A stretch of DNA of 64,000 nt, taken from NCBI RefSeq assembly GCF_009834535.1, contig NC_045696.1, positions 80,416,001-80,480,000 on the forward strand, written 5' to 3'. The notes below the pieces were generated by a model. That model ran no database searches and had not been told where the DNA came from. It saw only the letters and a list, made by a program, of their open reading frames with translations. A program made the translations under genes and the position numbers. Positions 1-64,000 of this stretch are shown here, in pieces (the stretch's first letter is position 1; every line of letters begins with the position of its first letter). This DNA comes from Camelus ferus (taxonomy: Eukaryota).

Positions 1-119
1 TTTGTTTCACATAGTCACTATGTAGAAAACCAAACACTATCACCAAGTTGGAACAGTGCCAGATAAATGTTTCCAATGGCTACAGACTCAGAGGACTCCC
101 GACACTTTGCGCTACCCAC

Positions 120-258
120 CTTCCACTGCAAGGTTAGGGAGCTTTTGCTCCTGTGTGCCAGCTTAGGTGGGAAGGGGCACTCGGGCGCACAGCTGTGGGT
201 GGTGAAGCTCACTGGCTCAGAGCAGGATCCCTTTACGGAATTGTACATAGCATATACC
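120..258 (-). CDS. FNDC3B: FNDC3B coding exon (~exon 10, 139 nt), (R)VYAMYNSVKGSCSEPVSFTTHSCAPECPFPPKLAHRSKSSLTLQWK
   Basis: Acceptor gtctgttttcag|GGTATAT and donor TGGAAG|gtgggt. It covers the end of FN3-1 and the start of FN3-2; phase 2 to 0. Confidence 0.97.
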
Positions 259-1872
259 CTGAAAACAGACAGACAAACACAGTCAGTGGCAGTGGCCCAT
301 CACGGAAGACCAGGGTGTTTATCTCAGCTTTGCCCCAGGGTTTTCCACAGAGGAACAGAACTTCTTACACAGTACACACCATGACCCTTGTTCCTATCTA
401 CTGGTCTTGTCCTGACCTGACTATGGTCAGCATTTCCAGGGGAAAACCAGACTAACAGGCAATGTGCCTCTCTCCTACTAATTCTCAGAAACACCCAGCC
501 CCATTTAAGACAGGGAGAGACTACTGACTGGAAAAGAATATGCTAAATAAGAAAATGTCCTGTATCCCCCAAATGGTCTCCAAATGTACTTTCTAAAAAC
601 CATGAGGCCACTCTCTGGTTGACTTTGTCTGGAAAGAGGCTCGAAGTAGTTAGAGGTTGGGTGAAAGGAGACACGAAGCAGTGGTAAGAGTCTACAAACT
701 GGAGAGAGAGGTAGGAGTACAAACCACAGGTGAGATATCACCTCTGAACTGTTCGTAACACTGCAGATATTTAGGTAGAAATGAGGACATTTCACACACA
801 GAAACATGCTATCTACTGCCAAATGCATCTCTCTAATTCAATAAAAACACTGTTCAGGTACAGTTTATCCATGTGAGCATCTAACTCTTGCACCTGGAGC
901 CAAGATTAAAGATGTGTGTTGTGCACATTAAAATACCTGGCTCAATACTGAACATATGGGCCTGATTTCTCTAGAGAAGCTGTGAAGAAAAAGCATATAA
1001 CATGCTATTAGAAAATCACTCCTTTCAAATAGCATAAAATAGGATTATGTTGATTTTTTTATCATCTTCCTTTCTACTTTTCCATTTTTTAAATATTGGG
1101 CATTAAAAAAATAACTTGAAAACATCCTCTTTCAAAAAGACAACAAAGAAACCTTTGCTGCCTAAAAAGATAAAAGGATTAAGCTATTCAGAATTGGTAA
1201 ATATATCAAGTTCTTAATTCTTAACCCTTTATGAGGTGCCATTAAAGACACAACACTCAGACTACACAGGTAAAGTAAATTTCCCAAAGCTACACAGCTA
1301 GAAAGTTGGATCAACTGTATTCAGTCATAGAAATCTGTTATCCTGTATTCCCTCCTGTCCTTACTCATCCTGTAATTATATTTCTTTAAGTACCCACGAT
1401 CCATTTCCCCTCACTCTGCCCAATGAATAAGTAGCAGCTAAAGATAACATGGAAAACCTAACTAGGGGTGTAATTTTTAAGGTCCTTTCTCCTCAAAGTC
1501 CATCACAAAAAATTTACAGAGATCATTCAAGTCAAAAGTTCTAACAGACATGCCTACCTTCCATTCTAAAAGGTAAAACACATATTTACTGGCTATTTGA
1601 CTTATTTGCCTGACGGGAGGACACCATGACATTTGATCCATTTGATCCAAACAAAAGATGCTTATCGACAGGATGCTCTTCACCCAACCTGATGAAAGAA
1701 ATTCTGCTTTTTGCATTCACTATAAGTAGGCACACGATAATATAAAACTGAATGCTAGATTTGGCAAGACCATTTCCATGCATCAGGACAGGCTCACTGA
1801 GAGTAAGTTACTTAAAATGAGTCATAGAACATTCCAGACATAGGCAAGGTTCCAGCCTGAACTTTAGCAGAT

Positions 1873-2925
1873 CAGTTGAATTCTCCAACCGAAGGCTCAT
1901 GGATTGCATCTGGCCCTAAATGTACATGTGTGGGGGAGGAACACATGTTTTACAATATTACAGCCACCAATGAATTAAAGGACACAGGCAATTATTAACA
2001 AAAAAGAGACAAGCAGATATTTTGCACTCCTAATGAGAGAAAAATTGAACCTGTATCTGATTAAACGTCTTCACTGCTGTATGGGAAACACAGAGAGAAC
2101 ACTATTAAGCAACACTACAGGGATGCAATCAGCCTAATTCACAATGTGGAAAATTCTACAGGACAAAAAGAAAATTTATTACAACAAATAAATTGCAGGA
2201 AGAGGGGAAAAAAAAAAAGAAGAGAGAGAGAGAGAGAAAGATGGAGAGAAAACCTACAGATTAAAAGAAATTTAAGAGCTATCAGCCAAACACAATATTC
2301 CAGACCATGTTTGAATTCCAATTACAACAAACTGAAAAACAAAACCTTCATTTTTAAGACAACTGGGGAAATGGGGACAGTCTCTGGATTTTAAAGACAT
2401 TAAAGAATTTATCAGTTTTATTTTGGATGGGCACAGGGTATGCGATGATGGTAATGTGGTTCACAGGTAAAGTAATACCATGTCTGGACTTTGCTGCAAA
2501 ATAACTGCTGGAGGAGAGAAAAGGTGAGCGCAACAAGGAAATAGAACAATGGCTGGTAGGCAGATGAGAGTTCATTAAATTACTGTCCACTTTTGATTGT
2601 AACTGAAATCTTGGGAAGTAAAAAGTTAAAAATTAAGCCAATATTGAACAAAATCCTTGAGATCTCTCATTTTAAAAAATGAACCTCTCTGGCTTCTCTT
2701 AAGAACTAGAAGTCCTAGCAACACTGAACTGCATTCCTACATGACAGCAACCTGATGAAGCTGAGAGCAACGCCCCCTTTAGCCCCCTTAGTCGGGGCTG
2801 TTCAGTGCAGGGTCCCTAGCACTCTGTGACTGTCTCCCGGCTCTGGGAATGCTTTGCAGCTGCCTTTATCCAATCCTTTTTATCCATTTGCGTTCCCAGT
2901 AGGCATCTCATTTTGCAGTCACTAG
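1873..2925 (+). mobile_element. MER102-like hAT element (~1873-1960 and ~2630-2925) interrupted by an old L1M 3' fragment (~1960-2628)
   Basis: gcaacactgaactgcattcctacatgacagcaacc...gctgagagcaacgccccctttag resembles the MER102 core as recalled. The middle segment has L1ME/L1MC 3'UTR-like phrases (agattaaaagaaatttaagag, ggattttaaagacattaaagaatt). Boundaries are approximate. Confidence 0.55.
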
Positions 2926-5900
2926 GTATTTGCTTACAAATTCAGACTGTAGTAAAACAGATAGACCAGGTCCTAAATATTCACAACAGTCAGCACTGAA
3001 AACCAATGCGGGTAACACAACAGGGGAAAGGAGGCAGGGGAAGGTCTGCAGAGTACTTGCAGACCGGACCACAGCTAGTTATCTGGGGAGTCTGGACTCA
3101 GTCAAGTTGGTTCTTTCTTTTTAATGAGATTCTTGGAGTCACAAATCCATACTTAGGCTAGAGAAACATGAGTGAAGGAGGCTTCTGATAGCCAGGTCAG
3201 GGGGATGACAGTAGGAATAAAAGGACCTGATGGCAGAAGCAAAAATTTGAGGTAGCTGAAGATGGGACAGTTGTATGGGCCACAAGGAGTTATTACTCCT
3301 GTGTTTAAACTCAAAGAATGTTATTTTGTCTAAATTAGGAGTCGGTGCTCTGTACTCATAAAAGTCTGTTCCAAAGGCAACGAGAGCCATTTTATATGGC
3401 AATATAAATGCACTGCACACAGTATCTAAAACCTGATCATCTAAGTACCCCATGATTACATCTGTCTATTAAAACTGTTCAGTAAACAGACAGCAAGTAG
3501 TTGTAATAACAACCAGTTTCATGTTTGTCAATCTGTTTTCACCAGTAACTTTTACAGAAAAGTAGTCTCTGGAAACGACCTTACACATTCAAGAATGTTG
3601 CAATAATATTTCTCACATGATGCTGATGTGTCTTCTCCAAATACTATCATGTGACAGGAGGATCTGTGGAACAGGGGCGGTTTCCTAGGTTAAACATGTC
3701 AGCCAACAATTCAGTTCCTTTAGCACTTATCCCAGCAAAGAAGAACACATTTTTCTAAGATATAATTAATCTTGTGTTGGGTTTTCACATTTGTTTCAGT
3801 TTAAATACTGACTAAATGCTTATGAAACAGGTGCTCCAGGAATTTCAGAAATCTGCCTCCAACTTCCTCCAGCACATCTGTAACATACTAGGAGCCACAG
3901 TTTTTAGTCAATAACACCTATTTCATAACTGTGCACTGAGCTGGTCAACCTCATATTTTTGGAAATATTTCATCACATAATTTTTCTGGGAAATGTTATT
4001 ACATGATATCATCTCTGGGTGACTTCTTTGCCAGACTGTTTATGCCAATGACTGGAAAACAGCCTGAAATTTTGTCATGAAATTGTTATCCATTCTGTCA
4101 CTCAAATTTCTGATTATCCTATCATTGATAAAAATATGTATTCTTGACTGCCACAGTAAAATGATACTCAATGTCAGTTTTAACTACAAAACTACCAATT
4201 AAAAGACATATGCTATTCTTTGTGTATAAGTAAATGAATACATATAAATGTTTGTTAAGTTACATACTTATGCGTAAGTATTATAAAATATAATGCTATT
4301 TATTTATGTGTGTATATTATATGTATGTATTAGACCTTTCTTTCTCATTCTTCTCTCCCTTCCTCAACAAACACACAAATAATTTCTCTCTCTCTCACGC
4401 ACACTACCCCACCCCCTGCAGATTTGGTGGCTTTATACAACATGTAACACAATGCCTTATATGGAAGCACTGAATAAATACACTTTGACAATTAAAAATT
4501 GATTTCTTTTAAACATTCAACTAACATTAAACCAAAAAAAGCAATTTGTATGAGAACTGACTAATACAAAAGTGATGACTTCAATAAAAATCTAACCCAA
4601 GACCCAACAACTAAATTTTTCAAATCAACATAATAGAGGAATATCTTTTCCCCAATCACCAGGATTAAAAAAAAAAAAGGTTGAATAGATGTGGAGCAAT
4701 GACACACAAAAATTCATAGCAAAAGGTGAGAAAGGAAAAAAAAATCTTTTAAACCTGAAATGTCTTAGGATACAATTTCCAATGTGGAATTTGGCTTAAA
4801 TGGTACGGCAAATGCGAGACCCACAGCACCGTCTCAAGGACGTCACTGGTCTCTTCACATGGTGTTCTCAGTAACAGTGAGGAGACAGCAAGGAGAAGTC
4901 GAGAGTGATCCCTGCCTAGGAAGTGATGACAAGCACCATAGTCCAACGACACAACCCCATGACTGAGACTGCTACTTCAAAAGCTGGTTTGTGTGTCTGA
5001 CTGGTGAACTCAGACAGCACTCACTGACACGAGGGAGGGAGAGCAGAAAAGGAGAGAAAGCATTCTACACAGATGCCGAGCAATCAGTGGGAAGGGGATG
5101 GGATCAGAGGAGCAAAGTCAGAATCGACGAGGAAGGAGCCCTTAGGTGAGACTTCAGTGCCTGATGTGAGAAACAACCTTTTCACTCTGCTGCACAGTGA
5201 CTGGAACAGGCCTTCCGCAGGCCTTTGTCCACATGTGCACTATTATGAACGGGAAGGAGAATACAGCCTGCTTGGCGCTGCTAAAAGAAACATCTCTGTT
5301 CTCATCATTGGCTCTCCAGACTTCCAGCAGGGCGACACTTTCTGAATCGGTGATGCACAAATCAATAAAAGTGGCAATGAACATAACTGCTCATTTTGCA
5401 ACTGTACAGTAATGGAATTCTTTCATAACTTCTGTTAGGGGATTTAGTGAGGAAATATTTCCACACAGTCTTTTGAGGCCTTATACGTGACTGTTAAACT
5501 TAAAATTATGTTTGAGGCTACTGTGTTGATAAAAGCTTACATTCCTGGAACTAAGACTTTGAGAATGTTAACTCAATTGCATCATAAAAAGAGATTTTGC
5601 TGCTTTTTTTCAGTGCTAATTGTGATATATGTTTATCTCAATAAAACAGTGAGTGACATGGTCAAACTATACACAGGTTCAAAGAACCTGTAGTGTGAAG
5701 TTGTTTCTATTTTTAGAGTGTGGGAAAACTGCAACAACTTTAGAAAAACAAAACAAATAAAAACAACATTTTTAACTTTACAGGTTTATAGCACATTTGC
5801 ACATATATTTCATCTGCTCTCACACCATTTTCCTGAGCCTAGTATCATTATTACCCTCATTTTATGAATGAGAAAATAAGGCCATTGAAGTTTATATGTC

Positions 5901-8133
5901 TTGCCCAATCACACACCCTCAGTAAGTGACTGAACCGTTAACTCCCAATTCCAAGCTTTGTCCAACAGATTATCATGCTGCCTCGCCAAAGCAAATTAAG
6001 GCAGAGGAACTTAAAATTAAGTAGGGGTTGGAAGTGTTAAAAAGTCTTCTCTAGATTGAAAAATAAATGATCTACATGGATTATGGACTAGGCAGGGCAA
6101 AGAGTCTATATTTTGGATTGTAGACATTTTTCTTAGGAAAGGAATATTTTAAAATACTAAGATCATGACCAAAGAGGGGAAGAATTTTCTTTCTCTCTGG
6201 CCAGCAGAGAGCTAGACCAAGTAACAGCTGGTGGTGCCTTAGGCTGCATGTGTGTGGTGTCACGTACGTGTCAAATGTGTCACAAGTGTGGGACCCCAGA
6301 TGTGTTAGGAGGAAGTCCGGATGCAAGGCCTTCAGATGCTCCTCATACTGTTTCTTTTGGGGAACTCATTATTACTCCTTTTGTCTGCCCAGAGTTCAAG
6401 GTGTTCTTAAGACATGGCAGTAAAAGACTTAACGAGCAAGTATTCTAAAATTTACCCTTTCTAAGAGGGGTTAAAAAGAAACTAAGGGAAACAGACAAGA
6501 TAGTAAATAAAGGGCAGACTGTGACATTTATGTTTCTTTAACAAGATAGTGTCAGTTCATGAATGAACAGCAAATTAATAATGTAAACCTTAAGCAAAGC
6601 AATGACAATGAACTGCTAAAAGACAGAGGGAAAAAAAGAAACATGTTAACAATGTCTAATGGAGAACACTGACACGACTCCCTATATGGTGTTAACACTT
6701 TCTGGTTTGTTGTTCAATCAACCATTTGAAAGAATGGTTAAACTATTCCTATTATCATCTCAGCTTCATAAATTATACAAATCTTTTTGTTTGTACAGAC
6801 GGTGTGAAAAGTTCAATACGTTAGGGCTGAAGCTAACTTTAAATCCAAAAGTTTTGATTTAAAGAGGAAAACATGATTGCAATAGAGATCATCTAAACAA
6901 TACAATAGCTAAGCAGATGTACATTTTATGACTGAATATAAAAAACCTTGCTCTTTTATGTATGCTTTAAATGCGGTTTTAAACACTTACGCAGCTAATA
7001 AGGTATTATAACCTGAACACACCCCTACTTCCCCTATCTTTGTTCCCAAGAATCTTGCGGCACAGATTCTATGTGATTGACCAAAGTTAAAACAGTTAAT
7101 TCATGGCAGAACCAGACTGAACTCAAGCCTCCTGGTAATTAACATATGCTCTTCCTACTGGACTACCCTCCCTCTACTCCACCACAGAGCAACATGTGGT
7201 GTGAATTATCCTTTGGAAATTACAATAAAGGATGTGTGCTTGATGCCTGCAATTTTATTACACAATGTTGATATACACACAGATAATTAAAGAAAGGAGA
7301 TTTTGTTGTTGTGCATCCTAGTAGACAAAATTAGAATGTTTGGTCAAATTTAAAAAGTAAAATTTTAAATTAAAACTTAAAAAAATATTAAGAATCACAT
7401 TCAGATGAAGAAATCTGCCTATTTGCAAATGGATATACAAATGGATCTTTGAATAAACAGATGAGCTCTGTAACAATTCAGATAATACTTTCCCCCTCAC
7501 AGGTCTGCGGCTGGCTCGGTTTCTTCCTAAGATCAGCTAGCCCTGCCTTCCAGAGCAGTCACAGGAGAGATTCCAGAAAAATCACAGTAGAGATTTCAGA
7601 CTACATATCAGACTATACAAGTTTTTTTGCTTTTTGGCAAACTGGGTTAGTTCTTGTTAGTGATAATTTTGATATTTGCATTACTTGTTTTATTTCAAAA
7701 TGTATTGTCTTTTAAGGTCCAAAGGTGTTCTTTAAACATGGGAAGGGTTTCATTTAGTTATCTGGGCTGAACATGCATGTATGGTCTACAATAAAACAAC
7801 TGGTATATCTATGGTAAAAATTCTTTTATAAAAAAATATCATATATTAAACCACACACTCCAATAGATCATAGAAGACTATGTAAAATAAAAATTACTTC
7901 TTAAAAGTAATTTTTAAAATTCTGTCCAGGGTATCATCTACTTTTCCATTTCTGGAAGTACTTGTGTGGACCCCCAATCTCTATCAGGACACTTAGGAAT
8001 GGCCAATGAGCAAAGGTACTGCAACTCTTTGTTAGGCAAGTGCTGTTAACCAAACAGGTTTAAAAAGGTGGACATGATTTACTTTAGAAATCTGAATTCT
8101 TCAATACTATTCAGCTCTTATATCCTAACTCAC

Positions 8134-8193
8134 CTCACATGATAATCGGTTGCTGGTCTAAGATCTTTCAGGTTACATTCTAATTCTTCTCCA
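8134..8193 (-). CDS. FNDC3B: FNDC3B small coding exon (~exon 9, 60 nt), (S)GEELECNLKDLRPATDYHV(R)
   Basis: Absent from the ORF track. It reads ctttacag|T GGA GAA GAA TTA GAA TGT AAC CTG AAA GAT CTT AGA CCA GCA ACC GAT TAT CAT GTG AG|gtgagt and carries the FN3 L.P.T.Y motif; phase 2-2. Confidence 0.96.
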
Positions 8194-8789
8194 CTGTAAA
8201 GAAAAATCATTTATTAGTTAATGATATCAGTTTCAAAAATACAACAGGTTTTGGATTTGAGTCTCATAGTCATGTACCAACAATGATTCAAGAATTATTA
8301 TGTCTGATTCCACCATAAGCCAGAAATAAACTTTCCCATTTGACAGCTTTTTTCTGGACTAGAAAATTAGATTCCTTTAAATGATGTCATTCTAGATTTG
8401 AAAAATGGCAAGGTTAACTTAGTAATAAAAGTGCAAAAGATCTTATCATTTCTTCATAGTAACATCACAAAAATAATTAAGTAAATAAGCAAGCAAATTG
8501 AACAGATATACAGATAAACATAAGTATAAATAATAGTACCAGCTCTCAGCTGAAGGTGGCTCTCATGGCTTATCATGGCAGGAACCCCAAATGCTTTAAC
8601 TTCTCAACTCTTGAAGAAATTTCAGTCTGCTTCCCTAACATATCAATACTAATAAATAGCTCTCCTATACAAAATAAAACCATTTATCTGACCACAAGTT
8701 ACAACAGAACCTCGACTTAATCATGAGAAAACAATCAACACAAAATAAGGAATGCTCCCATTAAAACTCTTTTAAAAGGTGAGGGGGAT

Positions 8790-9285
8790 GTGTGTGGGCA
8801 TAACTGCATTCTACTCAGACATAAAAAAGAATGAAATTCTGTCATTTGCAACAACATGGATGAACCTGGAGGTTATTATGCTTAGTGAAAAAAGTTAGAA
8901 AAAGACAAACACTGCATGTTATCACTTATATGCGGAATCTGAAAAATAAAACAAACAAATAGAACAGAACAGAAATAGGCTCACAGATACAGAGAACCAA
9001 CTGATGGTTGAATGGGGTGAGTAGAGTGGGGAGGGGCAAGAGAGGGGTAGGGGATTAAGAAGTACAAACTACTACTATGTACAAAATGAATAAGCTCCAA
9101 GGATATATTGTTCAGCACAATGAATATAGCAGACACTTTTCCAATAACTTTAAATGGAGGACAATCTATAAAAATTTTGAATCAGTTGTACACTTGAAAC
9201 TAATACTGTAAGTCAACTATTCCTCAGCTAAAAAATCACTATGGAACTAACAACACTGTATGTCAACTATATTTCAAATAAGTAA
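8790..9285 (+). mobile_element. L1 3' end fragment (L1MA/laurasiatherian type)
   Basis: Contains ataaaaaagaatgaaattctgtcatttgcaacaacatggatgaacctggaggttattatgcttagtgaa, a hallmark L1 ORF2-end/3'UTR motif, and ends in gaaactaatactgtaagtcaactat plus an A-rich tail. Confidence 0.88.
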
Positions 9286-9309
9286 GTAAATTTTTTTTCA
9301 GTCAATTCA

Positions 9310-10720
9310 ATGGATAATTCTTAAACATGATTTAATCAAGCGAGGCCACCAAACACTGTTGCTTCCCACTGTGCTGGAAGAGGAAGTGTACAGAACCACC
9401 TTGAAGTATTCCTTCCACAGCTGTTAAGTCTGAACCTGACTAAGCTCTAGAGCTAACTACCAACTTATAGGAAATATGGGGGAGGGAAGATCAAGTTAAA
9501 GGACACCATAAATTCAGAATGCAAGAAAGTGATCTATTTTTTGCAAATGGTCAAGAATTTTTATAAAGGTGGGAGATTCACTTGAAACTAATATTGCATG
9601 TCAACGATACTTCAATAAAAAAACCTTTAAATTAAATAAATAAAAAAATAATAAAGTGGCTATACCATTTCACACATACAAAAAAAAATGGAGAAGGGGA
9701 CTATTCAAGATTAAAATAGATTTATGAGACATAACAAACCCATGCAATGAGTGGGGCTAGTTTGGATTCTAATAAGAACAAACCAATTTTAAAAACATAT
9801 TTTAGAGACAATTGAGGAAATCTGAATACAGCGTAGATATTAAATGATGCCAGATATTATTGTTAAGTTTTTCTAGATATTAATGACATTATAGTTAAGT
9901 GAAAAAAAAAATCTATGTTGATCCATATTGAACTATGTAGGAGTACCCTGGTGTGTGATCTGTGAATTGCTACCAAATGCTTCAGTAATAACAATAACAA
10001 TAACAATAACAATAATAATAATAATACAGGAGGGATATGGATTGTGACAAAATCTTGATAATTGTTAACTATGAGTGATGGCTGTATCTGGGGATTGATT
10101 GTACTGTTTTCTCTACTTTTCTGTATGCTTGAAATTTAGTCACAATTTTTAAAAAATTTAAACTTACTGCCCTGCTAGTAATATGTAAAGTAATATTTCT
10201 GTTTTGAAAAGTATCTATAGATGTGAGTTTTCTTTATTAAAGAGGAAGATGGAAAAAAATAGTCAGCTCATAAAAGACAATGAAATACCATGAAATGTTC
10301 CAAATTAAAGAAGGCTGCTGAGACATGACAACTAACTGAAGTATCTGGCCTTAGAACGGATTCTGTCCTAGAGGGGAAGAAGAATGCTCCAGCAGACATT
10401 ACTTAATCAACTGACAAAACTGGAACACGGACGATGGGCTAGATAAAAGTATGGTACTGATGCAAAGTCTGCACTGCAGCTATTTAAGAAAATGTCTTAG
10501 GAAACATACTGAAGTATTTAGTAGTACAGGACCATGATATATAAAATTAATATGAAAAACTATAGATTAAGAGGGGAGCTAACGGGAGGGAAAGTCAAAT
10601 AGTAAAGTGAATAGGGTCAAAAGTTAGAAACAGGTAAACCTAGGTGAAGGATATTCACATATTCCTTGATTGCTATTTTTGCAACATAAGTTCAAAATTA
10701 TTCAAATAAAAATACTTTTT
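9310..10720 (+). mobile_element. Cluster of old L1M (L1MC/L1ME-like) 3'UTR fragments
   Basis: Typical old-L1 phrases (attaaaatagatttatgagacataacaa, tgtactgttttctctacttttctgtatgcttgaaattt, aaattaaagaaggctgctgagacatgacaact), with an (AACAAT)/(AAT) microsatellite at ~9988-10026. Confidence 0.6.
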
Positions 10721-10724
10721 TAAA

Positions 10725-11050
10725 GTTGCAACCTGGTGGCCAACGTCCACACCTTGCCTGCAGCTCTGCTGTTTGACCTGCACTATGAAGTGTTTTTGAA
10801 TTTGCTGACTTAGTTTTAACATTAGGCAAGTTTACTATCAATTCAGATTTTCAGCATTTCCTTTAAAACAATCCAAAGAACCAGCAAATCTAGGCCAACA
10901 TTCCCTATGCAACAACCTGTTTGAGGTGAGTGGTGGCTGCTGCCGCCAGATGAACACAGGAGTGCTCCTGTTCTCCTCATTCCCAACCTTCCTCCTGTCT
11001 CACTTCTGTCACCTGCCTGTCCCTCTGAGCACTTGGGACTCTAGCTCCTG
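10725..11050 (+). mobile_element. Second MER102-like hAT element
   Basis: ggccaacattccctatgcaacaacctgtttgaggtgagtggtggctgctgcc is visibly homologous to 2718-2780. Confidence 0.55.
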
Positions 11051-12310
11051 CTGCCACTGATCCTCGTGCACTGATAGAATGTAACTGGTTTAGAATGTAA
11101 CTGGTTTGCAGGGGCTGGGGGAAATGGTGCTCTATATTTTGTTAAGGTCATGACCCATTCTGACCCCAGTGGTTGTGAGGCAGAATACGGGGTTAGGACT
11201 ATATTATGAGTGCAGTGGAGAAGCACCCAGTGTTCTCACAGGGGAGTCACATGGTCCGACTTATGTTTCTGTAGCGTGGAGGCTGGAGGGCGGGAGAGCA
11301 CGAGTAGATGCTAGAGGAGCCTGAGGAGCTTCCTGCAAGAGTCCAGTCCAGCAGAAGCCCGATGGCAGTGACAGGAGGAGAGAGTGGATAAAGAGCTTCC
11401 CTCCCTCCCTCTTTCTCCCTTTTCTGTGACCAGAAGAAAAGTCCCTGGAGCAAGTTGAAAATTAGGTAAAGGGCTTGGGAGATGCAGGGTCTGCAGCACC
11501 GACGCAGCAGAGAGCCAGGAGAGAAAACCAGCCTCTCCGGCGGCGGAGGAAGGGGTGGGATCTGTGTGTCCGAGTTACGCTGTTCCTGGGGCCAGTCCCA
11601 GAGACGTCAAACAAGTAGTTAAAACAAGACCAGCCCTTCTGATTTCCTGCCCTACAAACCTGAGCAGTGCCCAGCAATCACAAAAGAAAAAAGACTTGAC
11701 CTCAAAAACTTTTATCACATTTAGAACAGGGCTATAAATCATTTGACTGGTTAATATCTGGGAGTCCACAAAGCAGAAGGGGTTAATCCCTTACTCTGTG
11801 TGCTAAACTTTTGACCATTTAAGAAAGTCTCAGAATGAAATGATTTAAAGTAATCTTTACTACAGACTGAGAAAACTAGTGTGGAGGATAAGTCGGAGGG
11901 TGAAATGGAAATCATCTGAAAGAATTAAAAAAAAACAAATCTAGAGAAAGGTCTGGGCCTAAAAAAAGATAATCAAATGAGTGCATGATATGAGTAAAAA
12001 CTAAAAGTCACACTCACTTTTTGCCCTGACAATATTAATGGAAAACTTTCTCTGGTACCACATTGGCAAGCTAACATAAATCAAGTGGCATATTTGACCA
12101 ACACCAAGTAGCTCTATAAAAGTCATTTCTGATTAGCAATTACTCTGAACAAAATTAACCATTGACATTATAATTACCACTAATTATTAAAAAGAACTAC
12201 TTAAAGGACAATTTGCAAAGCCAGTAAATTTTTCCTTTGCTTTCATTCTCCTTAATAACACCAATTTCACTGTTTAGCAGCTGAGAAACACACATGGAAA
12301 TATACTCTAC

Positions 12311-12462
12311 CTGTAAATTATCTTGTATTTTCCATCTCGTCCTTTGTCTGATAAGGCAACCTCGTAACTGTAGGGGAAGGAAAGACCACTGTGGGATCCA
12401 CATGAAAGTCCAACAGGGGGAGCCCAGGACAAAACAACTGTTCTTGCCTGAATATTAGAAAC
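12311..12462 (-). CDS. FNDC3B: FNDC3B coding exon (~exon 8, 152 nt), first FN3 domain VSNIQARTVVLSWAPP...GKYKIIY(S)
   Basis: Acceptor cttctcag|GTTTCT and donor TACAG|gtagag. It contains the FN3 motif VVLSW.PP and YEV; phase 0 to 2. Confidence 0.97.
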
Positions 12463-14957
12463 CTGAGAAGAAAAGCAAGAGACAAAAGTATTCAAATCCA
12501 TTTCACATGGATCAGACACTTCACTTCTCCCCCAGAACATTTTGTGATTATTAGCAGTGGCATAAAAATAGGTCGGAGTTAACTCAAGATAAACCATTTT
12601 ATTTTAATTACAGTGAAAACAACTGTCCTATATGGCGTTCTCCTGTCAAAGTCCTGATGTCCAAACTAAAGCTCCTGCAACATCTGTCCTTGTTATGAAA
12701 CCTACATCCAAATCCGGTGCATTTCACACTTGGAAAGTAAAATAATGTCATGCTTGGGATCAGTAAAAAATTAAACATGAAATTTCAATAATCTCCATGA
12801 TGGCCATCACACTATGTGGAAGGAACTCACATGCACAGGTACTTTTTGGCGGCCTCCAAGCCTTGCTTGGTGTCCAGTCATCTTGCAAAGCCACCACCTT
12901 TCAAACCATGCCCCTCCAAGTCCTGCAGGTTCCCAGGAGAACCCATTTGGAGGGTGGAACCAAGGCCCAGGATGACAGGAGGAGGAAATGTGTGTGGCGA
13001 TGTTTCACTTCTCCAAGCTCTGCTTTTATCTTTCTGGTTTAGCCTCCACTGAAGACTTCATTTGAACTAAAGAGTCTGGGACTCTAAACACCCAACTCTC
13101 CCCTCTTACTTAGGGCTTCTCTGAGGCTCATCCTTACACTATCGCCCAGGCATCCTGAGCAGGACGGGGCCCCAGCTGCCCTCAGCTGTAACCTGCTCAT
13201 TAACAGATCCTGCACTGGCTTCTCCTCTGCAAAAGCACGTCTCCACTCTAATGGCTCTTGCTTCCCGGGGCACCTCCTCACATACACTATTTGCCTTCCA
13301 ATCTTTGTTTTAGAGTCTGTTTTTGGAGAAAACCAATCTAAAGCACAGTCTAATTCTTTAAAATCTCTCAACAGCACTTTAATGTTTGATGTTCTAATTT
13401 TCTAAAGGTTATTTTTTGCTCTCTGGATATTGGTCTAAATAACATATTAAAAACAAAACAAGAGTTAATACACACTAAAACTTAGTGTTCATACAAGACT
13501 TTATAGCTGTAGATTATTAGGCTGTGGATGGAGATGTCTAAACTATCAAGTCTCTATCCTTTTTTCTTCCATTTTCATCAGTATCTGATCTAAATAAAGA
13601 ATATTAAAGTGTAATATAAAATAATTAAAAAGCACGAACAAAATATGGAAAATGAGCACTGAGTCTCCCTTTTCAGTCTGCCATTCATTCCATTTTGAGC
13701 AGAGATCCCCCTCCATATCACTGCTGTTCCATGTAGATACAGCACCACTATGTATTTAACCAGTTACTCAAACTCCTACTCATCCTTCAAGATTCCAGCC
13801 AGTCTGCACTATCCCTAAGTAGCCTTCCCTGAAGTATCCCATCATCTCTCGGTTCCACAGCACCTTGTTGCTGTCTCTACCATTGCTAATTACAGTGCTG
13901 GCCTACCTTCCTCACTGGACTGTGGGACTCCCTAAGGAGAGGCCCCAACTCATGTCCAATTGTGAGCAGTGGTTGCTTAGTAAATGTTGAATGAAAAGAA
14001 TCAAAGGGAAAGAGGCAGTCTGAGTTTCTGATATGGGTGACACAGCGTGGCAGACTAGCAATACACACACCCCTTTTAAACAAACCTAAGGAGACACTGT
14101 TACAGAGTCGAACTCCACCCTTCTTGTCATGGTCCAGATGAGCAGCTGGTCCTCCGCCCACCCCTCCTGTGACACACAGCCCTAACCCCCTTGGGTGCAT
14201 CCCCCTCACACCCCTGAGACAGCCCTGGACTTTCCGACTTCCTGCCTTTAACAGACTTCTTTCAAATCCGGTCCAAATGCTGCCTTTGCTTATTTAATCA
14301 ATCATCATACCTCGTCTTGGGAGAGGTTGTGCAAAGATGATTAAGATCCGATCTCTGCCTGGTGAAGACAGAGGCATATGTGAGGGGCCTCATGGCAGAT
14401 ACAATGAGCACAGAAGGATCCCAGCAGCTTCAGCTCAATCCAGGAAAGACTTCTGTACAGTCCTGCCCGACCCCAGATCAGAGCCAGTCACTGTTTCCTC
14501 GGCGCTCCAGCCACACTGTGCTGGCACCTCTGTTTGGCACTCATTTCATTATACTTTGCTTTACCTGGCTGTTTGGGTGTTGTTCCCCTGATAGACTTTA
14601 AGGCAGCATTTCTACCATTCACACCATTGTATCTGCTGAATTCACACACCATTAACGAGTAATCCTGAGATATTGGATATTACATTTGATTTGTGTCTTA
14701 ATAAGAGATATTTTGCTATGGAAAGTTCAGTTTGTAATTTAAAAAATGCTGATTAGGTACTGAGAAACACTCAGCTGAGGTGATAGGTGGTCCAATTCCA
14801 AGAGCACAGTATGTAGTAATACCGATTCTGTGAATGGTGGTGTGAAATAACATCACGTCTCAAAACAGCTCAGTCAAGTGCTAGCACTTCAGATACTGAA
14901 CAGGTATACATAAATCCACATCCCTTTAAACTCTACTTTTTTTTTTTAAATCAGCTA

Positions 14958-15110
14958 TTAAGAATTTCATCCTAAGAGTTCTCATCACAGGGAGAAAATT
15001 TTCTCTTTTCTTTTCTTCTTTCTTTATAGTCTATGTGAGAAGATGGATGATGGATGTTAGCTAACCCTATTGTGATAATTATTTCATAACAGATGTAAAT
15101 CAAATCAAAG
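14958..15110 (+). mobile_element. Short L1 3'UTR fragment
   Basis: cctaagagttctcatcac...gatggatgttagctaaccctattgtgataattatttcataac...gtaaatcaaatc resembles laurasiatherian L1 3'UTRs. Confidence 0.7.
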
Positions 15111-18048
15111 CATTTTTTCTTTTCTTTTTTTTTTCCCTTTAGGACTTGGTTCAGTTATTACTTAACTGAACAGGGATGTACAACACTTGAAGGATCAACT
15201 AAAATAAGGTTCACCTTTTCCCCGGGTTCCCTGAGCAAGCCTTAAGGTCAACTGCTATCTGAACACAGACCTCTGTGCGAGGACATCCTTCCCATTGGCC
15301 AGCCTGTCAGACGTGCACTTTGAGAACTCAGCATCATTTTCAAAGGGTGGCGGCTTCTGGAAACTCTTTCCTGGAGCTGAGCAGCCTGCCACCTAGATGG
15401 CGACCAGGGTTGTGAGGCCAGTCCCCTCCTGTGCTCCCTGCTCCCTCCCCTGCACTGACTCCTGGGCCTCAGGTTTCCTTTCTTTAGGCATTGGAATCCC
15501 AAGAGAAAGAGTGCTTTGTCTCTGTTAGAACTTGGAATTCACTTCCACTCCAAGGCTGATGCCAGGAAATTACACAGTGCCTTTCAATAGAGTGTCATGG
15601 AAATGGGGATCCTCAGCAGTAGATGCCTTTACTCCAAGCACCCAGGGAAGTGATAACCTCAATGAGAGTCAGAACTTCAGGAACTAGGCTGGGCTCAAGC
15701 CTACATCAGAGCCACAGCACTCCCACACGGGCTTTACCTTGTGAGTCAGTCAATCTCTCTCTCTCTCTTCTCTCCTTTCCTACCTCCCCCCTTTTCTCTG
15801 GTGAAACTTTCTCACCAGGAGTGACCACTGAACTGAACTGGGGCACGGCTAATCTGATCATCACAATGATTGTCATGGCTGTGATCCAAAAAAAGGAGTT
15901 TAAAAGCCATAAAACTAAGTGACTTTCTGATGTTTAATTATTCTACCATAAATAGAAGTCAGTCTCCTTTGTAATGGTGATGAGTGATGATTTCTAGCTG
16001 CACAATTATTGGACAAGACCCAATGTGACCTTTGTTTCAGCACTGGTGATATAGGAGTCTGTTGTGAAGGTTATTAGTGTAAGTCTGCAAAGAAATGACT
16101 CAAACTGCTTTGAAGTATCTTGAAGGACTTATAAAACCATCGTCTACTTCTAAATGATTACTGATTAGAAATCATTCTTGTCTATGTATTTATTAAATAT
16201 AGATTTGAACCTGAGAACAGTGGCCAATTTAAAGCATATCTATGTGTGTATATGTATTTGGAAATGATAAAACCACATTATCTTGTAGCTATTTGATATG
16301 TAATCCTTATTCTCTGTCACCTTATCCCTTTCTCTCCTGTTCATCCCAGTATTTTAATCCTATTCTGTGCAATTTTACTGTCTTAATTTTCAGACTGTCT
16401 TAAATGCAAATGATATTCATTATTTGGGTCAAAAATACCATTTACTCTCATAAAGCTACTAAACTGTTACTCCCGTGTTCAAAAATATTTCTATGTAAGT
16501 TCGCAGCTTCTAAATTTGGTCTGGTCTCTGGATTTAACTATGTGGGAGGCCTGCTGATCCAATTTAGGGAGTTATGTTAAGGAAATATTACCATAGCAAT
16601 ATTGGCTTCACTTCTAAATTACCATCATGACAAATAATAACACAAAGGAAAATTTAAAAGGGAAAGGTCAGAGAGATCATTATTCAAAGAAAAAGGATAC
16701 TCAAATCTAGGAATTTCAGAGCCATTTGTTTCTACAATTCCTTAAGTGCGCAGAACCTCCAGTGTGTTTCCAGATATACTGCTGTTTATCTTTCAGGAAT
16801 TGCTTCTTGTAGGAACAGTTGTTTTCTTAGGTCAGTTTACTCACTTCTGGAACTGACAAATCAATTGTTCCTACAAGCTAAACATTAGTGGATGGAAACA
16901 ATGCAGAACCGCAATTCCAGGTTACATTTATTTACATCCTGAAAATAAACAGCCCAGCAGTTCATGGGAGACTTCATCCAGCATCACCGTCAGAGCAGAT
17001 CAAAACCAGGTTAGGTTGGAGCTGGTTGGTCCCAGTAGAGACTGAATCCTAAACCGCTCAGAATACTATCAAGCTTGCTTTTCTAGCACAGTGGTGGCTA
17101 TGAGTACAGTCCCCAAGGCACCTGACTGTTACAGTCTTGGGACAAATACCTAGTATATCTGTGCCCTGTTTCATCTAATGACTAAGTATCTGGATCTTTA
17201 AAGTACCTGGGTTTCTAAAGGGTAAGACTTACTTAATTCAGGGTGCCCAAAATTCTAGAAAGATGATTGGAATCCACAAGCCCTCAATACTATTTCTATA
17301 CCTAAAACAAATCACCTGCAAAGCCTCGAAGAAAAATACTTGCATTTTATTTGGAGGTGTTACCAGATACAGCTGAAAGAAAAAAAAAAAAGAACAACAA
17401 TCCTTTATACAATTGTACACCAAACTTTCTACAGCTCCGTTGTTTTTCCTGGAAGGAGGCTGGGCAGAGTGTAGCAGGGGGGTCTCACTTTTGCCTGACG
17501 ATACGCTATAAACTGCAGAGGACCAGTCCATTCCAAGGACTCTATAAACAGTGTATCATTTACTTCTCAGACAGTCCCATGTGGTATTTATTATCCGACC
17601 TTCCGAAGATAAGGAAGCCGAGGCTCCGGGTCACAGAGACAGTTGATGGCCACACTGGGCCCCAGCCCCCAGGGCCCTCCCCTCCACGCAGCTGCCTGCG
17701 CCTGGCTCCAGCCGCCCACATTCCACCCTGCGGGCTGAGCCGCGTCTGATGCTGGCCGGCCTTCAGGCATCTGGCCCACCTGGCAGAATCCGGCTGCAGC
17801 CGCTAGTCTGCCACACGTTTGTGCAGCAAATATTTGTGAAGGGTTCACAACGTGCCAAGGACAGTGCTAGGTATTAGGAGCACACAGATCAATACGACAC
17901 AATCATGATTAAGAACTTCAGACAGAGAGGGGAGCAGAGGAAGGGAGGAGAAGGAAGGGAGAACAATGGTGTCAACAAACAACTGGGCTGGGAAGGATGA
18001 GTGGACTGTCACCCAGCGGAGAAGGTCTATGTGGGGACCAGGGGTGGG

Positions 18049-18415
18049 TGCGGTGGGCAGACTAACCCCCCCTCCCCCGCCAAGATGTCCACATCCTAAC
18101 CCCCAGATATACTTCCCTACAAGTAAGAGAGACTCTGCGGATGTGATTAAGTTAAGGATCTTGTGAGGCAGAGCCCATCCTGGGTTATCTGGACATAAAC
18201 AATACGCGTCTCTGTGAGTGCGAGAGGGAGACAGGGGTGAGAGTCGGAGGAGATAGGAGGGTGTAAGGGGTCTCGGGCCCAGCAATGCAGGGCAGCTTCT
18301 AGAAGTGGGAAAAGTGGGGAAACACATCCGTCCACAGAGCCCCCAGGAAGGAACATGGCCCGGTCAACACCTTGATGTCAGCCCCACGAGACCCGCTGTG
18401 GACTTTCTGACCACC
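18049..18415 (+). mobile_element. MLT1 (ERVL-MaLR) LTR, 3'-truncated
   Basis: Starts tgcggtgggcagact...ccaagatgtccacatcctaacc and contains gatgtgattaagttaaggatcttg and cttctagaagtgggaaaag...cacagagccccc...ggactttctgacc. Confidence 0.8.
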
Positions 18416-20129
18416 TGGCTGACAATCTTACTACATTACACCTAACATCACTACTATTTACACGACAGCCTGTCTACTCTACTCTGAAACCTACACAGAG
18501 TTAAGGGCTTAGTAAAGGAATCAAGGAAATGGCCACTGAGTGTCAATGTTGCTTTTATCTTGCTGGAGCTACATGACCCTCAGGAACAGACGCCGTCACT
18601 TCTGCAGTGAAGACATGACCAGGAAAAACTCAAGCAGAACACTGTGTGTGTGCATGGCGGAAAAGACTCTGAAGCTGGGGGACTACACCTGGGACAGCCA
18701 GCTAGCCTGTCGCCCCGCCTTCTCGCCCTGATTATGACTTCTCTGTGTTCCTCACGGATTTTCCTTCTTTCTACTGCACTCTAAATGTAAGCCTGTTCGA
18801 GAATGGCATCGAAGATATAAGAAGGACACAGGCGTGAACCTATTCTGGAGGAACTCACAGACTACCGGGGAAGACACAGAAACAAGTGAACAGAGTACGA
18901 TGTACGACATACACGGAGAGAACAGCGATGCTGGGGCAGTCCTGTGGCACCAGGTACCATGTGGAGTATCCCACTTGATGGGCGGGGACGGCAATCAGGG
19001 AAGCCAGCTCGGAGGAAGCATCTCCTGAAAGGAGGCATCCACGCCTGGAAGCCCAGCTGTTCATGACACTGATATCTAACAGATTGTAATGCCTTACTGA
19101 TCTCTCTCTAGAATGGCTCTAGAATCCATCCTCTCCTTGCCACACCTGATGCCACACACTCAGTGTGACTCCCACAGCCTCCCACTGGCACAAGAGATTT
19201 CTAACATGTGCCTTCCTGGGCCCATCCTCTTCTCTCACTTCAATGCACCTGCCAGCTCATTGATCATTGTGAAAGGGCAGCCCTGATTATGTAACTTCTC
19301 TGCTCGTAAACTCTCAATGGCAACTTGCTCCTCGCCGGCTTAAGTGCAGACTCCCCCTCCCAGCATCAACACCCCACAGCCCTACAAGCGCCCTATTGTG
19401 CCCACAGTCCAGCACACCTCATGCTTCTAGGTTTAGTCAAACTCAGCTATGTACCCTGAGGCATGCTTGGACCCTCCTGTTAAAAAGCCTCAGTATTTGA
19501 AACACATGAAGAATCAAGGTTTTCCAATTCAGCTAGAAAACACTCCAAGGAACTTTGGCTCTCTAAACTCAGATGAAAGGCTGAATCAACATTTTCAATT
19601 TTTCACTTGAATTTCAAAGCACCTGGCAAAATCAAACTTAAAACCTCACAATATCACTACTCCCACCAAATTTTTTCCTGGCCATTATACCCCTTGCCAT
19701 TATGCTTCGGATTTATTTTTCTCAGCTAATATTTGAATCTCTTTTTGAAATTTACCTGGAAAAATACTTTGAATGACTGAGATTTCAAAAATTATAATTA
19801 CTACATTTACACAGGTAAAGGGAAACTGCCAAAAGAAAACTGTTCTGTAGACCTGGGGGTGGTGGGTAGAGGTGTATCTTTGGAAGTTGGGAAGAATACC
19901 TAATTGCATTCAGAATATCCAAATAAAGAAGACATTTGGTGGATGATGACTGAACAGAAGACTACTGTTTTATATTTTCATGTGCCATTAATAACAACAC
20001 TACTTCATAGTTTATGAATAATCTGCAATGGGAAGGGGCCTCTTTGCTTACCTACTATGTGGTGAAAGAAAAACATGTTTGAAATACTTAAAAAAGCGCC
20101 ATTTATGCTGAGAAATCCAGAAGACATAC

Positions 20130-20188
20130 CTGTGGTTTCTCTATTCCCGAAAGAATGTCTTGCACCCTCTTTACTTCCAACTCATACT
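20130..20188 (-). CDS. FNDC3B: FNDC3B small coding exon (~exon 7, 59 nt), (E)YELEVKRVQDILSGIEKPQ
   Basis: Absent from the ORF track; read by hand as ttttgccatgcag|AG TAT GAG TTG GAA GTA AAG AGG GTG CAA...CCA CAG|gtatgt. Phase 1 to 0 fits both neighbours. Confidence 0.96.
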
Positions 20189-20559
20189 CTGCATGGCAAA
20201 AAGAGGGAAAAAAAGAAAAAAAGTTAATACCATTAGAAGGCAGTAAGGCTGTCAAGTTCCTTTCCCAAGGCCTTTAACTAGGGCTATCATTAAGTCAATT
20301 GCCTGTTACCATGGGCTTTTGATGCCATAAACATGATAATGAAAATCAGGAATGGGGATATCTTTGGGGTAGGGATTTCACTGTGGTTTTTTGCTAAGTT
20401 GCCGCTATTATTGGTTTACATCTTCACATTGTTGGCTAGATTAACACTGAATTCCACCTAATAATTCAACAGGCAGCAGGGAACAGAAGGCCTTAAGGAG
20501 GAGAAGGGGGAGACAGTGCAGTGAGAAGCTGAGGGCAATGAAGAGATGAGGTTGACACA

Positions 20560-20985
20560 GGGGCCAGTTCATGCAGGGCTGTGAGTTCAGATTTTTTTAA
20601 ATTCAATTTTATTTATTTATTGTAAGTTCGATGGCCAGCTACCGGAGTGTTTAAGCAGAGGAACTGACGTTATCTTGAGTTTGAAAAGATCTGTTTGGTA
20701 TCTGCGTGAGTAATGGACATGCAGAAGCTAAGAGGGGCGGCAGAAAGATGAGTCAGTACGTTGCTGCACTGGTCCACGTGAAGGATGGAGCTGGTCGGAG
20801 CTGGGGGTGGTAGAAAAGATGCTTAGAGCAGGACTGGTTTTGGTATGGGTGCTGAAGGATTGGATATGATAGGTAAGGGTGAGGGGATGAGAAGAATCGA
20901 GGCTAATTTCTACTTTCTGAATAGATCAACAGAAGGATGATGGTGTCTTTTAGTAAGATAGGGAAATGGGTAACTTTTGGGGTGG
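20560..20985. mobile_element. L2 LINE fragment
   Basis: Degenerate L2 3' phrases (ttaagcagaggaactgacgttatc, ttttgaaaagatc, ggattggatatg...gagaagaatcgaggctaatttctactttctg...gatggtgtcttttagtaagataggga). Confidence 0.55.
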
Positions 20986-21649
20986 GGCAAGAACAGTTTC
21001 CAAAGTGAAAGGGGAGAAGTGCTTGGAGTAGGGAGGAAGGATGTGCACAAAAAGGACAAATGACAGAATTTAAACTTAAGAATCTATTTCTTTTGCTAAA
21101 AGAACCTTTTGAGTTTCACAACCTGCTTGATAGAACCTAATTTTGACTTTGCAGATTTATTTAACTGTTCAACCTAGATTATGAGCTGTACGTAGAGATA
21201 CATGACTATCAAGGCATGTCCTTGCCCTCAAAATATTTCAAGGTTGGGGGGGGATGAAAGCAAATAGGCAATTACAAAGTGACAGGTGCTATGGTAAAGG
21301 CAATCTAAGAGAAACCATTTCTAGAAGCTTCCTAGGAACCAACATCCAGCTGAGCGCTGCGGGCCAACAGACATTTGGAGGCGACAGGTGAGTGGAACCA
21401 CGGGTGAGAGCAGGTGAGTGAGCCCAACCCCTCCTTCACAGGCTTTTCAGGTCTAATCTCAAAGTCACCCTTTCAAGGAACCCCACCTCAACCCCACCCC
21501 TCTTGCCCCAGTCTCCCTCCAATCATTCTCGTACCCTACATACCTCCTTCAGACCAGTTGTCAAAATCTGCAAATTATTCTGTCTGTTCCCTTGTTTATT
21601 ACTTGTCTTTCTTACTAAAGTATAAGCTTCAGGAAGGTAGAGACACTAT

Positions 21650-21845
21650 AGGTCTGGAGTAAATTTGTTCTGTCAATAACCAGATGGTAAATGTTTTTAA
21701 CTCTGTGGGCCGGAGGCCTGTGTCACACATTCTTCCTTGTGTTTATAGCCACTTAAAAATGTAGCCTCCCGCTTAGCGTGAGGCGGACACAAGACCAGGC
21801 CACGGGCCAGGCGGGCCCTGTGCAGGACGTGCTCCCACTCAGCCT
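21650..21845. mobile_element. MER58-like hAT-Charlie MITE
   Basis: aaatttgttctgtcaataaccagatggtaaatgtttttaactctgtgggcc...cacttaaaaatgta...ggccaggcgggccctgtgcag resembles MER58. Confidence 0.6.
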
Positions 21846-24800
21846 GGGGCATCTCGCGCGGTTCCTGCAGGCTCAGAGCTCCACGGACACTTGCTGACTC
21901 AGTAAATAAACCAACTCTATATAAAAAATAACAAGCACTTCTAGTTGGCACCACCCTAAATTTTAAAACGACCAGTTCTTCATTTTTCCCCATTGCATCC
22001 TGCTTAGGAGAACACGTTTATTTTTATTTTGGCAAGAAAAAGAAATGAGCTGGTGGCAATATACTTTTAAAAATTACAACCAAAAGAAAATCTCCATTCA
22101 AAAGACTAAATGTCACAGATTCATTTAGAAGCATGTATTCATGTTAATTTGAAGATACAGATAATAGATTAAATCATTAGTTTAGAGTCAAAACATACCC
22201 TCACAGTTTTTGGAAGCACCCACTATGTCAACCATAAGTACTGTGAACTTCAGAAGTTAATTGTCAGTAAAAAAAAAAAACAAAAAACAAAAAAATACGT
22301 AAGTGTAGTTGCAATAAATGAACTGGTTCAGTTGTCAAAGACAAAACTTTCTGAATCACTGGTTATTCTAAAGTTTGAAGGAGCCCATGGTTTCAGACAC
22401 TAGATACAGTCAAACAGCTAGCTGAAGGAAGTCTTTATTTCCTTCTGCCGTGAGTGACATTTAAGGTGTCTTAAAAGCCAGACCCTATCCTTGAGGTAAC
22501 AAAGGTTTAGACTAGAACAGGGATGATCACCTATTCAACCAGGAGGGAAAGGGAGAATGATAAGAGCCCTGCAAAGCAGAATCCTCGGGACTATTACAAG
22601 ATACAGGCCATGAAAGAAAGGTTTAAAGAAGTTTTTTTCCGAAGACTCCCCTCCCCCCAGCCAGCTTTCAAACACACACAGATAGATAACAGAAGAACTG
22701 GTTCTGCTTTTGAAAGAAAAAGAAAAAAGAAAAAGAAAAAAAAGGGGAAGAGGCTGAATTGGGGGGGGGGGATCCACTTAAAACTGAGGGAAAAAAAATG
22801 AGTTTCAGGTAAAAGCCAGACATACAAGTGAAAGGCTCTGACTGAGATAAAAACAACTTCCAAACAGAGGTCAGGACTTCCTTTGTCCGTGTGATTATAA
22901 TAATGGAAGCTGCTATTTTCTTGAGCACCCAGGTGTGTGCTGGTCAGGCACCGTCACCGCGCTGATTTCTACAACCTGCCTGGCAAGGCGGCCTGCCTCC
23001 ACTCTGTATTGCCGTATTGCCACAGTAGGCAGGCCTGAGGTCTCTTTAGCACAACACAGTTTCATCTCCAGGTCTGAGCACAATACCTGCAGGTGTCTTT
23101 GCTGCCTGAGGAATGAAGTTGGGGAACAAACGAGAAACTGAGGCTCTGAGACCAGATGTAGTTCCCCCAGGACCACAAGCCCAGTACATGTCCCACAGCA
23201 AGGAGAACCTCTGGCAGGCGTCACAACAAATTAAAAGCGAGCTGGGGTCATGCGGGGAAGGTGTGGAGAGAGGGGGGCAGAGGGCTGAGAGCAGCGGGGC
23301 GTCGGCACTGAGGGGAAATGGAGAGAAAGAGGAGGCGGCAGCAGACACCCGGTAAGTGCCACGAGAGGGTCTGTGTGGTTGGTTGTTTTTCCTTAAACTG
23401 TGAAAAAGTTGTCAGATGAATAGAGCGAAGGCCTTTGGATCCAGGGACAAGGCATGTGAAAAAAAGGAAGAAGAAAAAGTAGGCCATGAATGGAGCCGAA
23501 TAAACAAAGGATTCTGAGAAGATCAAAAATAAAAAAACGCAGGGCGTGAGGAGGGAAGGTGGTAACGGGACAATCACCGCCCTAGGAGAGCAGGAGAAAC
23601 TGCGGCTCCAAAGCCAGACTGGATTCCTTCTTTCTTTCAAGGTTCCGAATTGGGAACGTGGAAAAAGAAGGGGGAAATGTATTCACACCAATTTATTTAA
23701 TGCTTTTCCGTTTGTGCTGCCACAGACTAAGAGAAAAAAGTAAATTAACTGCCAGGCACACAATCTGCACAAACAAGAGTGAAAATAAAACTTGTTTAAC
23801 TGAACTAAAGTGACGGCTCCTTACCACATAGAAAATGAACTCTTGTATGAAAGTGAACTGGTCTGGTATGAAAATGCCAAAATTCACAATTCCAGGACCT
23901 AAAGAACTGAGCTAAGTCACACCTTGGCCTACCCCTCGCTAAGCAAGATGTACCTGTGCCTCGGAGGGGCCTCAGTGGGTACCCCTGCCCGAAAGCAGCC
24001 TTGGAGACCAGCGGCACAGAGCACATTTCAGAGCTGGACCAAGCCTGCTCCCTCGTGTGCTTCCTTTTCCTCAGTCTCTTCTCTCTCACACACACACACC
24101 AGATTGTGAGAAAGGAGAAAAAAAGAAGAGCTAACTAATCTCCTCACCAAAATTAACAGATCAAAAGAGAACAGTTCTGGTGATCGACCGTTAGGATATC
24201 TTTTATATCAAGTTTAAAAAGAAAACAATGTCTTGCTTGTCTTTGTCCTCCCCGTCCCCCCAAGAATTTGGGGGAGCCGACCAAACAAGAGACTGCCCCA
24301 AAGAGCAGAAATGCAAGGCTGCGGGGCAAGGTGCCCTTTCTTCATTATCAAGGCCACCTTCTTCCTGCTGGGACGCAGCAAGTAAAGTAGCCCAGAGGCA
24401 AGTCTTATAAGACAACTTTGTGTTTCTTTCTCACCATGTTGAAGCTGCCACGAGGTAAGCAAATAGATTAAAATCATTTTTCTACCTGCTTCAATTTCGT
24501 TTGTGACCACAGCTGAAGTGGATGGACAAGACAACCCACCTTCTACCTCACCACTTTCTCACTACCCTGCAGTGAAGACTGATGTTGGAAAAATGATTAC
24601 GGGGCGCTCTGGGACAGCGTTCCAGAGGAGGGGCATTCTGTTTTGCAGATACAGATACACTGCGGGGAGGTAATTTCATGAAAAGGAGTTGAGATGGGAG
24701 CCTCTAGTTTAAACATGCCCCCAGTGATGTGAAAACTACTTTACTTGGAAACACCAAAAAAGGCGAAGGGGAGATTCTGCCCAGCGACTTATGCCTTTCT

Positions 24801-27589
24801 TTCTTCCTTCCTAAAAGCACATCTCCACCCAAGAAAAAAAGCATTTTTAGCAAAGGGAAGGTTAAAATAAAAATACACTAGGAAAGCAAAAAAAATTTTA
24901 AAAAAAAAAAAAAGGACCAAGAAAAAAAAAAAAACCCACACACATAGAGGGAATATGTGTCATGTGAAATTTAAACTTTCCACAAATAATGGTTTTCATG
25001 TTTGCTCCAAAAAGAACTGTAAGTTCAGACTGTTTGCATAACTGTAAGGCCTAAACTAATTAAAATATCCCCTTTTATAAACACAATTTAGTTCTTTGGC
25101 TTGTTTCACATTTTTTTCCTTCTTAGAGAAGAAATACAGCTAGACACTTAGCTGCTAGTTATAGAATGTATTTACGGTTGTAAGAGCAGCCCCTTCATTC
25201 CAATGAAATGACATCAGCATTATTTCTCTGTAAACCTTCTGCCTAGTTCTCATCCTCAGGGCTCATTTTCAGATATGCCCGGCAATAGCATAATATGCTC
25301 TCTCAGACCTGCCAAGGAGCCGACTTAGCTACTTGCTCTCTTTAACAAATTATAAATAACAAACTAGGGGCATGGAAAATATGCAACTTCTGGTCACGCC
25401 CATTTTTAGGATAAGAGGCTTAAAATCAATAGCAAACACCCAATATGAGAATTAAATAAACAGAAATAAATAGTACTTTTGGATGGAAAAGAAAAGTAAG
25501 ACTCAACAATAAGGACAAGCTGGGTATGCAGTCAGTGCTTTATTAACGCTGATGAGAAGAAATGAAGGTGAAGGACAGCCAGCTTAGAAATGCTTATTGA
25601 ACTGCTTTTTCAATCAGAAAAATAAATCCGCTCTCTTCATTTTTAAAATATTACTTATGCTGGGGGAAAAAAGAAGAATCAATAAATGCACACAAAAGTA
25701 AATTACCTAAGAACGGTCATTTAAGTGATTATGATCCATAGTTAATGGTGTCAAATACAAATATTAAAGAAGTGTAAAATCACAAGAAATAAGTTTGCAT
25801 AATATAAAGGCAATGCAGTTAATCGGCAAAGACAAATATGCTGGAAGTATCTTCAGATACCAATCACCCTGATGCTAAAAATGCAGAGATAAACATCTTT
25901 CTAGCCATTTAGCTGGTTAAGTGGTTACTCTATTTGAAATCCTGAAAGACAGAAAACAGAATACGGACTCTCAACAGTAAAAAGAAAGTAGCAGGTAGGT
26001 GAACACAGGTTGTGGGCAGTTGCCGTCCAGTCTCGGAAAATATTTTTAAGAGCAACTTGGGTTCCAGGCAGATTCTGGAACCTTAGAGAAAGGAGCTGAA
26101 GAGAGATGAATTCCTTTTGCAGCTGGAGTGCCCGGCTGGACAGGAGGGAAGGCCAGAGAATGTAAATGGGACAAGGGGGTGCTGATTTCCTCTGAGCTTT
26201 TGTTGCTATTTCTGGAATTCAGAAGAAAGACTGATTTTCTGTTCCAGCCTAAAATCTGAGCAAAGCCCTATTAGGAACATTCTTATTAATCCACCTGCAG
26301 GCAAAGTGGATCCCTTCGGGCAAAAGCTGTGTAACACTTCAGTTAAGAGGGAACAACAGAAAAGTGTTAGGTCTGGGGCTTTAATGAAAGGTGAAGGCAC
26401 CAGATGCATTACCCTTGTTGAATCTCAGATCAACTGAGTTTATCTCCCAACCACCTCTTGTGATACCAACTAAATTGGATTCCACCAAAAACACTAGGAG
26501 ATACTATGCCCATTTCTGTCAAATTCCCTAAGAAAAATTCTCATGTTTACTTCACAAGGCAAAAATCATATATTTGCATGGAACTGGACAGAAGCAGCTA
26601 GCATTTTTAACGACAGCAAATTATATAGGGATGAAAACCCCACAGAAATGGATAAAGTATTAGGTAGCTATGCTTGCCTGGCAAGCCTGACTCCAGCACC
26701 GGTTCCTTCCTTTCCTTCCCTCTGCATGTTTGAACCGTGTCGCTGGCGAACTGAGCCCTAACTTGTGCCAGATATAGCTCTTTTATTCTGGGGGAAGGCT
26801 CAACTCCATGATTACCCAGCAAGAGCTGGTACCCTCCCTGGGTGTGTAACAGGAAGGCCATCACTTAAACATAGGATAGAACGACTTACAAAGGTAATTA
26901 AAGCTTATACACTACTTTCTGCACTGGCATCTATCAACATTTCCACAAAATGTTTTTTCCTTAAGATTTGGCATGTCACACTGAAAACTTTTCAAGTAGC
27001 TTATTCAATACTTTTGCAAGACTGTTCAACTGACAGGCAGAATCCGGAGAGCACAATTTTATAACACATTCAATCCAAAAGAGAACATCAATATACCACA
27101 ATGTAGCAAGTTTTGAACAGTTTTTACATCCACATTTTTAAAACTGATGTCTCACAGGACAAAATCATATACACTTGGGGACAAGGACAGACATTCAGTT
27201 TATGGCCAAAGAACCCAGTGAAGCTCATCAGCTGATACTGGAATCAAATCCAGAGCAGACCCCATGTGTTTGGGCTCTGAATCACCCACCAGAGTTCCAG
27301 CATACAGAAATGTCTTTACCATTTATGGTACAACCCAACTCACCCAGGAAATCAACAAATGCATATAGTCACCAAGCAGGTAATGCCAATGAGTAAAAGA
27401 TGGTGGATATGCCAGGCAAGAGGGAAGGGTAAGGACTGTGGAAAACTGAAAAGGCCTTCAACCTGCCTAAAGAGGGCAGCTGCTATGTATTCGATCAACT
27501 ATTGCCAAGTAGGATCTAAGGAATCCAAGTTTGACAGACTGCCATTTTTCCTGAGAATCTTGAAATAGGGACTTTTTTTTGCGACACTG

Positions 27590-28570
27590 CCTGATTTGTA
27601 AAAATACATATTTTGAAACAGTTTTAATTTATAGAAAAGTGAAGGAATAGTACTATGAGCACCCAAATGCCCTTCACCTACAATGACCAATTATTAACAT
27701 TCTGCTTTACTTGCATGCTCACATTTTATCCCTATAGGTACACACACACTTTTTTTCAGAACTACTTGAAAGGAAATAGTTGATCTTATGACATTTCAAC
27801 CCCCAAAACTTCAGCACGTCATTCTTAAAAACAAGGACCTTCTTTTATGTAACCACAATAACATCACACCAAGAGATTTAACATTGATAGAATAAAATCT
27901 AATCTACATTTCATATTCAAATTTCCCCAATCATTCCAGTAATGTCTTTACCAACCCCTACCCAATTCCAGGATCCAATCAGGAAACGTGTCGCATTAGT
28001 CTCCTTTAATCTAGAACAAATCCCCTATATTTTTCACCTTGGTAAAGTTAATATTTTTAAGGAGTCCAGACCAGTTTTCTTACAGCATAGAGAACTGTCT
28101 GGATCATGTAATTATTTCCTCATAATTAGATTCAGGTTAAAAATGTTTGGCGAGAGCTCCATGTGGATGTACTTTCCATTCCAACACGTAGGGAAGCACG
28201 TGGTGCCAGTCTGAACCTTTTGGTGAAGTTCAGCACTTTGGTCACTTAGTTAATGTACTGTGTGACACATCTTCCCGTTGTCAAAGCACCTCCTTCCCCT
28301 TGCACCTGATGACTGTCATACATGCCGATGATCTCTGCCAGAAGATATGATTATATTGACAGTTGCAAGATGGTGATGTTTCTAACTCTATCATTCCTTC
28401 TCTGTTAATTAGCTCCCTCTCCCACATTAAGTATCTATGAACTCATGATTTACTTTTTTCCCTCAGTAAAATTTGTCATACTCCACTGCCACTTTTTTGG
28501 ATGCTAAAACTGTCCCAAATGTAGCCAGTGGGAGGCCCTTTAAGCTGTCTTCTGTGCCCCTTTGTCCACT
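27590..28570 (-). mobile_element. Old L1M (L1MC/L1ME) 3' fragment, reverse orientation
   Basis: ttttgaaacagttttaatttatagaaaagtgaaggaatagtac, caaatttccccaatcattccagtaatgtc, caggatccaatcagg and gtcccaaatgtagccagtgggagg are typical antisense L1MC4-type phrases. Confidence 0.7.
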
Positions 28571-30214
28571 TCCTTGAGACTTCTGTTTTGAACACCTGTT
28601 AAATATTCTGGCTTAAGATCGCTTAGCCAGCAGTGAGAAAATGTGCAGACTGCAGGTGAGAGATTTTATTAGCATAAAGTAGAATTTATCCAAGAATTTT
28701 GAATTTGTCAAAAGCTGCTATTACCCAAGGATTTTCTTATTTAAACGTGACTAGAAAGAACCCATCTAAATATTTCTTTCATTTTTTTAGAAATTAAAGT
28801 TAAAGCAAGCCAATAACTCAAGAACCATCTTATATGACATTTTAAAATACAGCAAACTTGAATTTTAAAAACTCAAACATGAACCATGGTAAACTTTGAG
28901 TAGAAAAACATAGAACACATTTGGCTCTTCTTGGATTGTATAATTTGTGCTCTCAATTTAATCTGGCCACGTTTTATTTCTGGTTCTTCATGATCAACAT
29001 TTCTCTTTAAAAAACAGATAATCAAAAGAGACAGCACCATCTGCCCCAATCCAGAAAAGAAAATGGACAGTATTCTAAATGCATCCAACAGAGAAATAGA
29101 ATGAAAAGTTAGACTGGACCCCTCAAGCAGGAAACATCTATGTGGAGGATGCCATCTATCTATGCGAGGTTTTTCTCCAGAACTGCGACTACTGAGATCC
29201 TGAAGCCCTCCATTCTTAAATGTTTTCCTTTTATTCTCCCAAACACGTATAATAAAGCAGACATCTCACAAATCCAAGGTCAACGTGAAAGAAGTCTTGA
29301 GTTATTTACAAGCAAACTACTCTATACCAGTCATATGCACTGATCACTGTCTCAAAGTCTTTTAAAAAATTATTTGGAATTTAAATTATTCAGTTCTCTG
29401 TATAAAATAAAGGACTCTCTTGAGCCACACAGCTGGCACCTCTGTTGTCCAAATGAGCCACCCTTGTTGTTCAAAACAGGAAAGTCACAGGCCTATTAAT
29501 AATGTCTTTTGCACGTATATTTAGAAATTCAGCTAAAAGGTCTGAGAACTTGAGTATCACATTTATAGCCCCAAACCAGCTCTATACATGGCACACTTTA
29601 CCAGCCACATTTCAAAGTCTGCATGTGATAAATCATGCTCATCGGATCTCCATATCCTAACACCTGAGGTATACAACTCCTGAGCTCATCAGGCCTGGGG
29701 AGAACCCATGAGCAAAAGTAGCCACGTGAGTCATGAACAAAATTAGACAAGAAATGAAAATGCACAAGAGGAAAATATAAAAGAAAGACAGCACAGAAGA
29801 AAAAAAACAGAAGAGATGACAAAAAAAAAAAAAGGAAAAGAAAAAGAGGGAATAGTGAAAAAGGAATGAGTGACAGATAAAAAGATTCAAAATCTGGCTC
29901 TCAGCAATTGCATTACATTGACAATTTTTTATCTAGGTAATTGACTTTAAAGTAATTTCTTAGAGATTACAGTGATAAAGTTTCTATTATAAAATGCCAA
30001 AATGTACAAGGTTAATCTGCATATTAATTTGTAATCCTTAAATTACCCAAGGGTGAAAGGACAGAATATGCATGCTGCTGAGAGAGCAACTCTTCCAGGC
30101 GATGTTGCCTTTATCACCCACCTGCAATGGTCCTCCTTGTAGGGGCTCCCCTAACATCCCATCCTCCTCTCCATTTTTAAGTATATATCCCACTGCATGT
30201 TCCTGTTCAAAGTA

Positions 30215-30436
30215 CAGCTGACCTCTGCACACCAAGGGAATCAGCAGGGCCAACCATCCCCTTAGTTGAAAATTTGTGTATAACCTGCACTCGGCCCTCC
30301 ATAGATGCAGTTCCTCCATATACACAGATTCAACCAACCACAGATCGTATAGTACGATAGTATTTACTACTGGAAAAAAAGTCCGGGTATAAGTGGACCA
30401 GTGAGGTTCAAATCCGTGTTGTTCAAGGGTCAACTG
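30215..30436. mobile_element. Tigger2-derived MITE (MER8-like, TcMar-Tigger)
   Basis: Terminal inverted repeats cagctgacctctgcacac / gtgttgttcaagggtcaactg, a TA just upstream, and internal gtataagtggacc...gttcaaatccgtg; 222 bp long. Confidence 0.85.
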
Positions 30437-32016
30437 TCTGGCCTCTACTTCTCCAAAAACAGTAAGGGTAAGCTTCATGAATCCAGGAATCATATCTGTG
30501 CCGTGTGTCACTGATTCCACAGAACCCAGCTCAGGGCCTGCACAGGAACATTTCTTGAATGTATGACTGAATAGATGGTCAGAGAAACACTACCCACAAA
30601 TGTGCATACTATGCTTTTATTCTCTGAATATTTACAAACAGACACATGACAGATGTCATGGTGGAGAGAGTTATGAGGGAAGATGTCTTGATAGATCACA
30701 ATATTACACAGAATAACACATGATAAAACTGTGTCAAAAATCTGTAGGTCTCCATTTTTGCATAGGAAATGAGTATGTACATACTAAATTAATTCATTAA
30801 GAATCCGAAATTTGGTGTGGATTAGAAATATTTCTAAAGACAAAGCTAACAGTCTGCCTGTGGAAAAAAAAATCACTAAAGCCATCACACTTGCTGGGAT
30901 GATAAAAATGCAACTGAGTACGTTACTAACAAAGCAAGTGAGAATTCTTGGATCTCACTCTGGATAGTATCCAGGAGAACAATAGAGCATTTTACCTACT
31001 AGTGGTAACTTTTTAATCTGCTGTGTTCTAATCTCATTTCAGAAAATTAAATCAGAGTGCAAAGAGTTGTTTTTAGAGGCTAAAATGCCTTGGTTTTGTT
31101 TAGCCAAGTTAGTCGTTTTCCAGCTTTCCTGTTCCACAATAGTTTTCTTGTGTGCACAAATCATGCATCTCTAAAGAACCATTTGAGAAGACTCTATTAT
31201 GCCTCTTTAGCAATTAATTACTCAGCCAAATAGGAAAGTTTGACCTGCAAAAGTATTTGCAAGTCTCCCCTTTTGCAATCTTAATGCATGCTTCCAACTG
31301 CCCTGACTACACTTTCTCTTTTCCGCCTTAGAGTATGTGACTGCCTGGTTGCCTTTCTTCCCATAATTAACAGTCCTCCCCAGTTGCAATCCCCAGTGAA
31401 CGAAAAACTTGGCATTTTCCATTGAGAAATCTCCCTCTTTGCATTGCTGTCTATCCCAGGCCCACAGAGTCAGACTTGGGTTTACTGTGGACTCAGTCTT
31501 TATGGCTTACCACCTACAGCAAGCAGTCTTGCAGCCAGACACTTTGAGTAAAACACTGCCATGGGCTCAAAACTTCCAAGCAAGTCTCTATTTACTCTTG
31601 AGCAAAAGACTAATTTAGAGTTCTTTGATCCTGCTGGCAATAAGCAATTCAACTCACACATTCCTGCTGAAACTTTCCCAGTGAACTCCCAAACAGCCTT
31701 CTACAACTAGGAGTCAAACAAAAAGATACCCTAAGAGATAGGAACCAGAACGGTGAGCATACAACAGTACCATGTTATTCCTACAGAGTAAAAGAGGTCT
31801 CTTTTCGCTTGCAAATTCACCATATAGAATGAAAACAGAAGTGAGTCTTCAGTTTTAAGTCTTAGGTTTTAAAGAAGGAAAGTGTGCTTTTTTATTTTTC
31901 CCTATCGGTGTGCCCACTAGAATAAAATTTAATTAAAATATTTTGAATACACAGAGCAATTCAAAGAATTATAAACTATAGTATGACCTATAATTAAGTA
32001 GCCCTCTATAATGTAC

Positions 32017-32411
32017 TGTTATTAGCTGAATTGTGCTCCCCCCAAAATCCATGTATTGAAGTCCTAACCCCAAGCACCTCAGAACGTGACTGTATTTGGC
32101 AATGGAGTCTTTACAGAGGTAATTAAATTAAAATAAGGTCATAATGTTGGGCCCTATTAATGTTCTTATAAGAGGAGAAAATTTAAATAACAGACACACA
32201 GAGAGGGAAAGATGATGTGAAGACAATGGGAAAAATAGGCCATTGACAAGCCAAGGAGAGAAGCCTGAAACAGATTCTTTCCTCATGGTCCCCAGAAGGA
32301 ATAAATCTCGCACAGACTTACGGCCTCTGGAACTATGAGAAAATAAGTATCTGTTATTTAAGCCACCCAGTTTGTGGTAATTTGTTATTATAGCCCTAGT
32401 CATTTAATACA
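32017..32411 (+). mobile_element. MLT1 solo LTR (MLT1A/B-like), full length
   Basis: TG...CA ends: tgttattagctgaattgtgctccccccaaaatcc...aagccacccagtttgtggtaatttgttattatagccctag...aataca; 395 bp long. Confidence 0.9.
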
Positions 32412-34609
32412 TAGACCATACGTATGCAAATATGTACTTGATATTATTATACCCATTTACCAACTATGGAGCCTACAAACTAGGAATTTCAGAATTTGGT
32501 CAAGATCACACAAGGCAAATCTAAAAGAACCCAGTATAAACCCTAGGTCTTCTAATTCTCAGTTTAACACTATTTCTTCTTGGGGGACGCCAAACTTCCT
32601 TTCATCCTGCCATCCCCTCTAAGAGAATGAGGAAAGGGGTAGTGAGGACAATTTTACTTATGACAGATAACAAATTATCAGTATGAAGGGGCTGCCAAAC
32701 TGCTTGGTTCAGTACAAAATAATTACAGTGGAAGTTAAAATGTGTTTATTCCACTGCTTCTATAAGAGGTCATATCCAATTACAGAAGGCCAATTTAGAA
32801 GTCTAAAAAGAAGCTATTGAAAATCATTTGAAAAGCTGATCCAAAAAAAGACCACTTCCTGTGATAATTCTACAGGCTATTCCATGCCAGTGCATCAGTC
32901 ACACAATATCCTCTCCCCTTCCCCTCACATATAGAAATATATCGTGCAGGATGTTTTGAGGCTAGAATACTATTATGCAGTAATTGCTTCCAAAACACAC
33001 GTTACAGTATTTTTGCAGCTGACTGTGGCTTTAGAGAAGAAGCACACACTGGCTCCAAGAGGACAGAGACTACGTTGGACCATAAACTACAGCTGTGTGC
33101 TGCGCAGCACCACCTGAAATATCTGTGTTTTCTTCCCAACCAGTTAGGACAGAGTGTATCCAGACGACTCAACTTATTTATGGCTCCAGCTGTTTTTCTG
33201 TATTTTCAGACACTTGGCAATAGCTCGGGGAGAGCGGCCATTTTTCTGAAGTCTTCCAACAAGGATAAAGAAGGTCTAAACTGTACAGTGAGTACTAATT
33301 CTGCTCTTAGGTAGAGTAACAGCCATTAAAGCGTAGATTAATACCTTTCTGTTAGTCGAAGGAAGGTCCTAATTTGACCTGCTCAACAGTTGCTGAGCAG
33401 AAGTCTCACAAGCACTCACCTTTGTGGAGGAAACACCAATCTACCAGAAAGTACAGGAAAGTGTGTTTTTGAAGGAGCTAACAGTTGCTCTGTGCATGTA
33501 AAAGGCGCTCGTATAAGAATGAACCAGAACAAAGAGAGGACATGGGGGAAGGGAAGCAGGGGTGACTAGGTGGTACAGCAGTTGAAGGTGGCTGGTCTAG
33601 GAGACTGACTGCATAACAAAGGCATTTCTAACGAAATGCACACACAGATAAAGAGCTGTGGAAATTCATTCATGAGTTTCTTTAAGCAGCAAATCGTTGA
33701 ACTGTTCAGTTGTAATTACTGTGAACTAGTCTTCATCATTATATAATTCAACTACATTGTTAGTGTTAACGTGAACTAGTCTTCATTTCTACATTTTGAA
33801 TGAAATGGACAAGTCTTATTCTCTTTCCCCTAGCTACCAGGCTTCTCACAGTACATTCTTAAATAGTGGTTACTGAAATGCAATTGAGTAAAAAAATTGC
33901 ATGACCAAAATTATAAATGATGCATCTAAGTGAGTGACCTATCAAGGCGCATCATTTACAACAATTAAAAGTATCACACTGACCACGGTTATATTCCAGC
34001 AGGATAAAGTGACATGAACTAGAGAAAAAAAGCAAATGGGTTTTTTGCAGATTTGGGTTTAAAGCTACCTAAGATTGTGAAATTATAAGCATTCCATCTG
34101 CTCACCAGCTGTGGTCTCTAATCCTCTTTAATAACTTCAGCTTGCACGACTCCATGAGAATCCAGGCGTCTTCCAAATTTCACTTTACGTTAATTGCCAG
34201 GATTGATTTTTAGACACCAGTCTCCAGTGAAAGCAGCGTAAAGTTGATTTCGCTGGTAGGTGTTAATTTTCAGAGAAGTGGAAGGAAGTGGGAAGACAGA
34301 CTGAGATGGGAGGAGAGAAATTAAGGAGGTTCCAAGATCATCACATTGAGTTTTTAGGGTTCTGTACTCTCCAGCCAAGTCCAAAGGCTCAAAACGAGAA
34401 TATTTGCCTGAAATGTCAAATTAAAAATTCCCCAAAACTTGTAAAAGGCAACATCTAAAATAAAGATCATGTCTAGCTGTGTCTAGAATGAGGTTATGTC
34501 TTCTGTAGATGTCAGTCCTTTTCCCGATGGCAATCCATAACCTCTGCCTTCTGGTCACTGACCACAGACAGGGTCACAAAGCTCATCTACTTTTTCCTGA
34601 AAATACCTT

Positions 34610-34872
34610 TTTTGTTTTTATTGAAATATAGCTGATTTACAATTATTATATTAATTTCAGGTGTGCAACAGTGATTCAGTATTTTTACAGATTATATCCA
34701 CTAGACGTGGACATAACAACAAGATAACGGCTATAACTCCCTGTGCCATACATTATACACTTGCTGCTTATCTATTTTATACATAGTAGTTGATATCTCT
34801 TAATCCCATACCCCTAACTTGCCCCTTCCGCCTTCCATCTCCTCACTGGTAACCATTTATTTGTTTTCTCCT
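34610..34872 (-). mobile_element. L1 3' end fragment, reverse orientation
   Basis: A T-rich tail followed by attgaaatatagctgatttacaat...aatttcaggtgtgcaac...ctataactccctgtgc...ctcactggtaaccatt...ttgttttctc. Confidence 0.85.
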
Positions 34873-36859
34873 TAAGGTACTTAAGGCAGTTTCTAGCTAA
34901 GTCCCATACAAGGGGGCACCATGCGTAAATTCAGGAATAGTAAAGGTGTGTTATTAAGGGAAATACACAAATGTTATTAAAGTTGCAAGGAGGACTACAG
35001 TAATAGGTTTTATTACTTTTACACTCTGAAGTATCTTTCCACCCCCCACCCTCATACAGTTATGAAGACAAGAGAAGAAGTGATTCCTTTCTGAGTCAAG
35101 CTTAGCAACCACCTGGTTTCCAGACAAACACAGGTTTATAACATCTCCTGTATCTTCAGTTCAGATGGCTGAAATTTTCTGAGAAAAGCTGGAATTAGAG
35201 GTCTCTGCTTAAGCCCAATGGTGATCTGCTCCCCAGTGCCAATACCATAAGGGCCAGGATTTGCTTTCTACTGAAATGGGTTTTGTCGGAACACGCTTAC
35301 CTTCTAGGCTACAAGTCACAGAGGCTTCCTTTCCTAGAATGCTGTCATTAGGGGGCTCTCTGAACCAAGATGGTACAGGCTACCCTTGTTCCAAAATGTC
35401 AGTGTATTATCTGGTACAGAATGCTTTCATATGTGGAATCTCCATTAATAATTCTCAAAGAAAAAATCTTTGTCCTGTTTCTCATTCTGTAAACATTCAG
35501 AAGGTAATGGATCCTCATTTTCATTTCTGGCACAGACTTGAAGTTAACTTAAGAACTCCCTCCTAAGAGCACTGTGACCAGTTGAGTTACTCCTGGCTGG
35601 AAGGGCCAAGTGGGAGCAAACAGGCAAACAGTCCCTACTACTAGTACAAAGTGGTCAAAAAGTCAGGTTTCCTGACTTTTCCCAACAGTCAGAAAAAAAT
35701 GTTTTCATCATATCTTTCAACAGAGTGAGTGCATACAAAACCATTCCGAGTGCCAAAGGTGATGAGTAACAGAAAAGTTGTTATACCATTTTTCAGGTGC
35801 TTTAATATAGAAGTACGAAGGGAATCAGACTACTAAGAGCTGTTGTCTGAAAAATATCCCCAAACCATGGGAGAAATCAATAGTTTAAAACAAAAGACGA
35901 ATCCACTTCCATATTAAAACTTGTTTTAATATTCCAAAATGTCTTTACTACCAAGCAGTCAAGAGTATCTTGAGTCAAGTTTTAATTCCAATGAATTACA
36001 TGAAACTCAGTGTAAACTGGTGGGGAAAAACACAAAGTCCAGATTCTACCTAAGGATAAAAATAAAAGCTAATGGTAACAGAAATAATACTGGATTGCCA
36101 AAAGTAATTCTGCAATCACCAAGAAAGGCTAATTCTTATTGAACAAAAATGGGGGGAGCAGTGATGAAAATTTATTACACTTATTTGGTGGCAAGAAAAT
36201 ATGACCTGATTTATAGGGAAATGCATTCATCTGTGAGGATGAAACAGGCTCAGCATAAAACTCTTATGGGGCAATTCAGCTCCTCAAAAAAGCATTTTGT
36301 GCTCTGTGCTGTGCAATTCTGGCATACAAACATGCATGATAACTATCTGGTAACTCTTTCCAACTGCAATGGAATTCTGTATTTTAACCCAAGCCTTATA
36401 AAATAAAAATTTTAAAATAAGAAACAAATTTAGTAATTCATATTATTTACAAAAGATGTTTGGAAGTCATTTTGAACGAGATCTGCACTTGAACTTCTAA
36501 CAAGTCCAGTCTTTTTCCAATACACTCAGGAGTGAATTCTGGTGGGAGAATATAGACAACATACACATCCATGAACAAATATGGAGAGGACAGCTCGGGG
36601 TAGAAGAGTATGTGGGAAAGGCTGGTATGACGGAGGAGTCTGAGAAGTCCTCTCTGACTAGAGCATTTGGGTCACTCCAGGAAGGATGAGGAGGACCTAG
36701 ACTTTGTTACCAGGGTTAAGTGTCTGCTCTTCATGCTAAGTTCAAAAGGAAAACATAGGAGGTTTTAACAACACGCCCTGGCTGCTGTGTGGAGAATGAG
36801 TTGTAAGGGAACAAAAGTTAAAGGAGAGAGACAAGCTGAGGGCATCAAATCTCTATGAA

Positions 36860-36861
<2 letters not shown>

Positions 36862-36890
<29 letters not shown>
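36862..36890. repeat. (CA)n microsatellite
   Basis: Perfect CA run of about 14 units. Confidence 0.95.
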
Positions 36891-36893
<3 letters not shown>

Positions 36894-39178
36894 TTAAAAA
36901 ATAGGCACTAATAAGGGAAATCTTTGTACCATCTCTATTTTGCCATGAACCTAGAACTCCTCTAAAAAAATTGTCTTAAAAAGGGGGGGGGGCGCACTAC
37001 AACAATGCAGGAAATTTAGGAAGAGAGTCACATTTAATGAAATGTTTTAGATATACAGAAATTTATCACTTGATTCACAATAATTAACGTGATTTTCAGG
37101 ACCTAGGTTTTAGTATATGGTATTAATATCTGAGAAGAGCTACAACTCAAGTGACCAAGAACATGTATTTGATGAAATGTCTAATGGAAAAGCATGTTTG
37201 TACCACACTTGCTATACAACCTGAAGAATCCAGAACATGAAGTTGTGAATCATGATATGTCCACTTTCTTGAAGTCTGAAGTTACCCTTGGTTTGGACAC
37301 TGCTAATTGGAGATATATTGTAATGTAGACAGTAACACCATTTCTAGACAGCAAGTAATACCAAAAGCAGTTAAGTCACATTCTCTGTATTTAAGATTTC
37401 AACATATTTCCATGAATGTTGTGGCTCACAAAAAAAGCCAAATTCTACTAAATGGAAAACTTATTTCAGTCTCCAGAGCTATTCTCAAATAGTAAAACAA
37501 TTTACCAGACATACTTAAATAGTTCTTCCCAAAGTCCTTTATTTTCCTCATTTAAATTGGTTCCAAAAGGAACTGGCAAGGGCAGAGTATGTGCTGTAAA
37601 TGACTGATACTCTTGTGGAAAAAAACACATAAGTAGCTAAAACTAAAGGCTCATGACTATGGATACAGTTAAATGGCTTAAATTAGACAGATTTAATGTT
37701 TTAAATTCATTTAAAATAAGACTGAGGAAGCTATTCGACAAAGGTAACATGATGTGACCCCCTCGGCTCCTTTCCTCCCTTATTAAGGTCCTAGCAATAC
37801 CACAACCAAACACAGGGGAGACTGTGATCCACGCGACTGGTACTTTATCCTCCACGTCACGGCATCTGTACCTGCTGTCTCCTGTCATGTTTCATCTTGG
37901 CTGATCCTGGATATTCAACTGAGTTCTCGTGTTTGGCTAAAACGTTCCCCCCGCTACTTTTCCTTTCACCTTCATTTACACAATCTGGGCTGTATACCTC
38001 AACTTCACTACTCTCATCAATGAGAGTAATGTTTTAGGGCTCCTTATAATTCTTTAATTACAACCAAGGAAATTTTTGAAACCAACAAGCAGATAACAGA
38101 GTTCTGACTAATCTGCTCATCCAGTCAATGCTTTGCTGATGTTTTAAACTATACAGTTATATATACTTAACTTTGATATATTTCCTACCAAATTCACAGA
38201 ATCACAAATTCTAGAAGAGGAAAGAAATCTTAACTAATTTCAAATACTATCCTTTATGTACTTAAATTCTTCTACGTCTATTTTAGGCAAAACATCCATG
38301 CAAGGGTAAAGAAGGAAATTATTGTAAGGTACAAGTTCCATTACACAGGTAATAATTATTAAAAATATAGCAAGGCAGATAGCAGGGGTTTAGGATTTAT
38401 CACTCATATGACACCCTGGGGTCCACATAACTCTTCTTCAAAGTTAAGTTAATTATTAGGCCCCCACATACATAACAGCCCTCAAAGAAAGGACTCATGT
38501 AATCACTCTATAGCATTAGCGATCCAGTCAGCACCTAACAAGCATCAGCTTTTGTGGAATTTTCTTTGGGGGAATTTTATAATGATTAATTGTTCATCGT
38601 TAATAGAATCATTAGATTCATTAAGAATTAATTATTCTGACAGCTCTGTGAGTCTTATCTCATCTTTCTTTTTTTTCTTTTTTTAGAAAATAAATGAGAC
38701 AGGTTCCTTTTACTTCTTCCTGGAAAATGCCATTAACTCTAACCATTCACCTCTTAAAAGGGATTATACAGATCCTGATGTTTAACCTCCATTAAATGTT
38801 CTGAATATACGTATCTACCATTCACACGTGTGTATACACACTCATCCACATGACAACTCACTTCCATTTCCAGACTGACGGCTGCAGCATTCAACTTTGT
38901 GACTTGCCTCAACTAGCTTAATTTACTGTGCAGAGACTTCCCTGATGTGAACTGCTACCATGCAAGAAGGCGCAGCTCCGCTAAGTGACTCCTGGCTTAT
39001 GCCACCAGAGACGGATACTGAGAGCTGCCTTGGTACACGTATATTAACTGTAACTCACTGAAAACGTTGTGGTAGATGCTGAGGAAGGTGAGCGAATACC
39101 TCAATCAGATCTAAACACCATGCAGGACACTGAGCTGGCTCTGGCCAGGTTTCTAGAATGGGGATCCTGGAAGCAGTC

Positions 39179-39722
39179 TCTGGTAGGCTGAAAATAGCCC
39201 CCAGAGGATATCCATATCCCAATCTCCGGAAGCTGTGAACGTTATCTTTCATGGCAAGGTCTTTGGAGATGTGTTAAGGTAAGGTTTCCGAGATGGGAAA
39301 ATTATCCTGGATTATCTGAGTGTGCCTTAAATTATGAAATCACGTGTATTCTTAGAAGTAAGCAGAGGAAGATTTGACATGCACAGAGGACAAATCAATG
39401 TGAAGAGGGAGCAGACAGAGATTTGAAGATGCTAGTCTTGAAGATGAGAGGGATGCAGCCACAAGCAAAGGAATGCAGCCACAAGCAAAGGAATGCCGGC
39501 ACCCACTGGCTGGAAGAGGTAAGAAACCGACTCTTCCCTAGAGCCTCTGGAGGGCACATCATTCTGCTGACAACTTGATTTCAACCCAGTGACACTGATT
39601 TCAGACTTCTCACCTCCTAAATTGTATTCTTCAGATTCCCTCCAAAGCTGTGAAAGGATAAAACTCTGCTGCTTTAATTCACTAACTTTGTGGTAATTTG
39701 TTAGTCACAGAAAATGAATATG
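39179..39722 (+). mobile_element. MLT1 solo LTR (MLT1D-like) with an internal 20-bp tandem duplication
   Basis: tggtaggctgaaaatagccccc...gatgggaaaattatcctggattatctg...ccctagagcctctggagg...tttgtggtaatttgtt...gaata. Confidence 0.88.
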
Positions 39723-42700
39723 CAGCCTATCAGAGTTGATCCACTGAACCAACTTCATGGACAGTAGAAATTTCAATACGAATAGAAAGAGCAAAGAAAA
39801 GCAAACTGAATTAAATGAATTGAGTTCATACTTTTTGCCAGGACTGAGCTAGAGTTTATCACAAACTTCTGTTCTTCACTGTTCTTTTACTAATATAGAA
39901 CTGAAATTTGATAAGTTGGGGGGGGGGGGGAGTCTGACAACAACAAATTAGGTCACCATTCCATATTATCCCAAATTTAGCAGAGCAATAAAAAAGATTG
40001 AACATCCTGGCATTTACCCCTGGTAAATTTCAGGTGCAATTTCCTGGTCACAGAAATTAAAGCCAATCTTTCTCTTTTGATTTGCCACTTTTCCCAACTT
40101 GTGTATTAAAATGATTTAAAAAATGCTGAGGGAACATCTGCTCACAACAGTGTAGCAAAAAGACAGACAATATGCTTTCCAATAAGCCTGGTGGGAGAAT
40201 GTTCTTTTGGTAGCAGACATTGCACAGTCTCCATAAATCTAGGCCTGAAGACATTCCCTGCAGACTTATGAAACTGAATAAAACTGAAAGCTACACACAC
40301 AGGTTTCCACAGAAGATCCAATTCTCAAATTTCTCTCAAAAAAGGGCAATTTTCCAGGAACAAAAACACCACCTAAATAAAGTATAATCAACATAATTAT
40401 CACCTATGATTACCACTTGTCTAGGGACAGTTTATTTTCCATTTTGGTGTCTCGTTCACCAGCATTAATCAATAGGACTCTGGCCACCATTCCAAGCGAA
40501 CATTTTTGGACACTGTAACCTTATTCCATTTTATTCCTTGATATCTTTATAAAATCCAATATATCCTGCCTTAAATAGGTAACTGATCCACTTCTCCCCA
40601 AATACCACCTTTGATATGCTGCCTGCAAAAATAACCTATCAGTGGATGAATCGTCTACATTCCTTGGTGGTGTTCACTGTTTTCTCTTTTTCTTTCTTAA
40701 CATTTAAGGGGGGGAGGGGGCGATTAACTCCAGCATAGCAACAACTGAAAACATAACAGAGAAATACATTGTACAGATATTTATCAATTATTAATCATAT
40801 TAGGGGTCTGGAATATTAGATGGAATCATGTAAAATTTCTACTACTTAACTGCTTTTGACCTTAAGAAAACAGCAGTTTCCTGTGGACCTTCCCAATATC
40901 ATGAACCAACCCTATAGGTAATCTCTGTGCATCATTTTATGTTTGGGTTTTCCTCACATGCCAAAGCTTTACCAGAACTATAAACAGCAGCAATCTGGAC
41001 ACATTCTCCCTTACCCTCTTATCCACAATTGATCACCCACTAGTGAGGAGATCACTGAAGATAAACACAGACAAGAGGGGTGAGAAGGAGTGACATGGAA
41101 ATAAGGGGACACAGATAACCACCAAGTGGGTCAGGCTCCTTTAAAGAATGGCCATGAATAAAGTGCTGCCTTGCTCCTCAGATGTGCTCAATGAGCCTGT
41201 AACAGAGGTTTAAAGTTAGAGCAAGTCTTGAACCTTTCTTCTTCAAAAGTAAATGGATTGAGAGCTGTGATAAAAATCCAGTACTAAAAACATTCTTCTC
41301 ATCTATCATTTCCGACTGCCTTTCCTAATCCAAAAAGCAAAACAAAAATACCCCAGCAGTAAATGAATAAACAAATGAGTGAATCAATAAATAATTCTGA
41401 ATTTTAAAATTCCATTCATAGTATTAGTGATGAAAACTGTGAAAGGTCATGGAAACTAGGTATACAGAGTGGGGTGGGGAGAAATAATTCAGAGTTTAAA
41501 AATGCAAGAAATAAAAGTATAAAATAGAAGAAAAAGAGAAGACTGAATGAGAATCCTAATTTGGGGGTATAAAACAGCCACTGATTATCAAGCTCAGAAA
41601 ACCAAAGTTCTGAAGGTTTACGTAGAAAGGCTAATGGATACAAGATTACTGTGAGTATCTCCGATTTCAACTAAAAGGGGCAATGATCACACAATGGTAA
41701 CCAACTAGCCCTGAAATTATTTAAAAGCAAAGTTGCAGAAAACAGGTATTTATCAACTGCAGAATCAGGCAAGTCAGGAGAAAAATCTCACTGATTCTGT
41801 AATGCATGTATGTTTACTACCTAAAAGATAACCTTTCTTCTGTAAAATAATAATGCAGTTAAGTAGAGACTTACCAACCTTAATAGAGACAGTTTTGCCC
41901 TCATGCTAGATGGCGTTTGAGTCCACTAAATCCAGAGACTGAAATCTATGGAGAATAATACTTCACGGACATGGCAATCTTCAATGAAATCAAAATACAA
42001 TTTCAAATTGAAAGCTACAATCAAATTTGAACCACCCTCTCATGGACCAGTAGTGTGAAAAATAAATATTAATGGTGTCAGGGTGTTTCAAAAAGTAAAA
42101 AAACTTGATAGCTAAAGAATTAAGGCACCAATAACCATTTTTACTTAAGTAACACATTTTTAACCAGAGTTTTCAAGAGATGCTGAGATCTTACGGAGTT
42201 CCTTAGAGCAACATTCCACCAAAAAATAAATCTTCCTGAAAGACTAAATATTATTTTTTTAAATGTGCTTGGCAAGATACTTAAATAGTTTTGAGGAACT
42301 CAGTGAACCTAAAATATGTCAGTTTCTCCAACCCTCTTGATTTTAAGGATCTTACTGTTCCACATTTAATTTGTGTCTTTTCAAATAATAGGGGAAAATA
42401 GGTCAATGTAAGTTCACCATGTGAATTAAGAACAGCAGTAATAAATGCATTCATGAAAATCTTTTAAAAATTGTAGACCTAGTTCTTCCCTCTGACTTCC
42501 TCACGTTGCTTTCTTGGGGTGCTTCTAATAAATCTAGCAAGATTTGGGCATTTACTAGAAATACCATCAATATTCTTTTTTATTACATATAAATGTAGAT
42601 TAAGAGTGAACTTCCTTTTTTCACTTCAGAAAGAACTGACAGCATTTTAAAGTAACCTCAGTTTGTTAGAGGACCAAAAAATAATGCCATGTGATTAAAG

Positions 42701-44884
42701 CGTGCTGCTTATAAGCAAGGCACACTAACCCAAGGGTAGTGGTAAACCCTTTTCTTGTTCTTAATTTCTAGGTTAAAGTTTAACAAGGAAAATTTTTTCT
42801 AAATGTCCAGTTTTTAAGCATATCAAAACTCTATATCACTTTAACTACACAGGACTATTCAAAAACCCCTCAGTCTACTGTATTGCTAATTCTTCTGAAG
42901 TTCTGCATAAGGCTTTGTTTTTAATTTGCTTATCAAATCAATGTACATTGGCAGTGAAAGCTCTAACCCAGCACAGGAGGAAGACACAGCTTCGGGAAAG
43001 TTCAAAGAGGAAAAAAGTAAGAGATTTATTCACAGTTAGGTTTGTTCTAAGTGAATCTGCCCAACGTAGAATGCCCACATACAGCATGTGACCAATAAAA
43101 GTGTTCATGGACCACAACAGGGCAAAAATGCTTTTCCCTCTGCGCCCCACCCCTCTGGAAAAGGCTGACAGAGTGGGAGGAATGGAATCTATGAAAATGG
43201 AACCATGAAACCGCTCTTATTTTCTGCCTCATGTTTTTTTCCAAATTATCTTTATTCCACAATCCATCTCATCTTCCCTGTCCGTTGTGTTTGTTCCTTT
43301 CATTCCACCTGCTTTCCTGTTTGCCACATCCTTTGTTTCAGTGTGCCATCCCTCTGAGACCCTTCTTGTTTCACGCTCACCTCCTCATTTTCCAATTTTC
43401 CTGAACGTCACGATTCCCTTCTGCGCCTGGAGCAAATCATCCCCACTGCTATCACCTGCTCTCTCAGCCCTTTTCTGAGCTCAACACCTACATGGGAAGC
43501 CTCATTCTTCTGATACAGCTGGGAAGGAAGTAGCAGCTAATGGGAGGTGCGGGGAGGGAGGAAAAGGAGACGGTTTTTCAAAACGTAAATTCAGCACAAG
43601 AAGAAAAGAGAGGAGATTTTATAGTCAATTACAGGGAACTTGACACTCTTTACTTTGTAAATTCTAAATCCCAAGCACTGAGCTAGTATCACTATTGTTT
43701 CTCATGGACCTTTCCCATTTCACCCTTGTATTCTCTACTCAATTCTTAATAGAATTTCAAGGTTTCATTATAGCACCAAAAATTGGAACAGGGTAATATA
43801 GTCTGCTAAACTGCGGTGTGCTTGGTTGGTCAAATGAAATTAAAAATAAAAGCCAAGGCTGGTAATTGCAGAAGGCATGATCTATAATTAGCACATCTGC
43901 AATACTGACTACAATTGTCATGCTGCAAGAGGCTGATCCCATAAAACCACGGATTCAATACCCTGCCTCTTGGTACAGCAGTTACACACACAGTCCTAGA
44001 GATTCCACAGAAGGAGATGCAGTGACAAGATCCTTGCTGGCCTAACAGGTGGAACGTGGTCAAAATTCCATCACTAATGCTGAGACTATTTCAGAATAGA
44101 GTATTAAAAGGAATGGTTTCTGACTTCACCCTCCACGTGGCCAGCTCCATGACGACCCCCCTCCTCCCCGCCACACAGGTCGCCCTCTCCTGGTATTCAC
44201 ACCTCTGTGAGATGCCTTCCACAATGCATCAACAGATACAACATGTGACCAACAGAATTTGACCAGCAGAATGGAGAAGCATACAACTTTTGAGGTGTAA
44301 GGAAAAACTGTGGAAGACTTTGAAATTTAGTGCCTTTACTAATTCGCTTATCCACCTGGGTTAACTGTCCAACAGCAAGTAACGTGTTAGAAAAATAAAT
44401 GCAGAGAAGTTGTCACTAGCCTACGTCATCTCCAGCTACCTCTCCCTTTTTTCAACATTTCTGATATCTAGCTAAGTAATTTAAAGCAGTGTGTTGAGGA
44501 GGTTCAAACATAGAATCAGGCTGGCCTGTTAGGCTCCCCTCCTCGGCCTCACAAGGGAATTCAGCTCAGAGAGGAGACACAAGACAAGGAGGGCAGGCTG
44601 AATTTTATTCCAGCCCAGAATCCATCAGGTTGTTTGTGGGTAGCAAAAGTCACGGTCTTCTCTTGGGACTGGAGGCCCCTCTGACTCCCCTCATATCTCA
44701 AGTCCTTGGCACTGAAAGTTACTCAACGCTGACTCAGACTGTAGGATGCCGTGTCCTTCAGTACTCCGAGGGGCGCACTCCCAGTCTGGGGGTTCTGCTG
44801 ACATGACCCACACAAGGCAGAAAAACATCACGGTCCTTCTTCATCCAAACTCTGTAACATTTTTAAAGCATTTAGTGTCTAAAA

Positions 44885-45035
44885 TTGTATTATGAACTCA
44901 TGACAACCCTCTGAAATAGGTGGTATTAACTTCCCCCATTTTACACATACAGGAAGAAACTGAAGCTTTGAAAGATTAACTATCTTGCCCAAAGGCACAA
45001 GGGGCAGAGGTGGGACTAAACCCAGATCTGCAAGG
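44885..45035 (-). mobile_element. MIR SINE (representative; similar remnants at ~1225-1330, 5800-5960, 17570-17650, 32430-32570, 47670-47720, 49270-49370, 61480-61625, 61890-61985)
   Basis: MIR core in antisense form: acaaccctctgaaataggtggtattaacttccccattttacac...gaaactgaagct...ttaactatcttgcccaaaggcaca. Confidence 0.7.
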
Positions 45036-47430
45036 TTGCAACGAGTATGTTATTTTGCTTCTAAGTATGGCACATTTGTGACGATGCCCTCTGACCCAGT
45101 TAAATTCAGAATTCAACTTAGCCAAATAAGAGAATAACATGTAAAAGTTTCAATTCAATAAAATTGAAGGTTATATATGTACCAGAAACAAACCATGTCA
45201 TCACTTATACCTGCTGTTTAAAGGGTTCTTTGGGATGACATGTATTTTACCAACACGGGTTCTGATGTCATCTAAATGCCTCTATGATCAGTTCCCAAGA
45301 AAGCAGAAAGGCAGAGAAAATAATATGGGTTCACAGAGTTAAGTACTACATATGGTAGGAACTAATCAAAATTCTGCCCTCAATCTTCTGGTGAACATTC
45401 ATTTCAAAAGAAAACTCAAAAAAAAATCTTGCATGTTGTTTGTCTCCTTCTATGTAAGTGAAAAACGGGAAATTTCAAGTATGATTTAATGGGTTAAGAC
45501 TTCAGCTGACATGACAAAAATATCTCATCCTGCCTGTTGAAAGAACCATATAGTTAACATCTTTAAAACATTCCAGATTGCAACAAAAATACAGGGGGGA
45601 AAGGGCAGAAGGCAAAAAGGTAAGTGATGGGACTTGATAAAGACAACTATGCACTCTACTCCTCAGCAGAAATCTGGGCCGCCACAGTCTCTTCTTTGTT
45701 GAGCCGCAGATTTTGCCTTTGCACCAGGGAAGTCAATGCCTCCGTAAGGAGGAGAAAAAAATCAGCACACTGGGGTCTTACAGAAAAAGTTATTTATCGC
45801 TGGATTTCTCTGGCTCTGACCCACAGAGCATAGCGCCCAGGTCAGAAAGCTCACGTCGGTGAGCAGCACCTTCCTTCAGGAAACAGCCTTCTGCCCCTGA
45901 GCCTGTCTCCCTTCCCAGCCCACACATAGGCAGTCTTTGCAAGGCTGGGAAGCCTGTTCAGACCTCACCCAGCATCACTCAGAGGCCTCGGAGACTGGGG
46001 GGTGGGTCTGGCAGTCTAGTCTGAAATGGAAGTAAGGGTGTTAAATGCCCAGATTCCTGCCAAAATGAGTGTATCTTGCATTTTGATCCAAGGGTCCACA
46101 TTGTCCTTTTAAAAAAGAGAAGTTGTTTGGGTTGGTTAGGACTATTTTCACTCTTCAGACTGTACTTGGCCAAAGAATGGGTGAATTCCACTGGCCTGAG
46201 CTCATTTTTGATTTTTTTCATGTTTTCTTGATATTTTTGCCATGTTCAGGATTCATACGCAGCTGCAGACAGGTGAAAGCACATGGGATTTATCACCAAG
46301 GACTTGAGAGATGAAGAAATAGTGAAAATCCATGTAGAAACTAGCCATTTTCACGTGCAGTGTGGAAAGCACACACGCCAGGAGGAAAGAAGGCCCCTGC
46401 CCCACCCGCAAGCAAACTCTCTTCCAAACGCCCTGTCTGCGCATGCCCGCGAGGTGCGTGCTTATGAGAGGAAAAGGTTGCAAGGGAAAGAAAAAACCAG
46501 CCACTCATGAAGTGTGAAAGCCCCACTAAACATCTTATTTTAAACAGAGAGGCACCAGTGTTATCTCTTATGAGGAGCCAAGACCAAAAGGGATTCTGAA
46601 AGAAAATCTGCCTTGACTCCCAACATTCCAGACCTTATTAACATTAGGCTTGTTCTTCCAAACAAAGGAAGCCACTGTCAGCCCTGCACAGGTGGGTGCA
46701 GCCACCCCCTCCCAGAGCCACGCCATCCAGCAAGGAGACAGCCTCCAAGAACCCAGAAACATTCACAGTCTAGACTTCCCAGAGGAAAATGCTATCCCAA
46801 ACCTTACTACAGCAATTCTTATCTGCGGAATGAATAAACTTTCATGCTAAGTTTCAGTAAACAGACACTAGGGTCAGATTCTGGTTTCTGAGCAATGATA
46901 GCAAAATGCAGGAAGAGAACAAAAATGTCAAGGAGGGTCATCTGAGAAGGAACTGGAATACAAAAGCCTGGTAGTAGGGATCCTACTGGGATCGGAAGGT
47001 AGTTCCTGATCTCTGAAGGAGAAAAGCACGAGAATATTGCTTTTGTCACCGGCTTTCAATGTTACAATCAGAAATTGTGATTCTATGTGGTGGAATTTCA
47101 CCTAAAGTATAACTGACTCTTTGGATTGTCAATAATTCCGAAGGTCAAATGCCAGAAGTGTGCATTATCTTCATTCTCTCCTACATGTGGAATTCTTACC
47201 ATTTTGTCCCAACATTTTCCCGTATGGCACTGAGTTCCCTAAGTTCTCGAGGTCTTCACATTAGCTACTACACACGTTAGCAACACAAAAGGGACTCTCC
47301 CACCACCTGTATGTGCTTCTCTGGTACTACAAAAGGAATACGCTTTAACTTAAATCAGGGGTTTTAACTGAATGCCTCCTGCATCCTCCATTTAAAATCT
47401 TCCTTAAAAACTGCTTGGCACTCAAAGGGC

Positions 47431-47663
47431 CAGTAGTTCTCAAACATTTCTGTGCCCCATTACCACCTGGGGAGTCCCACAGGTCTGTAGTACCAATTCC
47501 ATCCGCTTTCATGGGGTGTGTGTGTGTGTGTGCATACGCGTGTGTGAGAAAGACAGACAGACAGATGGTGGTAGATAAGGAAGGATACTGTATTTAATTA
47601 GCAGTCACATGAGACTGTTTGAAAACAGAACATCTGCTCATTGATAAGATTTGAAAACCACTG
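47431..47663. mobile_element. hAT-Charlie MITE (MER5/MER20-group termini)
   Basis: Terminal inverted repeats cagtagttctcaaa ... tttgaaaaccactg, with an internal (GT)n. Confidence 0.65.
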
Positions 47664-50600
47664 ACTCCAACTCAACAGTTCATTTTACTGAAATGGAAAC
47701 TGAGGCCTAGTGAAATGATATGTTATGTATAACAGTCCAAAACACAACCTACCTACCATTACCTTACAAATCCATTACCGTTTCTACTATGTAAAAGTAC
47801 CAACTGCCCCCACACTTTTACACAGAAAAAGCATATCTGGAGACTGTGATGTACAGCACTCTTGATGTTTATTCTCTCCCTCCTTCTGCCCAAATCACCC
47901 CCCACACATACCCCATAATCACGGGATTGTTTAGGTCTTTTTGGATTATTAGATAGTAAATCTTCACCAAAGTTTTTCTTTTTCGCTCTGGCTTCACAAT
48001 ATTCTTTCTAAAACAATACTAGCAGATAACCTTACAGTCTCCTTTCTGAGGATTCATGACAAAGGGACAACTCTGGTAGCAAATTGAAGGATTTCAGTTA
48101 CAAACCTGTATCTCACTGAGTAACTTCCTGAATATCATATGCTTTGGCTTTTTCCAAGGATAAAAGGGAAAGATGAGACTCCCCTCTCCCTCAGTGAAGA
48201 CAATAGAAACTTTTTTAGCCTCTGTGATAAAAGGAGCATGACAATTTTAACTGGATTTTGGCCATAGAAAAGGCTCAAAGCCCAGCTCTTGCACAACATT
48301 CGCACACAAGGACACATTTTTTCATTCTCGCCCTTGAACAACTATGGATATGGTGCTCAAGCACTGATCTAAAGTATCTAAAATCAAATGCTAGTTAAGG
48401 AAAAGAAGGAGAAGGGAAAAATTCCTGAAATATTTTCCCTTAACCAATCGGCCATTATTATGCCTTGAGGAGACAGGTAGGGTTTGCAGAAGAGGTGATA
48501 TTTCAGCCGGTCCCTTAAGAACTAAGTTGGAGGGATCGAAAGGAAAAGCCAAAAAGAGAATGAGGCATATATTTGAAATGGGGCAAAACTTTGGGCGTCT
48601 GATGGGGAAATTACTTTGGGAGGCAAGTGTTAAGCAGCTTAGACTTTGTTCTCTGGACATGGGGACCACCATGGAGTTTCCGTAAGGAGGGGAATAGCAT
48701 GTGTGGATGTGATGCAGCCTCAGCCATACCATAGAGGATGGGATGGAGAGGAAGATGGACAATCACGTATCTTAAAACATAGGGTGGTCTCTCTCAGACT
48801 GAGGTTTCTAAGAAATGTATGTATGAGGAGATGCCAAAGACACGGTCCATGATCAAGGATGCCCCAAGAGGGGATCCAGAGTTCTAGCTCACTCAGAACT
48901 TTCAGGGTCCCTAATGAGGCGATGGGTTGTGTGAAACCCGGCACCTTGGGGCAGGTGGCTCATTTCTATCCCAGTGCAATTTCTGAGAGCCAAGATGCGA
49001 CTTTCAGAGGCAGAGGTCCAGGACTGCAGAGTTTAGCTTTCAAAATGAAGATGGGTTTAAGCAGAAGTAAGCTACTTACAGGGGAAGGACTTGCAGTGGG
49101 GGGAGTGCGAGGAGTAGGAAGATACCTGTTTTGAGAAGGGGGTGTATCTTGAGAGCTGATCCTAAGATTACAAGAGGGAGATAAGAATATTCAAGTAACA
49201 AGGGTGACCATTATACTGAGATGTTAAGAACCGAGCTAGGCTACTTTTAAAATTTTATAACGGAAATTAAAATACCCATTTTTCAGATGAGGATATAGAG
49301 ATTCAGGGACTACTAAAAGCAAGTGACCATACCCAATTCTAAGTCCACTATGTCTGATACTAAAGCCCAACAGTCCTCTGCCCACATCACACCACCGACT
49401 CCAAGGTGTGCAAGGAAACAGGAATCCTACATTTCCCTAAGGGTACTGTGGGACTTTGTCCTGCCTAAGCCACTTTCCTGAAGGTACCAGTAAATGAAAG
49501 AAGGAGTTGGCTGCAAAGCACTATCCTAGAGCAGTGCAAACAATTTGTTCTAGGAAGAGGAAACGGCAGGATAGCTACATGTGTTCAAAAGAAGACATGT
49601 TCTGGAAGACAAAGCAGTAAGGAAGACAGGTTTCATTCCACAAATATTTACTAAGTACCTACTATGTGCCACAGACAATTCTAGGAGTTGGGGAGAGCGG
49701 TGAATTAAACAAAGTTCCTGCCTTACGTCATGTACAACCTAGTGACCACACCTTTCGTATTATAACAATAGTTCTCCATCTTATAGCGGAGTTTTGACAG
49801 AAGACATGAAGTCAGATCAAGTGAAGAGATTCTGGTTTAGCAGGTTGGAAATGAGGTTTACGGATCTGCATGTTTTTGAAGTTCCACCAGTGTTTTTAAA
49901 GTACAGTCAACCAAGAGAACCAGGATGCAAGCGAGTCATTAACTTATCTCTATCTTTTTAATATGTTTATTTGTTTAGATTAACGTAAGTTATTGCTTCT
50001 TTGTTACAAGACCAGGTACAAATTTGAAGTTTGCCCCTCTTTTCTTTTTTTCCACAGATTTTATTTTCTATGTGGTAAAAAGGGGGTAAGTAACGGAAGT
50101 AGATTCCCTCAAAAGCTAGGGAATTCCGTGGGAAAAAGGTTCTTCTCTGGAAAAGTGGGCATCTTAACTTAAGTAGACTGTAGAATACCACAAGCCACAC
50201 ATCATGGTTAAGTATGTATCCTAATCTTGCACAAACCACATATAAACGTAAACAGGTCAATCATATTAGTATTAATTCCAGTTTAATATTAATCAGATGG
50301 CACTGTAAACTTAAGAATTATTTGAGAGACTTATTTCTTGGATATATGAGTCAGCTGCAGTAAATTCAAGCAAAAAGATACACTGGGAGAATGCCCCCAC
50401 TCACGAGAAGGGAGAAGCAGCCCTTAGGGTCCTTTCAACCAGCAACCACATTCTGAGGCAGACGGGGTTGAAACATTATGACCGACAGAATGGACTCCAT
50501 GAACAAGAGGTGCTTTTGTTCACCTGCTCCGCCTGATTCATGTTTCCTTCCTTGCTTTGACAACCTGGAGGCTCAAAGCCAAATACATGCCTACATCAAG

Positions 50601-50677
50601 CAATTCTACAGGATTCTTTTATGTACAACCTTACTCATGTCTTCGTATTATTCATCCTCAATTGCCTCAGATATTTA

Positions 50678-51325
50678 CTTTTTTAATAGACGACTTCTGA
50701 GAGCACTTTTAGTTTCACAGCAAAACTGAGCAGATGCAGACAATGCTGACATATACCCCGCCCCAACAAACACACAGCCTGCCCCACCTACCAAATGAGT
50801 GATGCGCCGGTTACGACTGATGAACCCGCACTGACATCACCATCCCCCAAGTCTGTGGTTCACATTTGGGTATGTGTAAGTCTTGGTCTTGTACATCGTG
50901 GAGGTTTTGACAGATGTGCTCACCACTACAGTATCACAGAGTAGTGTCACTGCCCTAAAAATCCTCTGTGCTCTGACTATTCACCCTTCCCTCCCCCAAC
51001 CCTGGCAACTGCGGATATTTTTACCATCTCCACAGTTTTGTCTTTTCCTATCAGATAGCTGGAGCATATATGCACCTCTTCAGACAGCCTTGTTTCACCT
51101 AGGAACACGCATTTAAGGTGCCTCTTTGCCTTTCCACAGCTAGACAGCTCATTTCTTTTTAGCACTGAGTAATATTCCATGACTGGATGTACCAGTGTAC
51201 TTACCCACTTCTCTTACTGAAGGACATCTTGGTTGCTTCCAAGTTTTGGCAATTATAAATAAAGCTGCTATAAACATCTGTGTGCAGGTTTTTGTCAGGA
51301 TGTACATTTTCAATTCACTTGGGAA
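50678..51325 (-). mobile_element. L1MB-like 3' end fragment, reverse orientation
   Basis: gctcatttctttttagcactgagtaatattccat...gaaggacatcttggttgcttccaagttttggcaattataaataaagctgctataaacatctgtgtgcaggtttttg. The minus-strand pseudo-ORF MEYYSVLKRNEL is a classic L1 3' translation. Confidence 0.9.
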
Positions 51326-52221
51326 AATGGATACTTATTTTTTACTCAACATGTAAAACCCTCTCGGATCCTTACTGGAATGAACTAGAGTGTGTAAAAT
51401 AATCCTCCATCTGATTCTTTACATCATGGCTAAACACGTGGAGAGCAGCACTTGGAATGATGCTGAGGAGGCAAGTAAGGTGATGAGAAAAAGAACAACA
51501 GAGCAATTTCGAACTGAAGGTGTGATAAAAATACGTTCTAACTCTTTTCATTGTGAAGCTCACGCTCCCAGAAGCCCACAGCAAAAGTGGTCTCACTGTT
51601 ACCACCTTAGTTACATGTTTTCTACACAAAAGCAAAGAGCTTAAGGTGCTCAGAATAATTAGACTCTCTGTCTGAACATAAAATGCCAAAATGCTTGTCA
51701 ACGTATGTACACTAGCAAATATTTCAGTACAGATTTCAATGGAAATCCATTTCCTCTGACAGCTTTGTGAGAATATTAAAATATAGAGCAGCTTACACAT
51801 TCAGGTGTATGTGATATGAAATACCTGCATATTAAGGAATGTATTTACTTTCGCCATAGTTAACTCATAACTACATTAACTGTGTATGCTACCTTCAACC
51901 CTGCTTCATCTCATTCTCCTTCTCTTACTTTCTCTCTGCCCCTTAGATACTAGTCAAATTTATTTTGTCTGCCTCTATGATACATATTTATGTCATATGC
52001 CTTAAATCTTTTTTGATGCAAGGCAGGGCAAAAGAATGAATCAAGTAATCAAAGTAGTTCAAACCTCATAAGCTCTCCGTTGAGAGCTTATACATTCTTT
52101 TTCTCTTATCTATGGCCTAAAATTCTACTTAGGAAACCTCATTTCTAATTTTGTGTGTGTGTGTGAATTCTCTTAAATGTTCATGATGTAAAACTGTAAC
52201 ACTTCAAACTTAGAAATCATA

Positions 52222-52398
52222 GTATTATTATTTATAAACAATAAATTTATATATACTTATATTTATTTACATTTATATCTATTACACTTATTTTAGATAA
52301 TAAATTTATGTAACATTTGTTATTCATTGATATATTAGCTTATATTTATTATATTTATAATAATAAATTTATATAAATATTATTTATTAAAAATTATA
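52222..52398. repeat. AT-rich low-complexity tract with a recurring AATAAATTTAT motif
   Basis: Almost entirely A/T; aataaatttat recurs three times about 60 bp apart. Confidence 0.8.
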
Positions 52399-53694
52399 GT
52401 ATCATTTGACTAAAAACTATCTTATATGGCAGACAGAGCACTTTCCATTAAGAACTGTCTGAAAGCCTCTTAAATCTTGGGTCTCTCTTATACATTTGTT
52501 TATGTTTTGTTTAATACTTCCAAGAAAATGCATGATGACTACATAGAATTTGAAAAACAGAAAAGAATAAAGAACAAAATTAAAAGAACCTGTAATACGT
52601 TTCACTCAGAGAAATCACTGTTCACTTTTCCCTGTGCCTTACTATTCCTCTTTATGCTACAGTTCACTCATATGAATAACAGAGGGGGGAAATGTTGATG
52701 CCAATGCCTGGCTTTACCTAATTTTCCTCTGCCCTCACAGAGGCCAGTCCTCCCTACACAATCAGCCATACACAAATTCAGTCTTTTTCATTCACAAACA
52801 CATTCTCACAAAGTCCCTGCTTCTACCTGGGTGAGGGCCAATAAGGAAGGACTATATTTAATAGCGATTAATCAGTTCACACCTTGTCTTTTACATGTCT
52901 TTGTTTATTTATCTTTGTAAATGCACCTAGTTTATCAAAATGCACCTTCTTTTGCTTCCTTAAGTCAGTCTTCGATAAAAAAGCTTCTGTTTTTACCTCC
53001 TATGACATCAGAACAGGGTCCTCTAAATCTTACCTAAAAACTTCACTTAAAACACATACTTTCTTCCCCAAATTAACTGATCTTCAGCCACAAGATTAAG
53101 CTACAAAAAAACCATGCCCCTTTGAGCTGATGTCTCTCCATCCACATGCGGTGACCCTAATTCCTCCTTATTCTTGGTCTATGAAGGCGTCATCCAAATT
53201 GCCAACGGTGGCATTAAACAGTAACTGAAGAGGGAAACAAATATATTCCCTTACACCATGATAAATTTCACAACCGTGCAGTAGTAATTACATCTCATCT
53301 AATGAGGTATAATTATTTTCATATTTGAACTAGTCCTACACTTCTTAGACAGATTAATTGTTTTAATTTGGATCCCTTCCACATCCTTCTATGTAGACAG
53401 AAACAACAGAAGTAGCTAACATGAAAACACTTTCTGACACTTGTTACTGAGATGAAGTACAATGTTACAACAGCACGTGACCAAAGAAATAATATTTGGC
53501 CATGAAGTATTAATAAAAAGGAGATGATACAATAGTCTGTCCTGGCTAAGAAATAGATAAGAGAAGGTCTACCCAATCATTCTTAGCATAAAGACCAACT
53601 GCCACGAAAGAGCCTTCTTGTGCAAAAGCTGTTTCTTTCAGGACGTCCCTGTCTGGATCATTCACTCTTTACAGCCAACGTCATTGATCATTAC

Positions 53695-53782
53695 CTTGCA
53701 AGTCTGAGTCATTCGACTTGGGGCTGCTTCTGGCTCTGCGCTCCGCCTTCTTAACGCCGGGCCCGCCGCCGCTGCCGCCTCC

Positions 53783-53820
<38 letters not shown>

Positions 53821-54000
53821 CGTGGCCCTTCCCGTAGCCGTTGTACACGGTCGTGCAGCTGCTCTTGTAGATAGAAGAAGGCGGGCTGTTGAGGCGATTC
53901 TGCCGGTCAATCTGGCGATCTTTCAGCTTTTTGTGCGGAGGCTTGCTGTACTGGTCCTCTCGGGTGATGTAACTCGACATTCCATAGAGTGGTATAATTT
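53695..54000 (-). CDS. FNDC3B: FNDC3B internal coding exon (~exon 6, 306 nt), (E)IIPLYGMSSYITREDQYSKPPHKKLKDRQ...G16-S-GGGPG...SNDSDLQ
   Basis: Acceptor ttcgctttag|AAATT and donor CAAG|gtaatg; phase 1-1. It continues the frame of the upstream exon and matches FNDC3B. Confidence 0.97.
53762..53821 (-). repeat. Coding GGC trinucleotide repeat: (GGC)8 GGT (GGC)4 GGA (GGC)2 AGC (GGC)2 GGG
   Basis: Counted directly from the (gcc)n run on the plus strand inside exon 6. Confidence 0.97.
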
Positions 54001-56986
54001 CTAAAGCGAAGATTATGACAAATACAAGTTCAGTCTACATTTTCAATAATAAATTATTAAATGGTCAAGCGACCTGACTCCCGAAGGAAGAAGTTTAACA
54101 TATTACTAAATACAATATAAAAAACATTAAGAAAACGATATGCATATTATACATTTAAAATATCCCTATTCATTTCTAACCAATAAAGGAATAATTAATC
54201 ATTAAAAGACTATACTGTATGTTCAGAAATGTTCCAGAAATTATGGAAAATACTGAAGACAAGATTACTGTCCACCAGAAGTTCATATTTTAGCTGAACA
54301 TGTAACTAAGTTTGATTTTGCCTATCAATTGTTTTTAGTAATTGCAATAAATCAAAAAAACAATTAGAATAAAATATCTCCTTAAATAATGTGTTTTTAG
54401 AATTGAGATACTTAAAAGTACTCTCATCCTTATGCACAGAATAGCACTTTTATTGCAAAGTACTTAACAACCAAAATATCATGAGGTCTCTGTGCCATGA
54501 AGAAGAGCCAATTGAGCAAAACCTACTCAAATGAGATGAGAAATTTCCATTTACAGTAATCGATGCTCACAGAATCAGAGGAGATGTTTAAGGAGAACTT
54601 ATTGGTAAATATAAGCCATCTCTGCAACCTGGTGCCAAGCATAATAATCTATGGTCTGAAACCTCTATGCACATTTTTAAGTGGCTCAAAAGAAAATGGG
54701 AGCTTGCAGAGTTATCTCACGCTCTTAGGGGAAAATGTTTAAAAATCTTAAGCAATTAAAAATTATATTTAGACAATAAAAATGACAATATGTAACACAG
54801 ATAATGGGTCTTAACATGTTTATAAGAAGAAAATGCCCTACATGCACAGAGTGACCATATAAATTACCATCTAAACCTGAGTACCTCTGAGGGTGATTAG
54901 GGAGCACTCCTAATTATTTCTCTGAACAAGAGACCTAACCCAGTACTGGCCTAGGCACACCAGGAATGCATGCTCACCCTATGTAACGGATGTTTTCAAT
55001 TGTTCACTTTTCATTTTCTTTCTGGTCATACAGCTTGAGGAAGATCTTTAAAAAGCAAATCTTTACAGGATAACCAATTTGCACAAGAGAAACACAGCCC
55101 TATTCAAAGAGTGCGTGCCCAAATAAATTATATTTAAACATATAAAAAGAATGGTAAAGGCTTTAAATATCACAATGCATTATACTTGAGATTTAAAATA
55201 TTCACCATGGGGACCAATATAATAATCTTTTGAAACATCAAGAACTTTTAAAACTCATACAGTTTGGGAAATTAAATGTTTAAATTGCTTTTAGGTGTAT
55301 GAACATTGAGAACTAAGCTAAGAGAATATATAAATGGCTTTTATTTATAAAGCAAAGGATTTTTGTTTTCTGCTTTCTTTAATTTGGAATCAATGAAGGC
55401 ACTTAATTGTACATTATTGCTGTGTTATTTTAATGAAATTAAACCACAATAACCTGTTAAATGAAGACAATTCTTTTTTTTTTTTTTTTTTTTTTTGCTT
55501 AACTCTAATGATGATTTAAATCATATTGTTGTCTAAAATTGCAAAGGACACCATTCACAAAACAGTAACTGTAGGGCATCCGCCTAAAAGACTGCTAAAA
55601 TGAGGCAAGTCAGACTTTCTTCATCCGGCAATGAGTCACCAGCCAAGGCTTTTCACAATGTCACTGAAATCAGACCCAACCCAACCAGATCCAAGCTCCA
55701 ACAAATGCTCAAGTATTTAATGTGTACTGTGTCAAAGTACTGAATACTTTTTAAAAAATTAGTTAATTAACTGAATTTTTTGTTTTTATCCAAATGGTTT
55801 CATGGAAGATGCCCACTCTCCGATGTTTTAAAGTGTTATGATACTAGGTAAGACTAGAGAGGCAGGAAGTTATCGATGCCTCTATTAAAGTACTGGTTTC
55901 ATCTTTTGCTATCATCTTGCCACATCCTCTTATAACAGCACCTCATTCTTCTGAATTATAGTAAATTTCTTTCTAATGACTACTACAGAAAAGTCAAATT
56001 CTATCCCCAAGTTACAAAGGGATATAGGGTATTTCACCTAAAATACCCATCTCAAATTTTTCTCTTGTTAATAAGAAAAACATCCAATGGGATTTGAACA
56101 TACAGGGGGAAATGCATATATATATACATGTAAAATATTTAAGAGAAAGTGAGGTGGTAACTTCCTCCAAAACTAACAGGCATTTCTCTCTCTTACAATT
56201 TATCTGTAAACCAACATAATAAATGTTTTTGAAACAATAAAACACTTCAATTCACAGAAGAAAATCACTTTGTAAAGTCCTAGAGGTTAAAATCTCAGTT
56301 TCCATTTTGATAGAGAAGGGCTTCAGACTAAACTAACACCAAGGCCAAAACTAAAAAGACATAATGCCGGTATCTCTGAGACTCTTTTTCATTTCAAGGT
56401 AAGTATTTGCCTAACAACCAGTGGACTGTGGCTGCACTAATGGCTATCCTTAAACTAAAAAACAGGGTTCAGGAAGACCACGTCAACAGTGCAGGGATTT
56501 TGAGTTCTGCCAAGATTGCAACAGAGCATCCAGGAAACCCAGAGGTGACCGAGACCTCAGTCTTCTATCATTGGAAATGGGGCACAAAGCCCTTTTCACG
56601 TTCCCTTCTACTGCGAGACCACGTGGATGCCTCAGAAGCAACGCGCTGCAGGCTCTACCCCAGGCCGCTCTCACATAAAAATGTTAACAGGACATGGGAA
56701 CAGATGATAGATTACTGCCTCTTTTCTGAAACAAAAAGTGGCTAACCTGTTCCCTGCTCTCTGTGGGGTGGGACAGGGGGCAGAAATTGGGAAAATATAA
56801 AGAAAGAGCTGCAAGACACAATTCAGAACAAAAGAAGCTAGGAATTTCCCATGAGTTTTTTATACAGCAGGTGGATACTCTTCTACCATGCTTGTTACAG
56901 AAGAAACAAAGGGCTCTCTGGTTCTCTTAAGCCACTTAAGTGTTGTGACCAGTTCCAACAGCCCCTGATACCAGCAATCTTCTCAC

Positions 56987-57230
56987 CTTGCTCGCCATAT
57001 ATTGTAGGGGGAAGATGATGTTGAGGAAAAAACTGAGGCGGCATATCTCCAGGTCCAGTAACAGGTGGGTAGTAAGCCGTGTGTGAGTTGTGAATAAAAT
57101 GCGGATGGTGAGTCAGGTAGGGGGGTAGGTGATGGGTTGGAGACATGGCCGAGGGGTAGCTTGGCGGGTAACACTCAGGAGACTGGGGGGTGACCACCAC
57201 CCGGCGGACGCCGGTATTGTCCTCAATCAC
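56987..57230 (-). CDS. FNDC3B: FNDC3B internal coding exon (~exon 5, 244 nt), VIEDNTGVRRVVVTPQSPECYPPSYP...HHLPPTIYGEQ
   Basis: The translation matches the FNDC3B Pro/His-rich N-terminal region as recalled. On the minus strand the acceptor is ttttcttcag|GTGATT and the donor is CAAG|gtgaga. Phase 0 in, phase 1 out. Confidence 0.97.
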
Positions 57231-58404
57231 CTGAAGAAAACAGCAAAAGGAATGTAGTGCGTTATTAGCAAAGATCCTGGGACTGTACATAGTATTTAAT
57301 TACTTCCCCCTTAATTTTAATTTTCTTTCCTACATAGGGAAAAAAAGAATCAGTGCATGTTGAATTCAAGTTCTCTAATTCAACCAGCTAAATGAGTTTT
57401 AAAAATAATATTTAACAGTTAAAATTTATGAAAATAAACTTTTCATCAACCACCTGATTCTGATTACACAAAACGTTTTGGAGAGATCAACAGCTCGACA
57501 ATAAATCTCATTTGTCTCATAAAATTTTCACAGCTGAAGAAGACTTCTGGAGACTTCATCTAAGACAAGTTGAATTTAATGTGTGCTTAAGCTGATTTTA
57601 GGAACGGCTCTGATGATCAATTAAGTGGTTTTCCAGAAAGAGACTTTCTGGGCCACTTACACTCTTTAGAGGGCTGAGCTTCCAGCTCTGCCTGGTAGCT
57701 CTTGACCCTATTCCTGCTTTAGCAAGCACAGTTCCACAACATTGGGGTTTTAGGAAACAAAGGGAACATTAACTTCAGAAAACATATGTGTACTGAAAGG
57801 TCATTTAACCTGAGACCAAGGATGCGGATGAGAGGATCCCAAGAAACCAGACACTTGAACAATCCCAAATCAAGGACACTTCTGCTCCCAAAATGTCCTG
57901 ATGATGCAATGAATAACGTGAGGAGACACTGTGACAGGGGACCTGCTATGGGCAGAGTGAGCCAACCAACATTCTATCCATCCTTTCTTCAAATGATTTT
58001 GTAAAAATTGAACCAAAATAAGGTAACATATGAGTATAATGCCAATGTTTATGGGTTCTGTGGCTAACTTCATGCTATTTGCTCTAGGAGCAAACAATTT
58101 TGTTGAGACACAAGATAAGAAATAATACAACAGATTACATAATCAAAAGGTAAAGCTGTGGGGTACAGAGAACCAGAGTATGAAATGGCAGGTTCAGAGT
58201 AAGGCTTCAGGGACTCAAAGAATCAGTAGGGCTGAGGCAGCTGAGAGCACGGCCCCTGTGTTAGGGCCCTGCAAGGAAGCGGACAATGACGGCACAAGAG
58301 CAAACTTGGAAGCCAGGACCAGGCTTCCAAAGAGACCAGATGGTCTAATCAAGCACTTGAGACAGTCCGGCACACACTGATAGGAAATTTTGTTTAAAAG
58401 AGCC

Positions 58405-58501
58405 AAGGAAAGAAAGAGAGAAAGAAAGGAAGAAGGGAAGAAGGGAAGAAGGGAAGAAAGGGAAGAATGGGAGGAAGGGAGGAAGGGAGGAAGGGAGGAA
58501 G
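58405..58501. repeat. Polypurine (GGAAGAAG / GGAAGGGA)n repeat
   Basis: About 95 bp of nearly pure purine with 8-mer units. Confidence 0.92.
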
Positions 58502-60620
58502 CAACAACTGAAAATTACACTTGTACATTGAAACAGATTTCTCATTACACCTCAGGAAGCTGACTGTAGGCCAAAATAAAATGACTTAATCATGTCTAAA
58601 GCACTCTAATAAAATTATACTAAGCTTTGTTTTTAAAAATACTTCTTAAGAGAAAAAAATGGAAAGTTTATCAATGTTAGTTGGTACTTCAGCATAAGAG
58701 ATAGCTTTAATTTTAATTAATAGCCATTAATCTTTATGTTAAGGAAACAAAAATTTTTATTAATGATTACACAGTAACATAATAGTTTCAAAATTAACTA
58801 CTATGTTAATTGTTCATTAATAAAGCAAATTAAGACTCTGAGTCATCCTACTAAAGCTCAGGATGTGGCTTTTTACATATCTCTAACAAATGTAACCTCT
58901 TCCAGGCCCTGGCAAGCTAATCACGTTAGCCCCACTTAGGCTGTTAAGTTACAGATATATGTGAAATGATGCTTAAACCATGACACTAGAAATTCTAATA
59001 CATATGCTGATAAATATCATCAAAGCATCTTCTATTTTGTCCAAAATGCAGAGCATGACTATGAGAGCACATTTTGTACAATTTTAGTATAAATATGGGT
59101 TTTTCTTACCACTTGGTACAAATATGCATTACTCTATATTGTCTTTTTTCCCCTCACCCTGCCACTAGCTATTAAGAAAAAAGTAGGGCATATTCTAGAT
59201 GCCCCCCTCTCATGGAACCTTCATTTACTCCTGTGCTAGGACACTGGAAGGTCCACAGAAGCAAAGTATTAGTTTTCTAGAAACTTACAGCCTTCAGTAT
59301 TTCAGTCAATGTCAAACTTTATGGTCAAGCAGTCATAAAGACTTGATGGAGGTAGGTAAACAAGAGCAGGGCTCTCACCAAATATGAAGAACAACCGTGG
59401 GCTTGTAAACAGGGGTAGTTATAATGAAGAGAAATTATTTTCATTTATTATATAGTTTCTGAACTGTTACAGCGCTTTTAAAAAGAGGCAAAAAGCACTA
59501 ACAAAGATAAGAATTCTAGTCAAGGGGGAAAAAAGCAAAATAAAAGAGATACAGAGCTGAAACATTACCTTTTTACTACTATATTTTGTAAGAATACATT
59601 ATTTCCACTAATTATAAAAATTAATGTCTGAAGTATAAATTAATCTTCACCAAAAAAAGTTTCCCGCCAGGAAACTAAGTAGCATTTTGAAGCCACAAAT
59701 TGCCTGCGTATATGAAAACTGTCTGAAAGCCCCATTTTAAATTATCTTAATTTATTCTGTGGTATTTGTGAGACATCTATTTACACGTACATGAGTAATG
59801 AGGATACTTTTGGAGACCTGTTCCTTTAACCCATCAAAGCTTACCTTATGATTAAAAATATTTTTAAGAAATGAAATATTCTGAAATTAGAAACAAAAAT
59901 CAAAAAATTTGTGCTGAGTATTTTGTTTATTGTTCTTCCATAATACAAGTTGCAGCATATTTAATTATCAAATCTAGTTTTGATCTATGTCTAAGGAAAT
60001 TATGCCTGTGTTCTTCCAAAGAAAAAGAAGTCTGAAGAGCAAATAATAATGCACAAAATAAAAAGCAACTCAGGAAATGGAAGCAATAACATTCTTTGTT
60101 TAAAAAACATGGTTCATAAAGAAATATATTACTGTAGCAGAAGAATTCAGACATTAGAAAGAGTTCAGTCCCAAAATCCTGAGGCAATAAAATGTGCCCT
60201 CAGTCTTCTCTAATGACCATGGAAAAGACAATTCGTTTCCTTTGTGGGTGAATGAAATTGTGACCATGTCCAAAGGCAGACAAATCACCTGTATTCAATT
60301 CAACAACTACTTCCTGACACATTCTGTGAGCAAAGCACTGGATATTCAAAGGTGAGAAAAAAAATAGGTGCTGAACAGTAAGGTTTATCTTACTTTAGCC
60401 TAAAAATAATATAAAGGAAAAAATTAGACTAAGTCCTAGTGAGTTTTTCTTCCCCAGAATTCAGAGCAAAGTATTACTTTTTCAGAAAACAAAACCAAGT
60501 ATTCTTCATCTAGATGTTTTCTAGCTCTATGATTCAACAAAACAATCACTCACATATCTTCTCCAGAGAAGCACAGACCCTTAGAAAACAACCACTGTGC
60601 CAGGCCCTCAGGTTGCCACC

Positions 60621-60992
60621 CGTATGGACTGACTTATGTACCTCCCTCCCTGCCCCCACCAGTTCATATATTTAAGTCCAAACCCCCAGTAACTCAGCAT
60701 GTAACTGTATTTGAAGATAGCATCTTTAAAGAGGTAATTATGGTAAAATGAGGTCATATGGGTGGGTCCTGCTCCAGTATCACTGACATCGTTACGAAAA
60801 AAGGAAGGACGCAGACAGGCAGAAGGAAGGTCATGTGAGGACACCAAGGGAAGAAGGCCATCTAAGAGCCAAGAAGAGGGGCCTCAGAAGAAACCAAAGT
60901 TGCAGCCTCCAGAATCATGAGGAAATAATTTCTGCTGTTTAAGCCACCCAGTCTTCGGTACTTTGTTATGGTAGTCCAAGCAAATTAATACA
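60621..60992 (+). mobile_element. MLT1A-like solo LTR
   Basis: tatggactgacttatgtacctccc...gaggtaattatggtaaaatgaggtcatatgggtggg...aagccacccagtcttcggtactttgttatgg...taataca, flanked by a near-identical 5-bp target-site duplication ccacc/cctcc. Confidence 0.9.
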
Positions 60993-61987
60993 CCTCCCAG
61001 GTTACCCTATCTGACGTTCTTCCAGCCTCGTCTGCTTGAAAAACAAAACTAACAAACAAAACATCTTTAAAAAGTAATGCATTTATCTTCCATGGACAAA
61101 TACCCAGTCATCTTCTTCAGGCTAAAGAAGAAAGTCAACTTGATGGCAAATAGCAACCAGTTTGAGTTTTTTCCCTGTCCTTTTATTCTGCTCTATAAGT
61201 ATTTACTGAGAAACTTGTGCGTGCCTAGTATTCTCTGCTGTCCTGTGGCCCAGACACAAGGATGAGAGGTTAGAGAATAAGGCACAAAAGGTTAAACAGG
61301 GAGAACATTCACCTTGCTTGCCTCAGTGTTTAAAGCTATGACCAAGAGAACCGTTAAAATGAGATGGCCTGAAGTGAGATGGCCTGGGGTAGCAGCCAGA
61401 GGAAGTGCTGCTGGGAGCGGCCCACACGGAGGGAGAGGAGAGAGTCAGAACCAGTGCTGTGGTCGGCCAGCTGCTTGTCGTGGGTTATCTCATTTAACTC
61501 CCTCAGCTCCTGGAGAATTAGATGTCAGCACCTGCTGTACACGAGAAAACCAAGGCACAGCATGATTAAAATGTACAACTAGTGCAACTGCAGAACCAGG
61601 TTTTCATCCCGGTCTGTACTCCAAAGTTTTCATCATGGAGGAGTCATACACAAGTTAGATCTGCTGTGAAAGAAATATGAAAATAATGAGCTACAAGAAA
61701 TAGGACAGCTGGGTTGTTAAGAGATGTGAAAGGATTCAAGATACAATCAATACTTATTGATTACCTGCTGCTCTGCTTTAATACCCTCTACATGAACTGA
61801 GGCAACATATGTTAAGGTCCTGGAACAGTAACGGATACGAAATAGAAAAACCTTACCCAGCAATTACTACTATTAATATTACCACCTCTTTTAAATCCTC
61901 CCAACAATCCTGGGAGGCATATAGTTATCCCCACATTTGAGAAAAAAGAGGAATGAAGTTCAGAAAAGTTAAGCTAACTCATTCCAC

Positions 61988-62054
61988 ATATATATATATA
62001 TATATGTATGTGTGTGTATATATATATATGTATGTGTATACATATATACGTATA
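61988..62054. repeat. Compound (TA)n/(TG)n microsatellite
   Basis: atatatatatatatatgtatgtgtgtgtatatatatatatgtatgtgtatacatatatacgtata. Confidence 0.93.
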
Positions 62055-64000
62055 GAATAAAATGGATCTCTTAAAAACACTTACACGTGTCTTTTCTTAT
62101 AGTTAACAGAAAAAGTAGGTAGTTTCCCTTACTAAATTGAAATGCTCCACAGGAATTTTAATAAGCTCTTCAATTCCTAAAACTCTCTCCTACTTCTTCT
62201 GGGTTATAAGAAACAAGAATCAAAAGAGGAGCTTCAGTGGTAGGAGGCATAAGATACATGCCTTTAAAGGCTGCCCCGATGACCAGTGATGATCCAGGAC
62301 GCGGGCAGAACAGGCTGCACGTGGACACACAGGAGCCGGCAGGCACGGGGGCTTGCCACAGCACCGAGAAAAACACTGCGTGAGCTGCCCGCACACAGGA
62401 AACTGGGACCAAAAGAGTCTGCGAAAGTTGTGCTCAGACTCAATTCCAAACTAGGGCCAAAAGACTTGGAAGTGGGCTCCCAGGCCATTCTGGTACAGGA
62501 AGAAGTCTCAGCTAAAACTGAGCTCACAAGCAGTGAACAAGGAGAGGAAAAATAGAACAGCCATGTGGACGGAGGGAAGGGCAGGCAAACAGTCAAGCCT
62601 TCTCCCAGCCAGAATGGTACCCACCCACCAGCACCTCTATCCTGTAGCGCAGGTTACGGATCTGACTTTCCCACCAACTGCAAGTCCCTCGAGATATCTG
62701 GGCCCAATGTATGTTAGTTAATGAATAAATAAATGAAAAAGCAAGCAAGCAAAAAAAAAAAAAAAAAAGTTTATCTGCTTAGATTTAATGTCTACCAAGA
62801 GCTATTATTTAACACATTCTTTATCAAATTTTCTCCCTGTAACTCTGGTAAATATCTGACATCCTACTCTAAAATGTCAGATGATCTAAAACCAGTTAAT
62901 TCCAGATCTGTCATTCCTGACACTCTTAAGTAAGTATGATTTTTACCACAAGAAAACACAGGAAATTTATACATTTCCAATATAAGTTCTATTTCAAACC
63001 CAAATGCAGCTGAGTGGTTTTATTTTATTCATCATCAACCAGGGAACACAAGAGCGTGAGCTCTCACCCTTGGTTTCTGCACTAATTCCTCACTCTGCAT
63101 TTTCTAATACAGTGAACAGCACAAAAGAGGAAAACCAAGTCTGTCTGTTCTTCATGGATAGTAGAGACTCGGAACTTAAGGACTGCACTTTCCCTAGACC
63201 AAACCCTTTTTTTTTTGCTGCTATGTATCAAACTCCTACCACCATCATTCAAGTACCACTAAAAAAAGTGAAAACGGGGATAAAGGAATATTCAAAGGGC
63301 AACCGAAGACTTACAGGAGCAAGCAGTCATTCTATCTTACAGATGAAGTTAAGTTACTTGACTTAAAAATGGTGGAAGCATTGAATGTATTTCCCAAATC
63401 GCCTGACTAACTTGTCTTTCTTTTCAAATGTAATGACTATAACTATGGTTGAAAACTCCCAAAGTTACTTCTCAGTCTCATTTCTCTTCACATTTATAAC
63501 AGCCAACACTGATGAAATAATATGTGCTCTTTCCAATGTTCCATGATCATGACTGTCCTGAGACAATAAACCCTCTCCGTTTAGGACCAGCTCCTTTTAC
63601 CACTCAGCATGGTTATTTTTGTAGCGAAATGGAAAAATAAATTATTGGTGATGTTTCTAGGTTGTTAAAAGCCTTTATATAATATCAAAGGACTACCCTG
63701 CAGTGTAGTTGCAGATTGATAATATCCTTTCCTGAAATCAAGAAAAAAAATTCCAAAAATCTGAAAATTCCGATTACTTTTCTCAAACAGTTCTTGCCAG
63801 TGATTAAATAAACTAATTTTCATCTGCTTTGTAGGTAACCAAATCTAAGGTTTTTAAGTGATAAGGTGAGTCATGAATGAATAAAAATTCCTCAAACATT
63901 TTACTACATACTCATTTATATCTAGAAACCTTAAATTTTCCACTGATGCATAATTTTTAATGCACATGCCAACTCCAGACAACGGTTAAGATATAGACCA

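Follow-up and report, generated by a model that had tools for sequence, protein, structure and literature searches.

The stretch at positions 53695 to 57230 of the window, the whole 64,000-nucleotide stretch of Camelus ferus DNA that was analysed, quite probably holds an ordinary camelid pair of FNDC3B exons (exons 5 and 6) that would back-splice into a circular RNA (circRNA), and the open reading frame (ORF) spanning the back-splice junction is best understood as a passenger of the host gene. The pair is the camelid orthologue of an exon pair known to form a circRNA, and no new biology is shown in the genome itself. Both the reality of circRNA-encoded proteins and the selection acting on them are disputed, and the human product circFNDC3B-218aa is a much-cited case. 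The natural ACG codons described here at the human start sites, together with two mammals that carry a forced stop and 23 that have no fallback ATG, make a small comparative argument against a conserved 218-aa protein. If the ORF is a passenger under host-protein selection only, the N-terminus of the human 218-aa protein is not a conserved mammalian product, and the camelid circle, if it has a role, is more likely to act as RNA.

The exon pair and the predicted circle

The host-gene features of the window are the following:

56987 to 57230, minus strand: FNDC3B exon 5 (human numbering), 244 nt, AG/GT borders, starting in phase 0; it would supply the back-splice acceptor
54001 to 56986, minus strand: intron between exons 5 and 6, 2986 nt, GT..AG ends
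53695 to 54000, minus strand: FNDC3B exon 6, 306 nt, AG/GT borders, ending in phase 1; it would supply the back-splice donor
20189 to 53694, minus strand: downstream flanking intron, 33.5 kb
20188-20130, 12462-12311, 8193-8134 and 258-120, minus strand: four further FNDC3B exons, through which the frame continues without a stop

In the protein search with exon 6, FNDC3B was the gene of every match bearing a gene name among the best 120 of 213. When all six exons are taken together, the named protein that matches best, out of the 120 compared, is the dromedary P0002, identical at 318 of 326 residues. Exon 5 agrees with it at 82 of 82 residues; seven of the eight differences fall in exon 6, the site of a difference in the glycine linker, and the eighth lies within a 23-residue match running across an exon border. 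Host gene, exon pair and canonical splice sites are those of human circFNDC3B (hsa_circ_0006156; exons 5-6, 526 nt), the circle to which circFNDC3B-218aa is ascribed in the available parts of PMC7114813 and PMC6766960. An earlier, sequence-only reading of this DNA had called the locus orthologous to that circle, rightly so, and had given it a size that the exon borders bear out: when constructed from the DNA, the exon 6 donor joined to the exon 5 acceptor gives a circle of 244+306 = 550 nt, which leaves a remainder of 1 on division by 3. Exon 6 has a GC3 of 0.75 and a CpG observed/expected ratio of 1.11, compared with 0.26 in the window.

The same exon pair circularises in human (PMC7114813) and in mouse (PMC6754461), according to the accessible parts of both papers, and because both species make the circle, a camelid circle is taken as likely. 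Both flanking introns are long, as they are expected to be for circFNDC3B, at 33.5 kb downstream and at least 6.8 kb upstream. By analogy, then, exons 5 and 6 probably back-splice in camelids. It is unlikely that the circle is absent from camelids, in which case exons 5-6 would be purely linear and every circle ORF hypothetical. Consistent with such an absence, no significant inverted match was found between the flanking introns when the visible 6.8 kb upstream was compared with the 33.5 kb downstream (best minus-strand E = 0.19), the two strong matches between these introns being direct repeats; self-comparison of the 64 kb returned only three repeat pairs; and the literature matches listed, 3 of 3 in one search and 20 of 312 in another, include no report of a camelid circFNDC3B, although livestock circRNA supplementary tables could hold one. 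RNA sequencing runs that contain the stretch exist; of 24 runs listed, 20 contain at least half of its words, which speaks neither for nor against the circle. Against it stand the human and mouse circles and the length of both introns, and the greater part of the upstream intron is beyond the window.

Several further observations concern the repeats and exons of the window. With only three repeat pairs in 1-64000, no young SINE family is evident. Six SINE start motifs of 9-11 nt gave no match. The introns on either side of the exon pair carry two old dispersed repeats, 32036-32411 and 60650-60992, that are 76-78% alike and share one orientation; we take them to be LTR-like. Another pair, at 9029-9205 and 34649-34829, consists of inverted old repeat fragments that are 71% alike and flank the exons at 20188 and 12462, not exons 5 and 6. 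A CpG-island-like patch lies within the coding exon at 53751-54000 (30 CpG in 250 nt, observed/expected 1.2, window 0.26), and GC3 falls to 0.20-0.35 in two later FNDC3B exons. A circle of 716 nt carrying an ORF of 257 aa would result from FNDC3B exons 6-10, within 120-54000; for human, the available part of PMC11129431 reports that an FNDC3B circle of 746 nt, described as 'exon 6 to 11', encodes 267 aa.

The junction-spanning frame and the host protein

The elements of the ORF, in the order in which the circle is read from the open stretch of exon 6, are the following:

53695 to 53922, minus strand: stop-free +1 frame of exon 6, 76 codons, open to the donor
53839 to 53841, minus strand: ACG at circle position 404, site of the first human ATG; third base of a host Asn codon (AAC)
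53833 to 53835, minus strand: ACG at circle position 410, site of the second human ATG; third base of a host Tyr codon (TAC)
53774 to 53821, minus strand: 16-codon glycine repeat, the host Gly linker (GGC x8, GGT, GGC x4, GGA, GGC x2), Ala-rich in the +1 frame
53752 to 53754, minus strand: host Val-Lys, the single site between 404 and the junction able to give a +1 stop; here TTA
53710 to 53712, minus strand: ATG at circle position 533, in host Asn-Asp; the sole +1 ATG after the last stop, feeding the junction
57223 to 57225, minus strand: TGA at circle nucleotides 6-8, ending the ORF on the second pass; same position in human

The last +1 stop before the open stretch is a TGA at 53925-53923. 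An ORF begun at the ATG of position 533, which has a weak context (C at -3, A at +4), is 191 aa long and one begun at the first ACG is 234 aa long, and both end at the TGA of nucleotides 6-8. The sequence-only reading had described an exon 6 +1 frame without stops from about 53920 to the donor (it is open from 53922), ACG at both sites, a product of 191 aa from the first true ATG or 234 aa from an ACG start, and an ORF that crosses the junction into the normal FNDC3B frame before its TGA; its numbers are all right. None of the 73 short database proteins listed contained the junction motif or the motif at the ORF end, which is a weak search for such short contigs. No Pfam domain is listed for comparable fragments, and the predicted product is of low complexity.

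Selection on a second protein is not needed for the open frame, the context of the ACG codons or the frame switch. A +1 stop requires a Leu, Ile, Val or Met codon whose last base is A or G, followed by a codon beginning with A or G; four such pairs occur from host codon 107 onward, only Val-Lys among them falling between 404 and the junction, and pairs that could give a +1 stop are almost absent from the Gly/Ser/Arg-rich end of exon 6. Under a null in which synonymous codons were redrawn 20,000 times for each of five GC3 settings, the frame was open from 404 in 0.49-0.51 of trials and an ATG-fed ORF of at least 191 aa was present in 0.40-0.79. A survey of all 21 circles possible from the six exons in the window found a junction-crossing ATG ORF of at least 191 aa in 8/8 circles above 500 nt, and 4/13 shorter circles were without any. 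Since exon 5 begins in phase 0 and the end of exon 6 is in phase 1, the exon 6 +1 frame joins the host frame at the junction. The context of the first ACG (A at -3, G at +4) is likewise forced: each base occupies the middle position of a host codon, Tyr for the A and Gly for the G.

Strong Kozak bases and the open frame were considered as signs of selection and rejected, since both follow from host residues. The term 'rewired ORF' in the sequence-only reading was an overstatement for the same reason, the open frame, Kozak bases and frame switch being set by the host protein and the exon phases.

Some observations weigh against a passenger ORF. The +1 frame is open from position 323 (76 codons), which the recoding null reproduced in only 0.10-0.14 of trials. 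Three features are retained in human as well as in Camelus ferus: an open Val/Ile-Lys site, the ATG near the junction and the stop at nucleotides 6-8. The probability of each is 0.17-0.60 under free recoding, and shared ancestry also explains the retention. Two human papers, as far as their available parts go, report a 25-kDa tagged product (PMC7114813, PMC6766960), and one of them reports two peptides identified by mass spectrometry (MS) (PMC7114813).

Human circFNDC3B and other mammals

The accessible text of PMC6766960 places the human start at position 404, gives the ORF as 657 nt and puts its stop at nucleotide 8 of the second pass, and the human construct in supplement 2 of PMC7114813 begins with two ATGs. 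The human database protein has an Asn codon at 135, so that position 404 is the same site in human and Camelus ferus, and 41+175+2 = 218. The earlier derivation of 218 residues as this sum, from an ATG within human AAT GGC TAT GGG, is thus confirmed by the two papers and the human protein. The predicted camelid circle has ACG at both 404 and 410, where the human product requires an AUG, and its +1 frame is open to the junction with the stop at nucleotides 6-8 of the second pass, as the human product also requires.

DNA was compared for two species only, human and Camelus ferus; the human construct and the window were read by eye, and the alignment is unambiguous for 37 codons, which run from position 403 to the donor. 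Third bases differ in 13/37 codons, with A/T in the human sequence and G/C in the camelid one in 13/13 (p = 0.0002); 2 of these 13 are the ATG/ACG sites. Each third-base change hits the middle base of a +1 codon, so that the +1 residues change: over the 37 codons, 13/37 residues differ in the +1 frame and 3/37 in the host frame (p = 0.01), with identities of 65% for the +1 peptide and 92% for the host frame. In exon 5, which lies outside the overlap, third bases differ in 19/81 codons, 13 of them toward G/C, 5 toward A/T and 1 neither. Synonymous divergence between human and the window is not reduced in the overlap (13/37 vs 19/81, two species, by eye; Fisher p = 0.19), and the trend is in the opposite direction.

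In the human comparison, the ACG sites belong to a one-directional A/T-versus-G/C third-position difference across the exon, and the loss of the human start codons looks like a side effect of silent host-gene changes. GC-biased change (or CpG decay on the human side), under host-protein selection only, may have led to the ACGs, and repeat slippage under the same selection to the longer Gly linker and its double reading as Ala and Gly. Both ACG sites are CpG here, so a gain of the human ATGs by CpG decay is as open as a camelid loss. What had been called an 'ATG to ACG start loss' is therefore right as to the ACG at both sites, and not as to 'loss', since the change is unpolarised between two species.

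The human model has weak points of its own, judged from the available parts of the papers. The reported internal ribosome entry site (IRES), at +448 to +524 (PMC7114813), is downstream of the very start, at 404, that it is meant to serve, and the N-terminal peptide found endogenously does not span the junction. On the linear mRNA here, the same +1 frame closes five codons into exon 7, so that such an N-terminal peptide could come from a short linear ORF. The controls described for the human construct are an empty vector and a start mutant, an ATG-to-ACG change used as the untranslatable control, and that account includes no back-splice-dead vector (PMC7114813). A back-splice-dead vector is what bioRxiv 10.1101/2020.12.10.418848 asks for, with vector concatemers and MS false discovery as known pitfalls; a discussion of FNDC3B was not met in the accessible part of that preprint.

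Species other than human and Camelus ferus were judged from protein, which shows whether a codon is possible or forced, not the actual codon. We scored 92 proteins out of 256, one per named mammal, leaving out isoform duplicates, unnamed rows, non-mammals, a cattle hybrid, a porpoise model breaking off in exon 6 and a divergent tamarin. Sites able to give a +1 stop after the human start number one in 80/92 proteins, none in 3 and two in 9. The +1 TGA is forced, by Met-Lys, in 2/92, the annotated protein models of tree shrew and Sturnira; as Met-Lys must read TGA, the 218-type ORF is impossible in both species if the models are right. The alternative frame is thus not intact across the species surveyed, contrary to what a dual-coding exon under selection would show. 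The +1-frame stops across mammals that the sequence-only reading had named as evidence against its proposal do occur, in this limited form, and its view of the locus as a natural test of whether the circRNA protein is conserved was sound, the ACG here counting against a conserved 218-aa product. The length of the +1 segment tracks the linker, at 40-47 residues in the surveyed mammals and 49 here. The matches listed, which are not exhaustive, hold no report on cross-species conservation of the circFNDC3B ORF, and the available parts of PMC12062398, PMC11129431 and PMC9924128 do not address it. The tamarin protein, P0175, is a divergent FNDC3B-like sequence of 208 aa with many scattered changes, possibly from a processed pseudogene.

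The survey also bears on whether the conserved product is instead a short one, in which the near-junction ATG would give 191 aa (183 in human), a soluble N-terminal FNDC3B fragment with a 6-residue leader. This ATG is common to human and Camelus ferus; the human junction peptide begins at the near-junction Met, and the human IRES, downstream of 404, overlaps the near-junction ATG (both from the available parts of PMC7114813). The Asn-Asp needed for it is present in 62/92 mammal proteins. Of the 30 without Asn-Asp, 2 are non-placentals and 5 carry a different ATG-capable pair close by. The other 23, out of 90 placentals, cannot have an ATG after the linker; they comprise 13 muroid rodents, 9 mustelids and the star-nosed mole. 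Mouse and rat are among these 23, and the mouse circle is documented in the accessible part of PMC6754461. The codon also stands in a weak context, and because the near-junction Met is preceded by Arg, the human peptide is tryptic and no start marker. The human FLAG lies just past the junction and is reported, in the available part of PMC7114813, only with unmutated constructs, so there is no reported signal from the near-junction ATG unless that was also mutated. A conserved short product is improbable on this evidence, and a passenger ORF remains our preferred explanation.

The glycine repeat and known systems

The longest Gly run is 16 residues here and 3-11 in the 92 other mammal FNDC3B proteins, and it is a candidate length-polymorphic coding repeat in camelids. 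In the dromedary protein (P0001/P0002), the linker reads 9 Gly and then AAEAA, which is the +1 reading of the same DNA; it is probably a pair of compensating frame errors in the model, the other option being a real 14-codon allele. The repeat can be read as both poly-Ala and poly-Gly because a GGC run is Gly in one frame and Ala in the next. This double reading needs a start upstream of the repeat, which from the ATG is read once; the human ORF likewise reads its own linker twice. The earlier claim of poly-Ala plus poly-Gly from one repeat is correct as a reading of the frames, but the 234-aa product needs an ACG start, the change that was translation-null in the human study (PMC7114813, available part).

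It is highly unlikely that the ACG pair initiates on the circle, aided by a hairpin of the GGC repeat in the manner of FMR1, to give 232-234 aa with the repeat as poly-Ala and poly-Gly. Each ACG has a purine at -3 and G at +4, their first bases lie 20 and 14 nt before the start of the repeat, and the 60 nt behind them are predicted to fold at -32.9 and -32.6 kcal/mol, close to the most stable value on the circle, whose median is -9.2; such a value is expected of any GGC run. In the available part of PMC5666671, non-AUG initiation gains from a hairpin about 14 nt downstream, and in FMR1 an ACG before the CGG repeat serves as a start. The context bases, however, are forced by the host Tyr and Gly codons, and ATG to ACG was a null in human cells (PMC7114813). 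Moreover, FMR1 initiation is cap- and scanning-dependent (PMC5666671) and involves 55-200 repeats (PMC7155420), as far as the accessible parts of these papers go, whereas the circle would have 16 codons and no cap. A fuller scenario, in which the camelid starts changed to ACG as the repeat lengthened to 16 Gly codons and placed a hairpin at a rescuing distance for a 234-aa product, seems to us equally far-fetched. If it were true, the 234-aa circle protein would be a natural cap-independent counterpart of repeat-assisted non-AUG translation.

Among known systems, human circFNDC3B is alike in gene, exon pair, phases, position 404, the frame switch at the junction and the stop at nucleotides 6-8, and the near-junction ATG is common to both. 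The Camelus ferus circle differs in its 550 nt, with 8 more linker codons, in having ACG at both upstream ATGs, in 13/37 aligned +1 residues and in being predicted from DNA. Camelus ferus thus naturally carries the kind of change used as the human null. Mouse circFndc3b is described as the orthologue of the human circle, with 86% identity, and acts via FUS binding (PMC6754461, available part); it has Ser-Ser-Asp where Ser-Asn-Asp stands here, and so no near-junction ATG.

FMR1 (FMRpolyG/FMRpolyA) shares the near-cognate ACG in good context just upstream of a structured GGC/CGG repeat that gives Gly or Ala by frame. Its expanded repeat and cap-dependent scanning have no parallel here, where the repeat is short (16 interrupted codons), in a coding exon, and on a circle without a cap, and the likeness is one of resemblance only.

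The FNDC3B overlap resembles dual-coding exons such as GNAS XLalphas/ALEX and CDKN2A INK4a/ARF in that an alternative frame stays open for a long way through GC-rich coding sequence of low complexity. Unlike them, it is without synonymous suppression and without conservation of the alternative frame.
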